Source: Mobula hypostoma | Taxonomy: Eukaryota | Direction of reading: 5' to 3' | Assembly: GCF_963921235.1 (NCBI RefSeq) | Contig: NC_086108.1 | Coordinates: 62,622,001-62,686,000, forward strand | Length of the DNA stretch: 64,000 nucleotides | Shown: positions 1-64,000 of the stretch, in pieces | How positions within the stretch are numbered: position 1 is the stretch's first letter | Layout of the letters: each line of letters starts with the position of its first letter | Position numbers and translations under genes: made by a program | The notes under the pieces: generated by a model | The model's database searches: none | What the model saw: the letters and a program-made list of their open reading frames with translations, nothing else | What the model was told of the DNA's origin: nothing

Positions 1-44
1 AATGACCCTTCACCTCACATGTCTGTGCTAATTTGACAAATTGC

Positions 45-200
45 ATCAATCTCTACATTCACTCTTCTCCATGTTAATCTCCATCTGCCATTTCTCCACC
101 CAAATTTCCAAACGACTTATACCTTGTTGTATCCTTTGACAGTCTTTATCTTTATCCACAACTTCTCCAATTTTCTGGTTGTGTGCAAACTGTGTTTTCA
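45..200 (-). mobile_element. Degraded CR1 LINE RT-region fragment
   Basis: ttaatctccatctgccatttctccaccca is the reverse complement of the CR1 W..KWQM..N region seen intact at ~12950-12990. Confidence 0.55.
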
Positions 201-254
201 TACAAATCATTTATATTTCAAACAACAGATGTTCCAACACTAATTCTTGTCGTA

Positions 255-500
255 TCTCATGGAGGTACAGAAGCCTGAAGTCCCTCACCACCAGGTTCAA
301 GAACAGCTATTTCTCTTCAACCGTTCTTGACTCATCCTGTACAACCTTAACCCCAATGTGATCACTTGGCACTACAATGGATTTTGTTTTATTTTGTTAT
401 AATTGTTTCTTTGTCATATAATTTATTTGGCTGATTTAAGTTTTCTCATGAATGCTGTGTATCTGATGCCATGTGCATGTGATGTTGCGACAAGGTGGTG
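255..500 (+). mobile_element. Rex1/Babar-like LINE 3' fragment
   Basis: gaggtacagaagcctgaag...accaggttcaagaacagctattt matches the R.RS....R..NSFFP end of other Rex1 copies in the window. Confidence 0.55.
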
Positions 501-1389
501 TGCATTCGTTAAACAAGACCACTATTATAGACCTCCAGTTAAAATAAAATTAATATTAAAGTTAAAATGCCACCAATACTTTTTATCTTCTATGACAAAG
601 CCAATTTTGTAAGCAGCTTACCAACTAATCATAAATCCCATGTGACTTAATCTTCTGCATCAGCCTACCATGACGGACAATGTACACAGCCCTTCATTAC
701 CTCCTGAAGAAAACCCATGAGACCTGTGCTGTACAAAAGCATGCTACAGCTTTAAAGGAATAATCCAATTAGTTCATTTTCCTGCTCTTTCTTCCTTTAT
801 TGAACAATTGAAAGTGAATTTAATGTATTTTTTTCTGCCACACTTATAGTGCATTCCAGATTGTAATAACTTAATGGGTAATGTTATTCTCCCCAAAATG
901 CTTCTATTTCCTTTGTCAAATGTCTTAAATGTCAGTGTGTTTTGGTTTCTGGAACAGACTTCTTCAATTTATTGCATGAAAACTTTTCACAATTTAGAAA
1001 GTTTTGATAAAATATTCTCCACTTAAAGAACATCTCCAATTTCACAAACAATTTTTTTTTACCTTTGATAGCATTCTAGTTTCTTTTTCTGTATCTTCTC
1101 TGAAATCCTGCCTGTATTTTCTAAGGCATTGTATATAGAATGAGTCACAAAATTTTAGATGGGCCATAACAGGTATTTACAAGGTTTTAGCACAACATGC
1201 TACTTGTGTACTTAATGTCTCTTTGTAAATATGCGCACTTAATAGTCCTTTGCAACATCATTTCTTCATCCCTTTTTAAATGTGCCACCTCACTCACTAC
1301 ATTCTTACCAAAATGAATGATTTAATACATTACCACATTAAGCATGATTTCTTTCCATGTCACTTCGAAATCCATTACTAAGGTTATTC

Positions 1390-1630
1390 CAGCTCCAACC
1401 AGCCCACCATCCCCACCCCCAGTGCCCCTTGGCACCTGATTCGATATGCCTGGTATTCTTCAACTTCCCCTCTCCCCACCATCCCATCAATCATCCTGTC
1501 CCCTGTCTCACAATTCCCTTCTCCATTCTTTACCATAATTCAGTCTTTCAACCTGAAATATTGACATCTTCTTTCCCCTCACAGATGAAACTCAACCCAG
1601 TGACTTTTCCAGCAGATTGTTTGTCTGCAG
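1390..1630 (+). mobile_element. Old Penelope-like 3'/pLTR remnant
   Basis: Pyrimidine-rich tract followed by cctgaaatattgac...cagatg...ccagcagattgt, similar to 24860-24940. Confidence 0.45.
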
Positions 1631-1689
1631 TTTGTTACATCCTCACTAGATTTATGCAGTACACATGTCAGGGAAATAAAGATTTTTTT

Positions 1690-2935
1690 TGATTTTTGAA
1701 TTAAAGGGATGATGGTGCAATGATTTTGTGTTTTAAAATTCCGCCAATGAGTTCCATATGAAAGTTTATATGGAGTTCATGGGATTGCATGTTTTGAGGA
1801 TTAATTCATGGGCAGAAAACAGAAATAAGCAGATCAATTCCGGATTTGCAGGCCATAACTAGATTACAAGATCCAGCTTGGGCCTCAGCCATATCAATGA
1901 CAGGGATGAGATGAGCAAGATGAATTTATCAAGGTTTGTCATTGATACGAAGCTAAGTGGGAAAGTGAGCAATGAAATGTTCACCAAAACTTCCAAAGGG
2001 ATATGGATTTGTTTAGCAAGTAGACAAGAACACGATACATGAAAAATAATCACTTTGGTGGGAACAGTGAAAAGGCAGAATATTTTAGAATGGTGTGATA
2101 CTGGGGGATATTAGTATTTACAGAAACATCAGTGTCCTAAGACATGAATAATAGGCAGTTATCCTGAGCAGATAGTAATAGACTGCAGGAGGACATGGAA
2201 AGGTGGGCAGAATGGACAGAGAAATAGCAGATAAAAACATAAAAGAGTGAAGTGATACATCTTTCAAGGAAAAAAAGGAGAGAGAATACAGAGTAAACAG
2301 CACGGTGTGTTGGAATAGAGGGTCTGGTGTATATATACGGATATTTTTAAATGTGGAGATGAAAACTAATTCATAAAGCACATAGGATTTGGAGCCTCTT
2401 AACTAAACACATACATTACATTATTTCAAACCTGTATAAAATATTGGCAAGGCAAAAACTGGAGTATTGAGTCAAATACCAGTCACCGTGGCTTGGATAA
2501 TGTGAAAAGTTCCTAGAAATGGTACAAAAGAGAATTACAGTATTAGAATGGTTTCAAGGATAAAGGTTTTCACCTACTAAGTTTGATTGGAGAGGCCAGA
2601 GCCGTTCCCTTTGGAGCAAAGAAGTTGAGAGGAAATTTGATAGAAGTGTACTTAAACTTACTGGGTTTACATAGAGTAAACAGAGTGATGTTGTTCCCAT
2701 GGGTGGATGACTGAAGGACAAGCCGACACTGATTCAAAGTGGAGTTGTGAAGAATCATTTTTAAGGTGACACCTTATGCTGGAACATGCTGCCCAGGAGA
2801 ATGGCAGAAACAGAGTCAATCAGAAAATTTCAAAAGTGACTGCAGGGAAAGACAGGAAGTGGAACTGAATGGTTGATCAATGTGGAGTGAGAAGGGATCA
2901 AAGGGTTGAATGGCCTCCCATGTCAGAACTATTCT
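1690..2935 (+). mobile_element. Highly decayed CR1 LINE (RT to 3' end)
   Basis: Collinear similarity to the CR1 at 12600-13750, e.g. ggagtattgagtcaaatac, ttgagaggaaatttgatagaagtgta and the 3' gggttgaatggcctcc. Confidence 0.55.
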
Positions 2936-4749
2936 AACACTCAATGCAGCAAGCAATTATGAAAACCAAATAGAATGTCAGCTTTTTGTACAAAGGGAGC
3001 ATAGAAATAGAAGGGAGAAATTTTTCAATGTTACATAAGTACAGTAGATACAGAACTGTTTTATGTAAGTGCACTAGAAATAATGTTCTGTAAGGATATT
3101 TTGTTGGCATGGTCATGGAGTTGTACAGTATAAAAACAGACACTTTAGCCCACAGTCTTCATACCAGTCTTCGTGCTCACTTGATTGCAATAAATCCATA
3201 TCCTTCTGAGCGTTACTCATTCGTCCCAGCCCAGATCCCCAATAAACATTGTTACTGTTCCTGTCTCCACCCCCTCCTCTGGCAGCTCAAGCCCTAGCAC
3301 GCACAAAGATGTTGTTGGCACTTGGCAGGCAGTGCTGCCCCTCGATTCTTTCAACTCCACCTGTAAGAAAATGGTACATAATAATTATCCCTTCTGCCAA
3401 ACGAAGCAGCAAATAATTTTGTTTTTACAGCCTGAGAGCAGTAAGATGTTTTCACGGGGAAGATTTCATGCTGGCTTGGCACTAACTAGATGGTTGTGAG
3501 AACAGTGACATTGGATGATATGTGTTGAAATCTTCACAGACCTGGCGTACACATCAACATTTGGATAGTAAACAGTTGGGCCAAATGGCCTTGCCTTCGC
3601 TTTGCTTATATTTTTCCTCTGCAGTTTGTGCATGAACACTGGATATTTAGAGATAATAGTGGTAAATACCATGTACAGTTTAGCACCTCCATGAAAATTT
3701 AGCTTTTGCCATAAATATATTTATTTTATAGGAGTAAAACTGTAATTTAATTTTATCACTGAGATAGTTTTAAATCGTGTTTATCCTAAACAGCTTGTTC
3801 AGAATGTCAGATAAACCAGCAAAGAAACAGTTTTACTATTAATAAAACAATGAATGTACATAAATAAGGAACAGGACACATCATTAATTTATTAATTAAT
3901 GATCATTTCTGCTAGAAATTATCATGGAATGGGAGAGATCTCTTTAGAAGAGTATTGCCAATTTAGGCTCACACTCTCGAGTAGCCACTCCTAGGGTGTA
4001 ATATTGAACAGAAAAGGCCCTTCCTTCATGAGTTCTGTTACTGCAGAGCCAATAGAGGAGATCTCTTAGACTAGAGTCAGTAGGAGCATGGGTAGAGATG
4101 AGAGAGAGTATTTTTGTGTATGGGAAATCAAGCCAGTCAGCATGGTTGCCGATTGAAGATAAAGCCACAGGCCTGTAGTCAGTAGAAAACAGGATCATTA
4201 TGGTGGGATGGAGGTTTGTGAGAAGGGCTGTGCAAATGCAGCATTGGGGAAGAGAAATCAACAAGGGTTAGGGAAGAACTCAGTCGGATACAAGAACAGG
4301 GACCTTAGAGATAGTGTCAGTGAGTTTTGCTGTGTAGGAGTCACAGCAGCAGAACATGTAAGTTCAGGCTACCTCTAACTTATATTGAAGTGTGCCTCAG
4401 TTCTCTTTCTTAGATCTGTGGTATCTGAGGTCTGTGGTGATTGCAGACATTATCTATGAAGCAGAAATTTGCGTATGACATCAAATTTCTCAATGTGCGC
4501 CACCACTGAACTAAATGACATTTAGTGAACTGGCTTTGATGTAATTCAATCACATATTACACAAGAACGTTGTGGAGGAAAAGAAATCTAAGCCAATGTG
4601 CCTTGCTGTAATTACTCTTCATAGTTTTGGTCTTATTACTCAGGTAGAGATACACATGATTTGTAGCAAATGTACAGAGGTATATTTTAATTCCCCATCA
4701 CACTCTCACTGTGATTGCCACCTATGGCTTCTTTCAAGGAGGCCCCATA

Positions 4750-5238
4750 CAGTACTGTGCAAAAGCCTTAGACGCACACATATATATAGCTAGGGTACCT
4801 AAGGCTGTTAGCATTACTGTAGTAATTTTATGTAAAAAAATAAATGACATATATAAATGATGATAAACCTGACTCTGATATGGGTCTCTATTGTGGACTG
4901 AGAGTGGGAAGGGTGCAGGAAGAGGGGAATCAGGTTTGGGAACAGGCGAAGGGAGCGGAAAGCACCAGAAAGATACTCTGTAATGATCAGTAAGCAAATT
5001 GTTTGAGATCAGATGACCTTGCCTGGTGTTTCAGGCTGGGTGTTTCTCTACTGGTGCCATACCTGCCCCAGGCACTCCTCCTCTGCCACCTGTCCCTCAC
5101 CCCTCCCATGGCACTCCACCCTCACCATTCCCAACATCCTTTGCTCACTCTCCGCTCCACGTTAACAAATGCAGTACTGTGCAAAAGTCTTAAGCACCCT
5201 ATCGATGTATATGTGGCTAAGAATTTTGCACAATAATG
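4750..5238. mobile_element. Tc1/mariner-like MITE with palindromic ~70-bp terminal units
   Basis: TA|cagtactgtgcaaaag at 4750; matching inverted end ttttgcacaataatg|CA at 5238; second copy at 15204-15682. Confidence 0.7.
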
Positions 5239-5454
5239 CATGTTTTAATTGTTGGTTAATCACTTGCTCTGTATATATAACAAATGGGCAGTTCTGTTGT
5301 GGGTTACCCATTTGTAATAATTATTCAGGTTCTTGCTGTCCACAGACACTGTCAGATCTTTTGGGCATTTCTGCCCTGATCCTTTTTGGTTTTATTTCTC
5401 TACAACAGCTCTGACCTGCATCTCACAGCTTTGTTTATTTTGATAGAGAAAGGA

Positions 5455-6150
5455 GTTTAAAGTTCTAAGTACAATTATTATCTAAGTATGTAGACATGAT
5501 ACAACCTTGAGATTCATCTCCTTACAGGCAGCCACAAAACAAAGACACCACAAAAAAATCCATAGAAAAGGACTGAAAAACGCGGTGTGCAGAGAGAAAA
5601 AAAAGTGCAAACAATGAAGTAAGCAAATGGCATTCAGAACTGAAGTTTTGTGGAAGACATGAAGCCAGGTATCTCTGCAGCTGGAGCAGAGCGCAGCCTC
5701 GGTTCAGCGCAGGTCTGAGTAAAGATCGTGGAACAGAGAGCCGAACCGAGCAAAGCCAAGCTGAACAGGCCCATCCTTCGCCTCTGGACCCAAAACCTGG
5801 ACCTGTTCAATCTGCCCCGGTGCTTAAATTGTCCAAATATTGGGTCATTCCTCGCTCTCGAACCACTCTGGGGCCTGAACCCCGCTGCCATGATTTGGCC
5901 CGGACCCAACCTTTCCAATTTGACCTGGTGCTTTAATTGATCAGAATTTTGGGAATTTCTTCACTCCCGTCTTGGCTTGCCTCCACCGTCTCTCCTCCTC
6001 CTCCTCTTGCATCCTCTCACAGCCTCTCCATTGTTAGCAGTGATCATCATCAATGAAGTGTCACTAATAAGGTGTTTAGTAATTTACTTTGTTTTGTGTT
6101 TTGCTGCCAGTAAGTGGTCACTGGGCATTACCAGTGCCACCTAAAACCAG
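5455..6150 (-). mobile_element. Non-autonomous retroposon-like repeat with GC-rich internally repeated body
   Basis: Reverse-complement similarity to 59110-59865 (tail gctgcctgtaa.gagatgaatctcaagg; body gggc.agattgaa.aggtc). Confidence 0.6.
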
Positions 6151-6194
6151 GGTTGGAGTTGAGTTGGTAAATCAGTCGTGATAAATGAGGCCAG

Positions 6195-6460
6195 CACACT
6201 AGTGCAGAAGTTAGCGCAAGACTTTACAGCACCATCTGCCCAGATGTCCCTTAAATGTTACTCAATTCCCGCCACTCTCGATAAGGGGTTTGCATGTTCT
6301 CCCCATGCCTCTGTCGGTTTCCTCTGGGTGCCCCCGTCTCCTCCCACATTCCAAAAATGTATGGTTAGGGTTAGTGAGTTGTGGGCACACTATGTTGGCA
6401 CCAGAAGCACGGCGACGCTTACGGGGTGATCAGCACGATCCTCACTGATTTAATTTGATG
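6195..6460 (+). mobile_element. tRNA-derived V-SINE (degraded)
   Basis: tRNA-like head followed by V-domain-like ggtttcctctgggtgcccccgtctcctcccacattccaaa. Confidence 0.65.
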
Positions 6461-6467
6461 CAAAGAA

Positions 6468-7995
6468 GTTCAAATTTATTGTCATTCAACTGTAAACATG
6501 TGTAATACACTGTATGTATTCCATTTAGGAATTCTGTAAGAGCAGTCTGTTCTGTTTTCAGCTGATTTGGGTTACCGTTGAAGATAAGGGATGAGGAGAA
6601 ATGTGTGCCATCCAATTAGGATGGCCGAATTAAGAGGGGGGAGGTTTCTTTGGTGAGGGACACTAAGGTTGATCCTGGGCTTTTGTTCGAGAGGAGATGA
6701 AGAGGGAAGACACAGGAGAGAAGGGGTCATAGGATTTGACCCAGAGCGGGACCATGACTTGATGAAGCCAGGGGCGAGACCGATTGAGGATCGATGAATA
6801 TGGAGAAGCTTTGAGCTCCAACTTGTGCACATTTGGCTGTTCCATTAAATGGGCCCTTTTCTTTTTTTTTTGTTCTTTTCTTTACTAACCCTTTAGTCAA
6901 ATTAATATTCATAAATATAATTCCTTTAATCTTATGAGGTGTACTATCTGTTATTTTGTGGTACTAATTTGTAACTGGATAGCAGATGACACAGCATCCA
7001 CATAAACCAGGGTCTGGGGTGGAAGAATACCTCAGTCTCAGAGGTCTGGCCCGACTTGAGTGTCTTCCCGAGACTTAGACAGCCAAGGAAATCGGGGTGA
7101 TTCACAAGTATACAACTAAATGAAACAACGTTCCTCTGGGATGAAAGTACAAAACACAATACACATTAACAGATATTAAAAATATTCTTTTAGATGTACA
7201 AGTTAATATAATGTGCATATATGACATGTAATTAGATATACGACAGTATAATGCTATTGTCACTGTCCTAAATAATGTGTACTGGGTGGTAACAGAGAGA
7301 TCAGAGGTCTCGCATCCTGGGGGAAGAAGCTGTTATACAGCTTAACTGTCCTTGTTCTTATACTGCAGTACCTACTGCCTGATGGTAGCAGGTCAAAAAG
7401 ATTGTGGGATGGATTGGAGGGGTCCTTCACAATGCTGAGGGCTCTGTGAACACAACGCTTCCGGTATATGTCCTGGATGGAGTGGGGAGAGCAGAAGAGA
7501 CCCTGATGATTCTCACAGCAGTCCTCACAATCTGTTGCAGGGTCTTGCAGTGAGATGCCTTGCAATTCCCATACCAGACGGAGGTACAGTTGGTCAGGAC
7601 ACTCTCGAAGGTGCTCGGGTAGAATATAGTAAGAATGGGGGTGGGAGCCTCGTTCACCTCAATATTCTTAGGAAGTGAAGGTGTTGCTGTGCTTTCTAGA
7701 CTGAAGAGGTGCTGTTGAGGGACCAGGTGAGATCATCTGTGATGTGCACTGCAAGAATCTTGGTGCTCCTGACTCTCCCTGTCATGAGCAGTTGGGAGTT
7801 GTCAGCCTGCACTTCCTGCAGTCCATAATCATCTTTCAAATCTTGTCCATGTTGAGACTCAAGTTGTTGTGTTCACACCAGTGCACAACCCACTTAACCT
7901 CCTCTCTGTATGCCAATTCATCATTGTTGCTGATGAGGCCAACCACTGTTGTGTCATCAGCGAACTTAACAATGTGGTTAGCGCTCGATCTAGCA
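6468..7995 (-). mobile_element. Rex1/Babar LINE 3' portion (RT C-terminus), split by the solo LTR
   Basis: Minus-strand KFADDTTVVGLI (rc of accactgttgtgtcatcagcgaactt); ORFs with FESVLTNCTSVWYG and LLPSGSRY...YNSFFP. Confidence 0.85.
6501..7104 (+). mobile_element. Solo LTR inserted in a Rex1 3' UTR
   Basis: TG...CA ends; near-TSD catg/caag; Rex1 tail sequence resumes on both sides; shares motifs with the 35121-35813 LTR. Confidence 0.6.
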
Positions 7996-8069
7996 GTACG
8001 GATGTGCAGTTCACTCTACAGTCTGATGTACAGGTGACAAATAAAGCTCATCTTCTATCTTTTTAAGTA

Positions 8070-8890
8070 AATGACCTGAATGAAAGGTTACATCCGTAAG
8101 CTTGCTGATGGTGGTACTGTGGATAGTGTAGAACATCAGCAAGGGGCGCAGCTGGGTACAGGTTGGCTGCAGGTAAGGGCAGTGAAATAGAAGATGGAGT
8201 TCAACCCAACGAAATGTGAAAGTTGCAGTTTAGGAGCTAAAGTGTGAAGGGGCAGTACAATATTAATGGCAATGTTGATGTGCAGAGGGGTCTTGGAATC
8301 CGGGTTCACAGCACTCTGGAAGTGGCTACACAAATTGATAAAGCGTGGCAAAGAATGCGTATGGCATGCTTGTCTTTGTTAGTTGAGACATTGACTTCAA
8401 GAGTTAGGAAGTATGTTGCAGAGTTATAAAACTCTAGTTAGGCCATAAATAGTTAGGCATTCAGCGCTGATCACCCCATTTTAGAAAGAGCGTCAAGACT
8501 TTGAAGAGGATGCAGGAGAGACTTATCAAGATGCTGTCTGGATTAGAGGGCTATAAGGAGAGGGAGGACAAACTTGGGTTGTTTTCTCTGAAGCAGCAAA
8601 AGTTGCGGGAAGATATGACAGAAGTTTACAAGATTATGGGAAACATAGATAAAGTAGACAGCCAGTTTCTTTCTCCAGGAATGAAATGCCTGATACCAGA
8701 GGCCATACATTTAAGAGGAGAAGGGTTAAGTTCAAAAGAGATGTGTGGGGTAAATTTTCACACAGAAGGTTGTGGGTCCCTGGGATGCACTGCCAGCGAT
8801 GGTGGTGGAGGCAAATACGATAATGACATTCAAGGTAGGAGTATTGGCACATAAATGTGCAGGGAATGGGACATTGTACAGTATGTGCAG
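8070..8890 (+). mobile_element. Decayed CR1 LINE 3' portion
   Basis: ORF 8501-8854 MKRMQERLIKMLSGLEG...LGLFSL...DMTEVYKIM resembles the CR1 ORF2 C-terminus. Confidence 0.8.
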
Positions 8891-8899
8891 AAGCAGTTA

Positions 8900-9680
8900 A
8901 ACACAAAAGATTCTGCAGATGCTGGAAATCAAGAGTAACACATCGAGGATGTTGGAGAAACTCAACAGGCCAGGTAGCATCTATGGAAAAGAATGAAGTG
9001 TTAAATTTTCAGGGCTGCACCCTTCATTAGGACTGGAAAGGAAGAGGCAAGAAGTCAGAATAAGAAAATAGGGGAAGGGGAAGGGGTACAAACTAGAACC
9101 TGATAGGTGAAAGGGGGATGAAGTGATAAACTGGGAGCCGATAGGTAGAAAAGGTAAAAGGCTGAAGAGGAAGGAGTCTGATAGGAGAGGAGAGTGCACT
9201 ATGGGAGAAAGAGAAGGAGGAGGGGCACCGGGGGAGGCGATAGGCAGTTGAGGAGAAGAGAAGAGGTAAGAAGGGATTCAGAGTGGGGAATGGAAGAGGA
9301 AAGGCGGAGGGGGAGAATTAGCAGATGTTATGGAAATTGATGTCCATGCCGATTGATGGGCTGAGATCCTTCATCAGTGCTGGAAGTGAAGGGGGCAGAA
9401 GCCAGTACTGGAAGGTGGGTGGAGGGGAATGAGTACAAGCTGGCTGGAAAATTGGTGATATCAGGTGAGGGGGAAGGTGTGTGGGTGGGGCAGGAGGTTG
9501 AAGTAAGAAGCTGGGAGGTGATAGGTGGGAAAAGTAAAGGAGTGAAGAAGAAGGAATCTAACAGGAAAAGCCAATGGACCATGGAAGAAAGGGAAGGAGG
9601 AGGGGAATCAGAGGGAGGTGCTGGGCAGGTAAAGAGAAGAGGAGGAGTAAGGGGGGTAAACAGAATGGGAAATGGATAAA
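8900..9680 (-). mobile_element. Two tandem Penelope-like pLTR fragments
   Basis: Purine-rich units similar to 23510-23990 repeated head-to-tail; mutated hammerhead remnants at ~8997-9034 and ~9355-9380. Confidence 0.75.
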
Positions 9681-10439
9681 GAGAGAAGGAGGGAAGGCAG
9701 AGAAAGCTGTACCATAAGAAAAATCATGCAGGACGTTTTACATTGTTTTCCCCTAGAGGCCCCAAGAGAACAGAAGTACACAGCTGCTAAGAAATGATGC
9801 CACTGTATCATTGGACAGTAATATCAAAGTGTGCAATGTCACAGATGGAAGAAAAAAAAAACAAAATCTGTCTCTTCTCACTGAGTTTTTAGTGCTTGCC
9901 TCACAGCTGTACTGGTGGCCACATTATCTGACACCCAGTTCTGAATGAACATGACTTTCACCTAAGTATAGACAATGGGTTGAGACTTCTAATCAGCCTG
10001 TACTCATCTGTGAGCAACAGAATGAGAAAACACTACTCTTCATCTGGTAGATTTCTTGGTGTTGACGTGCTGGTACATGTAGTCCCAGCCCTAAATGGCA
10101 AGGCCTGATACAGCGTCAGGGCCTACCTGATTCAATGCCAGCAGTTCGGCAGGCTCATGCAAGCCCCGTCCACAAGTCTGCTGGAAAGCATCGACAGCTG
10201 GCAAAACCACACACCCCAGGACATCAGAACTGTCAAGGACTTTGAATGTTTCTAGAGATTCCTGTTGTCAGAAGCATTCCGAAACTGCTCCCATTTATTT
10301 AAGCCATGCAGAATATTGACAATTATTCAAATTGTAGAAGACAATAAATAAAACAAGGTAGTTAAAACATATAAACAAATAAAGTCATCAAAGAAAATGC
10401 ATGAAAATGAATTTATAATCCCTCTGCTCTCCCAGAGTA

Positions 10440-10762
10440 ATCACAGAAATAGGCCTGTCAGCCTACCTACTCTGTCAACCATCAACCAGCCACTTACTCC
10501 AATGCTGTAGTGATCACATTTTATTCTCTCCACATAATTACCAACTCTCCCAGGTTATATTGCTCACCTGCACATCAGGGGCAATTAATAGTGACCAATC
10601 TATTTACCAATCCACATGACTTTGGGGTGTGAGAGAAAACTGGAGACCTGGAGGACACGCAGGGGAACAAACAGACTCCACACAGTCTGAACCCAAGGTC
10701 AGAACTGAACAGGCCTCTGGCACCATGAGGCAATGGCCCTATTAGTTGTACTACTGGGCCAC
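10440..10762 (-). mobile_element. Degraded V-SINE
   Basis: ctttggggtgtgagagaaaactggagacctggagga is the reverse complement of the V-domain. Confidence 0.55.
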
Positions 10763-10914
10763 CCCAACAGTCATCTCTCTCCTTTTATCCTACACCACGT
10801 CTGGGCTGGGTACAGAGAGCAAGTTCTTGAGTGTAACTGGTGAAGAATTAGAGCAAATTTGTGCTTCACCATCAGACCCTAAACATTAGAAGTTAGAAAT
10901 TTACCACAAGCTCG

Positions 10915-11215
10915 GAATCACAATCAGAATTAGAATCTGGTTTAATATCACTCGTATACTTCATCAAAAATATATTGTTTAATGGCAGAAGTACATTGCA
11001 ATACATAATAAAAATGATAAATTGCAATATGAAATATATATATATAATTAAATGCAAAGTAGTGCAAAGAGAGCAAAAAATAAGGAAAAATAGTGAGGTT
11101 GTGTACAGGGGTTGATTGTCCATTCAGAAACCTGGTGATGGCTGGAAAGAAGGTGTTCCCAAACATTGAGTGTGTATCTTCAGTCTCCTGTGCCTCCTCC
11201 CTGATGCAGCAATGA
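10915..11215 (-). mobile_element. Rex1-like LINE 3' end
   Basis: (aatcag)n tail; minus ORF with FGNTFFPAITRFLN. Confidence 0.7.
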
Positions 11216-11329
11216 GAAACAGCTAGCAACAAGAACAACTGGATTACTCAGTTTTTGGTAATATAGTGAAAGAATATTGCCTAATTAACCTTAACCAACA
11301 TGCAACCATTAATGCCCGCAGATAATAAT

Positions 11330-13771
11330 TGCAGGCAGATAGATTGGCACCTGATTAGTTCCAAGGGTTTTAGACGGGGCAGAGTTTGTTAAGTGTCTCC
11401 AGGATGGATTCGTGTCACAGTATGTTGACAGGCCGATAAGGGGGAATGCCATACTAGATCGAGTACTAGGTAACGAACTGGGTCAGGTCACAGATCTCTC
11501 AGTGGGTGAGCATCTGGGGGACAATGACCACCACTCCCTGGCCTTTAACATTATCATGGAAAGGGATAGAATCAGAGAGGACAGGAAAATTTTTAATTGG
11601 GGAAGGGCAAATTATGAGGCTATAAGGCTAGAACTTGCGGGTGTGAATTGGGATGATGTTTTTGCAGGGAAATGTACTATGGACATGTGGTCGATGTTTA
11701 GGGATCTCCTGCAGGATGTTAGGGATAAATTTGTCCCGGTGAGGAAGATAATGAATGGTAGGGTGAAGGAACCATGGGTGACAAGTGAGGTGGAAAATCT
11801 AGTCAGGTGGAAGAAGGCAGCATACATAGGTTTAGGAAGCAAGGATCAGATGGGTCTATTGAAGAATATAGGGTAGCAAGAAAGGAGCTTAAGAAGGGGC
11901 TGAGGAGAGTAAGAAGGGGGCATGAGAAGGCCTTGGCAAGTAGGGTAATGGAAAACCCCAAGGCATTCTTCAATTATGTGAAGAACAAAAGGATGACAGA
12001 ACTGAAGGTAGGACCGATTAGAGATAAATGTGGGAAGATGTGCCTGGAGGTTGTGGAAGTGAGCGAGGTCCTCAATGAATACTTCTCTTCGGTATTCACC
12101 AATGAGAGGGAACTTGATGACGGTAAGGACAATATGAGTAAGGTTGATGTTCTGGAGCATGTTGATATTAAGGGAGAGGAGGTGTTGGAGTTTCTAAAAT
12201 ACGTTAGGACAGTTAAGTCCCCGGGGCCTGATGGAATATTCCCTAGGCTGCTCCACAAGGTGAGGGAAAAGATTGCTGAGCGTCTGGATAGGATCTCTAT
12301 GTCCTCGTTGTCCACGGGAATGGTACCGGAAGACTGGAGGGAGGCGAATGTTGTCCCCTTGTTCAAAAAAGGTAGTAGGGATAGTCCGGGTAATTATAGA
12401 CCAGTGAGCCTTACGTCTGTGGTGGGAAAGCTGTTAGAAAAGATTCTTAGATTAAGATCTATGGGCATTTAGAGAATCATGGTCTGATCAGGGACAGTCA
12501 GCATGGCTTTGTGAAGGGCAGATCGTGTCTAGCAAGCCTGATAGAGTTCTTTGAGGAGGTGACCAGGCATATAGATGAGGGTAGTGCAGTGGATGTGAGC
12601 TACATGGATTTTAGTAAGGCATTTGACAAGGTTCCACATGGTAGGCTTATTCAGGAAGTCAGAAGGCATGCGATCCAGGGAAGTTTGGCCAGGTGGATTC
12701 AGAATTGGCTTGCCTGCAGAAGGCAGAGAGTCGTGGTGGAGGGAGTACATATGGACTGGAGGGTTGTGACTAGTAGTGTCCCACAAGGATCTGTTCTGGG
12801 ACCTCTACTTTTTGTGATTTTTATTAACGACCTGGATGTTGGGGTAGAAGGGTGGGTTGGCAAGTTTGCAGATGACACAAAGGTCAGTGGTGTTGTAGAT
12901 AGTGTAGAGGATTGTCGAAGATTGCAGAGAGACATTGATAGGATGCAGAAGTGGGCTGAGAAGTGGCAGATGGTGTTCAACCTGGAGAAGTGTGAGGTGG
13001 TACACTTTGGAAGGACAAACTCCAAGGCAGAGTACAAAGTAAATGGCAGGATACTTGGTAGTGTGGAGGAGCAGAGGGATCTGGGGGTACATGTCCACAG
13101 ATCCCTGAAAGTTGCCTCACAAGTAGATAGGGTAGTTAAGAAAGCTTATGGGGTGTTAGCTTTCATAAGTCGAGGGATAGAGTTTAAGAGTCACAAGGTA
13201 ATGATGCAGCTCTATAAAACTCTGGTTAGGCCACACTTGGAGTACTGTGTCCAGTTCTGGTCGCCTCACTATAGGAAGGATGTGGAAGCATTGGAAAGGG
13301 TACAGAGGAGATTTACCAGGATGCTGCCTGTTTTAGAGAGTATGCATTATGATCAGAGATTAAGGGAGCTGGGGCTTTACTCTTTGGAGAGAAGGAGGAT
13401 GAGAGGAAACATGATAGAGGTATACAAGATATTAAGAGGAATAGATAGAGTAGATAGCCAGTGCCTCTTCCCCAGGGCACCACTGCTCAATACAAGAGGA
13501 CATGGCTTTAACGTAAGGGCTGGGAAGTTCAAGGGGGATATTAGAGGAAGGTTTTTCACTCAGAGAGTGGTTGATGTGTGGAATGCACTGCCTGAGTCAG
13601 TGGTGAAGGCAGATACAGTAGTGAGGTTTAAGAGACTACTAGACAGGTATATGGAGGAATTTAAGGTGGGGGCTTATATGGGACGCAGGGTTTGAGGGTC
13701 GGCACAACATTGTGGGCCGAAGGGCCTGTATTGTGCTGTACTATTCTATGTTCTATGTTCTATGTTCTATG
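11330..13771 (+). mobile_element. 5'-truncated CR1 LINE, relatively young
   Basis: End of the endonuclease domain (ILDRVL...GDNDHH), RT domain, 3' UTR gggccgaagggcctgtattgtgctgta and (ttctatg)n tail at 13744-13771. Confidence 0.95.
11412..13695 (+). pseudogene. CR1 ORF2 (endonuclease end plus reverse transcriptase), frameshifted near 11830 and 12450
   Basis: KSPGPDGI, NYRPVSLTS, DFSKAFDKV, VPQGSVLGPLLF, KFADDTK, RPHLEYCVQFWSP spread over three ORFs. Confidence 0.95.
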
Positions 13772-14009
13772 TATCTTTCCTTTCCTTCTTACTCAGAAAG
13801 ACAGCAACTAAAGCTAGAAGGCACAGAGGTGAATTAAAATACACAAACCTAAAACTTTCTGTACAGGCACGAGCTTGCTTGTTGATATTCCTACCATTTT
13901 CTGATTTTATTAAAATGAAAATACATTGACCTAAAACATTTCTTTCTTTCTCTATGGACACGAGCTTACTTGCTGATGCTCCTAACATTTTCTGTTTTTA
14001 TTCTGATTT

Positions 14010-14240
14010 TTATTTTATTTATAGTTATTTAACAACCCAACTAGCCTGAGCCACCCAATTACACCCATGTGACCAATTAACCTACGAACCCATAAGTCTT
14101 TGGAACGTGAGGGAAACCGAAGCACGCAGAGGAAACCTGTGCAGTAACGGGGAGAACATACGAACTTTGTACAGGCACGACTCCATAGAACTGAAGCCAG
14201 GTCGCTGCTGCTGCAAAGGCGTTATGCTCTCCCGCTGCCC
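14010..14240 (-). mobile_element. V-SINE
   Basis: gtctttggaacgtgagggaaaccgaagcacgcagaggaaacc is the reverse complement of the V-domain. Confidence 0.7.
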
Positions 14241-14879
14241 GAAGATTTCCAGCATCTGTGGAGTGATCTTTTGCTTTTTACCAGTGCAGCAAAAGTTAAA
14301 AACTTTTATAAGAGGTGAGAGGGCAGCTCTATTATGAGCTTCTAGGAAAGGCAATTTCTCTTTGAAATGGGTTTAGCTCATCCATTTTTGGGCTTGAAAA
14401 ATAAGTTATCAATGAGCAATAAATGAAGTATAGCTTTCTTGAAATACACCCGATGTTGAATATTCAGTATAACAGAGAATCTGAAAGCAGATTAGCAGGA
14501 GAACGGTGTTGCGCTCGTTCCATTCTTCATCAGCTGCAGCTGAGACTGAGTTGTGATGATCTTCTAATAACCACTTACAAAACATGGTAACGTCACAGCA
14601 CCTCAGATCCACTGACAATATATTATACAGCAGACTGAGGGATCATTTCTGGAGTATTTCTCCTGTCTTTCATTGAGCTCTATTGACAGCCATGCAGTCA
14701 GTTGGCAACACCCTATATTCCCTTCCCACTTACTGCCTTCCCCTTAAACCATTACTTCTCCTGATAGCTTTACCTGCAGTTTGAGGACCATTTCTCATTT
14801 ACATTTTATAGTTGGCATCTTTAAAGTTTAAAGTACGCGTATGCAAATTGATGTGTTTTGTTTAAATATGAGGCAGACA

Positions 14880-15110
14880 GCGTAGGTTTAAGGTGAGAAG
14901 TGTCATGCTTAGACTAGAGGGTGATAAGAAGGGTTTATTCACTTAGAGGGTGGGTGTAATCTGAAATGCACTGCCTGAGAGGGTGATGAAGGCAGTGACT
15001 CTCACAACATTTAAGAAAATTCTAGATAAGCGTGTCAATTGCCAGTGCATGGAAGGCTACTGACCATGTGCCAGTAAGTGGTGTTATTTTTGGTGGGTAT
15101 GTTGTCGGCA
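14880..15110 (+). mobile_element. CR1 3' remnant
   Basis: tttattcacttagagggtgg...aatgcactgcctgagagggtg matches FFTQRVV..WNALP of the intact CR1. Confidence 0.65.
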
Positions 15111-15203
15111 CATCAAGGTCAAGTCAAGTCTGTTGTCATTTCCACAAGTACAGGGAGATACAAGTGCAATGAAAAACTTGCTTTCAACAGCAACACAGAC
15201 AGA

Positions 15204-15682
15204 CAGTACTGTGCAAAACCTTAGGCACATTATTGTATATAGCTTAAGTGCCTAAGAGCTTTGCACAGAACTGTGGTAATTTTATGTACTACACTGTACT
15301 ACTGCCACAAACCACCCCCCCCCCACAGATTTCATGCCATATGTGAGTGATGATAAACCTGATTCTGATATGGGTCTTTAGAGAGTGGGAAGAGGGGAAT
15401 CATGGTTGGGAAAAGGTGAAGGGAGAGGGTGGGAGTGGGAAGTACTAGAGAGATATTCTGTAATGATCAATAAACCAATTGATTGGAATCAAGTGACCTT
15501 GCCTGGTGTCTCAGGCTGACTGTGTCTGTACCTGTGCCATTCCCTGCCTCTGGCACCCCTTCTCTACCACCTGTCCCACGGCACTTGGCCCTCACCATTC
15601 CCAACATTCCTTGCTCCTGCCAGATTTACAAATTCGCTCTCCGCTCTGCGTTGACAAATGCAGCACTGTGCCAAAGTCTTAG
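15204..15682. mobile_element. Second copy of the Tc1/mariner-like MITE, right end truncated
   Basis: Collinear with 4750-5190 including the first hairpin unit. Confidence 0.7.
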
Positions 15683-15714
15683 TGAAGAAAAAGACTGTTC
15701 AGAACAAGAGATTG

Positions 15715-16235
15715 AGGTCAGTGAAGTCAGCTGAGAAGATCATCGGGGTCTCTCTTCCCACCATCACAGACATTTACACCACACGCTGCAACCGCAAAGC
15801 AAACAGCATTATGAAGGACCCCATGCACCCCTCATACAAACTCTTCTCCCTCCTGCCATCTGGAAAAAGGCACCGAAGCATTCGGGCTCTCACGACCAGA
15901 CTATGTAATAGTTTCTTCCCCCAAGCAATCAGACTCCTCAATACCCAGAGCCTGGACTGACACCAACCTACTGCCCTCTACTGTCTTGTTTATTATTTAT
16001 TATTATTTATTGTAGTGCCTGCACTGTTTTGTGCACTTCATGCAGTCCTGGATAGGTCTGTAGTCTAGTGTAGTTTTTGTGTTTTTTCTTACGTAGTTCA
16101 GTGTAGTTTTTGTATTGTTTCATGTAGTACCATAGTCCTGGAAAACATTGTCTCATTTTTACTATGTTCTGTACCAGCAGTTATGGTTGAAATGACAATA
16201 AAAAGTGACTTGACTTGACCTGACTTGACTTGAAC
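15715..16235 (+). mobile_element. Rex1/Babar LINE 3' end
   Basis: ORF with AEKIIGVSLP...LLPSGKRHRS...NSFFPQAIRLLN; aataaa followed by (gactt)n tail. Confidence 0.85.
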
Positions 16236-19174
16236 TTGGTGCAAAAATCACAATCAGAGTACGAGAGGCGGTCCACTGTGTTCCTTCGCTGAGGTCGGAT
16301 AAGGGCTGTGCAGACTAGATAGATCAGTGTGGATGGAATGAGCTGAAGGACCTCTTTGCTTTATAGCTGTATGATTTTACTGTAATTGTAATAAGCATTT
16401 GATAAATGAGAAAAGGTTTTACAATACAGAACCATCCCTTTAATTTAACTGTGAAAGTCACCAACTCCTGTGGTTCTGGGACAAAGATCAGTGGGAGGTC
16501 TTAAAGGTCACACAAAAAGTAGGTCACTGGCTGTATGCAGTTGTTCTCTCTGCCTAGGTAGAAGAGAAGTTGGGAATGGAATGATGTCACATAAAATTTG
16601 GCACTGAAACACTTCACTTTTTTTTCTTCTGATTCACAGCAACAAAACTAAAAGGGGCAATTTAAACAGCACAAAACAAATTTGACAGAATGCATCAGTC
16701 AGGGTTATCTCATCTATCACATTTTGAACTCAAACATTATCAGCCTTTACTGATCTTGATTACAAACTTCTTTTATTTATTTGTATGATTTTAAATTACT
16801 TCAAAGGCAGCTCACATATGCTCTGACTTGGGAATACAATATCACACTTTGCAGACCAGGTCAAAAACAGTGGTCTGCCTCCAAAGGGAAAATTCAAAAC
16901 AGATGTGTAACAAAGAGCATTCTATAATACACTGGGTTGTGAAATGTCCCTGAGGGAGAAAAATAAGCAAAAACAGCATGATCTCTTAGCAACATGTGCT
17001 ACAAAGTAAGCAACAGCTTGGTTGGCATCTGGAATTTGAGGGTTTTTTTCTTGCTCTTTGCACTGAAAAAAAAATAACATTGGCATGTTTGGCCAAGTCA
17101 ACATTTTCTACTATTGATTATAAATATACAAAACTTTCTTTGTGTATTTTTGGACCAATTGAAAATCAAGATTATTTAGTATCGGGAAATTGAAATCAAT
17201 CATGTGTAGTAAACTAGCGCAAACATGGGGTTGTGGGGCTCTCCTGTGGTTTTTCTTTGTGATTGAAAAAATATCTCAAATTAACCCAGTCGACAAAAAG
17301 TAAGGGTGTGTGTATGGATCAGTGATACGTAATAATTTTGTGCTGTTTTCAAATGAAAGGAGAAAGGATACCAGTAATACACTTTCCCATTAGACCACAA
17401 ATCTCATGATCTCTTTATCAAACCTAAATATAACAGGCTGTAACAGAAGCAGGTCAAAAATTATCAAATAAAACCTTCCTCTGACTCCTGCCCTTCATTG
17501 GTTGCATCATCTGCTTACACGCTGTTGAAACGTGCTTCGTATGCAGCAGCAAAGAGACTTAAGTCAAAATTATGATGCAAGGTATCTGAATTAAAAGGTT
17601 CAGAGTACCAAGTCTAATATACATATTCTCCAGTCTTTTGTTCTCCAGATAGCAATACATGGAAGTTCAAGACTGGCAGTATTTCCAGGCAATGGAAAGT
17701 AATACCTGCTCTGACCATCAAAAGTCTTTTTATGTATTTTGCCCAGGTTTCCACTTGTCATGTTAGTCAGTGGATGAGCAGCTGGCAGCTGAGGTTGGAG
17801 AAAGGGTACTAAATAGATAAATATAAAAATAAATGAGGTGACTATTTGAATCATCATCTGCAAATCAGTCGGAGCGAAGGAAGTGACATGACTTAATTCT
17901 CTGGAAATCTGGTGGATTAGCACGTATTCAAATTCTTGAGTGTTAACAACAATATTTGGAAAGCTGCTATCACCTATCCCTAAAGACAGATGAGAAATGG
18001 ATCCTTTATCAAGAGCTGATAAATCCAGTGGAAGGATCATCCAAATAATAAAGTTTGAGGAAAATAAATTCCACATGCAGTTGGTATTTGTGGCAGAGTA
18101 GTAAGTGAGGTTGAGTATACACACCCACTGCTTGGCATTTCTGTTAGAAGAGGATGTTGAGCCTGCAATCCAACTGGCAGCAATATGAAACTGTAGCTGA
18201 TCCCTTGGACTGTTCAAATTGGGAACTGAGGCCCCCAGCTTCCAGGTTGAAGCTCCTTGCTGGGCAATGTCCACCAGGTGAAAAAGCTTCTGTTGTTTGT
18301 GTTAATTGAGCGTTTCAATGCCTCAGTGAAAAGTTTAGCATAATATGTAATTACTGCTCTCAAATTTTATCCATTGAAAAAGAATAATATACCTGCTTCT
18401 GATATTGCGCAGATTGATTCTGGAAGAGGTTTTCAATGGGGAAACATGGAACCAAGTTTTTGCCTGATGCTGGCCTCCTAGGCCTGAGTCAACGTAGAGG
18501 TAAATTTCAGAAACCTAGCTTTAAACATATGTTTTTTTGCACTTAACATTATACAACGGTGAGCAGCTTTCTGCACTACTATCCCTTATTTTACAGTGAG
18601 ATGTACGCTGATGTGATGATGTGACCTAATAATAGGATCATGCAAAAGTTTAACACAAAAACATCCACTCTTCTCAAAAATTACTATAAATTGCACATTG
18701 CACATTTAGACAGAGATGTAATACAAAGATTTTTACTCCTCATGTACATGAAGGATGTAAGTAATAAAGGCGATGCTGTAAGCAATCTTTTCTGTAGAAA
18801 AACTAAAAACAAAAATCAGTAAGTTATTAATAAGATTGTGATTATTCATGATAATGCAAATTATAAATAGCTATTATGGAGCAAGAGTTTGATTGTCAAA
18901 GTTGCCAACCTTTTTCCCATTTGCATGTTTTCTGTGTTATTAATTACCGCATAATGATCCACAGAACCCTTCATGTCTAGGAATATTTTTAAATGTGACT
19001 AATCAACTTTCTAACTTGACACTCCTGTTCAAGAGACTGCACAGTATCTGAAACAGGAAATGGAACAATTATTCTGAGGGAATACATGGAATTTGAGAAC
19101 AGTAATTATTTGTTACACTTAACTTTATGATCAACTTAAAAAGTAAAAAAATTAACTTAATTAATTTACAGTGG

Positions 19175-19462
19175 GGTACCACGGTAACACTGAGGTTAGC
19201 ACATGCTATTACAGTTTAGCGCGCCGGAGTTCAAAGTTCAATTCCTGCATTCTCTGTAAGAAGTTTGTATGTTCTTCCCCTGAGCACACAGGTTTCCTCC
19301 AGGTACTTGGGTTTTCTCCCACCTTCCAAAGACATACCGGTTAGGAGTTTAATTGGTCTTTGTAAATTGCCCTGTGCTTAGTGAGGGTTAAATTGGTGGG
19401 TGGATAGATAGTGCGGCTCGTTGGGCCGGAAAGGGCTGTCCCACTCTGTATCTCTAAATAAG
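19175..19462 (+). mobile_element. V-SINE, near full length
   Basis: tRNA-like head (ggttagc...gttcaattcc), V-domain, 3' ctgtatctctaaataa. Confidence 0.75.
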
Positions 19463-22400
19463 TAGTCATGTTGACCTTCCAACATGGTTAGGGAATCTCC
19501 ATAGAATATTTTCCCAACAAGTAATATGGTTTTGGAAATGCTTCACAGATTCCTCATTTTCAGCATAAATTTTAAAGTAATGTTAAAATACTTTGAAAAA
19601 GGTGACATTTTTATTTTTTCCCCAAAGCATAGCACTCTGGAATATATGATGACTAAAAGTTTTAAATCTGTCTACATACTTAGAATAAAAAAATAAGAAT
19701 TAACCCTTTTCCTTCATAGTTTAGATAAAATAAACAGAAGTTGTTCAGGACCATTTATTTGGATTTGCTGAAAAACATCTTAGCAGTTTTGGTACTAGGG
19801 ATGGGACTAAGGACACAGCCATGTTCGGTGGCAGCTTCACAACACCCAGTGTCCAACCCAGGTCAAGACACAAGCTTTACCTTTGGTTTTGTTTCCCACA
19901 TCATTACTCCTTCAATTCTTCCCTCGGAAAACCCCTTTCCCATTACTCATTACTCCTGTTCTCACAGGAAAATTCTTCTACAGTCTGAAAGTCTTTTCCC
20001 GAAGAATTGGTAATAGGCCCTGAATAATGTTGGTAATGGGGCAGAGGATATTTCAAAAGATGCTTGATCTTTCTGGTTGAAGACATCACATTCACAGCAT
20101 TCAACAATGCTAAACACACTCCCGCATTTTTGCAATAGATTCCTTCATTAAAGGTTTAAATGCTTGGATACTTGAACAACAAAATAATTCTATTTTCATG
20201 AGAGTGAGGTCAGAGGCTTTGTCTTCAGTTGTCGGTTCACAGCAAGCTTGTAATCTCATTTAGTTTTCTAAAATTCCATCGAAAGATTCCACCTGTATTT
20301 GATACAGAACACTGCAGCTGGAACAACTCATGATTACTGGTCCACCAGTGTGTTGGGACCATTTAAGGAAATCAGACAGTCATCCAGAGCATTACATGTA
20401 GTTCCTGTTAACCCTTAGAACTCTAAATGGCCCTTGCTGCTCACATAAGTTTTAAATTTCAAAATATTAATTGGCATGATCGTCTGAAAATGTTGGTTTT
20501 GATTAGCCATAGAATAGTGATTAATTCAGAAATAACAAGCTTGATTTTTTTTATTCCCCTACCCCCAACCTATTTTATCTCCTTAAATCAACAGTTTACC
20601 ATGTAACACAATTTCATGGGTGGTAATATTTTACCCCCTGGCTACTTTCCATCTGTGAGTTCAATATTACAGCTCCAGATGCCCTAATTTGGTGTTTTCA
20701 AAGGCCATAAACAGCATTTATCAAAATCATTAATAATAAGTCTGTGACAAAGATAATTTGTAATTCTTCATAGAATATCTCCGAGAATTCCATATCCAAT
20801 TTTCCTGCTGTGTGGGACTGCATTGGCCAGACAATTAGACTGTAGGACTATATCTGTCCAGACATAACAAAAGAATCACATGGAAAGGTTTTTCCCACCC
20901 CACCTGTTATGTCTGGTATCACCCAAGAACCCATCTTTAGTTCCTTTCTGCTGTAAATTATCATCGACCACTCTGCTCTCTAGTGACCTCATCTAAAAAT
21001 ACAGTTTTTGTCTCCATATATAGGCTGAAAATACATTGAAGATATTGAGAATTTTTGCTACATTAAAGGCACAAATAAGTTGCTGTTGAATTTGAATTCT
21101 TCCTCATTTACAATGGCTGGGTAATTTCCAGTGAAGGGAGGACAGATCTTCCACCCACATACTCTTCCCCATTAAATGACTCTGCTGGGGGAATTCCTGG
21201 ACTAATCTGGAAAGTTCCCCAAGTCTTAGAGTAACATAGGATCTTCTACATTACATGGCATCACTTCAAGTTATTGAGGACAGCACTTCAGAGGCATCTT
21301 GGTGACCAGTAGAAACCATTAGAAAATGAATATATGTCTAGAATTTGGAAAGTTGGTGCAGATAGCTGCTCTCTTGTAGCTGAAGTTGTGTCCCTGATGT
21401 GTCTCAGCTTTTCTTGTGAATCTTCAAATCTTATGAAGGGCTTCCTTCTTCATTGGCACTGTCATGTACAGACAAACCAAAGGAAGCAAGACCATGGGAA
21501 GCTTCAGTCATTACGGCCTTCAGATGAGTGAAAGTGGGCCATACAATCTCTTTGTGAGCCTTCATTTTTTAAAGTAAGTTTTTAATAGGACCTCTTACCA
21601 AAGGAGCCTTGAAAAGCATGGTCAAAGTATCGTACAGGTGTGGGATTGTTCAGGCATATGAGGCAGCTGGCTGTTGGAGGTAAACTTGTGGTGATGCTGA
21701 TGACTCTGTTTCCCTGTTAATTAAATCTCCTACTGATTCCACTCTGATTAGCACTCAGGGGCATTTGTGAGTGTGATCCAAACACTGAGGCACAAAGTAT
21801 TTCAGGATTATTAACATTGCATCTCTATTCCTGAAAGGCACCACTCTGTGTTGCCATTGTGAAAAATTAAATGGAAAAACCATACATTTGTTTGGTGCTG
21901 CTTCCCAGCTGTAGACTCGTGTTTGACACTCACTACGATAAAAAACAGATGGTGCTATGTGCAAACTGACACTGCAAATGTGCAAAATTTATAATGCTGC
22001 AAATATAATCAGATTTTACAATTACTCTAGTGGAGTGTCGTCAGGGATTCTCCATAATTCTGGCAAATCTATGTAAATGTTGTATTCGCTTTCATTCTGA
22101 TTTTTACCCATCATATATCAAAGCTACAGAAGATGATTGGTTGAGTCTCAGGAAATTTAAGGCTAACAAATGAACTGGAGTGGACCATGACTTATTGTTG
22201 AAACAACAGGTTGTCTTCACAGTTTGGTTTAGAGTCAAGTATATTATATGCTCCTACTTTCAGACCCTGAGCTCTGCTAAATCAGTTTATTTCTGTCTCA
22301 GAATGGTAACGTAATTACTGGCTTCATTGACCAGTAGATTTAATGGAAGGAAATAATGAACTACTCTATGTTCCCTGCCTTAACTTAGGTTAAAAGTATG

Positions 22401-22554
22401 CATGAACTGTAATGCCCATTTCGCACCTAAACACAAGGTGAAACTTTTGTGTAATTTCATCATAAAAGGTGGACACTTGGATGAGGTTCTGGAGGACCAA
22501 ACATGCTCATCAGAAGTTATAGCAAAATGAGAAGGCGAGAAAACCATGGGCACA

Positions 22555-22694
22555 AGATTTGGTATATTGCCAAAGACTAGCAAATTTGTGCAGATGTACT
22601 GTAGACAGCATTCTGCCTTGTTGCATCACCTGGAAGCTCCAATGCACAGTAACAAAAGAAGCTGCTAAGGGTTGTAGAATCAGCCAACTCCATC
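22555..22694 (+). mobile_element. Rex1 fragment, left part of an element that resumes at 28594
   Basis: agatgtactgtagacagcattctg...tcagccaactccatc continues as ccatcaagggcacaac at 28594. Confidence 0.65.
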
Positions 22695-22725
22695 CTTTAT
22701 TTGCAAGGAAGCTAATTAATAATTT

Positions 22726-22907
22726 CTCCTACAAAATCCTACCTTGGCGCCTCACCATGGTGTAGGAGTGACACAGGCTGAACATCAGCGAAGTATGGCA
22801 GAGATTCATTCTCTGGCAGGTCTAACCTAGACGTGAAGGTGATGTTCCACCGGGGTACTACTAGACTGGATCTAGTAGTAGGATCGTGGCTAGCTAAGTC
22901 AAGGAGG
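22726..22907 (+). ncRNA. Candidate HDV-like self-cleaving ribozyme at the RTE 5' end
   Basis: P1 ctcctac/gtaggag, P2 ccttggc/gtcaagg, P3 gcc/ggt, L3 tcaccat, P1.1 ca/tg, J4/2 gCtaa, all in HDV order; starts at the first base after the TSD. Confidence 0.75.
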
Positions 22908-23607
22908 TAAGCATGCCTTTGCTACTTTGTAGGTTATGCCACTTCAGGCAAAGGCTGCACCCAACGAGGACGCCGGCAGCAGGGCGTCTGATGGTGTCTG
23001 TGGCAGGTGAATCCAAAAGGGTCAGTGGTACAGCCACCTTGGTGGCACGCGGAGGAACCGGAGTGTTGGTCAACGGATGGCATCACTAGGCTAGTTAGTT
23101 GTCACTGCGGGGAACTTCCTTATCCGCTAAGTCTGTTACACTCCTGTGTACCACTGAGCATCAGATCTGGAAGCCCAGAGAGACTGTATGGTGGGGGCAT
23201 GACACCGTCTGTCTTATTACTGTGCAAGGTGTGTTGGAGTAGAGTTTCTGGATGGTGTGGAAAGCCCTGTGGCGATGGAGCTCATGTGACGGCAGCAGGC
23301 TTGAGGAGCTGGAAGCTGCTAGCATGAACTCTGCACATAGGCGGCTCACATAAGATGGCCGCTACCTTGTTGAGTTGTCTGAGCAACAACAGGTTGAGGC
23401 AGCTATGGTGAGTGTCCGGGCAGCCCTTTTTAGGGAAAGCACTGCCCACCCTGGAAGGGGAAGCCCCTAGAAAAGGTGGGGCAAAGAAAGCTTGCTCAGA
23501 TTTCAACGTAAACAACAGGAATTCTGCAGATGCTGGAAATTCAAGCAACATACATCAAAGTTGCTGGTGAACGCAGCAGGCCAAGCAGCATCTATAGGAA
23601 GAGGCGC

Positions 23608-23643
23608 AGTCGACGTTTCAGGCCGAGACCCTTCGTCAGGACT
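23608..23643 (-). ncRNA. Minimal type I hammerhead ribozyme motif
   Basis: Minus strand reads agtc-CTGACGA-agggtctcggcct-GAAA-cGTC-gact. Confidence 0.85.
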
Positions 23644-24222
23644 AACTGAAGGAAGAGTGAGTAAGGGATTTGAAAGCTGGAGGGGGAGGGGGAGATGCAA
23701 AATGATAGGAGAAGACAGGAGGGGGAGGGATAGAGCCGAGAGCTGGACAGGTGATAGGCAAAAGGGGATACGAGAGGATCATGGGACAGGAGGCCTAGGG
23801 AGAAAGACGGGGGGGGGGTGACCCAGAGGATGGGCAAGAGGTATATTCAGAGGGACAGAGGGAGAAAAAGGAGAGTGAGAGAAAGAATGTGTGCATAAAA
23901 AGGAGTAACAGCTGGGGTACGAGGGGGAGGTGGGGCCTAGCGGAAGTTAGAGAAGTCAATGTTCATGCCATCAGGTTGGAGGCTACCCAGACGGAATATA
24001 AGGTGTTAACGGGATCCCACCACTAAGCACATCTTTCCCTCCCCCCCTCTCTCTGCATTCCGCAGGGATCGCTCCCTACACAACTCCCTTGTCCATTCGT
24101 CCCCCCCATCCCTCCCCACTGATCTCCCTCCTGGCACTTATCCGTGTAAGCGGAACAAGTGCTACACATGCCCTTACACTTCCTCCCTTACCACCATTCA
24201 GGGCCCCAAACAGTCCTTCCAG

Positions 24223-24549
24223 GTGAGGCATCACTTCACCTGTGAGTGGACTGGGGTGATATACTGCGTCTGGTGCTCCCGATGTGGCCTTTTATATATT
24301 GGTGAGACCCGACGCAGACTGGGAGACCGCTTTGCTGAACATCTACGCTCTGTCCGCCAGAGAAAGCAGGATCTCCCAGTGGCCACACATTTTAATTCCA
24401 CATCCCATTCCCATTCTGACATGTCTATCCACGGCCTCCTCTACTGTAAAGATGAAGCCACACTCAGGTTGGAGGAACAACACCTTATATTCCATCTGGG
24501 TAGCCTCCAACCTGATGGCATGAACATTGACTTCTCTAACTTCCGCTAG
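24223..24549 (+). pseudogene. Penelope GIY-YIG endonuclease domain (5'-truncated ORF)
   Basis: GVIYCVWCSRCGLLYIGETRRRLGDRFAEH...EQHLIFHLGSLQPDGMN. Confidence 0.9.
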
Positions 24550-24844
24550 GCCCCACCTCCCCCTCGTACCCCAGCTGTTACTCCTTTTTATGCACACATT
24601 CTTTCTCTCACTCTCCTTTTTCTCCCTCTGTCCCGCTGAATATACCTCTTGCCCATCCTCTGGGTCATCCCCCCCCCCCGTCTTTCTCCCTAGGCCTCCT
24701 GTCCCATGATCCTCTCGTATCCCCTTTTGCCTATCACCTGTCCAGCTCTCGGCTCTATCCCTCCCCCTCCTGTCTTCTCCTATCATTTTGCATCTCCCCC
24801 TCCCCCTCCAGCTTTCAAATCCCTTACTCACTCTTCCTTCAGTT

Positions 24845-24880
24845 AGTCCTGACGAAGGGTCTCGGCCTGAAACGTCGACT
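24845..24880 (+). ncRNA. Minimal type I hammerhead ribozyme motif
   Basis: Stem I agtc/gact; core CTGACGA 24849-24855; stem II agg/cct; GAAA 24869-24872; GTC triplet with predicted cut after 24876. Confidence 0.85.
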
Positions 24881-25011
24881 GCGCCTCTTCCTATAGATGC
24901 TGCTTGGCCTGCTGCGTTCACCAGCAACTTTGATGTATGTTGCTCAGATTTCACCTGGCTGGCTCACCGCGGCCAGCGGGTCTTCACCACTGCAGTAAGA
25001 AGCTTAAGAAG

Positions 25012-28000
25012 ATGAAACTGATTGTTGCCACATGGAATGTGCGAACAATGCTGGATAGCAACTCAAGACTGGAAAGGAGAACTGCTTTGATAGCTAAGGA
25101 ATTGGCAAGATACAACACTGATATTGCTACGCTCCAAGGGACAAGGATTGGAGGACAAGGCCAGATCCAAGAAAATACTCATACTTTCTTTTGGATTGGG
25201 AAAACCAACAAAAGGAGAGATGCAGGTGTGGCCTTCACTGTTTCCAACAAGATTGCTAGCAAATTGCCAACACTTCCGATAGGATCATGCGACTACGTGT
25301 TCCCATTGGAAAGGATCATTTCCTGAGTTTGATCAATGTGTATGCACCAACCATGGCATATTCCGACAAAGACAAGGAGTCCTTCTATCAGGAACTGGCT
25401 GAAGTAACCGATAATGTCCCTAGGGCAGACAAGCTGCTCATCTTGGGAGATTTCAATGCCAGGGTAGGCAAGGATCACAGCACCTATGAAGGTGTCATTG
25501 GCAAATTTGGTAAAGGAAAAAAGAACACCAATGGTGAACTTATACTAAACTTTTGAGCTCAGAGGGAATTGTGTGTTACCAGCACTTTCTTTTGTCAACC
25601 CGAGAAGAACTACTTCACCTGGATGCACCCAAGGTCAAAGCATTTCCACTTGCTTGACTACGTTGCGACTCGCAGAGCAGATATGCCAAAGGTTCTATCG
25701 ACAAAAGCAATACATGGAGCAGAGTGCTCATCTGATCATTACATGGTACGATCACAACTTACTTAAACTGCTGCTGCCAAGGCGAAAAACACCCAGTGAA
25801 GCACCCAAGAAATTGGATGTCAACAAGTTGGCCAGTGAGGAACATCAGAGGAGACTTGTCACAGCATTGACATTATCTCTCCAAGAAGACAAAGACCCTC
25901 TCAATGACCCAAACAATATTGAAGAATGCTGCAAGCAGCTCAAGAAAACCATCCATTCAACTGCAAGTGCGATGCTTGGCCACCCAAAGAGAAAAACTCC
26001 TGACTGATTTCAAGAACAAAATGATTCAATTCAAGAACTGTTGGAGATGAAACAAAGGCTTTATATGTGTCACTCGAAAGAGAACTCTGAAAGAAGCAAA
26101 GCAGCATTTAAGGCCATGAAAGCCAAAGTTCAAAGGGAGATCAGGGCTATGAAGAACAACTGGTGGAATAAGAAAGCAGAAGAACTGCAAGCAATGTCAG
26201 ACAGGAATGACTACCATGGGCTCTTCTCAGGACTGAAAGCTATCTATGGTCCAAGAAGCAATACAGTTGCCCCAGTAAAAACTGCAGATGGGAGCAATCT
26301 ATGCACTGACAGGAAAGACATCATTGAGCGCTCCTGTAACCTTCTAAACCAACAAGGTGCAGCTGACCGCACTGCATGTGAAAGGCTCACAACTAGACCG
26401 GTAAGAGAAGAGCTATGTGGACTCATCACTATGACAGAACTTAACAAGGCTTTAAAAGATACCAGAAGTGGTAAAGCACCCGGGCAAGATGGCATTCCAT
26501 CAGATGTACTGAAGCAAGGTGGTCTTGCTCTGAAGACTGAACTGTTGAACTTATATAATGCTTGTTGGCAGAGTCAATGTCTCCCTCAGGACTTCAAAGA
26601 TGTGCTGATAGTCACCATCTACAAGAAGAAAGGCGACCGTAGTGTTTGTGGAAACCACCGAGGAATCTCCCTTCTGTCCACAGCTGGCAAGTTTATGGCA
26701 AAGATACTGCTCAGCTGGCTCAAGATCGTCTCAGAAGATGTGCTTCCTGAAAGCCAACGTGGCCTTAGGGCTGGAAGAGCAACCACTGACATGATTTTTA
26801 CTTTGAGGCAACTGCAGGAGAAGGCAGTAGAACAGCAGCAAACATTGTACATTGTCTTTGTTGATTTCTCACAAGCATTTGATACGGCGGACAGAGAAAC
26901 ACTCTGGGAAGTGCTCAAAACTTATGACTGTCCAGATAGGCTGGTTACGATGATCAAACTGTTTCCTGAGAGCATGTCTGGCAAAGTATCTATCGGAGGA
27001 GACGTCAGCGAAGCCTTCACCATCAACCACGGGGTAAAACAGGGATGCGCTCTTGCTCCAACTTTGTTCACACCATATCTTGCTGCAGTTTTGGAAATAA
27101 TGGACCATAATTTGGACAAAGGTGTGTACATAGGACTCGCTCAGATGGAAAATTGTTCAACCTGTCAAGACTCAAGGCCTCAACCAAATCAAGAGAGATA
27201 TGTGTCAGAGAGCTTGTGTTTGCAGACGACTCAGCCCTGGTTGCTACTGACGTTAATGTGATTCAAGAAATTGTAGACCGGTTCTCATTTGCTGCCACTC
27301 TTTTTGGCCTAAGAATCAATGTCTCCAAAACTGAACTTCTGTACTAGCCTCCTCCTCTGGGTAGTCCCAGTGAGACCCAACCACCAGTCCTATCGGTCAA
27401 TGGGGTAGTGCTGAAATGTTCTGACTCTTTCACATACTTAGGAAGCGCTGTGACCAACACCAACTCATCAGATCTGGAAGTTGAGAGGAGAATTCAATCA
27501 GCTTCAAAAGTCTTTGGTGCTTTGCAGAAGCGACTTTGGTCTCACCACGACATTAAAATGGCAACCAAGGTCAAAGTGTATAACACAGCTGTTTTACCAT
27601 CTCTGTTTTATTCAACTGAAACGATGATATTGTATCAGAAGCACATCAAGAAATTGACCAAGACACAACACAGGCATTTATGCCAAATATTACACATCAA
27701 GTGGCAAGAGAGGGTACCAGATGTGGAGGTGCTCAAACGTGCTGGGACAGTCAGCGTAGAATCACTCATCACAGCTTCTCAGCTGCGTTGGACTGGTCAC
27801 GTCACAAGAATGAGTGATGATCGTTTACCCGAAGCTGTTTTCTCTGGCGAGCTACATGAAGGAAAGAGGAAGTATGGTGGTCAGAAGCTGCACTACAAGG
27901 ACATGCTCAAGCACCAGATGAAGAACACTGACATGAATGTCAACCCCTGGGAGAAAGATGCTCTGGACAGAAGAAGTTGGCACTGCGTTGTCAAGAAGTC

Positions 28001-28160
28001 AATCCCAGCTATCGAGGAGAAAAGGCAGAAGAAATATGAAGCAGGGCATGAATACAGACATTTGGTGCTAGACCAGTCAAATCACAAATGCAATCGATGT
28101 CAGAGGCCGTGCCGATCCAATGCTGGTCTTGTGGCCCATAAGCGTGTCTGCAGAGACTAA
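25012..28160 (+). pseudogene. RTE ORF: APE endonuclease, reverse transcriptase and C-terminal zinc finger, with several frameshifts and stops
   Basis: ATWNVRTM, NVYAPT, LGDFNARVG, SDHY, GKAPGQDGI, RGISLLS, GVKQGCALAPTLF, FADDSAL, CNRCQRPC...LVAHKRVC. Confidence 0.93.
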
Positions 28161-28271
28161 ACTCTCAGCACAGTCAACATCAAAATCGATGGACAGCCAA
28201 AGAAGAATGAATAATTTGCAAGCACTAGCTCTGATATTTAGTGTTGCTGGGAGTTGTCCATGGTTAGAATC

Positions 28272-28540
28272 CATTTATTTATTGAGATACAGCTCAGAGT
28301 CAGCTCTTCCAGCCCTTTGACCCCCCGATTTAACCCTAGCCTAACCACAGGACAATTTACAATGACTAATTAACCTACTAACCGGTACGTCTTTGGTCTG
28401 CAGAAGGAAACCGGAGCACCCACAGGAAACCCGCGCGATCGCGGACCGAACGTTCAACACTTTACAGTCAGCAGTGGGAATTGAACTCGGGTCGCTGGTA
28501 CTGTAAAGCACCATGCTAACCACTGAGCGACCGTGCCACC
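28272..28540 (-). mobile_element. V-SINE, full length
   Basis: Minus strand ggtggcacggtcgctcagtggttagc...gagttcaattccc head, V-domain, tail ctgtatctcaataaataaat. Confidence 0.85.
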
Positions 28541-28593
28541 TCAACAAGCAACTCAAATGCTAACCCGTGGATCCCAAACAAAACCAAATAATA

Positions 28594-28908
28594 CCATCAA
28601 GGGCACAACTCTTCCCATCATCGAAATGTGAACCCTCATCATCTGGGACGTGACCTCGTCTCATGCTACCATTGGAGAGATGGTACAGGAGCCTGAAGAA
28701 TCATACTCAACTTTCTAGGAAGAGTTTGTTCCCCTCTGCCATCAGAATTCTGAATGGTCCATGAACCATTCCTCCTTTTCACTATCTATCTATTGTAACT
28801 TCCTATGATTTTTTTAAATGTTTTGCACTGTACTGCTGCCATAAAACACACATTTCACAACATACTGTATGTCAGTGACAATAAACCTGATGTTGGTTCT
28901 GATTCTGA
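28594..28908 (+). mobile_element. Rex1 3' end, right part of the element split at 22694
   Basis: ggtacaggagcctgaag...ccctctgccatcaga; aataaacctga and (ttctga)n tail. Confidence 0.7.
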
Positions 28909-30167
28909 TGTCCATCGGTAAAAGTAGTTGCTGAGTTGTGTCAGAAAAATTGCCCGAGTGATTTTATGAGATATTTAACTCACTCTGTAATTGGTAATAT
29001 ACTGCATTATTCATTTACAGCTCCATGGATTTTACTTCAAAAAAGAAATTAAATCAAGTTCTCAATTAGTGCTATTATCAAATCAGTGTTGAACAGGTGA
29101 CATTGAGTTTGAAATGCGAACTTCATTTATAAGGCTGTAATACATCTATGCAGTCGCGCACAGATAAGTAAGTATGGTTCTCAGACAACATATGAAAACT
29201 TAGATTTTTAATATATAGAAATCAGAATAAATAACCACTCCTTCTAAATTTAAACCAAGCCAGTCAAAAATCAGAAGGTATAAATTTATTTGAAGCTTAT
29301 GGAAGAACAAGACAACCATAAACCAAAGTGTGGAGAGTTCAGCTGAACTTGAGGATAGTTAGCAAACCCACAATTATCTGTGGTCTATTTACTCGAACCT
29401 TCTGTGTTATACTAACTACATCCAAATCATTAAATTGACCATGTGCTATGTTTTGTCATTTTGTTGGCACCTCGTGTATTTAACTTTAATACTGCACTAT
29501 TGATTAATTTGCACAGAGCACTCATTTTAAAAAAATAATTGCAGTGCCCTGGTATGTGTTGTATCAATTTGCATTTGGGACCATCTGGTTTTCATCATGG
29601 TGATTGTCAAGTATGTATCCGTGGCTATGACTACCACAGTAAACCCAGGTGTAAGTTTTCTGCACTAACTTCTCATATTATTCAGTGGTACTTGCTGGGA
29701 AATGCCAGTAATTCTGTGCTGAAAAGCCACTATGATATTATTGAACTTGATCTGCCAGGGATTTCTGGTTGCTTTCTGACGTAGGCTTCCTATGGACTTT
29801 AGTGGTAGAGCACAAACTTGCTCAATGTTGTCCCAGCAACTAAGAACACAGCTATGATGTATATTCTATGAAATCAACCAGCTCAATCTGTTTACTGTTA
29901 GATGAGATATTACAGATTTTGCATGAAGTACATTTGATCTATTTATTAAAACAAAACACCAATCTCATTGTATCTTTATATTGAACTTCAGTGAATAATT
30001 ATGAAAGGAAGGATAACCTTCTACTCATGTAGTATCCTCATGACCTCAAGACAGCCATTTGGTTGCTTTCTGAATCATATGAGCATGACTGCTGAGAAAC
30101 TTGCCAAAGTCACCAAAACAACAATGTGCTGCTGGCCAGATAATTATTTCCAATGCTGCTAACTCAC

Positions 30168-30239
30168 AGAAGTTATTCTCGACAGCACCAACACAATGCT
30201 CCTGCTCTTCCTCAAGTCGTGGCTTGGAACCTGTTACAT
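30168..30239 (-). CDS. Candidate 72-nt symmetric exon of an unidentified host gene
   Basis: Minus strand ttttccctttttgatAG|...|GTgagt; open phase-1 frame (D)VTGSKPRLEEEQEHCVGAVENNF; no homology recognised. Confidence 0.3.
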
Positions 30240-30654
30240 CTATCAAAAAGGGAAAACAGTTTTAATCCTAATACATGATTAGCATGTGTCCTGAATTGGG
30301 CAGCATTCTCTTTAAACTTTCAGCGTAAGTGAGGATAGATTCAATGTTAAATTGACGTGGCAGATAGGCAAATATACAGACCACAAAGAATACTATTTCC
30401 CTAAAATATTTCAGGTGATCCCATTAGAGTAAGGTAATCTCATAAGATCCAAAGCAGGATTGGCCACATTTAGGGCAAGGCATAATGTTAAAGGACATGA
30501 AGCCAACACTAGCTCTGGCCACCAAGAGATTTGATTGTCTTTTTTTGATTTAAATGCTTGCTGATTTATATTTTCCTAACAGTGACCAGTGATTTGACAG
30601 TAAAGTTGCCGTTGATAAGGTTCTAAACATTATTTATGTAGAATACTTAACACT

Positions 30655-32491
30655 CAAGGCCAGATTTAGTGGGGCCTGGGCCCCTGGGCTGGAGGCCCTG
30701 GTGGGCCCCTGCCGACACCATAAAATGCTGCTGTACCAAGCAAAAAAAGGCAAGAACAAGAGCAAAGGTTATACTGGTCTAAATATCAAAGCTGTGGTCC
30801 AAGACATTGGTTTAGTACAATACGTAGGCTATGAACTTACAGGACTTAAGAGGGAGGACAGAAAGTAATACAGATTCCTAGTTCGAAGGACAGCATCTAA
30901 AGCACTCAAAAATTGACCTAGGCTTAGTTGGCTTAGTAAAGTTATGAGGGAGACAAAGTACGATGTACCCAATCTTAAATCTTTATTTATCTATTGCTGC
31001 ACATACCATAGGCCTTATCTCTCAAACAATGCCAAAACATTTTTATCTCGGTATTTTTCTCAACCGTGTGTTCTGAGAATGTAAAATGGAAATGAGAGAC
31101 AAAAAGGCCAAGAGACATGGCACTATGGCAAACTAGGAAACTTGACAATACTCCAACAATCTTTTTGAAAAATGAGATTTAGCACATACTAATCTATTGC
31201 TGTACTGTGTGGATTGCAGAGTAAAGACCACTTATTACTTACTAGGTTTGTAAACAGTCAACTATTAGCCTATTGCCAGAAAAACAGGAACAGCACTGAC
31301 AGACAAGCCTAGATATTTACAAAGTCAGATGCTTGTTTTTCAAAATTAAAGCCTAGTTCTTCTTTATTTCTTTGTAGCAAAGTCCTTGATCAGATCACTA
31401 AAATCCAGTTTCCGAACAAGGTCACTTTCAAGTGACATCAGAGTAAGATGATGCAGCCTGTCCTGTCCCATTGTGGATCCGAGTCTATGTAGTTGCCATT
31501 ATCAGGCCTACCAAATATGTCACTGGACCCTCGGATAGCCAGTCCCCTCTCGACCAAAACCTTCACAACCATCAACACTCTTCTCAATATGTCGGTGCAG
31601 TAGACACACTCTGACTCGAACTGTTTTTGCAGTTCTGTATCTATTCTTCTGCTGTCAGACGCTGGTGTAACTAGGTCAGTATTGTTTTCCTATGGTGTTC
31701 GCTATTTTCATGCTCTCCTATGCGCTCAGCGGCATGTTTCCAGTCGCTAAAGCCAGTTTCGAAGCTGGACTGACAGTTACTATCACTGAAGATGCATCAT
31801 GCAAGACAAAACACACACCCGGTGGATGGGAAATATAAGAGCCATTGCCTTGATATGTACTCACCATTTACGAGCTTGCGTTTGAAGTGAAATTTGGAGA
31901 AAAATACGTTTCTGCTGTGTGTATACTCATTCCGAAGCTTTGATATCCACATCCTTATTCTGGCAGGACTCCGGTCCTTTCTTAGACCAGTATGCTCGCT
32001 CGGACTGAATCATCTAACATCTCCTTTCCCCAGCAAGCAGGATCAGCGCTGTAAAGATCCTTAGTAGCGGTAGCGTTAACATTAATGGCAGGCCGACTTG
32101 GTTGTTCGGAGGCCTCTGTGGTGGGGAATCCCAAAGTAATGCTCTCTGCCTCTTCAACGTTAGCTGCTGACTGTGGCAAGGATGGTGGTCCTGTGCTAAT
32201 GCTAGCACTAGCTGTTGAACAAGTCTCCATTCGTCCACCGGTCTCAGACTGTGACAAGGGGAATGGTACTGCTGCATCATTGAGAACAGGTTTAAAAATT
32301 CTGTCAATTTCAACGTCCTTTTTAATGCTTCTTTCTCACAGTCCTCTTTTTCTTGTTTTTTTTTTCTTTCCTGTGTTCCACTCTCGTATTTTTTTTGGCC
32401 CGCCATGATGATAGCTACCTATTTCGGGCCCCTCTGCAGCTCAGGCCCCTGGGCTGCAGCCCAGCCTAGCCCTACCTAAAGTCCAGCCTTG
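30655..32491 (-). mobile_element. Internally deleted hAT transposon (Tip100/ZMYM1-like group)
   Basis: TIRs caaggccagatttag / rc caaggctggactttag; 8-bp TSD ttaacact/ataacact; minus-strand N-terminus MAGQKKYESGTQERKKK, GFSDWKH...EHENS and C-terminal STMGQDRLHHLTLMSLE. Confidence 0.88.
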
Positions 32492-34746
32492 ATAACACTA
32501 CATGTACTCTTGTATAGTTTATCCAGACCATGAACCACTTGAGCCTTCCTCCTTCTTTTCTCATCAAGATTTCTTTCTCCTTAAACGTTAATCTAGTCTC
32601 TCTAACATCTCTGTATTAGGTGAAATTGTGTTCCATATGGGTAGCCTTTTCACCTTCATTAATGGTCAAGCTGTACTTGCTCCACGTCGCCCTGTCAGTG
32701 TGACTATCCTTGAAGCCTTGCAGCTTTAGCTGCAGCCCCATGAGGCAATCAATCTGTAAATGCGAGCTAGGCCTCCGACAGCAGCCCCTGAGGCCTCACT
32801 TCAAAACTCCCAAAGCACAGAGGCCAAAAAAGGCTGTTATTTTGAGATTAGGATTTCAGAGGACAGTTATTTCTATATCCAGAGAGAGTTGAGAATATGA
32901 ATCCTTCCACCTTTAGGAACAAGTGTATTAAACAAATTGGACCATGTTTGTACAAACAAACATGGTACTTACAAAGTAATCCCATGCCCTGATGTTGGCC
33001 TTTCTGATCACATCTCCATAATGTTAATCCCAGCATACTGAGCGCTGCTGAAAACAGAGACCAATCAAGAGGACCATCATCTGAAGAATCACTCACAGAT
33101 TCAGGACGGTTTTGAAAGGGCAGACTGGCCAGGGTTCAAGGAGGCTGTAACAAGTGGAGAAGAGACAAACCTCGAGGAATATGCCTCATCTGTCATTGGC
33201 TACATCAGTAAGTGTGTAGACGACACTGGTACCTCAAGAAACATCATCTTATGGCCCAGCCAAAAGCCCTGGTTGAATGCAGAGGTGCACTCCCTACCAA
33301 AAACCCGAGACACTGCCTTCAAGTCCAGTCACAGAACAGCTCTCAGAGTAGCCAGGAGAAACCTCATCTTAGGCTTCTGTGAACAAAAAATTCAGGAACA
33401 CCTGTCTGACAATGATCCCTGGTGTATGTGGTTTGCCATCCAGGTCATTACTGACTATACAAGGAAAAATAGCATCGACTGTACCAGTGATGTCTCCCTC
33501 CCTAACACTCTAAACAACTTTTTTGCACGCCTTGAGGAATGCAACACAATACCAGCCACAAAAGCTAACCCTCTCCTAGATGAGCAGCCACTGTCAGTAA
33601 TAGGAGCAGATGTGAGAAGGATTCTGCAGAGAATCAACCATCATAAGGTGACTGGCCCACCCCAGACAGCATCCCAGGCCAAGAACACAGGGAATGTGTA
33701 CACTAGCTCACTGATGTCTTCATAGACATCTTCAACACTTCACTCATCCAGGATGCTGTCCCTACATGTTTTAAATCATCCACCACCATCCCTGTACCAA
33801 AAAACTCTCCAACTTCAGAACTAAACGATCACTGCCCAGCGGCACTGACGCCAATCTTCATGGAAGTGCTTTGCTTGGCTGATTATGGCACATATCAAAA
33901 ATTCCATTCCTGCCATAATGGTCACTCACCAAATGTTTACTGACAGAATCTCTCTACGACAGATACCACAGCATCGGTCATGCACCTGGCCCTGACACAC
34001 CTAGAAAACAATGACACTTATGTCAGAATGCTGTTTGTGAGTTTCTGTTTGGCATTCAACACTGTTGTCCCAGAGAGCAACCCCCTACTCTTTGGTGCAG
34101 TTGGGTGCTGGGCTTCCTAACTAACAGCCCTGGGATAGTCAACATTCACAGCTGCTCCTCCGTCTCCATCATCCTTAACACGGGTGCCCCCTGGGCTGTG
34201 TACTGAGCCCACTGCTGTACACTCTGCTCACACATAGCTGCATGGCCAAACACCCGAGTAATCACATGGTCCACTTCACTGATGACATGACAGTGGTGGG
34301 GTTCATCTCAAATAATGATGAGACGGCCTACAGAGTGGAGGTGGGAGATCTTGAGGCCTTATGGCAGGCAAATAACCTCTTCCTTAATGTCGACAAGATA
34401 AAGGAGATAGTTAATCAACTTCAGACAAACTCGCATCACTCACACACCCTGCGAGCAGTTTCAAACTCCTGGGAGTGCACATCACACACAACCTTTCATG
34501 GTCCCAGAATACATCCTACACAGTCAAGAAACACCTCTACTTTCTGACAAGGCTGAAAAGAGTTGGACTTTGCAATTTCATACACACCTCATTCCTCAGA
34601 AAGCATCCCTGATAAGCTGCATCACACAGAAATTGCACTACAGTGGACAGGAAGGCTTTACAATGGGGGAGTCAAAAGTGCTTAACACATTATCGGCGCC
34701 AGCCTGCCCACCATATATATACATGAAGGTGCCAGAAAGGGGCCAG

Positions 34747-36015
34747 TGTTGTAGCGTGGATGAAATTACCAGAGAGACAGTCACTGGTAGATAGAAAGCA
34801 GCTTCTTTATTCGACACAACAAGGTACAGCAAGCATCTTAACGGACGGAGACGCTTTCCGCAGAAAGGTCTGCTAGCTAAATGTGGGCTCGATATTTATA
34901 TGCTAAACCCAAAGGCAATCGCTACTTAAAAGTTATAGACAATACTTAGACAATGCTTCCTTTTGAAGCTACATACAAACATCACACCTTCGGATTTCAT
35001 CCTTTCCTCCTTTCACCAACATGTCTGGGTTGGTGTCCACAGCCTTTCGGAATGTAAGTTAAATCTATGATACATTTATTTGGCGTTTCCCATGCTAACA
35101 TAGAAGACAATTAATATTTATGTAGCCCCCCCCGGCCAGCCTCAGGGTCGCTCAGCTCGCTGTTGTCTAGGGAAACAGCCTCGGCCCCACCAAACTGGGT
35201 AATAGTTTGTGTGGATGCTGTGCGATGTACCCCACCCCGCCCAAATAACAGACAATACACCAGATGCAATTAAATGATTTACAGTTTATAGATATTACTG
35301 AAACTATATAATTAAGAGAGAATAAAATATAAAAGGAAAATAAAAGGCGCCACACTTATCAAAGTTCAATCTCTTAGTGCACAAAACAGTTGGAGCTCAA
35401 GGACCTTCGTCTTCGCCCTGCGACCCCTCGGACCACCTCGACCGGCCGCCTGGGACCAACAACGGTGGTCGACCAGACGCTCCACACGAGTCCGTCTCCG
35501 TCTCCTCGCCGAACGCCCTCCTCGGGGTCCGACTCCGTTAGCGGACATCACAGCACATCATCCATCCTCTGTCTCACTCTCCCGCCTTCTCCCCCAAAAC
35601 CCCGCGCATACAGTATCTTCAAATACACCAAAAACATAACAACTATCCCAATTGGTTAATAACACATTTCTTATCACACTTCAAACCAAACAAGCTGGTA
35701 GCGCAAACTTCCTCAGCGTTTAACACAACAAAGCCGCATTCCCCAGATTAGCATAACAAAGACGCCATTTTAATTAGTCTCCACAGTAACATAAAAGTCG
35801 AAACCCCTTTACATTTATAATGTATAGGTGATACTGCCTTCGAAACTACAGCATCAGGTCAAACTACCAGAAGCATCTGGTATTCACACCTTTTAGGAAG
35901 CCCATTGTGGTGGACTCAATCCACAGTCTTTGTCAAACAGTTAAAATAGAAGTCTGGTGGCCAAAGTGATTTAAGTGTAAACAAATCATCTACCCAAAAG
36001 AAATCCACTCTAACA
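34747..36015 (-). mobile_element. Solo LTR (outer) with short terminal inverted repeats
   Basis: Ends tgttgtagcgtggat...atccactctaaca; near-TSD gccag/cccag; Rex1 resumes exactly after it; aataaa on the minus strand at ~34806-34811. Confidence 0.72.
35121..35813 (-). mobile_element. Solo LTR (inner), CpG-rich
   Basis: tgta...taca ends; perfect 4-bp TSD ttta (35117-35120 / 35814-35817). Confidence 0.8.
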
Positions 36016-36682
36016 CCCAGTAACATTGGAAAGGATCCCACACTACCTGCTCATGGACTGGTAGTCTCACTCCCATTAGGGAGGAGGCTTCGTACAGTAG
36101 TATCCACACCAGGATCATTAGACTCAGTAAGTTACTTTCTCCAAGTAGTAAGTCTGATCAACACCTCCACCTACCAACTCCACCGTACTATAATATTTCC
36201 TCTTAGTCACCTTATATAAAGCCTAGCATCACTTTATGGACATACGATCCGTCTATGTGTATAAGCTATTTCATGTATTTATATTTATTTTGTTTTTAAA
36301 TTATTATTGTGTTTTTTACGTTTTGTGTTGTTTTTGTGCTGCCTCTGATCCGGGTTAACAATGATTTCGTTCTCCTTTACACTTGTGTACAGGAAATGAC
36401 ATTAAACAATCTTGAATCTTGAATCTTAAAATAATGGGCAAGATCAAGTTTGATAATTACAAAGGCCTTTGAAATGTTTCCAAATATTTATGATGATTGG
36501 TGAAATTTAAAAAATGTACAAAGGAATTAAAAATATGTACATAGAAGTTTGAAAGCATTTAAATAAAATAATAAATTCAAAATAATAAAATTTAGTTACA
36601 TTATTAAAATTAATGAAAAATATTGAGTAAAATTTATAAGCAAATTACTTCCTAATTTACATTGACAACCCAGGGTGTATCT

Positions 36683-36887
36683 CATACATGAGAAGGTCTG
36701 CAGATGCTGGAAACCAAAAGCAACACTCACAAAATGTGAGAGGAACTCAGCAGGCTAGACAGCACTATGGAAAAGAGTAAACAATCCAGTCCCGATGAAG
36801 GGCCTTGGCTCGGAACGTTGACCATTTACTCTTTTCCATAGATGCTGCTTGGCCTGCTGAGTTCCTCCAGGATTTTGTGTGTGTTGT
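36683..36887. mobile_element. 205-bp fold-back Penelope-derived mini-element with a mutated hammerhead in the loop
   Basis: Inverted arms ~36721-36781 / 36825-36886; TSD ccagggtgtatct (36670-36682) / ccaaggtgtatct (36888-36900). Confidence 0.82.
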
Positions 36888-37044
36888 CCAAGGTGTATCT
36901 ACCCCTTTAGCTCAGCATAACTGAGTTTTGTCTCAGGTCTCAGTGCTCATTTGGATAGTAGGGTAGGAAGTTGGGCATGCACCGTCTAATCTCCAGAGTG
37001 TGCCAGAGTTCTCCAACACTGGATCAGCAAGTTTGCAACTGGAC

Positions 37045-38912
37045 CAGCAAATTTGTGTATGACGCCAAGATTGGACAGCAAGGAAGACTATTAAAGCTTG
37101 CAGCAGCATCCAGACCAGCTGGAAAAATGGGCTGAAAAATGACGGATGCCATTTAATGCCCTTGTTTAATGCAAACTAGTGTGAAGTGCTGCACAGAGGA
37201 TATATCAGAGTAGAACTTACTCAGTGAAAGGTAGGGCACTAAATTATATATACTTTATTTTATATACTCTATTGTCGCCAAACAATTGGTACTAGAACGT
37301 ACAATCATCACAGCGATATTTGATTCTGCGCTTCACCCTGGATTACAAATATTAAATATTAAAGATATTAAAAATAGTTAAAATTAGTAAATATTAAAAA
37401 TATAAATTATAAATCATAAATAGAAAATAGAAAAATGGGAAGTAAGGTAGTGCAAAAAAACCGAGAAGCAGGTCCAGTTATTTGGAGGGTACGGCCCAGA
37501 TCCGGGTCAGGATCTGTTCAGCAGTCTTATCACAGTTGGAAAGAAGCTGTTCCCAAATCTGGCCGTACGAGTCTTCAAGCTCCTGAGCCATCTCCCGGAG
37601 GGAAGAGGGATGAAAAGTCTTTTGGCTGGGTGGGTCGTGTCCTTGATTATCCTGGCAGTACTGCTCTGACAGCGTGCGGTGTAAAGTGAGTCCACAGACG
37701 GAAGATTGGTTTGTGTGATGTGCTGCACCGTGTTCACGACCTTCTGCAGCTTCTTTCGGTCTTGGACAGGACAACTTCCATACCAGGTTGTGATGCACCC
37801 TAGAAGAATGCTTTCTACGGTGCATCTATAAAAATTAGTGAGGGTTTTAGGGGACAGGCCAAATTTCTTTAGTTTTCTCAGGAAGTAAAGGTGCTGTTGG
37901 ACCTTCTTGGCAGTGAACTCTGCTTGGTTGGACCAAGTCAGGTCATTTGTGATATTGGCCCTGAGGAACTTAAAGCTTCTGACCTGTTCCACTTGCGCAC
38001 CGCCGATGTAAATTGGGTCGTGCGGTCTGCTACTCCTTCTGAAGTCAACAACCAATTCCTTCGTCTTGCTGACATTGAGGGATAGGTTATTGTCTTCGCA
38101 CCATGCCACCAGATTCTTAATTTCCTCTCTGTACTCAAACTCATCATTACCCGAGATACGGCCTACAATTGTTGTGTCATCAGCAAACTTATATATTGAG
38201 TTTGATGGAAACTATGTAGAAGTTATGTAGAAGAACAGAGGAAGCTGGTAATTCAGTTGCATTATTACTTGAAAGTGGGGTCAAGGGTTATAAAGAGAGC
38301 TTTTTGCATGTTGTCCTTTATAACTCAAAGTATTGAAAAAAGGAGTTGGAATGTTATATTGAAGTTGTATGAGATGTTGGTGCGGCCTAATTTAGAGTGC
38401 TGTGTGCATTTCTGGTCACTTACCTATAAGAAAGATATCAAGAAGATTGAAATAGTGCAGGGAAAATTTACAAGCATGTTTCTGGGACTTAAGGACCTGA
38501 GTTACATGGAAAGGTTGAATAGGTTAGACTTTATTTTGTGGAGCATAGGAAAATGAGAGGTATGCAAAATTATGAGGGATATAAATAGGGTTAATGCAAG
38601 CAGGCTTTTTCAACTGAGGTTGGGTGAGACTAGAACTAGAGGTCATGGGTATAGGAGAAATGACAAGAACCTGAGGGGGAACCTCATGAATCAGGGAATG
38701 GTATGAGAGTAGATTGAGCTACCAATGAAGGTGATGGATGTGGGTTTGATTGCAGCATTTAAGACAACTTTAGATATATATACATTGATGGCAGGGATAT
38801 GGAGGACCATGGTCTGGATGCAGAATGATTGGAATAGGCAGAATAACAGTTTGGCACAGACTAGATGGGCTGAAGAACCTTTTTCTGTGCAGTAGTGCTC
38901 TATGATTCTATG
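37045..38912 (+). mobile_element. Decayed CR1 3' portion split by a Rex1 insertion
   Basis: KF..DAK and WAEK motifs before 37240; ORF 38257 with LVRPNLECCVHFWS; tail tatgattctatg. Confidence 0.8.
37245..38210 (-). mobile_element. Young 5'-truncated Rex1/Babar LINE
   Basis: 200-aa open ORF 37507-38109 (WCEDNNLSLNVSKTKELVVDFRR...NSFFPTVIRLLN); KFADDTT upstream. Confidence 0.92.
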
Positions 38913-39139
38913 GCATCACCAGCTAATCAGCTATTTGACCTTGCTGATCAAACAGTGAGAATATTTTCAGAACAGCTTCTTCCCTTCTGCCATCAGATTT
39001 CTGAATGGCCTATGAATTCTACTCACCTTTCTGCTTTTGCACAATTTATTTATTTTGTTTTTTATTGTAATGTATAGCTTTTTCCTGTCTCGCACTGTAG
39101 AAATTTGGTGATAATTTTTCTTATGTCTTGCACTTTAGA

Positions 39140-39740
39140 AATTCTTTAGTCTCTGGTGACCTACCAGCTTTCCTCTAATCCCTAATAATATGCCTTCTTT
39201 GTGATTGCATAAATAGATTGGGCCCAGGATAGATCTTCTGAGATGTAAAGCCCAGGAACCTGAAGCTGCTACAAATGTGCAGTGGAGAGCATTCTGAATG
39301 GTTGCATCACTGCCTGGTATTGAGGTTCCGATCATCAAGATTGCATGAGGCCACCCTCAGCCAGCTATATCATGGTCATGAGCCTGCCCACCATCGAGGT
39401 CATCTTAAAAAGGTGATGCCTCAAGAAGGCAGCATACATCTTTAAGGACTCTCACCATTCGGGACATACCCTCTCCTCCTTACTACCATCAGGCAGAAGG
39501 TACTGGAGTCTGAACACTTTAGGACCAACTTCTTCCTCTGTGCCATCAGATTTCCGAACAGTCCATGAACTCATCAACACTACCTCATTATTCTTCTTTT
39601 GCATTATTTATTTTAGTTTTTTGCTGTTACATACAGTACTTTATTTTACTTTTTCTCTGTTTTGCACTGTACTGCTGCCACTGGACAACAAATTCCATGA
39701 CATATATCAGGGATATTAAACCTAATCTGATTCTGATTCT
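39140..39740 (+). mobile_element. Rex1 3' end with an inverted 5' segment
   Basis: 39140-39267 is antisense Rex1 (rc of cagcttcaggttcctggg...); 39268 onward is sense up to the (attctg)n tail. Confidence 0.65.
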
Positions 39741-40374
39741 ATTTGCCTCACCCTAGAGAGGCTCACGTTGAAGAAAAAGAAGAGAGAGCACAGTCTCCCA
39801 ACACTGCCATAACTGTTCGGCTCTGCAACTCAGTTCTTCTAGAATTAAATCGCAGTGCTTGGTTTACAATTGTGTTTGTGTTATTACCTTGTAAATCTAC
39901 CACTGTTGGTTTATGTGCGTTCCACTTAAACTTTTAATGGTTTATGTTTGTTCCCATTTAAGTTCTTATGGTTCAAGTATTACAGATCTTATTTTCCCTA
40001 TCAAACTGAAAATCTGTGTTGTAAAATACTGTGCCAAATCTACGTTCATTCTTCAAGTTTATCAAGTTCTTTCCTGCAGTCCTAATTAATATTAACTATT
40101 TCCCCTATTTTGTGCGATCTGTATTTTTTTCTAGAAATAGTGCTTTTTGTTCTTAAATATAAATGATTACTATAAGATTCGATCAGCTCTGGTCTCCACA
40201 GAATGACAGTCTTTATCCCTACACTCCGTTTACTGCCTTGAAGTCTGCAACCCTTTTATTCCTGGGTATCTGTTTTAAAGGGATACTCAATATCTCAGGG
40301 TTATTGCAGCTGTGGCTGTGGAGAAGACCTCTGAAATAATGGATACTCTGTCAAGACAGCACTAACATATTCCT

Positions 40375-40700
40375 TGGAATGCAGGAGAATGTGGGGCGAC
40401 CTTATAGAAGTGTTTAAGACTATGAGAGATTAAATAGGATGGATGGTAAGAGTATTTTCCTTAGGGGAGGGGAGTCTAAAACTGGGGGGCATAGATTTAA
40501 GGGAAAAAAATTTTAAAGCGACCTGAGGGACATCTTTTCACTCAGAGGATGGAAAGAGCTGCCATTGGAAGTGGTTGAAGCAGGTACCATAGATTCATTT
40601 AAGAAACTCTTAGATAGGTTCATGAGGGGCAGCACCTAGAGGGATATGGGCCAAGTGGAGAGAATTTGAACTAGCCATTTGGGATGGGCTTGTTCCATGC
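40375..40700 (+). mobile_element. CR1 3' remnant
   Basis: ggggcgaccttatagaagtgtttaag (GDLIEVFK) and ttttcactcagagg. Confidence 0.7.
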
Positions 40701-41422
40701 TCTTGTTCCAGGGTTAATTATAAGCAGTTTTCTCTGCACTAACTCTAGTGCAAAAACATATTTCTTTAAATATGAAGACGAAAAGCATATGCAGTACTCC
40801 AGGGGCTGTCTCACCAGTGTCCTGTAAAGTCATATTAACATTTCTCTATACCAATACCCCTTTCAATTTTAGCCAACATTCCAATAGACTTCCCAATTAT
40901 TTACTGTGCCTGCAAGGTAATTCTTTGTGTTTCCTCTACTAGGATCCCTGTCTTTTTAAATAATAGTTTGCTCTTACATTCTACCTTCTAAGTGCATAAC
41001 CTCACATTTTTCCACGTTATATTTCATCTGCCAACTTCTGGTTCACCCTTCTCACTTAATTTCTTCATCTTACTCACTACTTATCTTTATATCAATAGCA
41101 AACTGGCTGCAGTACAACTTCATTGTTAACCCACATTAATGTTAATTTCTGAGTAAAACTGTGGTAATTGCAACATTGAACTGATTATTTTTGATCAAGA
41201 TTTACTATTCTGCATTTGATGGCTTCCCAGTGTCAGATATCAAATTAGGGATGTCAGCTATCGTGAAATGTACGCTCCAATTCTTCCTAGCATTAAATGG
41301 ATCTCCCAGAATGAGGTTGGTAGTCACAAGAAGCCAAGGGCCACAATCCACTGCATGTTTCATCCAGCCACCCTGGGACAATGCCTCTGGGGTTCTTGCT
41401 TTGTGCACCACGGAAGAAGAAA

Positions 41423-43587
41423 CAGGGGCGGCGCTAAGGTGGTGCTAGCTAGTGCCATAGCCCCAGCAGAAATTTCAATAGCACCAGCGTAGCACCACCA
41501 AGAAATTAACTGAAATTTCACATACAAATTGCAGCTGCTTTGCTTTTTCTGTATAGTTTTGAATACAGTTTGCTTCTCCAGTTGATCTAGTGAAACAGCA
41601 CCCCCAATTACCATAGCACCCACGCAGCAATAAAGTTATAAACTCTGTCAGATCCACTCTACACTTCTGCTTATTCGTTCGTTGTCAATGTCTTGCCGTT
41701 GCTGTCCTCAGATCAGTTAAGCTGATCTAAGATCACTTAAGGTGGTGATGCCACTCACTCTCACTCACGCGAGAGATTTATAGTGTACATCCAGGCGCAG
41801 ATCCATGATCTCGCGAGACTAATGGATGTCATGCACACACATTGTGCTTTTACAAGCTAGCGTGGGCCTGGCACATGCATTATTTTGGCCGGCGTGAAAA
41901 ATGGATCGATTTTTAGTGAGAAAACAACCTCATCCAGAGGAATCAGTGCTGTCTCAGCCCGAGCATGTCTTAATTGAAAGTGACATGCAAAAAGAAGAAA
42001 GTGGGGATGAGGACGACAGCAGTTGATCGAAGGAGTGTGAGGCCGAAGTAAAGGAACAAGAAGTGGACCAGGATACGGAAGAGAAAGTAGATGAAGCTGC
42101 TCTTAGTGCGAGTGGGAATACTGTTAGCGATGTTAGCCAGCAGCCTGAGGAAGGACCTCGTCGGCCATCATTGAAAAAGTACCCTTCGCTGCTCGCAACA
42201 GTTTGGCAATCAGCAAAGGAATTTTATTCGTGGCTGGTTTGACTGACTGGAATATTCGATCACGAAAGATACTACATTCTGCTTCACGTGCAGGCATTTC
42301 CTGTGTGGAGGACATGGGTTCCATTCTGAGTCTACCTTCACTGTCACCGGTTACCGCAACTGGCGGAAAGCTACAACAGCTTTCAAAACCCACCATGTAA
42401 GTGCAGCTCATAAGTTTGTTATGGAGGCATGGGCCGAATTCAGATTGAGAAAACAAGACAGTTCAAGATTGGGAAATATGCTTGACAAAGGACATGCAAA
42501 GATTGTCCAAGAAAATCGTGAGTAAATGAGAGCAGTGGTTGAGTCTCTAGCAAGGACAGACAGTGAATGACACAGTGGAATTTCTAGCTCTAATGAGACC
42601 CACCCGCGATGCATTTATAGATTAATACAAACTAATCTACATATCACTGACTCTACCTGTGACATCTGCCTCATGCAAACAGACTTTCTCTTGCCTCAGA
42701 CGCCTCAAAAAACTACCTAAGAAATAGCAGCAGTGATGCTCGGAACAGCAGCTTGGCCCTGTTGGCCATAAACAGCCAGGGGACCAAAGCACTCGACATC
42801 CAGGAAATCATTGATGCTTTCACCACCAATCACAACAGATGGATTGCACTTCTCTGAAAATATCAATGGTGAGTGCAGTTGATTTTTTAAAAATTTGGGC
42901 CAAGACTAATGCTGATTATTATTATTATTTTGTGGTGGATATTCCATAGTCCTTATGTTTGCTGCAAATCCTAAACTATTACATTTACTGCTATTAAGCC
43001 TACTGGTTATTTTTTAGACTTCCAAGTGGTGATCCTGTTGATTTTTGTTTTAAATTCAGTAGCCGAATTAATTGAGGTATTGCATGGTCAGAGTACGATT
43101 TGTCCAACTCCTGGTAAAGCCTTGCATCTGTTGTTTGCCTCATTTGACTTTAATAACGGTGTATCTTTTGGCATTGTCTGTCTATGTAATGCGAATAGCA
43201 GTGGACATTGTGGGTAAGTGTTGTGTTTTTCAGTTGAAAAGCATGCATTTGACGCTGATTGCGGGATTGCGTGATTCATGTTGTGCGCTGTGGGTCTGAT
43301 GCTCTGTTGGTTTGTTTGTTTATGCTCTGTGTGGCCCGGGTTGTCTCCAATGCTGTTGACACTGTCACAGTTCACTTCTATATTAGATCTATCAATTGCT
43401 GTTGCTTGTGAATCAACAGAGGCATTTATAGTAGCTACATAATGCTTGAAACTGACTTTTGAATACCACACATCTGGCCTTGCAAACACATACTGTATTA
43501 CCATAGGGTACATCCCTCAGCACCATCACTGAATAATTCAACCCCACTGTAGCACCAGCAAGAAAAAAATCTCTGGCGCCGCCACTG
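41423..43587 (+). mobile_element. Internally deleted hAT transposon (Tip100/ZMYM1-like group)
   Basis: TIRs caggggcggcgc / rc cagtggcggcgc; perfect 8-bp TSD agaagaaa; start MDRFLVRK at ~41900; LEYSITKDTTFCFTCRHF; C-terminal FSCLRRLK...LALLAIN. Confidence 0.92.
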
Positions 43588-44874
43588 AGAAGAAATGTAA
43601 TTTCTAAGTAATACACTGTTCAGCAGTATGATCAGCAGTATAATTAACACTGGGGTAGATTTAAATTCGGGTAATTAGAAACTGGGACAAAATTTCTTAG
43701 ATGAATTCTGGCTTTGAATCAGGTAAGACATATTAACAAGGCAAGGATTTAGCACGTTTTCAAGTTTTTATCAAGTTTCCCATCAAAAATTTCTGAAGAA
43801 TTTCTTGACCTTTCTTTGGTTGTAGGATCACCAAATTACATCTAATGGAATTCATTGTGTTGTTGCCCCTCCTTTTGTCTTCCCTATTTTAAAATCATAG
43901 TTTACTGCTTAGTGAAAGAAATATTTGTATTTACATAAAGGCCCTCATGTAAAAGAAAGATTAAGTACATCTGAAGTGTAAAAAAGGAGGATGTCGTGAT
44001 GTAGTTAATGCTGAAGCCAATTCACACAAGCAGCCATGTGAAACTCTATTTTTAATTATGTTGATTGAGAGATAAATGGTGGTCAGATGCGTGGGAATAA
44101 TATAGGAAACAGGCAAGATCTCAGTTTAGCTTTTCTTCTGAAAGGTGGTATCTCTAGATGTACAGCATTCAGTCAGTATTGTATTGATGTGTCCGTCTGT
44201 ATTTGAACAGTCAAATATTCACCGTGGAACATAAGCACAGAATCTCTGACTTTCAGGCAAGGTCACAACTTCCTGACTAACAGTTAATGCTGCTGAATCA
44301 GGCTTTCATGGTTTATTCCAATCCTTTCAAGCTTGCTGGTGGCCCCCATTAAGATCGACTTTGGCTCTTCTGCAGGAATTTACAAAAAGGAATGATGAAA
44401 AGAAACAGCTATAAATTTTGAAAGATAATGACACTACCAAAGTTGTCAGAAAAATAACAGCGAGCTAAGTATCTTGAACAGAACATGCACTTCCTGGTAA
44501 CCCCTGAGTGATTTTTCATCACTTATGCTGTGACCAGTAATTTAATCATGTGTCTTCAATCATGGCATGTATTAGAGGTATGAATCAGCAGTAGGAATCG
44601 ATAGAATCAAATAATAGGGCCTATTGCTAACACATTTAAGGCCAGTTTTGTATCATCTGCTGAGCTAAAATTTATTCCACTTGATTATCTCTATCCAAGT
44701 CACTACCAGTTGCAACACCGACCGATACCCACCCCGCCTAAATGATATATTGTCATGATGAACCACAAACAATATCACCACCCATTACTTACATGCTGCT
44801 CACCACCTTGTGGAAGTACAACTCTGGATTCAACCATGCCAAAGGGTGAAATTTTATTCAATAAGCAGAAAAAT

Positions 44875-45355
44875 AAGTATCAAGTTCATTATCACTGTCT
44901 TGTATTATGTAAAATGTTTTGTTTTGCAGCAACACCACAGTGCCAAGATTTATAAGTTACTATAAATTACAAAATAAATAAATACTGCAAGTGAATGGAA
45001 TAATGAGGTCATTTTAATGGATTCATTGACCATTCAGAAGTCCAATGGAAGAGGGGAAGAAGCTGTTTTTTTTGATTTGTTGAGTATAGAACTTCAGACT
45101 TCTGTACTTGATGGTAGTAGTGAGAGAGGTCATGTCCCAGATGGTGAGAGTCCGTAATGATGGATGCTGCCTTCTTGATGCACTGTCTCTTGAAGATGTC
45201 CTCAATGTAGGGTGGATTGTGTTTGTGATGGAGCTGGCTGACTCTGCAACCCTCTGCAGCTTCTTATGGTCCTGTGCATTAGAGCCTCCCTACCAAGCTA
45301 TGATGCAACCCATCAGAATGCTCTCTACTGTGCATCTAGAGAAATTTGCAAGAGT
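44875..45355 (-). mobile_element. Rex1 3' end
   Basis: rc of CTVESIL.GCI.AW; minus ORF with KNSFFPSSIGLLN. Confidence 0.75.
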
Positions 45356-45574
45356 ATGAATGCAATGAATAATTTATTCCTAGAGCCCAAATAACGCCTT
45401 ACCTGTTAGGGAAGGAAAAATAGCTTACAAACAACTACAATTCAACAACTTCTATGTTTCTATGTTTCTAATTCCACTTTATATAATTCACTTGTAGAAG
45501 TCCACATTCATATCAGAGAACTAACGACACAAACTAAAACTAGCTATTGGAGATCTGAATCAAGATAATCCTCT

Positions 45575-46100
45575 GCAACACACACAAAGTGCTGGAGGTA
45601 CTCAGCAGGCTAGGCAGCAACTATGGAAAAGAGGACAGTTGACACTTGGGCCGAGACCCTTCTTCAGGACTGGAGAGAAAAAAAAGATGAAGAGTCAGAG
45701 TTCGAAGGTGGGGGGAGGGGAGGTGTAACTGGAAGAGGGGTAGAGGGATGAAGTGAAGTGCTGGAAGTTGATTGGTGAAAGAGACACAGGGCTGGAGAGG
45801 GGGGAATCTGATAGGAGAGGACAGAAGACCATGGAAGAAAGAATAGGGGGAGGAGCACCAGAGGGAAGTGATGGGCAAGTAAGGAGATAAGGTGAGAGAG
45901 GGAAATGGGAATGGGGAATGGTAAAGGGGGGGGCATTACCAGAAGTTTGAGAAATTGATGTTGAAGCCATCAGGTTGGAGGCTACCCAGACGGAATATAA
46001 GGTGTTGCTCCTGCAACCTGAGAGTGGCCTCATCCCAACAGTAGAGGATACCATGGATTGACATGTCAGAATGAGAATGGGAAGTGGAATTTAAATGGGA
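45575..46100 (-). mobile_element. Penelope-like 3' fragment with mutated hammerhead at 45637-45671
   Basis: Minus ORF with EQHLIFRLGSLQPDGFN; similarity to 24400-24940. Confidence 0.85.
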
Positions 46101-48194
46101 GACGAATGGAGTATAGGTACCCACACTCTACAAAAGAGGGTGGCAAAAGCTTCTTTACTGTGGATGATCATTTTAAAGAGGATTTAAGTAGAAGGAGGTG
46201 AAGGAAAATTGGAACCGTTAGATACACAATTCTGCTGATGCTGAAAACATGAAATAAAACCAAGCTAGTTAGAAATATCCAGCAGCTCGGACACTATTTA
46301 TAGAGAGAGAGACTAGTTATCTGAAACTGTTGAAATTTTTATCAAATCTAAAGGGCTATAATGTGGAAAGTCTGAAGATGAGATATTGTCCTTGAGCTTA
46401 TATTTGTTTAAATAATGTGGGAAGTTGAAAGTACGGAGAAAAGAGTGGGTGTGGAACAGAGAATTAATGTGACAACAACTGGAAGCTCGGGATCATCCTT
46501 GCAAACTGAATGGAGGTGTTAATCTGCTTTTGGTTTCTACATTGAAGAGAGAGAGGTCGTTGAAGTCTACATTGCTATTGATAAATGGCCTGTTTCAGAG
46601 TCTTACTAAGGAGATAAGTAGTTCGGCATCTACAGCTGGGATATTAGGACACTATACCAGATATATAGTCTTACCTTTTATAAGGAAATTATGTGGATTA
46701 CTGTATCACATCTGCTGTCACTTTCCTTTGACCATTGTCAATAACGAGTTATGCCTGTAAGGTCCATTCACTTCAGTTTTAGGAGAACCTCAAAAAAACT
46801 GCACATTATCAAATGCTGCCCTGTTAGCAAGTGCAGTTACAGTTAACTCATCTCTAGAATTGTACTTTTAATGTAGGTGTTGTGTTTGGCAGTTTGACAC
46901 TTCTCTTGCACCACATATTAACATTCTGAATTGTTTTTATTAGCTTTTGGCCTGTCACTGGTCCCCAGTTTGTTCTTTGCCCTTATCCCTTTACAGGTAA
47001 ATTTACTAAGGATGATATAGCCTGGGCAGTAAACATTTCTGTCATTGGTATTAAATGTCAGTTCAGCAAAATTTTCACTTTAAAGAGGGCAACAAAAGCT
47101 TGATTTTCTTTGCTCTTTCCCCAGCTATCCAAATGAAATACATCAAATTGTGCCTAGACTCTCAGTTCCATTGGCTATGGACAGTCCTGTGGCTGGATTC
47201 AACTTTCTCCAGCATTGACATTGCCTGAGTGTGTGCAGACAGCTTATCCAAGTCTAACATACTGTATCTCTTGTTTTCATTTGTTTAAAGGCAACTTTGC
47301 TTCTCAGAGTCTCTGTGAATCAGAGGATTTGAACCATACTGTGATGGGTAATGGAACATTTGTAGCAAGAACCAAATAAATTTAGTATTACGAATTAGGC
47401 TTTAAAATAAATTAAGTAATGCAGAAACCTTAGTTAGACCTGTTATATATGCAAAAGCATATCATTATTGCTAAACCCAGTTCTCCCAATGCTTATTCCA
47501 AACCAGTCAAGACTTAACAGACTCTCCACAGGCTACTCCAAGGAACATGTGTAATGCCTGAGGGAATTTGCTTTGTTGATGAAAATCATTGAAGGGAGTT
47601 TTCTTGGGAAGCTATTAAACTGTCCAACCTTGCAGTGCACTTGGCTGAAAGAGATGTTTAGTTACATGTTGAATGGTATGCTGTTTGTAATAACGTATAA
47701 TTACAAGCTTTTCAGTTTTTGTTGGACCCCTCCCTGTTAATGAACTTAAAAAATTGCTTGCAGGTTCCAAATGGTTTATCCAATTTATTTTATATCTTGT
47801 TGATTACTGCTGTTTCTAGGCAAAGCCACAAGTTGTAATCAACAGAGCATGATTTACCCTTTCCATGCAAAGTCGAACAACACTCTGTCAAAGTGCACAC
47901 TGACATTAGTTTCTGTAGTTGCTAGTTTTCAAATCATTGTGGTAAATATTACCACAAAAAGAAAGTCACAAGTAGGTTATCTTTTGAGGACAGCTTCAGC
48001 ACTTCAGCCCTGTGTTTTAACATATATATTTTTTTGTTTTAGTCAGAGGTACAGGCATTATGGTTGGTATGGACTCATTTCTAAACTGCTATTTTTTTCA
48101 TCCTAATATTGCATAATGCTTCCAACACACGTGCTGTAATTTAGCATTTGTACATTTAATGAACAATTTATAAATGCATTGCAAGTATTCAGGA

Positions 48195-48505
48195 GCAGTA
48201 CAGTGGCACCGTTCCCATGGTCAGGGCACTATCGCTGTGGAGTTGGGACAATATCCCTGTAACCACTTGGATTTCCTTCGGGTACTCCAATTTCTCCCGC
48301 ATCCCTGAAACACAAGCTTTGATAAGTTGATTGGCCTCTGTAAATTATCGTTATTGTGTAGATAAGTGATAAAATCTGTCAGGAGCGAATAGGAATGTGG
48401 AAAAAAATTGAAACAGGGTGAAAGGAGATTAGCATACATGCTGCTTGAGGGTTAGTACAGACTTGGTGGACTGAAGGGCCATAATCATGTTGTGTGGCTC
48501 TATGA
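48195..48505 (+). mobile_element. Degraded V-SINE with CR1-type tail
   Basis: gatttccttcgggtactccaatttctcccgcatcc; tail ctgaagggcc...ctctatgac. Confidence 0.6.
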
Positions 48506-49614
48506 CACTACATATATTTAGTATCATGACTATATTTATGTTATGAAAATAACACCTGTTAGTAATTTAGAAAAATATTTCAGTTCTCCCACTAATCCTC
48601 CTCAATGTTAAAATGCTTGGCTGCCCTCTATCAGGCAAATGAATAGCTAGGTAATTAAATATTCCAAATGCCACAACAGTCTGAGTTACATCAATAACAT
48701 GCAAAAATGTTTTAATTTATCTAAAATTTGTGATTCAATCTCTGGACACAAGCTTTAATTACTTCTTTGCTTGTTAATGTGTTAATTACTTTTTTTATAA
48801 GATTTAATTTAAAAAATATTCTAGTTTAATTGAACAGCTTTTAACAGTCTCTGGAAAGGCATTTACAAACTTTGCAATAGGCTTTGTAGTTGTTAGGTTA
48901 TGAGAGTGTTCTTTGGCTAGGCCCACATGATAGGCTGCCTGAGGCCTAATTGATCACAACACTCTCCTCCTCAGGGGCATCAAAGGCAGCGGGCTGGGAA
49001 CGAGATGACTTGACCCCATGTCCGGTCACCTACAGGAAATTGATAAAAAAAAAACAAAGCATAAACAGAATTATTACAGAGCTTCACTCTGTTTTCTTTG
49101 TGAACCCAACTGTAACTTCCATGGCTGTATATACCTTTACAAAAGACTTATGTGATCAACTTTGGACTTCAAATAAGACAAATAACGAAAAGTCAGGAGT
49201 CAGGTATGAGGACGGATGTGGTGATTTTTTTTCACATTGTATTTTTCATGAGCAACAGAGTGAAAACCATAAAATATGATTCACTGTTTATTATTTTACT
49301 TTTTTTCTTATTATTTTCTTATTTATATTTTCAGGGTAATTTCTTATTCTTTCTGCTATTTCTAGTTTAATATTCAACACCAGGAGATATTCGTATTGTA
49401 AATGAGGAATTTATCAGGTAATGGATGATTTAGGGAGAAAGATTACCAGAGAAAGAGGTCTGAAACTTCTCCTTTAAGTACTGATGAAACAAAATGCTCT
49501 GATTGTGTATCCCTGTTTATTTTTAGTCTAACACCATTCCAATTGAAAGATATGGTGAAAGAATCAGTTACATTTCTGCTATTAGAATTTAGGAGTACAG
49601 TGTAAATGGGGAAG

Positions 49615-49720
49615 GGGGTCAGTCCTGAAGAAGGGTTTTGGCCTGAAATGTCCACTGTACTTTTTTCCATAGATGCTGCCTGGCCTACTGAGTTCCTCCA
49701 GCATTTTGTGTGTGTTGCCA
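49615..49720 (+). mobile_element. Short Penelope pLTR fragment starting at a hammerhead motif (49621-49656)
   Basis: agtc-CTGAAGA-agggttttggcct-GAAA-tgtc-cact followed by the same 3' flank as 24880-24944. Confidence 0.8.
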
Positions 49721-50084
49721 GCAGGATCAGGTTTTGCCTAAAATTCCTCAATGACCAAGACAAAAACTTTCTTTTCATTTTCAATAAATCCAAGAATTTT
49801 GAGTCATCATTTGACAAACGCTGAAAGTATCCCGAGCTAATTGCTGAATTGGACTGCTTAAAATCTCTTTTTGCTGAGTGAATGTATCTGCCACCTGGCC
49901 AGTTACTTCCCACAGATAACTACACTGGTGTCTCTGGGCAGGGGGGAAGGGAGAGGAAAATTAAATGCCTTCTCTGTTAGCTATCTAGAGCCCTGTGGTG
50001 GAAATCTTTTGTAAGGCATTGATTGAAGACAGAATTGAGTTTAGCTATGTTATCTCATATGAGTCAATTAGTTAGTATCACTTC

Positions 50085-51930
50085 AAGGACATCTTCAGTC
50101 TCTCACTGCTGCAGTCAGAAGTTCCTACCTGCTTTAAAAGGGCTACAATCATACCAGTGAAAAAGAAAAACAGAGTGAGTGGGCTCAGCAGCTATCATGC
50201 AGTGGCACTCTCATCAAATGTGATGAACTGCTTTGAGAGGTCGCCATGGCTACAAGCAACTTTTGCTTGCAATCTTACTGGCTCTCCACTTGGCCTTGGA
50301 TCACCTGAATGATAGTAATACCTATGTCAGGCAACTGAATGGTTGGGTTTCCTTACCAGGAGATCTCAGTCAGTGTGGATTAAACATAGCATCTCCTCCT
50401 TGCTGACAAGTAACATTGACACATGCCAAGGATGTGTGCTTAGCCTACTGCTCTACTCTTTCTACACCCACAATTGTGTGGACAGGCACAGCTCAAATGC
50501 CATCTATAAATTTGCTAATGACACAGCTATTGTTAGCTGCATTTCAGATGGTCATGAGGTGTGTACAGGAGCAATATAGATCAGCTGGTTGAGTGGTGTT
50601 GCAACAACAAACTTGTACTCAATGACCAAGAAATTGATTGTGAACTTCAGGAAGGGAAGTCAAGGGAACACACCTGTCCTCATTGAGGGGTCAGCAGTGC
50701 AAAGGGTGAGAAGTTTCAAGTTCCTGGGTGTCAACATCTCTGACGAACTATCCTCTGTCAGACATATTTATACGTTCACAAAGAAGGCACGACAGCAGCT
50801 ATATTTCATAAGGAGTTTAAGGAGACTTGCAAATTTCTACAAGTGTACCTTGGAGAGCATTCTGACTGGTTGCCTCACCATCTGGTATGGAGGGGTCACC
50901 AAACAGGATCAGAAAAAGCTGCAGAAAGTTTCAAGTTCTGCCAGCTCTATCATAGGCACTAGCTGCCCTAGAGGACACCTTCAAAAGGAGATGCCTCAGA
51001 AGGGCAGCATCCATCATTAAGTACCCCCATCACCCAGGACATGCCCTCTTCTCTTTCCTACCATCAAGGTACAGGAGGCTGAAGACACACTCAGCGTTTC
51101 AGGACAAGCTTCTTCTCCCTGCCATCAGATTTCTGAATAGACAATGAAACCATGAACACCACCTCATTATTTCTTTCCTTTCTTTTAGCACTCCTTGGCA
51201 GGAGGAGAGAGAGCAGCGCACCGTGCGTGCGCAGCCCTCCGGCGAAAAATGACATCGTATCTGTTAAATAGGGGCCGTGGACAATTCTGATTTGATGGAG
51301 AGGGACGTGAAAGCACAGAGGAACATCTGGAGAAATTTCTGAATCGCTCGTTCACTGCTGTCGTTACTGCGTGGTTGGGAATCTTTTGGAGAGTAGGTCT
51401 CAAAATCCCCGGCTTTGCCTGCTTTTGGCGTCCGAGGTTGAGGTCGAATCGTTCAGACAGAGATGGTGCTCAGTACTTGGTGTGGAGAGCTGATCAGAGT
51501 TTGTAGTTTTCGGATGACTCAGAGTCGGACTGTGGTCGGCATGGCAGGGAGAATTCTTCCTTCTCCCGTCTGCATGAGATGTGGGACATTTGAGAGACTT
51601 TGAACTTTACTGTGCTCATGGACTTCTTCATCAAGTTATGGTATTGTGCACTGTTGTAACTATACGTTATAATTATGTGCTTTTGTCAGTTTTTTCAGTC
51701 TTGGTCTGTCCTGTGTTTTGTGATATCACACCGGAGGAAATATTGTATCATTTCTTAATGCATGCATTACCAAATGACAATAAAAGAGGACTACCTGTCT
51801 CCATAATCTAATTTTTTTATGTATGCATATGTCATTCATAATTTTTTATCATGTATTGCAATGCACTGCTGCCACAAAACAACAAATTTCACGACATATA
51901 CCAGTGGTATTAAACCTGATTCTGATTCCC
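50085..51930 (+). mobile_element. Decayed Rex1/Babar LINE
   Basis: QGCVLSLLLY, YKFANDT, SFKFLGV, CTLESILTGCLTIWYGG; (attctg)n tail. Confidence 0.85.
51193..51812 (+). mobile_element. CpG-rich non-coding insertion in the Rex1 3' UTR (SINE-like, family unassigned)
   Basis: Abrupt CpG-rich block; ends with caataaaag and a short ataatctaat tail; host Rex1 UTR resumes afterwards. Confidence 0.55.
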
Positions 51931-52802
51931 CCCACTTGAAACATTGCCGCTTCAGTGAGGATTTTTGAAATGTGTACATCCAGTATCGAAGAGCCCTTTC
52001 ACGAGAGAAAGTAAAATTGGGGAGAAAAATTATTTGACAGTGCCACGAAATGGTCATGTGCAATAGCAAGCAGTAACTTCTCTGAACTTCACTGCTGCAG
52101 CTGTGTACACAAGGACACACCAGGAAAATTTAACTGTTTAAATATTCTGGTTCACTGTAGAATTTACTTTTGACTTGGGCTGGGTTTGGCATCAAAGATA
52201 TTCTGAGGAATTAAAAAGAATCTGATGCCAGTGACATTTCAATCCAAGGAATGCTGTGTGGGAGCAGACTGCAATTCAGTCTATCTCAGAACATTTGGCC
52301 ACCTCTGAAGTGTTATTAAAGTGACAATTTTGATGTGTCATGTTGGAAAGGTCAACGAAAGTGAAAGAAGTAGGCCACATAAGCAAGGAATTTGCTTATC
52401 AAGTTTCCTGACTGTGTTGTGTACGATTAGTCCCCAGCTGTCACACTTTACTTGTGCCTGCTTTACTGCCCACAAACCTTCTAGCCTAAGCCCTCCAGGG
52501 ACTTTCGTTTGTCAAAGAGAGCATGTTGTGTGCATCTGATACTGTCAGTTTGGCAGCAGAACATTTCTCGCTGCATTTCCAAATCTCCCTACCCTGAATC
52601 AGCACACAGACAAGCGATTAAAGAAAGATACCCACTGTGGCAGCTGAGTCACATGAAAAGCTGGAATTGTTTAAAATCACATAAAATGTTTCCCTCTTTA
52701 AAAGAAAGTACCATAAAGTCCTTGTTTCAGAAAAACCTCTTTGTAACTGAGAATTTAAAGAAACAATCCCCACAAAAGATACACAACACACATAAAAAAT
52801 AA

Positions 52803-53078
52803 GATGGAATATAAGGTGTTGATCCTACAACCTCAGTGTAGCTTCATCTTGACAGTAGAGGAGGCCGTAGATAGACATGTCAGAATGGGAATGGGACGTG
52901 GAATTAAAATGTGCGGCTGCTGAGAGATCCTGCTTTCTACTGTCAAGATGAAGCCACACTCAGGTTGGAGGCACAACATCTTATATTCTGTCTGGGTAGC
53001 CTCCAACCTGATGGCATGAACATTGACTTCCCTAACTTCCGTTAATGCCCCACCTCCCCTTTGTACCCTATCCCCTAT

Positions 53079-53109
<31 letters not shown>

Positions 53110-53530
53110 TCTATCTATTTATTTATTTATTATTTACTCTCTTTTTTTTCCTCCCTCTGTCTCTCTCACTATAACTCCTTGCCCATCCTCTGGGTTTTTT
53201 CCCCCCTCCTCCCCCTTTCTTTCTCCCTAGGCCTCCCGTCCCATGATCCTCTCCCTTCTGCAGCCTTGTATCCCTTTTGTCAATCAACTTTCCAGCTCTT
53301 AGCTCCATCCCTCCCCCTCCTGTCTTCTCCTATCATTTCAAATATCCCCCTCCCCCTCCCACTTTCAAATCTCTTACTGCTTCTTCTTACAGTTAATCCT
53401 GACGAAAGGTCTTGGCCCGAAACATCGACTGTACCTCTTCCTAGAGATGCTGCCTGGCCTGCTGCGTTCACCAGCATTTTTATGTGTGTTGCTTGAAATT
53501 CCAGCATCTGCAGATTTCCTTGTGTTTGCA
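52803..53530 (+). mobile_element. Penelope-like 3' fragment with short inverted 5' segment and hammerhead motif at 53395-53430
   Basis: 52803-52860 is the reverse complement of ~52937-52993; aatc-CTGACGA-aaggtcttggccc-GAAA-catc-gact. Confidence 0.85.
53076..53135. repeat. (ATTT)n microsatellite
   Basis: Direct reading; includes a few atct variants. Confidence 0.9.
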
Positions 53531-53879
53531 CCCACAAAAGATACGAAGCATTTTTTGTGTGATTGATAATGATGCACACAAAGTTTTAAAAAGCAATAGA
53601 ATTGTATAAATTAAAATGTTCTTGTTCACCCGGCAGATTGTAGAGTCTCAAGGGTGGAGGGAAAAGGAACCTAGTTATATTCGTGTTGCTCATAAAACAT
53701 GAGAAATTTGTTTTTCAGGAAAAGGTACATAATACTTACAGTTCTCAACCAAGAGTGATTTTAAACATTAGATTGATATTGATATTTACAGAAACCATGC
53801 AGAATGACATAATTCACTTAACCCTGGACTTGTGATCAAGTCTTTGGATGATATGAAGATAGGTGGAGGGGCATGTAGT

Positions 53880-54540
53880 GCCAAGGAAACAGGGAGTCTG
53901 CACCTACCTGTTCACCTCCTCCCTCACCTCCATTCTGAGCCCGAAACAGTCCATCCAGGTGAGGCAACACATCATCTGCAAATCTATTGAGGCCATCTGC
54001 AGTGTCCGGTGCTCTCGATATGGCCTCCTCTACAGTGGTGAGAACAAATGTAAACTGTAGGACCACTTTTTTGAGCACCTTCACTCCATATGCAAAAACC
54101 AGGATTTCCCGGTGAGATGAGACCACTCTCAGGTTGAAGGAACAACACCTCATATTCCATAAGGGTAGCATGAATATTGTTTTCTCCAGCTTCTGGTAAT
54201 TCTCCTCACCTGTCTATCACCCGCCCCCCAGGTGCTTCTGCTCTTCCTTCCCTTTTTCCCATGGCCCCTGCTCCTCTCCTATTAGATTCCTTCTTCTTCA
54301 GCCCTTTGCTTTTTCCACCTATCACCTCACAGTTTCTTACTTCATCCCCTCTCCCCCACCCACCTAGCTTCACCTATCACCTTCCAGCTTGTAGTCCTTC
54401 CTCTCCCCTTCTTATTTTGGGATCATCCCTCTTCCTTTCCAGTCCTGATGAAGAGTCTCAACCCAAAGTGTTAACTATTTATTCCTTTCCATAGATGTTG
54501 CCTGACCTGCTAAATTCCGCCAGCATTTTGTGTGTGTTGT
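53880..54540 (+). mobile_element. Decayed Penelope-like fragment (GIY-YIG remnant plus pLTR, mutated hammerhead at 54441-54476)
   Basis: ORF with ICSVRCSRYGLLYSGE; similarity to 24130-24940. Confidence 0.8.
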
Positions 54541-57500
54541 TAGGAATGTGCAGAAGGACTTTGACAGAGTAGTAGAAGGGGCCATGATGGAATGGTGGAG
54601 CAGACGTGATGGGTCAAATTCCCTAATTCTGCCTCTATGTCCTATGGTCTTTCCCAGATCATAAAAAAAGGATTTTACAAAGACTAGGACTTCAAGAACT
54701 CACTGAGGTTTCCATAGATATGTTGGAAACTGACACCCCTCAGCAGTTTGTAAAGAAATGATTAATGTTGAGAAACTGGGTGTAAGGGTTTGCCAAGGTT
54801 GTTGTAGGAATCTGTGAAGTTTGTGGTGGAACCAGTTTTTGAAAGGGTTTTAGTATTTGATTTATACTTTAGTTTATTTTGGACTCTGCTTTTGCAGATC
54901 ACCACCCAATCTGTGTTTAATATAGAAAGGGAAGGTCAAATATTGCATAGAATATGGTATTTCCCACACTCCTGTAACATATTGTTGAAGGATGCTTAGG
55001 AATAGTGGAAATGTACGTGTCAATGTGTTATGGTGAACTGAAACAACCAATGCCAATTGTCCAGCTGACAAGCAATCCCAGAGGACTTCCACTGTTCGGT
55101 CATCATTTCTATCAATGTCACCAATGTTCTTGGATGTACTGTTGAGTTTTGAATTTTGAGATTTTTGTAGTTGTGTGGTTTTACTGAATAAATATTTGTT
55201 TGTTGTCCCAACTTTGTCTCCTGGCCTTGGGCCTCATCAGAAGTTCAAGGCGAGCAAACACAACAAATTGGTGGCGAGGTGCTATATTATATCGGCATGG
55301 TAATTTCAGCAGATGACATACATGCAACTTTATAACAGCAGCAAGCTCAATTTGAGATGCCCCAGCTGAAGTTAGTCAAAACCTTGACCAGCAGGTTATC
55401 AGTGAGTCCAATGACATTGGTGTCAAACACTGAACTGAACTCATGCTAGTCAGTTGCATCCATTGCCTAGTTCCAGTTTGATGGCACCTCAGGAGTTACA
55501 TTTGAATCATGTTTCAAATGTTACGAAGGTATATTCTGGGTTGAGTTCACCAGTGAAGTTGATTCATGGAAGACATGCACTTTGCTCCGAAAGTTGGGTA
55601 CTGTTGAACATGAACATTATTTCAACTTCATTCTCTCTTAGATCCTGCATGACCTATCATTTGACGAAACCATCCAACAGCTAGCAAGCATTTCTGGAGA
55701 GCAATCATCTTTCTTCAGTGTCTGCTACCATTGCCTAAAACTTGAATTGAATTGACTTGAATTGACTTTATTACTTACATCCTTCACATACGCGAGGAGT
55801 AAAAATCCATTAAAGACGTTAAACACGAGACCAATGACTTCAACACATACGCCAGTGTCAACAGGCATGAATGAGAGAAGATCAAGCTGGGTAACTTGAC
55901 TGAATCACAGTGCAATTGTCAATTTTTTTTTCAGACACCAGGCACTGGCAATGCCACACTTGCACACGGCTCGTGGCTAGACCGGAGCAAAACCCTGAAA
56001 TGACTCTACAAGCTGTCATTCAATTTTTTCAGTGTTCATTCAACCTGAAACATGTTTCAAACCCTGTCGAAAAAAAACATGTTAATGCATCTTGCAATAG
56101 CCCAGACATCATCACTCAGCATCCTAACACAACTTGTTCAAACTATGGTGAATGGAATTATGCAAAAAACTGCAACTACAAGAAACTCATTTGCAGCAAG
56201 TGCCAACGCCATGGTCACAAAGAAGGCTTTTGCCTTCCTTCATTGTGTTCTAAGTCAGTAAAACACAAGCACAAAGCCACAAGGAATCTACAAGGAATTT
56301 AATGGTCATGTTCAATCAGCCTGGGCCCCTACCTGTCAAACCAGCTCATAACTCTGCCTGCTGTGCACTGGATGGAATCCTCCGGGTGATTGACGAGCTC
56401 ACTGCATGGCGAAGCTGAACAGTAACCAAGTCAATGGTGTGTATTATGTAACGGACCAGCTAGATCTAAATATCCTTGGCATGGACTGGATGGACAAGCT
56501 TGATCTCTGGACCATCCCTCTGGATGAGGTCTGTTTGAAGACATTGGCCGTTCAAACCATGTTGACACCATACCGCCATCAGTATGTGAGACCATATAAC
56601 AACAACTGCAATTGCGCTATGCAGCTCCAATAGTCATTATCAAGAAAGCCAACAGTAGTGAGGTTCTGTGAAGACCTCAGCTGGTTTCAGTGCAGCTCTG
56701 GAGACACATCACTTCCCATTACTGGTATGATCAGATGTCTTCACAAAATTGAATGATGGTCACTTCTTTGTGACGTCAGATTTGGCTGAAGCCTACCTCC
56801 AGGTGGAAGTGACAGAAAATTGGCAGGAGCTTCTCACCATTACATCACACAAGGGGTTGTTTTCCTTCCTCTGCCTGCCTTTCGGAGTAGAGGTGGCTCC
56901 TTCAGATGTCCAACAGTTTATTGACATCCTGTTGAGAGGTATTAATATTGTTGCAGGTTACGTCGACGACATCATTGTGATGGGCACAGATCTGACAGAA
57001 GTATGCCAATGACAGGATCACATTTTGAACAAGACTTTAGATTGAGACTTCAGGCAGAAAAATGCAACCATCTGACATCCTCAATCACCTATCTGGGACT
57101 CATCATAGATGAGTACAGTCATCACCCAAATCCTGAAAACATCACTGCTCCCTTAAAGATACCTCCACCATCAAATGTCAGCACTTTATGATCATTTTTG
57201 ACCTTGATCAGTCATCATACAGCAATTCTCCCAGCCATGAATGAGCTGAGGGAGGCACTAAATGCCTTGTTCAACTCTGGTGCCACATAACAATGGTTCA
57301 AACATTACTTTTAATCAGCTGAAGAATATGCTGGCATCTGACCTTCCTTTGACATATTTTAACCAAGTGTTACCAATCATCATCGCAACAGATGCTTCTA
57401 ACTATAGGGTGGAAACTGTCATATCCCTAATGCCCCTGAAGTTTCTGAAGAAGCTGTCATGCATGCAGCCACATCACTGGTGGCAGTAGAAAGAAACTAC

Positions 57501-57764
57501 GGATGAAGAAAGAAGTAAGCCTTGGGAATAATTTTTGGTGTGAAGAAATTCCACAAGATGCTTATGGCAAATGTTTCCCTCTCTTTAAAGGTTCAAAGGT
57601 TCATTTCATTGTTGAAGTCTGCATGTACAATACGACTCTGATATTTCTCTTCTCCAGATAGCCATGAAATACAGAAAGACCATACATCAACTCCCCACGT
57701 ACGAAAAAGAAAAAAAACAAAACACACAGACCCCAAAATTCCACACCCCCCGCAGAAACAAGCA

Positions 57765-58228
57765 GCAACAATAGCAACAACTCTCCACACTCACAGAAAA
57801 AAACAGTGATAATAACAATCCCAAAGCCTCTTACGCGGAAAAAAAAACAGTGACAATAACAATCTCCGACCCACCCACTCACAGAGAAAAATAGTGACAA
57901 TAACAATCCCCGACCCCGTCACTTACAGACAAAACAGTCACAATAACAAACCCTGAATCCCTCACTCACAGAAAAAAACAGCGACAATAACAATCCCCAA
58001 CCCCCTCACTCACTGATAAAAACAGTGACAATAACAATCCCCAACCCCGTCACTTACAGACAAAACAGTCACAATAACAAACCCTGAATCCCTCACTCAC
58101 AGAAAAAAACAGCGACAATAACAATCCCCAGCCTCCTCACTCATGGAAAAATTAGTGACAATACCAATCCTCAACAAATTCACTCGCAGAAAAAGCAGTG
58201 ACAATAACAATCCCTGACCCTCTCACTG
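57765..58228. repeat. Minisatellite, about 11 units of 43-44 bp, attached to a retroposon-type tail (57590-57700, minus strand)
   Basis: Unit approximately aaaaacagtgacaataacaatccccaaccccctcactcacag. Confidence 0.9.
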
Positions 58229-58352
58229 AGAGGCAGGACTCGTCCCGTAATGTCGACTGTACTCTTTTCCATAGATGCTGTCTGACCTGCTGAGTTCATC
58301 CAACACTTTGTGTGTGTTGCTTGGATTTCCAGCATCTGCAGATTTTCTCTCA
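58228..58352 (+). mobile_element. Penelope pLTR end fragment inside the Gypsy element
   Basis: tgtcgactgtactcttttccatagatgctg...ccagcatctgcagattt. Confidence 0.75.
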
Positions 58353-59109
58353 TCTCTGACTAGTCTTTGATTTGGAAATCAACCCAGGATCTTGGTCATG
58401 CAGACGCCCTCTCTTGACTTATGAATTAGCAGGTTACTGAAAATGAAGATGTATCTGTAATGGCGTTTCAATTGATTACGAAGTCCACTGGGTTGTATTG
58501 GAAAGTCTTCTGGTTCGGGTCAATGAGATCAGAGCAGCAACTGCTACAGATCTACATCTTCAGTGTATCTCCAGATACCTCACTGATGGAAGACCAGTCA
58601 AGGTTGCGGTTGATGTCATACCCTTCTACCAGCTTCATACATCACTCTCAAGTGTGGACTTCTGCCTAGTGTTTGGAAGCAGAATCGTGATTCCATGAAC
58701 ACTTCAATCAAAGGTACTGAAATATTCCCATTGTGGTCACCCAGGCATCAATCGAATGAAAGCCCTGGCAAGAAGCTTTGTGTCCTGGCCAGACATAGAT
58801 GAAGGTATCACATCCATATGCAAGCAGTGTATGCAGTGCTGCATAAGACCAAAGAATCCAAGTAAAGCTGATCCACAACCAAGGCCTCAGACTACCTGAC
58901 CACGGAGTCAAGTACATATTAGCTTTGCTGGCCCATTCAACAGGTGTACTTATCCTATCCTGGTTGACGCCTATTCCGGAAGTATTGAAGATGCTGCTGG
59001 TGAAGCCCAGTCACAACTTGCTGGTAGCAAACAAAATAAACAAAAATATAAAGTATTGTACTAATCACACTTATTCTTGGATATGATCATTGCAATCATT
59101 AGCCTGTAA

Positions 59110-59865
59110 CTTCCCTTTCAGGATTGAGATTGTGAACCGCCTGTACAAACTGCCATTTTTTGGTGTGAACTGAAGCTTCAAAGGTGCAGGACAGTTGCCA
59201 GGTGGGCTGAGTGGGCCGACTCGAGGCACCAGGGCCCAGGCCCAAGAGGGGGGGATAAGCCAATGTATGGCCATTGCTGGAGTGGGTTTGCAGGCAATTC
59301 AATGCACCAGAGTCGGGGCGGTGGGGCCTGGGTCTGAGAGTGAGGCAAGACCGGAGCTTTGACTGGCCTACAAGCCGGGCCGAATTGGAAAGGTCGAGTA
59401 TGGGCTGAATCAAGGCAGTGGGACCCGGGCCGGAGACTGTATTGAAGCAACTGAGCTGAGTCCAGGAGCGAGGAACGACCCGAGGTTTGGACAATTTAAG
59501 CACCGGGCCAGATTGAAAAGGTCAGGATTTTGGGGCCAGAGGTGGGGGACGGGCTGGCTCAGCTCACGCTCTGCAAGGTTTACTCATTTCTGCGCCAAAC
59601 CAAGTCCATGGCCTCCTGAATCGCTGCAGTGATGACTGGTTTTGTGGCTCTGGACTCACCTTCATGAACTTCAGTTCTGAATGTTATTTGCTTGTTTTTA
59701 TTATTTGCACAATTTCTTTTTTTCTCTGCACATTGGATGTTTGACAGCCTTTTTTAATAGGTTCTATTGGATTTCTTTGTTTTGTAGCTGCCTGTAAAGA
59801 GATGAATCTCAAGGCTGTATATAGATTAATGTACATTTTTTGATGATAATTGTACTTTAGAACTT
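59110..59865 (+). mobile_element. Non-autonomous retroposon-like repeat inside the Gypsy integrase region
   Basis: Same family as 5455-6150; tail gtactttagaacttt. Confidence 0.6.
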
Positions 59866-61454
59866 TTTGATTATCTATGAAGTCAAAAACAATAGAGGCT
59901 ACCGGTCAAAAGCTGCCTCAGAACTTCTGCCACTTTGGGATGCTAGAAATGACAAAAACACTCAATTCATTTCACAGCAATTTGTTGAATTCTGCCAGAA
60001 CAGCACAGTTATCCACATCCCTCCACCCACCCCCACCCCCCGCCTCATATCAAAGGCCAAGCAGAGAAGTTTGTGGTTAATTCTGCTGTGGATACACTCA
60101 AGTGGTCACTTCTGAAATCAAGTGGGAAAGGAGCATAAACCAAGGCTCTCAACAAGGCTCTGCTGACATATCGAATTATACCGCACTCAGGCCTCAAGGG
60201 CAAGTCTCCAGTGGAGGTGCTTTTCGGAAGAAATCTGCGTACAGTCTTGGATGCAATGCTGCCACAATGTCCAACATCTGAGACAGAAGCCCTAATGGGT
60301 GAAGTCATTCAAGCTCAGAGCTGCATTGTGGGCTAGAGAGTATCACAATGGGCAAGACCACTAGGTACCAGGTCAGATTGTCAAAATGAATGGGGTAAGT
60401 GCTCTATGAAGTTATCATGCACGGACTTTGCTGGTGTCACCACATCAACCAGTTGGAGTCGTGTGCTCCTGAAGGCACAACAAGTTCGTTGAGCAGATCA
60501 TCAAACACAGAGCTGGACCTTCATCTCCTCCTGGAAAGGTTTGGTTTACCACAACCAATCCAACCAGCAGTGGCAACATAGCCACAAGCAATATCACAAC
60601 AAGAAAGTGACATCAGCAACCACTAAGGAGGACAGATCGCCAGCGTAAGCCGGTTGCTCCAATCCAAATCAACCCTCAGCTCAAATCATAAAATCATCTT
60701 CAAGAGGAAGGTGTTACGACAAGCCAAAATAGGCAACGCCTATTGGTCAGCTGACAACCAATTATTTGGCTCGGCACTTAGACTGGTCGAACTTTGGGTC
60801 TTTCCTCACTCTCAGATACGGCTGATTTTCACTGATTGGCTGTTGTTCCTGTCAATGTCTTGGGTAAACCATTTATATAGTCCTGTTTTGGGATGTATAG
60901 TTGAGTTTTGAGTTTTGAGATTTTTGCACTTTATTTTGTGTTCCGGCTTTGTTCTGTCTCCTGTCCTCGGGTCTCATCACTAGTTCTAAGTGAGCATACA
61001 CAACAGGATGTATATTAGTTGTCTTTTGTTAGTTATCTTTGGGAATCATAAGGGTTCATAAAAAAAATAAGATGTTTGCAATTTTCACCATGATAAAGTG
61101 TAGCGTACACACCCTCTGAAAGGGAAGTATATACAGGCTGTGCTGCATTTGGTCAGTGCTTCCTTGCTGCTGCCAGCATTTATTTGCATTGTATATTCCC
61201 TCAGTGCAAACAAAATAGCCATTAGTCTGAAAATGCCAGAAACAACACCATATGGTTACTCATATCATCTATTACACAGGGGAAAAAATGAGAATATTGA
61301 TCATTTTCAAAGTAATAGAATCATTACTCTATACAGTAACAAATACAAAACTAAGTCTTATGATTTTGTTTAGTGTTATTGAGGTTTGCTGAAGTCTTAG
61401 TTATACTTCAAAGAACTGTCTAAATAGTATTTCCAACCATTGAGTTTGGACTGG

Positions 61455-62390
61455 GTAGACTTCAAGAGCCAAATCCAAAATAAACAGTGAAATATAAATA
61501 CTAAAACCCTTTCAAAAGCTGCGTCTACCACAAGCTCATGGAGTCCCACAACTCCCTTACCAAAACCTCCCACCCAGCTTCCTATAAACATTCGTTCCTT
61601 GTAGTCTCTCTGCCTCTGGTGCATCTGTTCTGACTGCACCAGTGTCCACACCAGTGCTTCCAAGATGGCACAAACTCTCCTTTGACTGAAGCTCGACATT
61701 GTCTGTTTTACTACCCATTCATTTTCTCATACCCACTCTCCTTCTGAAAAGATCAGGGATAGGTTTCCCAGTGTCCTCAACTTCGACTTCTTCACATTGA
61801 ACTGATTATCATCCAATACCTCCAATGAGAAGCTATCACTACACACACCGTGTCATCTTTCAGCATTTCAAAGTGACCTTTCCCTTTGTACTACACAGGG
61901 TCACTCTTCCATCTCCCTTTTATTGCATCTGCAGGAGGCACAACACCTGCCCTTTTACCTCCAACCTGCTACACAGGTCTTCAAACACTTTCTTTCAGGT
62001 GAAACAGCCATTTACTTCCAGTACAGTGCACTGTATTTAGTGCTGATTGTGGTGTTTGCTATACAGGAGAAACTAAGTGCCTATGGGCTAAACAGTTCTA
62101 ATCTGTACATTAATATGAACCCAAGTTTCAAGATCCTTACCATTATAAATCTCCATCACACTTCATAGGAACATAAGAATAAAAGAAATAGGAGCAGGAG
62201 TAGGCCATCTGGCCTATCGAGCCTGCTCCATCATTCAATAAGATCACGGCAGATCTGGCTATGGACTCATCTTCATCTACCTGCATTGTTCCCATAACCT
62301 TTAATTCCCCTACTATGCAAAAAATACCTTTCTATTTTGATATTCTTGTTTTTGGCCCCTTCTACACTCCAATGAAACCCATCGTACAAA
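61455..62390 (+). mobile_element. Old Penelope-like RT-C-terminus/GIY-YIG remnant, interrupted by a CR1 3' end (minus, 62170-62320)
   Basis: VYHKLMESHNSLTKTSHPASYK...ICSD resembles the Penelope Y.K.TDSH.YL...S.HP motif; ttcaggtgaaacag matches 24218. Confidence 0.6.
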
Positions 62391-62394
62391 ATAA

Positions 62395-63018
62395 GAGCAG
62401 AAAATACTGGAAGTACTCAGCCAGCCAAGGCAGCAGCTGAGGAAAAAAAATAGTTAATGTTTCAGGTCTGACACCCTTCATTACAAGTGAGAAAGAGAAA
62501 AACAAGTTAGTCCAGGTAGCAGAGAAGATGAAGGAGGACAATGAGTTAAATAAAAAGAATTTCTCTAATACGGCGAGTTCACGTGACAGTTAAAGAGCAG
62601 TTAAGCCCATGTAATGTTTTGCAAATGTTATAAGACTGGTGTAATGTTGTGAGTGTGGCCAGTGGGGACGTGCTGAGCAAGCCAGAATATACAAATGAAA
62701 CCAAAAGGAAAAATCAGGATGGCAGGCAAAAATGGCCAGCCCTAACAGAAACAGAAAGAAAGTATGGATTACCCAACATTGGAGAATTTGATCTTGATTC
62801 TTGTTGGTCGTAATGTCCCCAGATTAGGTGTTTTTCTTTGGGCCTGCCTACTATTTCCATTTTCTGACCAAATTTCACAACATTACAGAGACTTGCTTCT
62901 CTCTTGTTTACAGCTTGTTTCTCTTTTTCCCAGTTCAGTCTCAGACCTGAAATGTTTACTGTTTCACTTTCCGCAGATGTTGTTTGACCTGCTGAGTGCT
63001 TACAGCATTTTCTGGCTT
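62395..63018. mobile_element. Old fold-back Penelope-derived element
   Basis: Inverted arms ~62395-62530 / ~62895-63018, e.g. aatgtttcaggtctgac vs ctcagacctgaaatgtt. Confidence 0.6.
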
Positions 63019-64000
63019 TTTTATTTATACGCTGGAAGGCTTCAGAGGCTAAAGCAAGAACATCTGAATAAGAGTGAGATGGAGAGTTAAAGAGGCTAGT
63101 TGAGATTTTGCGTATGTACTGTATGGAATTGAGGAGATGACATGTTGTTCTTCAAGCCCACGTGGTGCCTCTTTGGGACACCCCATGGGGCTAAAGATAG
63201 AGTGATCAGAATGGGAACAGGATGCAGGCAATTTAAAGCTCATGAGGGTATTCTCCACAACAATTATTCCATTTGCATTGGATTTCCCCATTAAAAAACA
63301 GAAGACCGCCTGAGAATCGAGTGCAGTTTATTCAATTAATTACTGCTTCATTTGAAGAGTAGTCAGAAATCTAGGCAGCAACAAGAAAGGGGAAAAGAAA
63401 AGAGAGCACACAAATGTGCAAAATGATGCAATGAGAAAAGGAGTGGTTATTGCTGATAGGAACCAAAGCATCCTGGTTCCATTAGATGACTGAAAGATAA
63501 GGGAAGCAGAGATGCCTGGTGTTGTTGCAACATATCGCACCATTGATAAGGTTCAGAAAATGTACCAATTTTGCTTCGCAGACCAAGATAAAGCAAAATG
63601 ATGAGAAATCATTACAAGGAGATGACGAGCAGCTTGGGATGTGTTTCTTCATTTAAAAAAATGTAGTATTCTGTGAGAATTTGATGGAGAAAAAAGGGAG
63701 AAATCATTTTCTTCTTTTAATTAATTTTTTTATGAGTTTCTACATTACAACAAAAAAACCCACCAACAAAAAGGAGCTTTGTACAGTGCGAACCCAACGT
63801 GTCTGATGTACAATTCATAACAGTAAAGAAAAAGCACCCAAAATAAAATCGTATAAAGTTAGTTTCCTCCCCACCCTCCCACTACGCACTCCAAGCCAAC
63901 CATTACGATATAAAGAAAAGTTAATCAGAGCTTTTGTCACCACAGAGCTGTGAATATAATAAAAGTGTATTGCCTACTACTAAACTATAATATATTTCAC

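What the first reader, a model, noticed from the sequence alone, without database searches (positions are those of the whole stretch)
22726..22907. Candidate HDV-like ribozyme marks the exact 5' end of a full-length RTE LINE
Seen: all elements of the nested double pseudoknot occur in HDV order. P1 is 22726-22732/22762-22768 (7 Watson-Crick pairs). P2 is 22742-22748/22898-22904 (7 pairs, one GU, extendable by cct/agg). P3 is 22749-22751/22759-22761 with L3 TCACCAT. P1.1 is CA/TG. J4/2 is GCTAA with the putative catalytic C at 22894. P1 starts at the first base after the left TSD, where self-cleavage would place the element's 5' end. Established: HDV-like ribozymes process the 5' ends of R2, RTE and other non-LTR retrotransposons in other taxa. 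Inference: this RTE family releases itself from host read-through transcripts. Atypical points are C rather than a purine at +1, a CA/UG P1.1, and A at the L3 position that is usually G (explicable by CpG decay), so this copy may be inactive. I cannot tell whether it has been reported in this lineage.
Basis: partly seen in the sequence, partly recalled or inferred. Interest (0 to 1): 0.9.

Follow-up and report, generated by a model that had tools for sequence, protein, structure and literature searches.

The report
HDV-like ribozyme at RTE start
The first 180 bases of a jumping-gene family in this large vertebrate genome fold like the self-cutting RNA of hepatitis delta virus, placed so that the cut would make the element's exact 5' end; this trick is already known from insect and worm relatives, and this particular copy looks dead.

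Summary
A strict HDV-type descriptor hits the 128 kb of the window (both strands) only at 22726. It hits 0 times in 709 kb of other loci and 2 times in 25 Mb of shuffled sequence.

Base 22726 is the true 5' end of a dispersed family. Alignments of 40 scored copies start at 22717-22735, mostly 22725-22730. Target-site duplications of 10-12 nt abut +1 in 6 copies. None of the 4 full-length copies extends upstream.

The family majority repairs the window copy's defects: G in L3 (22 of 30), a GCC/GGC P3, and an intact P4 base. The window copy carries CpG-decay changes, a nested 1.4-kb Penelope-like insertion and frameshifts, so it is probably inactive.

Short internally deleted derivatives keep the ribozyme.

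Covariation is uninformative. Rfam gives only a sub-threshold HDV hit starting at +1. No RNA reads were available, and catalysis is untested.

HDV-like ribozymes at RTE 5' ends are already published, so this is a new member of a known kind.

The parts
22718..22725 (+). Left target-site duplication AATAATTT of the RTE insertion
   Evidence: The same 8-mer lies at 28210-28217, right after the element's 3' tail.
22726..22907 (+). HDV-like ribozyme fold as a whole; predicted cleavage lies 5' of C22726
   Evidence: Family alignment.
22726..22732 (+). P1 5' strand (ctcctac); +1 is C
   Evidence: 7 Watson-Crick pairs with 22762-22768. 84% of cells are paired over 30 copies, including 5'-truncated ones.
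22733..22737 (+). J1/2 linker (aaaat), if the P2 extension forms
   Evidence: A short J1/2 is typical of the family (PMC4908430, passages read).
22738..22748 (+). P2 5' strand (cct-a-ccttggc, A22741 bulged)
   Evidence: Pairs with 22898-22907. 98.3% of cells are paired in 30 copies.
22749..22751 (+). P3 5' strand (gcc)
   Evidence: Pairs with 22759-22761. The family majority is GCC/GGC; the window has GGT.
22752..22758 (+). L3 loop (tcaccat here, TCACCGT in the majority); A22757 replaces the conserved G
   Evidence: G in 22 of 30 copies. Contigs of related organisms read G.
22759..22761 (+). P3 3' strand (ggt; majority GGC)
22762..22768 (+). P1 3' strand (gtaggag)
22769..22770 (+). P1.1 3' strand (tg), pairing with C22753 and A22754 of L3
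   Evidence: Paired in 29 and 27 of 30 copies.
22771..22773 (+). J1.1/4 (aca)
22774..22893 (+). P4 domain of 120 nt. A 6-bp base helix (22774-22779 with 22888-22893) carries two arms. In the window copy, A22775 breaks one pair and T22779 makes a G-U.
   Evidence: Folds of the natural copy L009 and of the window copy. Pair counts.
22894..22897 (+). J4/2 (ctaa), with the putative catalytic C22894
   Evidence: C in 29 of 30 copies and CTAA in 25 of 30.
22898..22907 (+). P2 3' strand (gtcaagg + agg)
22908..23505 (+). Rest of the RTE 5' untranslated region, up to the nested insertion
   Evidence: Copies L002, L014 and L015 run from 23505 directly into 24940.
23506..24939 (.). Nested Penelope-like fold-back insertion; not part of the RTE. 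It has a 14-bp duplication TTGCTCAGATTTCA at 23492-23505 and 24940-24953.
   Evidence: Inverted repeats, GIY-YIG Pfam hit, hammerhead-type cores, absence from other copies, sequence.
24940..28160 (+). RTE coding region (AP endonuclease, then reverse transcriptase), broken into at least 5 frames in this copy
   Evidence: ORF list, Pfam Exo_endo_phos and RVT_1, frames, 1,045-aa relatives.
28161..28209 (+). RTE 3' untranslated tail ending in a GAA-type repeat
   Evidence: The same tail ends the short copies.
28210..28217 (+). Right target-site duplication AATAATTT

Best explanation
The first ~182 nt of this RTE-type LINE family encode an HDV-like (nested double-pseudoknot) self-cleaving ribozyme.

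Proposed mechanism, all inferred:
- The element is transcribed as part of a longer host or neighbouring transcript.
- The RNA folds into P1, P1.1, P2, P3 and a large three-armed P4.
- The cytosine of J4/2 (C22894 here) catalyses scission just 5' of the first P1 nucleotide.
- This releases an RTE RNA that starts at C+1. Reverse transcription to that end then gives DNA copies that begin at exactly this base.

Shown here: the fold, its position, and the family's sharp 5' end.

The active form is the family-majority sequence. The window copy has lost the conserved L3 guanine and a P4 pair through CpG and other decay. It also carries a nested insertion and frameshifts, so it is a dead copy.

Short internally deleted, non-autonomous derivatives keep the same 5' module plus the 3' tail. 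They presumably use the same processing step.
For: 1. All helices and junctions lie in HDV order at the stated coordinates.
2. The strict descriptor hits the window only at 22726. It hits 0 times in 709 kb of other loci and 2 times in 25 Mb of shuffles.
3. The position is right:
- 40 of 40 scored genomic matches start at query 118-136, which is window 22717-22735; most start at 126-131.
- Upstream flanks are unrelated.
- Target-site duplications of 10-12 nt end immediately before +1 in L003, L009, L011, L018, L023 and L024. That is 6 of the 20 short copies the script could scan.
- The window's own 8-nt duplication also abuts +1.
4. The majority sequence is a better ribozyme than the window copy. 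L3 is UCACCGU, with U at position 1 and G at position 6, the spacing of the HDV U-G reverse wobble as I recall it. P3 is GCC/GGC, the P4 base has 6 bp, and J4/2 is CUAA. G is present in 22 of 30 copies and the catalytic C in 29 of 30.
5. In the natural majority-type copy L009, the nested parts of the fold (P2+P3+P4, -63.2 kcal/mol) lie within 2 kcal/mol of the MFE (-65.2). The MFE itself contains P3 and the whole P4 domain.
6. Among 4,227 Rfam models, the best hit on L009 is an HDV ribozyme family (RF02682). It starts exactly at +1 with P1 and P3 in register, but at only 15 bits against a cut-off of 44.
7. The 31-nt core occurs 69 times with up to 3 mismatches in the genome, against 0 for the reversed control.
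8. Contigs from other organisms hold the element at 85-95% identity. Similarity starts at 22727-22730 and they carry the majority letters.
9. Precedent in print:
- HDV-like ribozymes cleave at the 5' junction of RTE, R4 and L1 elements (PMC3774820 discussion, citing Ruminski 2011).
- L1TcRz cleaves before C1, and its non-autonomous partner NARTc shares the ribozyme (PMC3185411).
- Variable 5' junctions are typical when cleavage is at the element's own 5' end (PMC3774820). Here some copies lack 1-9 nt, L027 has 4 extra nt, and L016 and L019 have partial duplications.
Against: - There is no covariation. On 30 copies the covariation score is 0.076 against 0.080 in shuffles, and 475 of 500 shuffles are at least as high. 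All pairs come from a single master sequence.
- No Rfam family reaches its gathering score in the window, in the 451-nt region at E up to 10, or in L009.
- +1 is C in a C-G pair, not the usual G-U (the G-U norm is recalled, not from a call). One P1.1 pair is A-U.
- Only 5 of 30 copies still satisfy the strict descriptor up to J4/2, and only 3 of 30 also pass the P4 test.
- The only close relative of the window copy (L002, 97-98% alike, independent flanks) shares the L3 A, the G-U in P3 and the broken P4 pair. A master with a weakened core may therefore have transposed at least twice.
- In contigs of two other organisms, a high-depth variant matches only from 22762 onward. Its upstream sequence cannot form P3. 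A derivative lacking the 5' half of the fold therefore exists.
- A second, younger RTE-like family in the same genome shows no such fold in the 1.5 kb upstream of its ORF.
- 70 metagenomic RTE loci also show no convincing fold.
- A sharp 5' end is equally expected from an internal promoter.
Confidence: 0.77

Rival explanations
1. The fold is a coincidence. The sharp 5' end is set by an internal RNA polymerase II or III promoter that starts transcription at C22726, as in many LINEs, and no cleavage occurs.
For: - No covariation and no Rfam hit at threshold.
- +1 is C, and P1.1 has an A-U pair.
- L1Tc shows that a start site and a ribozyme site can coincide (PMC3185411).
- Other RTE families examined here lack the fold.
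Against: - Seven independent features fall in the right order and spacing at one predetermined base. The expectation is about 8e-8 per position even without the P4 and L3 constraints.
- The family majority also restores the L3 G, the P3 pair and the P4 base. Chance would not favour that.
- The best Rfam hit, though weak, is an HDV model starting at +1.
Confidence: 0.09
2. The pseudoknotted structure is real and selected, but it is not catalytic in this family. It would serve as a structured 5' module, for example a binding site for the element's protein, a translation-initiation platform or 5' end protection. The 5' end would be made by other means.
For: - R2 protein binds a pseudoknot within its ribozyme, and HDV-like folds are proposed to promote translation (PMC6765202, section on retrotransposons).
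- The short derivatives keep about 510 nt, far more than the 182-nt fold.
- A 38-nt hairpin just after the fold is shared with a distant RTE locus, L088.
- The L001/L002 lineage transposed with A in L3.
Against: - The residues kept in the majority are those tied to catalysis, not only to shape: the J4/2 C followed by UAA, and the L3 U and G.
- The first P1 base coincides with the first base of the element. A purely structural role does not require that.
Confidence: 0.12

Closest known systems
HDV-like ribozymes of RTE and baggins retrotransposons (Ruminski, Webb, Riccitelli, Luptak 2011, J Biol Chem; the drz-Agam-2 family of mosquito)
   Same: An HDV-type double pseudoknot sits at the very 5' end of an RTE-type LINE, with cleavage at the element's 5' junction. 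P2 is extended (10 bp here, 12 bp in Agam-2 per PMC4908430). The proposed role is release from co-transcripts.
   Different: The original paper is not held, so I know it only through PMC3774820, PMC6765202 and PMC4908430. Here the large peripheral domain is in P4 (120 nt, branched), not in J1/2. +1 is C. Rfam's drz-Agam models do not match.
R2 retrotransposon ribozyme (Eickbush and Eickbush; PMC3774820)
   Same: It shares the fold, the conserved L3 G and the catalytic C. P4 is very variable in R2 too. Variable 5' junctions occur when cleavage is at the element's own end. Dead copies lose the L3 G, as in the sow bug and the Nasonia G-to-A variant.
   Different: R2 is a different clade, site-specific in 28S rDNA and co-transcribed by Pol I, and it often cleaves upstream in 28S. 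This element is dispersed, with ordinary target-site duplications.
L1TcRz of Trypanosoma cruzi L1Tc and its non-autonomous partner NARTc (PMC3185411)
   Same: It is an active HDV-like ribozyme whose product starts at C1. The ribozyme-bearing 5' module is shared by an autonomous LINE and a short non-autonomous element.
   Different: L1TcRz is 77 nt, compact, from a different LINE clade and a protist host, and it doubles as an internal promoter.
Twister-variant ribozymes at 5' ends of RTE-superfamily elements (PMC8501958; remark in PMC7761336)
   Same: They have the same position and presumed job in RTE-clade elements.
   Different: They belong to a different ribozyme class. Nothing twister-like was reported by Rfam here.
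Rfam RF02682, HDV ribozyme of Faecalibacterium prausnitzii
   Same: It is the best-scoring Rfam model on the majority-type copy. The alignment starts at +1 with P1, P3 and L3 in register.
   Different: It scores 15 bits against a gathering score of 44, and the 3' half is misaligned because P4 here is about 100 nt longer. This is not a database-level match.

Membership tests
HDV-like self-cleaving ribozymes | Nested double pseudoknot: strands in the order P1, P2, P3, L3, P3', P1', P1.1, P4, J4/2, P2', with a 6-7 bp P1, a P2 of about 7 bp and a 3-bp P3 | tested here: met
   (coordinates). The descriptor matches at 22726 only. The definition is taken from PMC4908430 and PMC3774820 (passages read).
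HDV-like self-cleaving ribozymes | Catalytic cytosine in J4/2, directly after P4 and a few nucleotides before P2' | tested here: met
   C22894 lies in CUAA. C is present in 29 of 30 copies and CTAA in 25 of 30.
HDV-like self-cleaving ribozymes | Conserved G in L3 that forms a reverse wobble with an L3 U | tested here: inconclusive
   Met by the family majority: UCACCGU in 17 of 30 copies and G in 22 of 30. Not met by the window copy, which has A22757. A G-to-A change abolished cleavage in Nasonia R2 (PMC3774820).
HDV-like self-cleaving ribozymes | Two-pair P1.1 between L3 and the nucleotides after P1' | tested here: met
   C-G and A-U pairs, present in 29 and 27 of 30 copies. The A-U pair is weaker than the usual G-C pairs (recalled, not from a call).
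HDV-like self-cleaving ribozymes | Cleavage at the first nucleotide of P1, so the product starts at +1 | tested here: met
   This is indirect. The DNA copies begin at the first P1 base and target-site duplications abut it. No RNA ends were seen.
HDV-like self-cleaving ribozymes | Mg2+-dependent self-scission giving a 5'-OH product, abolished by mutating the catalytic C | not testable with these tools
No raw RNA reads were on offer.
HDV-like self-cleaving ribozymes | Compensatory base changes supporting the helices | tested here: inconclusive
   There are 3 pairs with double changes against 4.4 in shuffles, and the covariation score is not above shuffles. The copies descend from one master and decay neutrally. 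More distant relatives could not be obtained.
HDV-like self-cleaving ribozymes | Match to a curated Rfam HDV-type covariance model at its gathering score | tested here: not met
   There are no hits at gathering score. The best sub-threshold hit is RF02682 at 15 bits against 44. The long P4 probably costs most of the score.
RTE-clade non-LTR retrotransposons | Single long ORF with an N-terminal AP endonuclease and a reverse transcriptase, about 1,000 aa; no poly(A); short 3' tail with a simple repeat | tested here: met
   Pfam Exo_endo_phos and RVT_1. Relatives are 1,042-1,062 aa with the same domains. The tail is of GAA type. The list of clade features is recalled. Phylogenetic placement among named clades was not tested.

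The most novel reading that the evidence does not exclude
A vertebrate (apparently cartilaginous-fish) RTE lineage and a swarm of about 0.55-kb internally deleted parasites of it are both processed by an active HDV-like ribozyme of unusual build: C at +1, an A-U pair in P1.1 and a 120-nt three-armed P4. The ribozyme-bearing 5' head would then be a required cis-element of a LINE/SINE-like pair in a vertebrate, kept across several species.
Probability: 0.5. Interest if true: 0.55.

Novelty: new member of a known kind. Interest (0 to 1): 0.45.

Why it matters
- It gives a mechanism for how this abundant promoter-less LINE family and its short derivatives obtain a defined 5' end.
- It extends RTE-borne HDV-like ribozymes to a vertebrate lineage. 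My two searches found no paper reporting one there.
- It supplies a natural variant with a very large P4 and C at +1 that current Rfam models miss. This is a concrete case for improving ribozyme annotation of large repeat-rich genomes.
- For genome annotators it marks the true start of the family.

Tried and rejected
- **Rfam.** Scans of the window, of the region at E up to 10 and of 20 metagenomic RTE loci found nothing at threshold.
- **Covariation on 30 copies** gave no signal. I read this as uninformative, not negative.
- **Covariance model R1** could not be run on the window's genome because the tool refuses models there. I did not pursue that question by another route.
- **RNA evidence.** No RNA holder was listed. 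Only contigs could be laid, so no starts, ends or expression could be read.
- **A second RTE-like family** in the same genome shows no HDV-like fold in the 1.5 kb upstream of its ORF under a relaxed descriptor. Its apparent 5' end carries a captured host exon instead.
- **70 metagenomic RTE loci**, scanned with the relaxed descriptor, gave background-level hits on both strands. The one tidy hit (L082:958-1229) takes its J4/2 and P2' from the conserved coding sequence at the ORF start, so I rejected it.
- **nhmmer** with the family alignment against those loci found nothing below E = 4.
- **Ruminski 2011** could not be read, so I cannot say which host species its RTE ribozymes came from.
- **Literature.** A search for HDV-like + ribozyme + shark gave 2 papers, neither on RTE ribozymes. 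A looser search was swamped by fish papers.

Full report
**Observation**

- P1 is 22726-22732 with 22762-22768, 7 Watson-Crick pairs.
- P2 is 22742-22748 with 22898-22904, with one G-U. It extends by 22738-22740 with 22905-22907 over a bulged A.
- P3 is 22749-22751 with 22759-22761.
- L3 is tcaccat.
- P1.1 is C22753-G22770 and A22754-U22769.
- C22894 lies in J4/2.

I wrote a descriptor requiring a 7-bp P1, 3-bp P3, 7-nt L3, P1.1, a 7-bp P2 and J4/2 of the form C-N-R-A.
- It matches the window on both strands only at 22726.
- It matches nothing in 709,164 bases of unrelated loci.
- It matches twice in 24.96 Mb of dinucleotide shuffles of the window.

At one predetermined base, that expectation is of the order of 1e-7.

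**What the element is**

The window lies in a 3.48-Gb genome.

A search with 22600-23100 gave 440 candidates, of which 40 were scored. All 40 alignments begin at query 118-136, mostly 126-131. That corresponds to window 22725-22730.

I compared the window with 30 fetched copies.
- Three copies (L002, L014, L015) run from 23505 directly into 24940. Window 23506-24939 is therefore a later insertion.
- That insertion has inverted repeats, a GIY-YIG ORF, two hammerhead-type cores and a 14-bp duplication. It is a Penelope-like fold-back.
- With the insertion removed, the RTE has an untranslated leader of about 0.8 kb, then an AP-endonuclease and reverse-transcriptase ORF. Its relatives are 1,042-1,062 aa. 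It ends in a GAA-type tail.
- The window copy's ORF is split over at least five frames.

So the copy is full-length in extent, but dead.

**The 5' end**

- In the 30-copy alignment the sequence upstream of +1 is unrelated between copies.
- 18 copies start at or within a base of CTCCTAC. The others lack 1-9 nt.
- L016 and L019 carry partial duplications of the first ~20 nt. L027 has 4 extra bases.
- A script found target-site duplications of 10-12 nt ending immediately before +1 in 6 of the 20 short copies it could scan: L003, L009, L011, L018, L023 and L024.
- The window's own 8-nt duplication does the same.

This kind of ragged but anchored 5' junction is what is described for R2 elements whose ribozyme cuts at the element's own end (PMC3774820, abstract and discussion passages).

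**The family majority is a better ribozyme than the window copy**

The most common letters give the following.
- L3 is UCACCGU in 17 of 30 copies, and G is present in 22 of 30.
- P3 is GCC/GGC.
- The P4 base helix has 6 bp.
- J1.1/4 is ACA.
- J4/2 is CUAA in 25 of 30 copies, and the cytosine is present in 29 of 30.

A22775 breaks a P4 pair.

Contigs from other organisms also read G, C and T at these three places.

The L3 guanine is described as highly conserved. A G-to-A change abolished cleavage in a Nasonia R2 ribozyme, and a sow-bug R2 lacking it was inactive (PMC3774820, section on secondary structures).

Energetically, the nested parts of the fold in the natural copy L009 lie within 2 kcal/mol of the MFE. 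That MFE already contains P3 and the whole P4 domain. In the window copy they are 14 kcal/mol worse.

C at +1 is not disqualifying. The active L1TcRz product starts at C1 (PMC3185411, cleavage-site section).

**Short derivatives**

About 20 of the 30 copies are 0.55-0.6 kb forms. They join roughly 23229-23261 to roughly 28155-28175, and the exact junctions vary. Others join 23245 to 26967 (L029) or 23167 to 27696 (L030).

All of them keep the ribozyme. This is partly by construction, because my query was the 5' end.

The arrangement parallels L1Tc and NARTc, which share the ribozyme module (PMC3185411).

**Evidence that did not help, or that cuts the other way**

- Covariation is absent: the score is 0.076 against 0.080 in shuffles. 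All copies derive from one master, so this neither supports nor refutes the fold.
- Rfam finds nothing at threshold. On L009 the top hit of all families is an HDV ribozyme model beginning exactly at +1, but at 15 bits against a cut-off of 44.
- The only close relative of the window copy (L002) shares its three core changes. A weakened master may therefore have moved.
- Two other organisms hold a high-depth variant that matches only from 22762 on. Its upstream sequence cannot form P3. This is unexplained.
- A second, young RTE-like family in this genome and 70 metagenomic RTE loci show no convincing HDV-like fold. The feature is therefore lineage-specific, or my descriptor is too narrow.
- No RNA reads were available.

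**Mechanism and comparison with what is known**

The most likely reading, at about 0.77, is a genuine HDV-like ribozyme that trims read-through transcripts to give the RTE RNA its 5' end.

The rivals are:
- a chance fold at a promoter-defined start, at about 0.09;
- a real but non-catalytic structured head, at about 0.12.

HDV-like ribozymes at RTE 5' junctions are already reported. PMC3774820 and PMC6765202 both cite Ruminski 2011, which I could not read.

The library search for HDV-like + ribozyme + shark gave two papers, neither about RTE ribozymes.

I therefore class this as a new member of a known kind. It has some unusual details: a 120-nt branched P4, C at +1, and an A-U pair in P1.1.

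Noticed in passing
window 23506-24939: A Penelope-like fold-back insertion is nested in the RTE leader. It has inverted arms at 23536-24007 and 24479-24952, a GIY-YIG ORF at 24223-24549, and two identical hammerhead-type cores at 23612-23639 (-) and 24849-24876 (+). A 14-bp target duplication lies at 23492-23505 and 24940-24953. The same element interrupts copies L017, L021 and L026.
   Followed up: partly
loci L003-L030 (for example L011, L013, L022, L029, L030); window equivalents 23167-23261 joined to 26967-28175: There is a swarm of internally deleted RTE derivatives with many different deletion junctions. Most are about 0.55-0.6 kb, and each has its own target-site duplication. The junctions differ by a few bases or by A/T runs, which suggests repeated formation or a decaying A-rich linker.
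   Followed up: partly
window 22918-22957; L088:542-579: A 38-nt hairpin-forming motif lies directly after the ribozyme. It is 87% identical to the leader of a distant metagenomic RTE whose ORF is about 45% identical in protein. That element's upstream part does not align with the ribozyme.
   Followed up: partly
window 23261-23348 and 23409-23495: Two leader blocks just upstream of the ORF are 70-80% identical in nucleotides to the same position in at least 15 metagenomic RTE loci and in the genome's second RTE-like family. They may be an upstream or extended coding region, or a conserved RNA element.
   Followed up: no
L031:348-528 and L034:351-531 (G000 C50:39.67 Mb and C2:111.32 Mb): A second RTE-like family has copies about 96% alike, some with uninterrupted frames of about 1,129 aa. 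In two copies it begins with a glyoxalase-fold exon fragment resembling methylmalonyl-CoA epimerase (Pfam Glyoxalase_4, E = 8e-8). This looks like a captured host exon at the 5' end.
   Followed up: partly
window 22762 onward, in contigs of runs X3 and X5: In two other organisms, a high-depth contig matches the element only from 22762 on. A palindromic CTAACTAGTTAG-containing sequence lies upstream, there are small deletions in the P2 3' strand, and a different internal junction joins 23256 to about 28140.
   Followed up: no
window 22552-22694: The stretch 32 nt upstream of the RTE is itself a repeat that is abundant in the contigs of all four laid runs. The RTE therefore sits next to, or inside, another element.
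   Followed up: no
base -1 of copies starting at +1: The base before +1 is A in 10 of the 18 copies that start at +1. In several of these the A belongs to the target-site duplication, so this looks like a target preference and not part of the element.
   Followed up: partly

Follow-up and report, generated by a model that had tools for sequence, protein, structure and literature searches.

A fold-back Penelope-like insertion in Mobula hypostoma carries one minimal hammerhead motif on each strand

Two identical 36-nt hammerhead motifs, one per strand, were found within a single inverted insertion of a Penelope-like element (PLE) in a 64,000-nt stretch of Mobula hypostoma DNA (contig NC_086108.1; hereafter, the window). 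We consider it very probable that this is a dead-on-arrival insertion of the Neptune type, in which a truncated copy and an adjacent inverted copy, with a tail on one side, are bounded by a target site duplication (TSD). On this reading, the ribozymes at the locus are passengers that probably do not cut. Both the insertion layout and minimal hammerhead ribozymes (min-HHRs) on opposite strands have already been described, and the locus is another, well-preserved case.

The whole insertion occupies 23506-24944. The original prediction of a fold-back Penelope insertion was borne out, and its extent is larger than the 23608-24880 then given. A 937-nt main copy on the plus strand (24008-24944) is joined to an inverted 502-nt copy on the minus strand (24007-23506), which repeats the last 466 nt of the main copy and adds the tail. 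An exact 14-mer forms the left (23492-23505, plus) and right (24940-24953, plus) TSD copies; the first 5 nt of the latter coincide with the final 5 nt of the element end, a possible primer-template pairing. The 38-nt PLE tail (23506-23543, minus) is present on the inverted arm and absent from the right arm, and it matches the extended 3' ends of the copies at 53530, 58350, 36683 and 8901. It is followed by the inverted, more strongly 5'-truncated element end (23544-24007, minus), which equals 24479-24944. The copies meet head to head at 24007/24008, where a 6-bp palindrome, GTTAAC, is located (24005-24010). The unduplicated part of the main copy (24008-24478, plus) makes a 471-nt hairpin loop, and the right arm (24479-24944, plus) contains the ORF end, the 3' UTR/pLTR and the tail-less end. 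Both 3' ends face outward, one at the tail-less site and the other 38 nt further out.

The arms (464/466 nt) are 99.1% identical, with two substitutions and one 2-nt indel; one of the differences is a CpG-type change. Arm divergence was 0.43% (0.05-1.55) versus 0.93% (0.37-1.91) for the flank, set against the split between organisms A and B. No microhomology was detected at the inner junction 24007/24008, as judged from the loose contig ends of the family: in the family, the sequence preceding 24008 has C as its last letter, and past 24007 it goes on differently. On the outer side, a contig of a paralogous host LINE ceases to align exactly at 23505. Joints to the "opposite strand" at 24007 and 24478 were considered as new inversions and rejected, as they correspond to family copies reading through.

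The ORF fragment (24010-24549, plus) encodes the C-terminal 179 aa of a PLE protein, comprising the linker, a GIY-YIG domain with CCHH and the stop, and has no start and no RT. The GIY-YIG endonuclease matched PF01541 (E value 8.3e-05, above the cut-off), and the CCHH residues C89, C92, H111 and H127 were invariant in all ten aligned sequences. The RT was truncated away at this locus; relatives with 43-94% identity continue into RT motifs, and three of the six scanned showed RT-region PF00078 matches, below the cut-off. A search among longer proteins gave 28 matches in 420 candidates, the best of which came from sharks and rays (Mobula, 93%; Hypanus, 82%). The GIY-YIG domain with CCHH, the Cys linker and the RT-bearing relatives bear out the Penelope-like origin that had been proposed. 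The linker has the form C46-x4-C51-x2-C54 and thus the CX2-5CxxC pattern which, located between RT and EN, defines Neptune and is common to Nematis (PMC8557442). In the available part of the bioRxiv preprint, the vertebrate PLEs are Neptune and Poseidon, and Nematis is not given. Judging by these motifs, the element appears to be a linker-bearing EN+ PLE, most likely Neptune.

Summed contig depth in two DNA runs was 2.5-16.5 million on the element versus 16-69 on the single-copy flank; this sum is not a copy number, and it shows that the PLE family is very abundant. Two further runs, presumed to be RNA, were rich in family-like sequence. In these runs the single-copy flank 22000-22497 was uncovered and no listed contig piece crossed a junction; neither of these two observations is informative on expression. 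At 23551-23912, the variant letters of the window accounted for 14-46% of depth in organism A and 1-19% in organism B, hinting at a subfamily that expanded in the lineage of organism A. In addition, five annotated ray proteins with host-gene names (P0003, P0004, P0011, P0025 and P0027) contain pieces of the PLE ORF, reflecting either mis-annotation or exonisation.

The insertion sits inside a dead LINE, upstream of its ORF. Downstream of the insertion, this host LINE (24954-28160, plus) encodes an APE endonuclease and an RT interrupted by several stops and frameshifts; in a Pfam scan that took in 16 ORFs of the window, it matched PF03372 (E value 3.4e-05, just under the cut-off) and PF00078 (3.8e-21). 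From its motifs, we take it to be RTE-like. Its 5' part probably runs from ~22750 to 23505, and contig depth is at repeat level from ~22750. Elsewhere in the window, LINE RT remnants were found at 12451-13695 (plus) and 37507-38211 (minus), the latter additionally matching ALKBH8_N (PF09004). Two stop-free frames, 17600-18301 (minus, 233 codons) and 33042-33725 (plus, 227 codons), had no Pfam match, and 11 tandemly arrayed units, each of 43-44 nt (57720-58235), abut the PLE 3' end at 58211-58350.

Similar structures have been reported for other PLEs. An inverted pLTR, a 31-bp tail and a 9-10-bp TSD were given as the typical structure (Arkhipova et al. 2013, PMC3846280), an inverted 5'-truncated copy with a 30-40-bp tail at one end was described by Craig et al. 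(2021, PMC8557442), and the same combination of inverted pLTR, tail and TSD was reported for PLE insertions in PMC8969392. Like the complex insertions of EN+ PLEs, the M. hypostoma locus is arranged head to head with 3' ends outward and an inverted 5'-truncated neighbor copy, and has a one-end tail of 30-40 nt, a short TSD and a retroelement target. It differs from them in lacking a full ORF and a direct pLTR tandem, in the length of its TSD (14 bp, and 13-14 bp across the three cases of the window, versus 8-10 bp in the rotifer cases cited) and in its junction palindrome (6 bp versus 18-38 bp). The Poseidon element PAc of Anolis (Frangieh et al. 2024, PMC11167929) also has two alternative, tail-separated 3' ends, a hammerhead just upstream of the tail and target strands that can both be extended. 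However, PAc belongs to Penelope/Poseidon, whereas the family studied here has the Neptune/Nematis Cys linker, and inverted insertions are not discussed in the available part of that paper. Rearranged Penelope copies of Drosophila (PMC3681739) likewise contain long inverted repeats capable of forming dsRNA; siRNAs matching the inverted regions were found in transgenic flies, whereas the present locus is known from DNA sequence.

On the reading that we favor, the endonuclease of the element would have made a staggered cut of ~14 nt, and a single source copy, or one young subfamily, would have supplied the element sequence gained by both target 3' ends. In the simplest case, reverse transcription may have been primed from the tail-less site on one strand, where the 5-nt match may have helped, and from the tail site on the second strand, the tail being delimited by these two start sites. 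The two truncated products would then have been joined bluntly at 24007/24008. In PMC11167929, both target strands were shown to be cut and extended by a PLE protein, with the tail delimited by two RT start sites. An equal layout would arise if a single cDNA were copied by snap-back and then trimmed asymmetrically; this route is close to the self-priming and EN-resolution ideas of PMC3846280 and PMC8557442. In the left arm, all seven listed sites that depart from the family majority are common to both arms (other letter, 54-86% in X1 and 81-99% in X5; 40 variants listed of 167), which argues for a single source copy or a single young subfamily behind the two arms, or for later homogenisation. 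The arms are not plain copies of each other, since 38 nt are private to the left arm and 471 nt to the right. Because the hammerhead is located in the terminal repeat, any inverted arm longer than ~100 nt duplicates it onto the other strand.

A profile search revealed 12 family 3' ends in the window. When a 19-nt stub (52783-52801) was included, six ends were tail-less, five were tailed and two were assigned to neither class. A TSD search over ten ends yielded a credible TSD for three, all of them head-to-head, and none for the other seven, including the head-to-head pair 62398/62911. The insertion at 36670-36900 is a short, older head-to-head insertion of a related PLE end with a 13-bp TSD (one mismatch), a tail on the left arm and a decayed hammerhead on the right arm only. 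The head-to-head insertion at 52769-53544 has a 14-bp TSD and a 3-nt overlap at the inner junction (52936-52938); its left arm, represented by the 19-nt tail-less stub before the gap, has lost ~430 nt. In each of the three fold-backs (23506, 36683 and 53530), the arm with the lesser 5' extent is the one that carries the tail, which is not significant. Old PLE ends were also observed head to head, ~420 nt apart, at 62398-62490 (minus) and 62911-63049 (plus).

The two motifs are minimal type I hammerheads at 23608-23643 (minus, predicted cut between 23612 and 23611) and 24845-24880 (plus, predicted cut between 24876 and 24877), separated by 1,201 nt. The reverse complement of the former is identical to the latter at 36 of 36 nt, as originally predicted, and the 5' end proposed at 24877 agrees with a cut after C24876. 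In the plus copy, stem I is formed by 24844-24848/24877-24881 and stem II (helix II) by 24857-24860/24865-24868. CUGACGA is at 24849-24855, the unpaired A at 24856, GAAA at 24869-24872, ACGU at 24872-24875 and C17 at 24876. Positions are named in hammerhead numbering (10.1, 11.1, 15.1, 16.1 etc.). The traits of min-HHRs were all found, i.e. the CUGANGA and GAAA boxes, an NUH site, helices I and II, an unpaired base between 9 and 10.1 (A24856) and a palindromic 15.2-16.2, in agreement with the PLE kind of minimal type I hammerhead assigned before. The ACGU palindrome does take the place of stem III: A15.1-C-G-U16.1 has no loop, so that helix III is impossible within a single copy. The cores had also been called intact, which holds for their boxes but not for the conserved G10.1-C11.1 pair. 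Position 11.1 is U in both copies (24868 in the plus copy and 23620 in the minus copy), and a G10.1-U11.1 wobble (G24857-U24868) replaces the pair. G10.1-C11.1 is a common min-HHR trait, rated highly conserved in PMC4209133, and the published descriptor does not include it; no data on the rate effect of G10.1-U11.1 were found in the hammerhead literature searched.

Metazoan PLE min-HHRs (Cervera and De la Pena 2014, PMC4209133) share with the present motifs the short helix I, the full core, the extra base between 9 and 10.1, the palindromic 15.2-16.2 without loop III and the location in a terminal repeat. Dual min-HHRs on opposite strands were reported there ~100-700 bp apart, whereas the spacing here is 1.2 kb; G10.1-U11.1 and a helix II of 3-4 bp are further differences. 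No cartilaginous fish is named in the available main text of that paper, and a search of titles and abstract starts returned nothing relevant on sharks or twin priming.

A strict pattern composed after the motif had been seen gave two matches in the window versus 0.12 expected, and none of 100 shuffles reached two; the two matches are not independent, as both lie inside one inverted duplication. An Rfam scan of the window gave no matches at gathering thresholds. Selection was considered as the reason for the identity of the motifs and rejected. The arms are 99% identical along their full length, so that motif identity is uninformative on function, and the probability that a 36-nt stretch is identical between them with no selection is 0.79-0.86.

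Nine older copies in the window retain CUGANGA in four cases, GAAA in five and both in two; in none are both boxes and the palindrome kept. However, the majority line of the window copies retains the core, with single copies decaying, and loss of the core from the family, which would have spoken against the original prediction, is therefore not seen. The hammerhead core is therefore characteristic of the family and decays once a copy has inserted; the present pair is intact because the insertion is young. Position 11.1 is C in five of the nine other copies and T in four, a mixture that fits CpG decay; neither this position (23620) nor the core appears among the 40 variants listed of 167. The old copy at 8901-9047 (minus) has AAUU at 15.1-16.1, a palindrome unlike ACGU, and its first core box is broken.

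Each strand carries one sense hammerhead only, without helix III. In the best fold of the monomer (-11.0 kcal/mol versus -5.6 kcal/mol for the hammerhead-like fold), core GACG pairs with CGUC of the cleavage site with a probability of 0.98-0.99. The modelled active dimer reached -11.5 kcal/mol, well above both two free monomers (-22.0) and the best dimer fold (-30.3). Cleavage as a dimer, which the original prediction had drawn from related elements, is thus not supported at this locus: it requires two sense hammerheads where there is one per strand, and folding disfavors the dimer. A result on hammerhead dimers was reportedly also obtained by Lunse et al. in 2017. It should be noted that ViennaRNA undervalues the active fold, since tertiary core contacts and proteins are ignored. 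In PMC4209133, a single min-HHR monomer was assayed, that of S. mansoni; it showed no cleavage, and its dimers and trimers cleaved weakly. The Anolis ribozyme was protein-assisted and dispensable for insertion, and RNA-seq showed no ends at the cut in the available part of PMC11167929.

In RNA of the whole insertion (fold of 23506-24953, -1169 kcal/mol for the plus and -1192 kcal/mol for the minus strand, ViennaRNA), each of the 36 ribozyme bases is paired with the mirror arm on either strand, and forcing a hammerhead-like fold carries a penalty of 78.5 kcal/mol in both cases. Whichever strand is read, transcription reaches the antisense arm first; an RNA that begins in the loop, past 24008, would not include this arm. 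The geometry of the antisense pairing that had been suspected is thus right, but its role as an off-switch is unsupported. There is little to switch off, given the single sense hammerhead without helix III, the inactive monomer hairpin and the G-U at 10.1-11.1. Since a sense partner in cis and helix III are both lacking, the monomer is predicted to sequester itself, the 10.1-11.1 pair is a wobble and any full read-through RNA would contain a 464-bp duplex, the ribozymes probably do not cut. Against this reading, a partner could be supplied in trans by abundant family RNA. If the locus is transcribed through, the RNA is likely a long 464-bp hairpin of dsRNA, and such a read-through product may be a substrate for dsRNA-processing or editing enzymes.

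One could still envisage a conditional switch that matters to the host or the element, in which RNAs lacking the antisense arm cleave with the help of a partner in trans or a protein, and read-through RNAs are protected. Both cores are complete, the fold-back blocks the ribozyme strongly on either strand, family-like sequence is plentiful in the runs guessed to be RNA and a related PLE shows protein-assisted cleavage (PMC11167929). We nevertheless regard such a switch as quite improbable, because there is no dimer partner in cis, the monomer folds inactively and the active dimer model lies far above both the best dimer fold and two monomers. In addition, youth accounts for the intactness of the motifs, the window's remaining fold-backs either show a single, decayed hammerhead or lack the greater part of one arm, a selection signal was not detected and the layout follows from the usual PLE insertion pattern. 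The idea of an antisense block as a switch was absent from the titles and abstract starts searched, most subscription papers being outside this search.

An origin of the arms after insertion, by inverted duplication, template switching in replication or repair, or gene conversion, appears very improbable. The private variants common to both arms and the junction palindrome would suit it, and gene conversion between the arms would make them look younger. However, a single TSD bounds both arms and the layout recurs in all three TSD-bounded insertions. Plain duplication after insertion was rejected, as each arm has sequence that the other lacks. It is even less probable that the structure is an assembly artefact from a fold-back chimeric read. 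The inverted arms are near-perfect and no junction-spanning piece was found among the 32 contig pieces listed of >321,000, which would suit an artefact; but the arms differ at two sites and one indel, one difference being CpG-type, they end at different family-typical points and the exact 14-bp TSD bounds them within a continuous host LINE.

One ribozyme per strand is also a feature of ambisense circular replicons, and animal retrozymes derive from PLE ends (bioRxiv 10.64898/2026.07.22.740005), yet integration of a viroid- or retrozyme-like RNA, replicating as RNA with one hammerhead per polarity, can be given practically no weight and was rejected, because one sequence is duplicated in an inverted arm in place of independent motifs in a rod fold, and the GIY-YIG ORF fragment, tail and TSD are present. 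A non-LTR retrozyme was excluded likewise, as the arms are inverted, each strand has one sense ribozyme and the ORF fragment is present; with no head-to-tail unit containing two sense ribozymes, no monomer circle can be cut out.

A more speculative view, which we consider quite improbable, is that the loop-less ACGU hammerhead is mainly a signal for RNA-RNA pairing. Two template RNAs, or two units of a tandem transcript, would be joined as a double hammerhead in a dimeric PLE protein, and one RNA would prime each strand, at the tail-less site and the tail site, respectively. The outcome would be head-to-head with the tail on the shorter arm, as in the three cases here, and the fold-back copies would then become sources of hairpins that silence the family. 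The derivation of the arms from one source, the two fixed 3' ends and the predicted protein dimer and two-strand extension in PMC11167929 are consistent with this view. However, inverted insertions are also produced by Naiads, which lack canonical hammerheads (PMC8557442), mutating the core leaves insertion in vitro unchanged (PMC11167929) and three of three is not significant. This proposal, too, was absent from the titles and abstract starts searched, a search outside which most subscription papers lie.

On its own, the locus is minor, being one young member of a very abundant ray family whose mode of insertion is already known. It is, however, a clean specimen, with hardly any decay in its arms, its inner junction, its two 3' ends or its TSD, and for this reason it records how inverted PLE insertions form, a process called undefined in PMC8557442. 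If the ribozyme does pair templates, this would answer what PLE hammerheads do.
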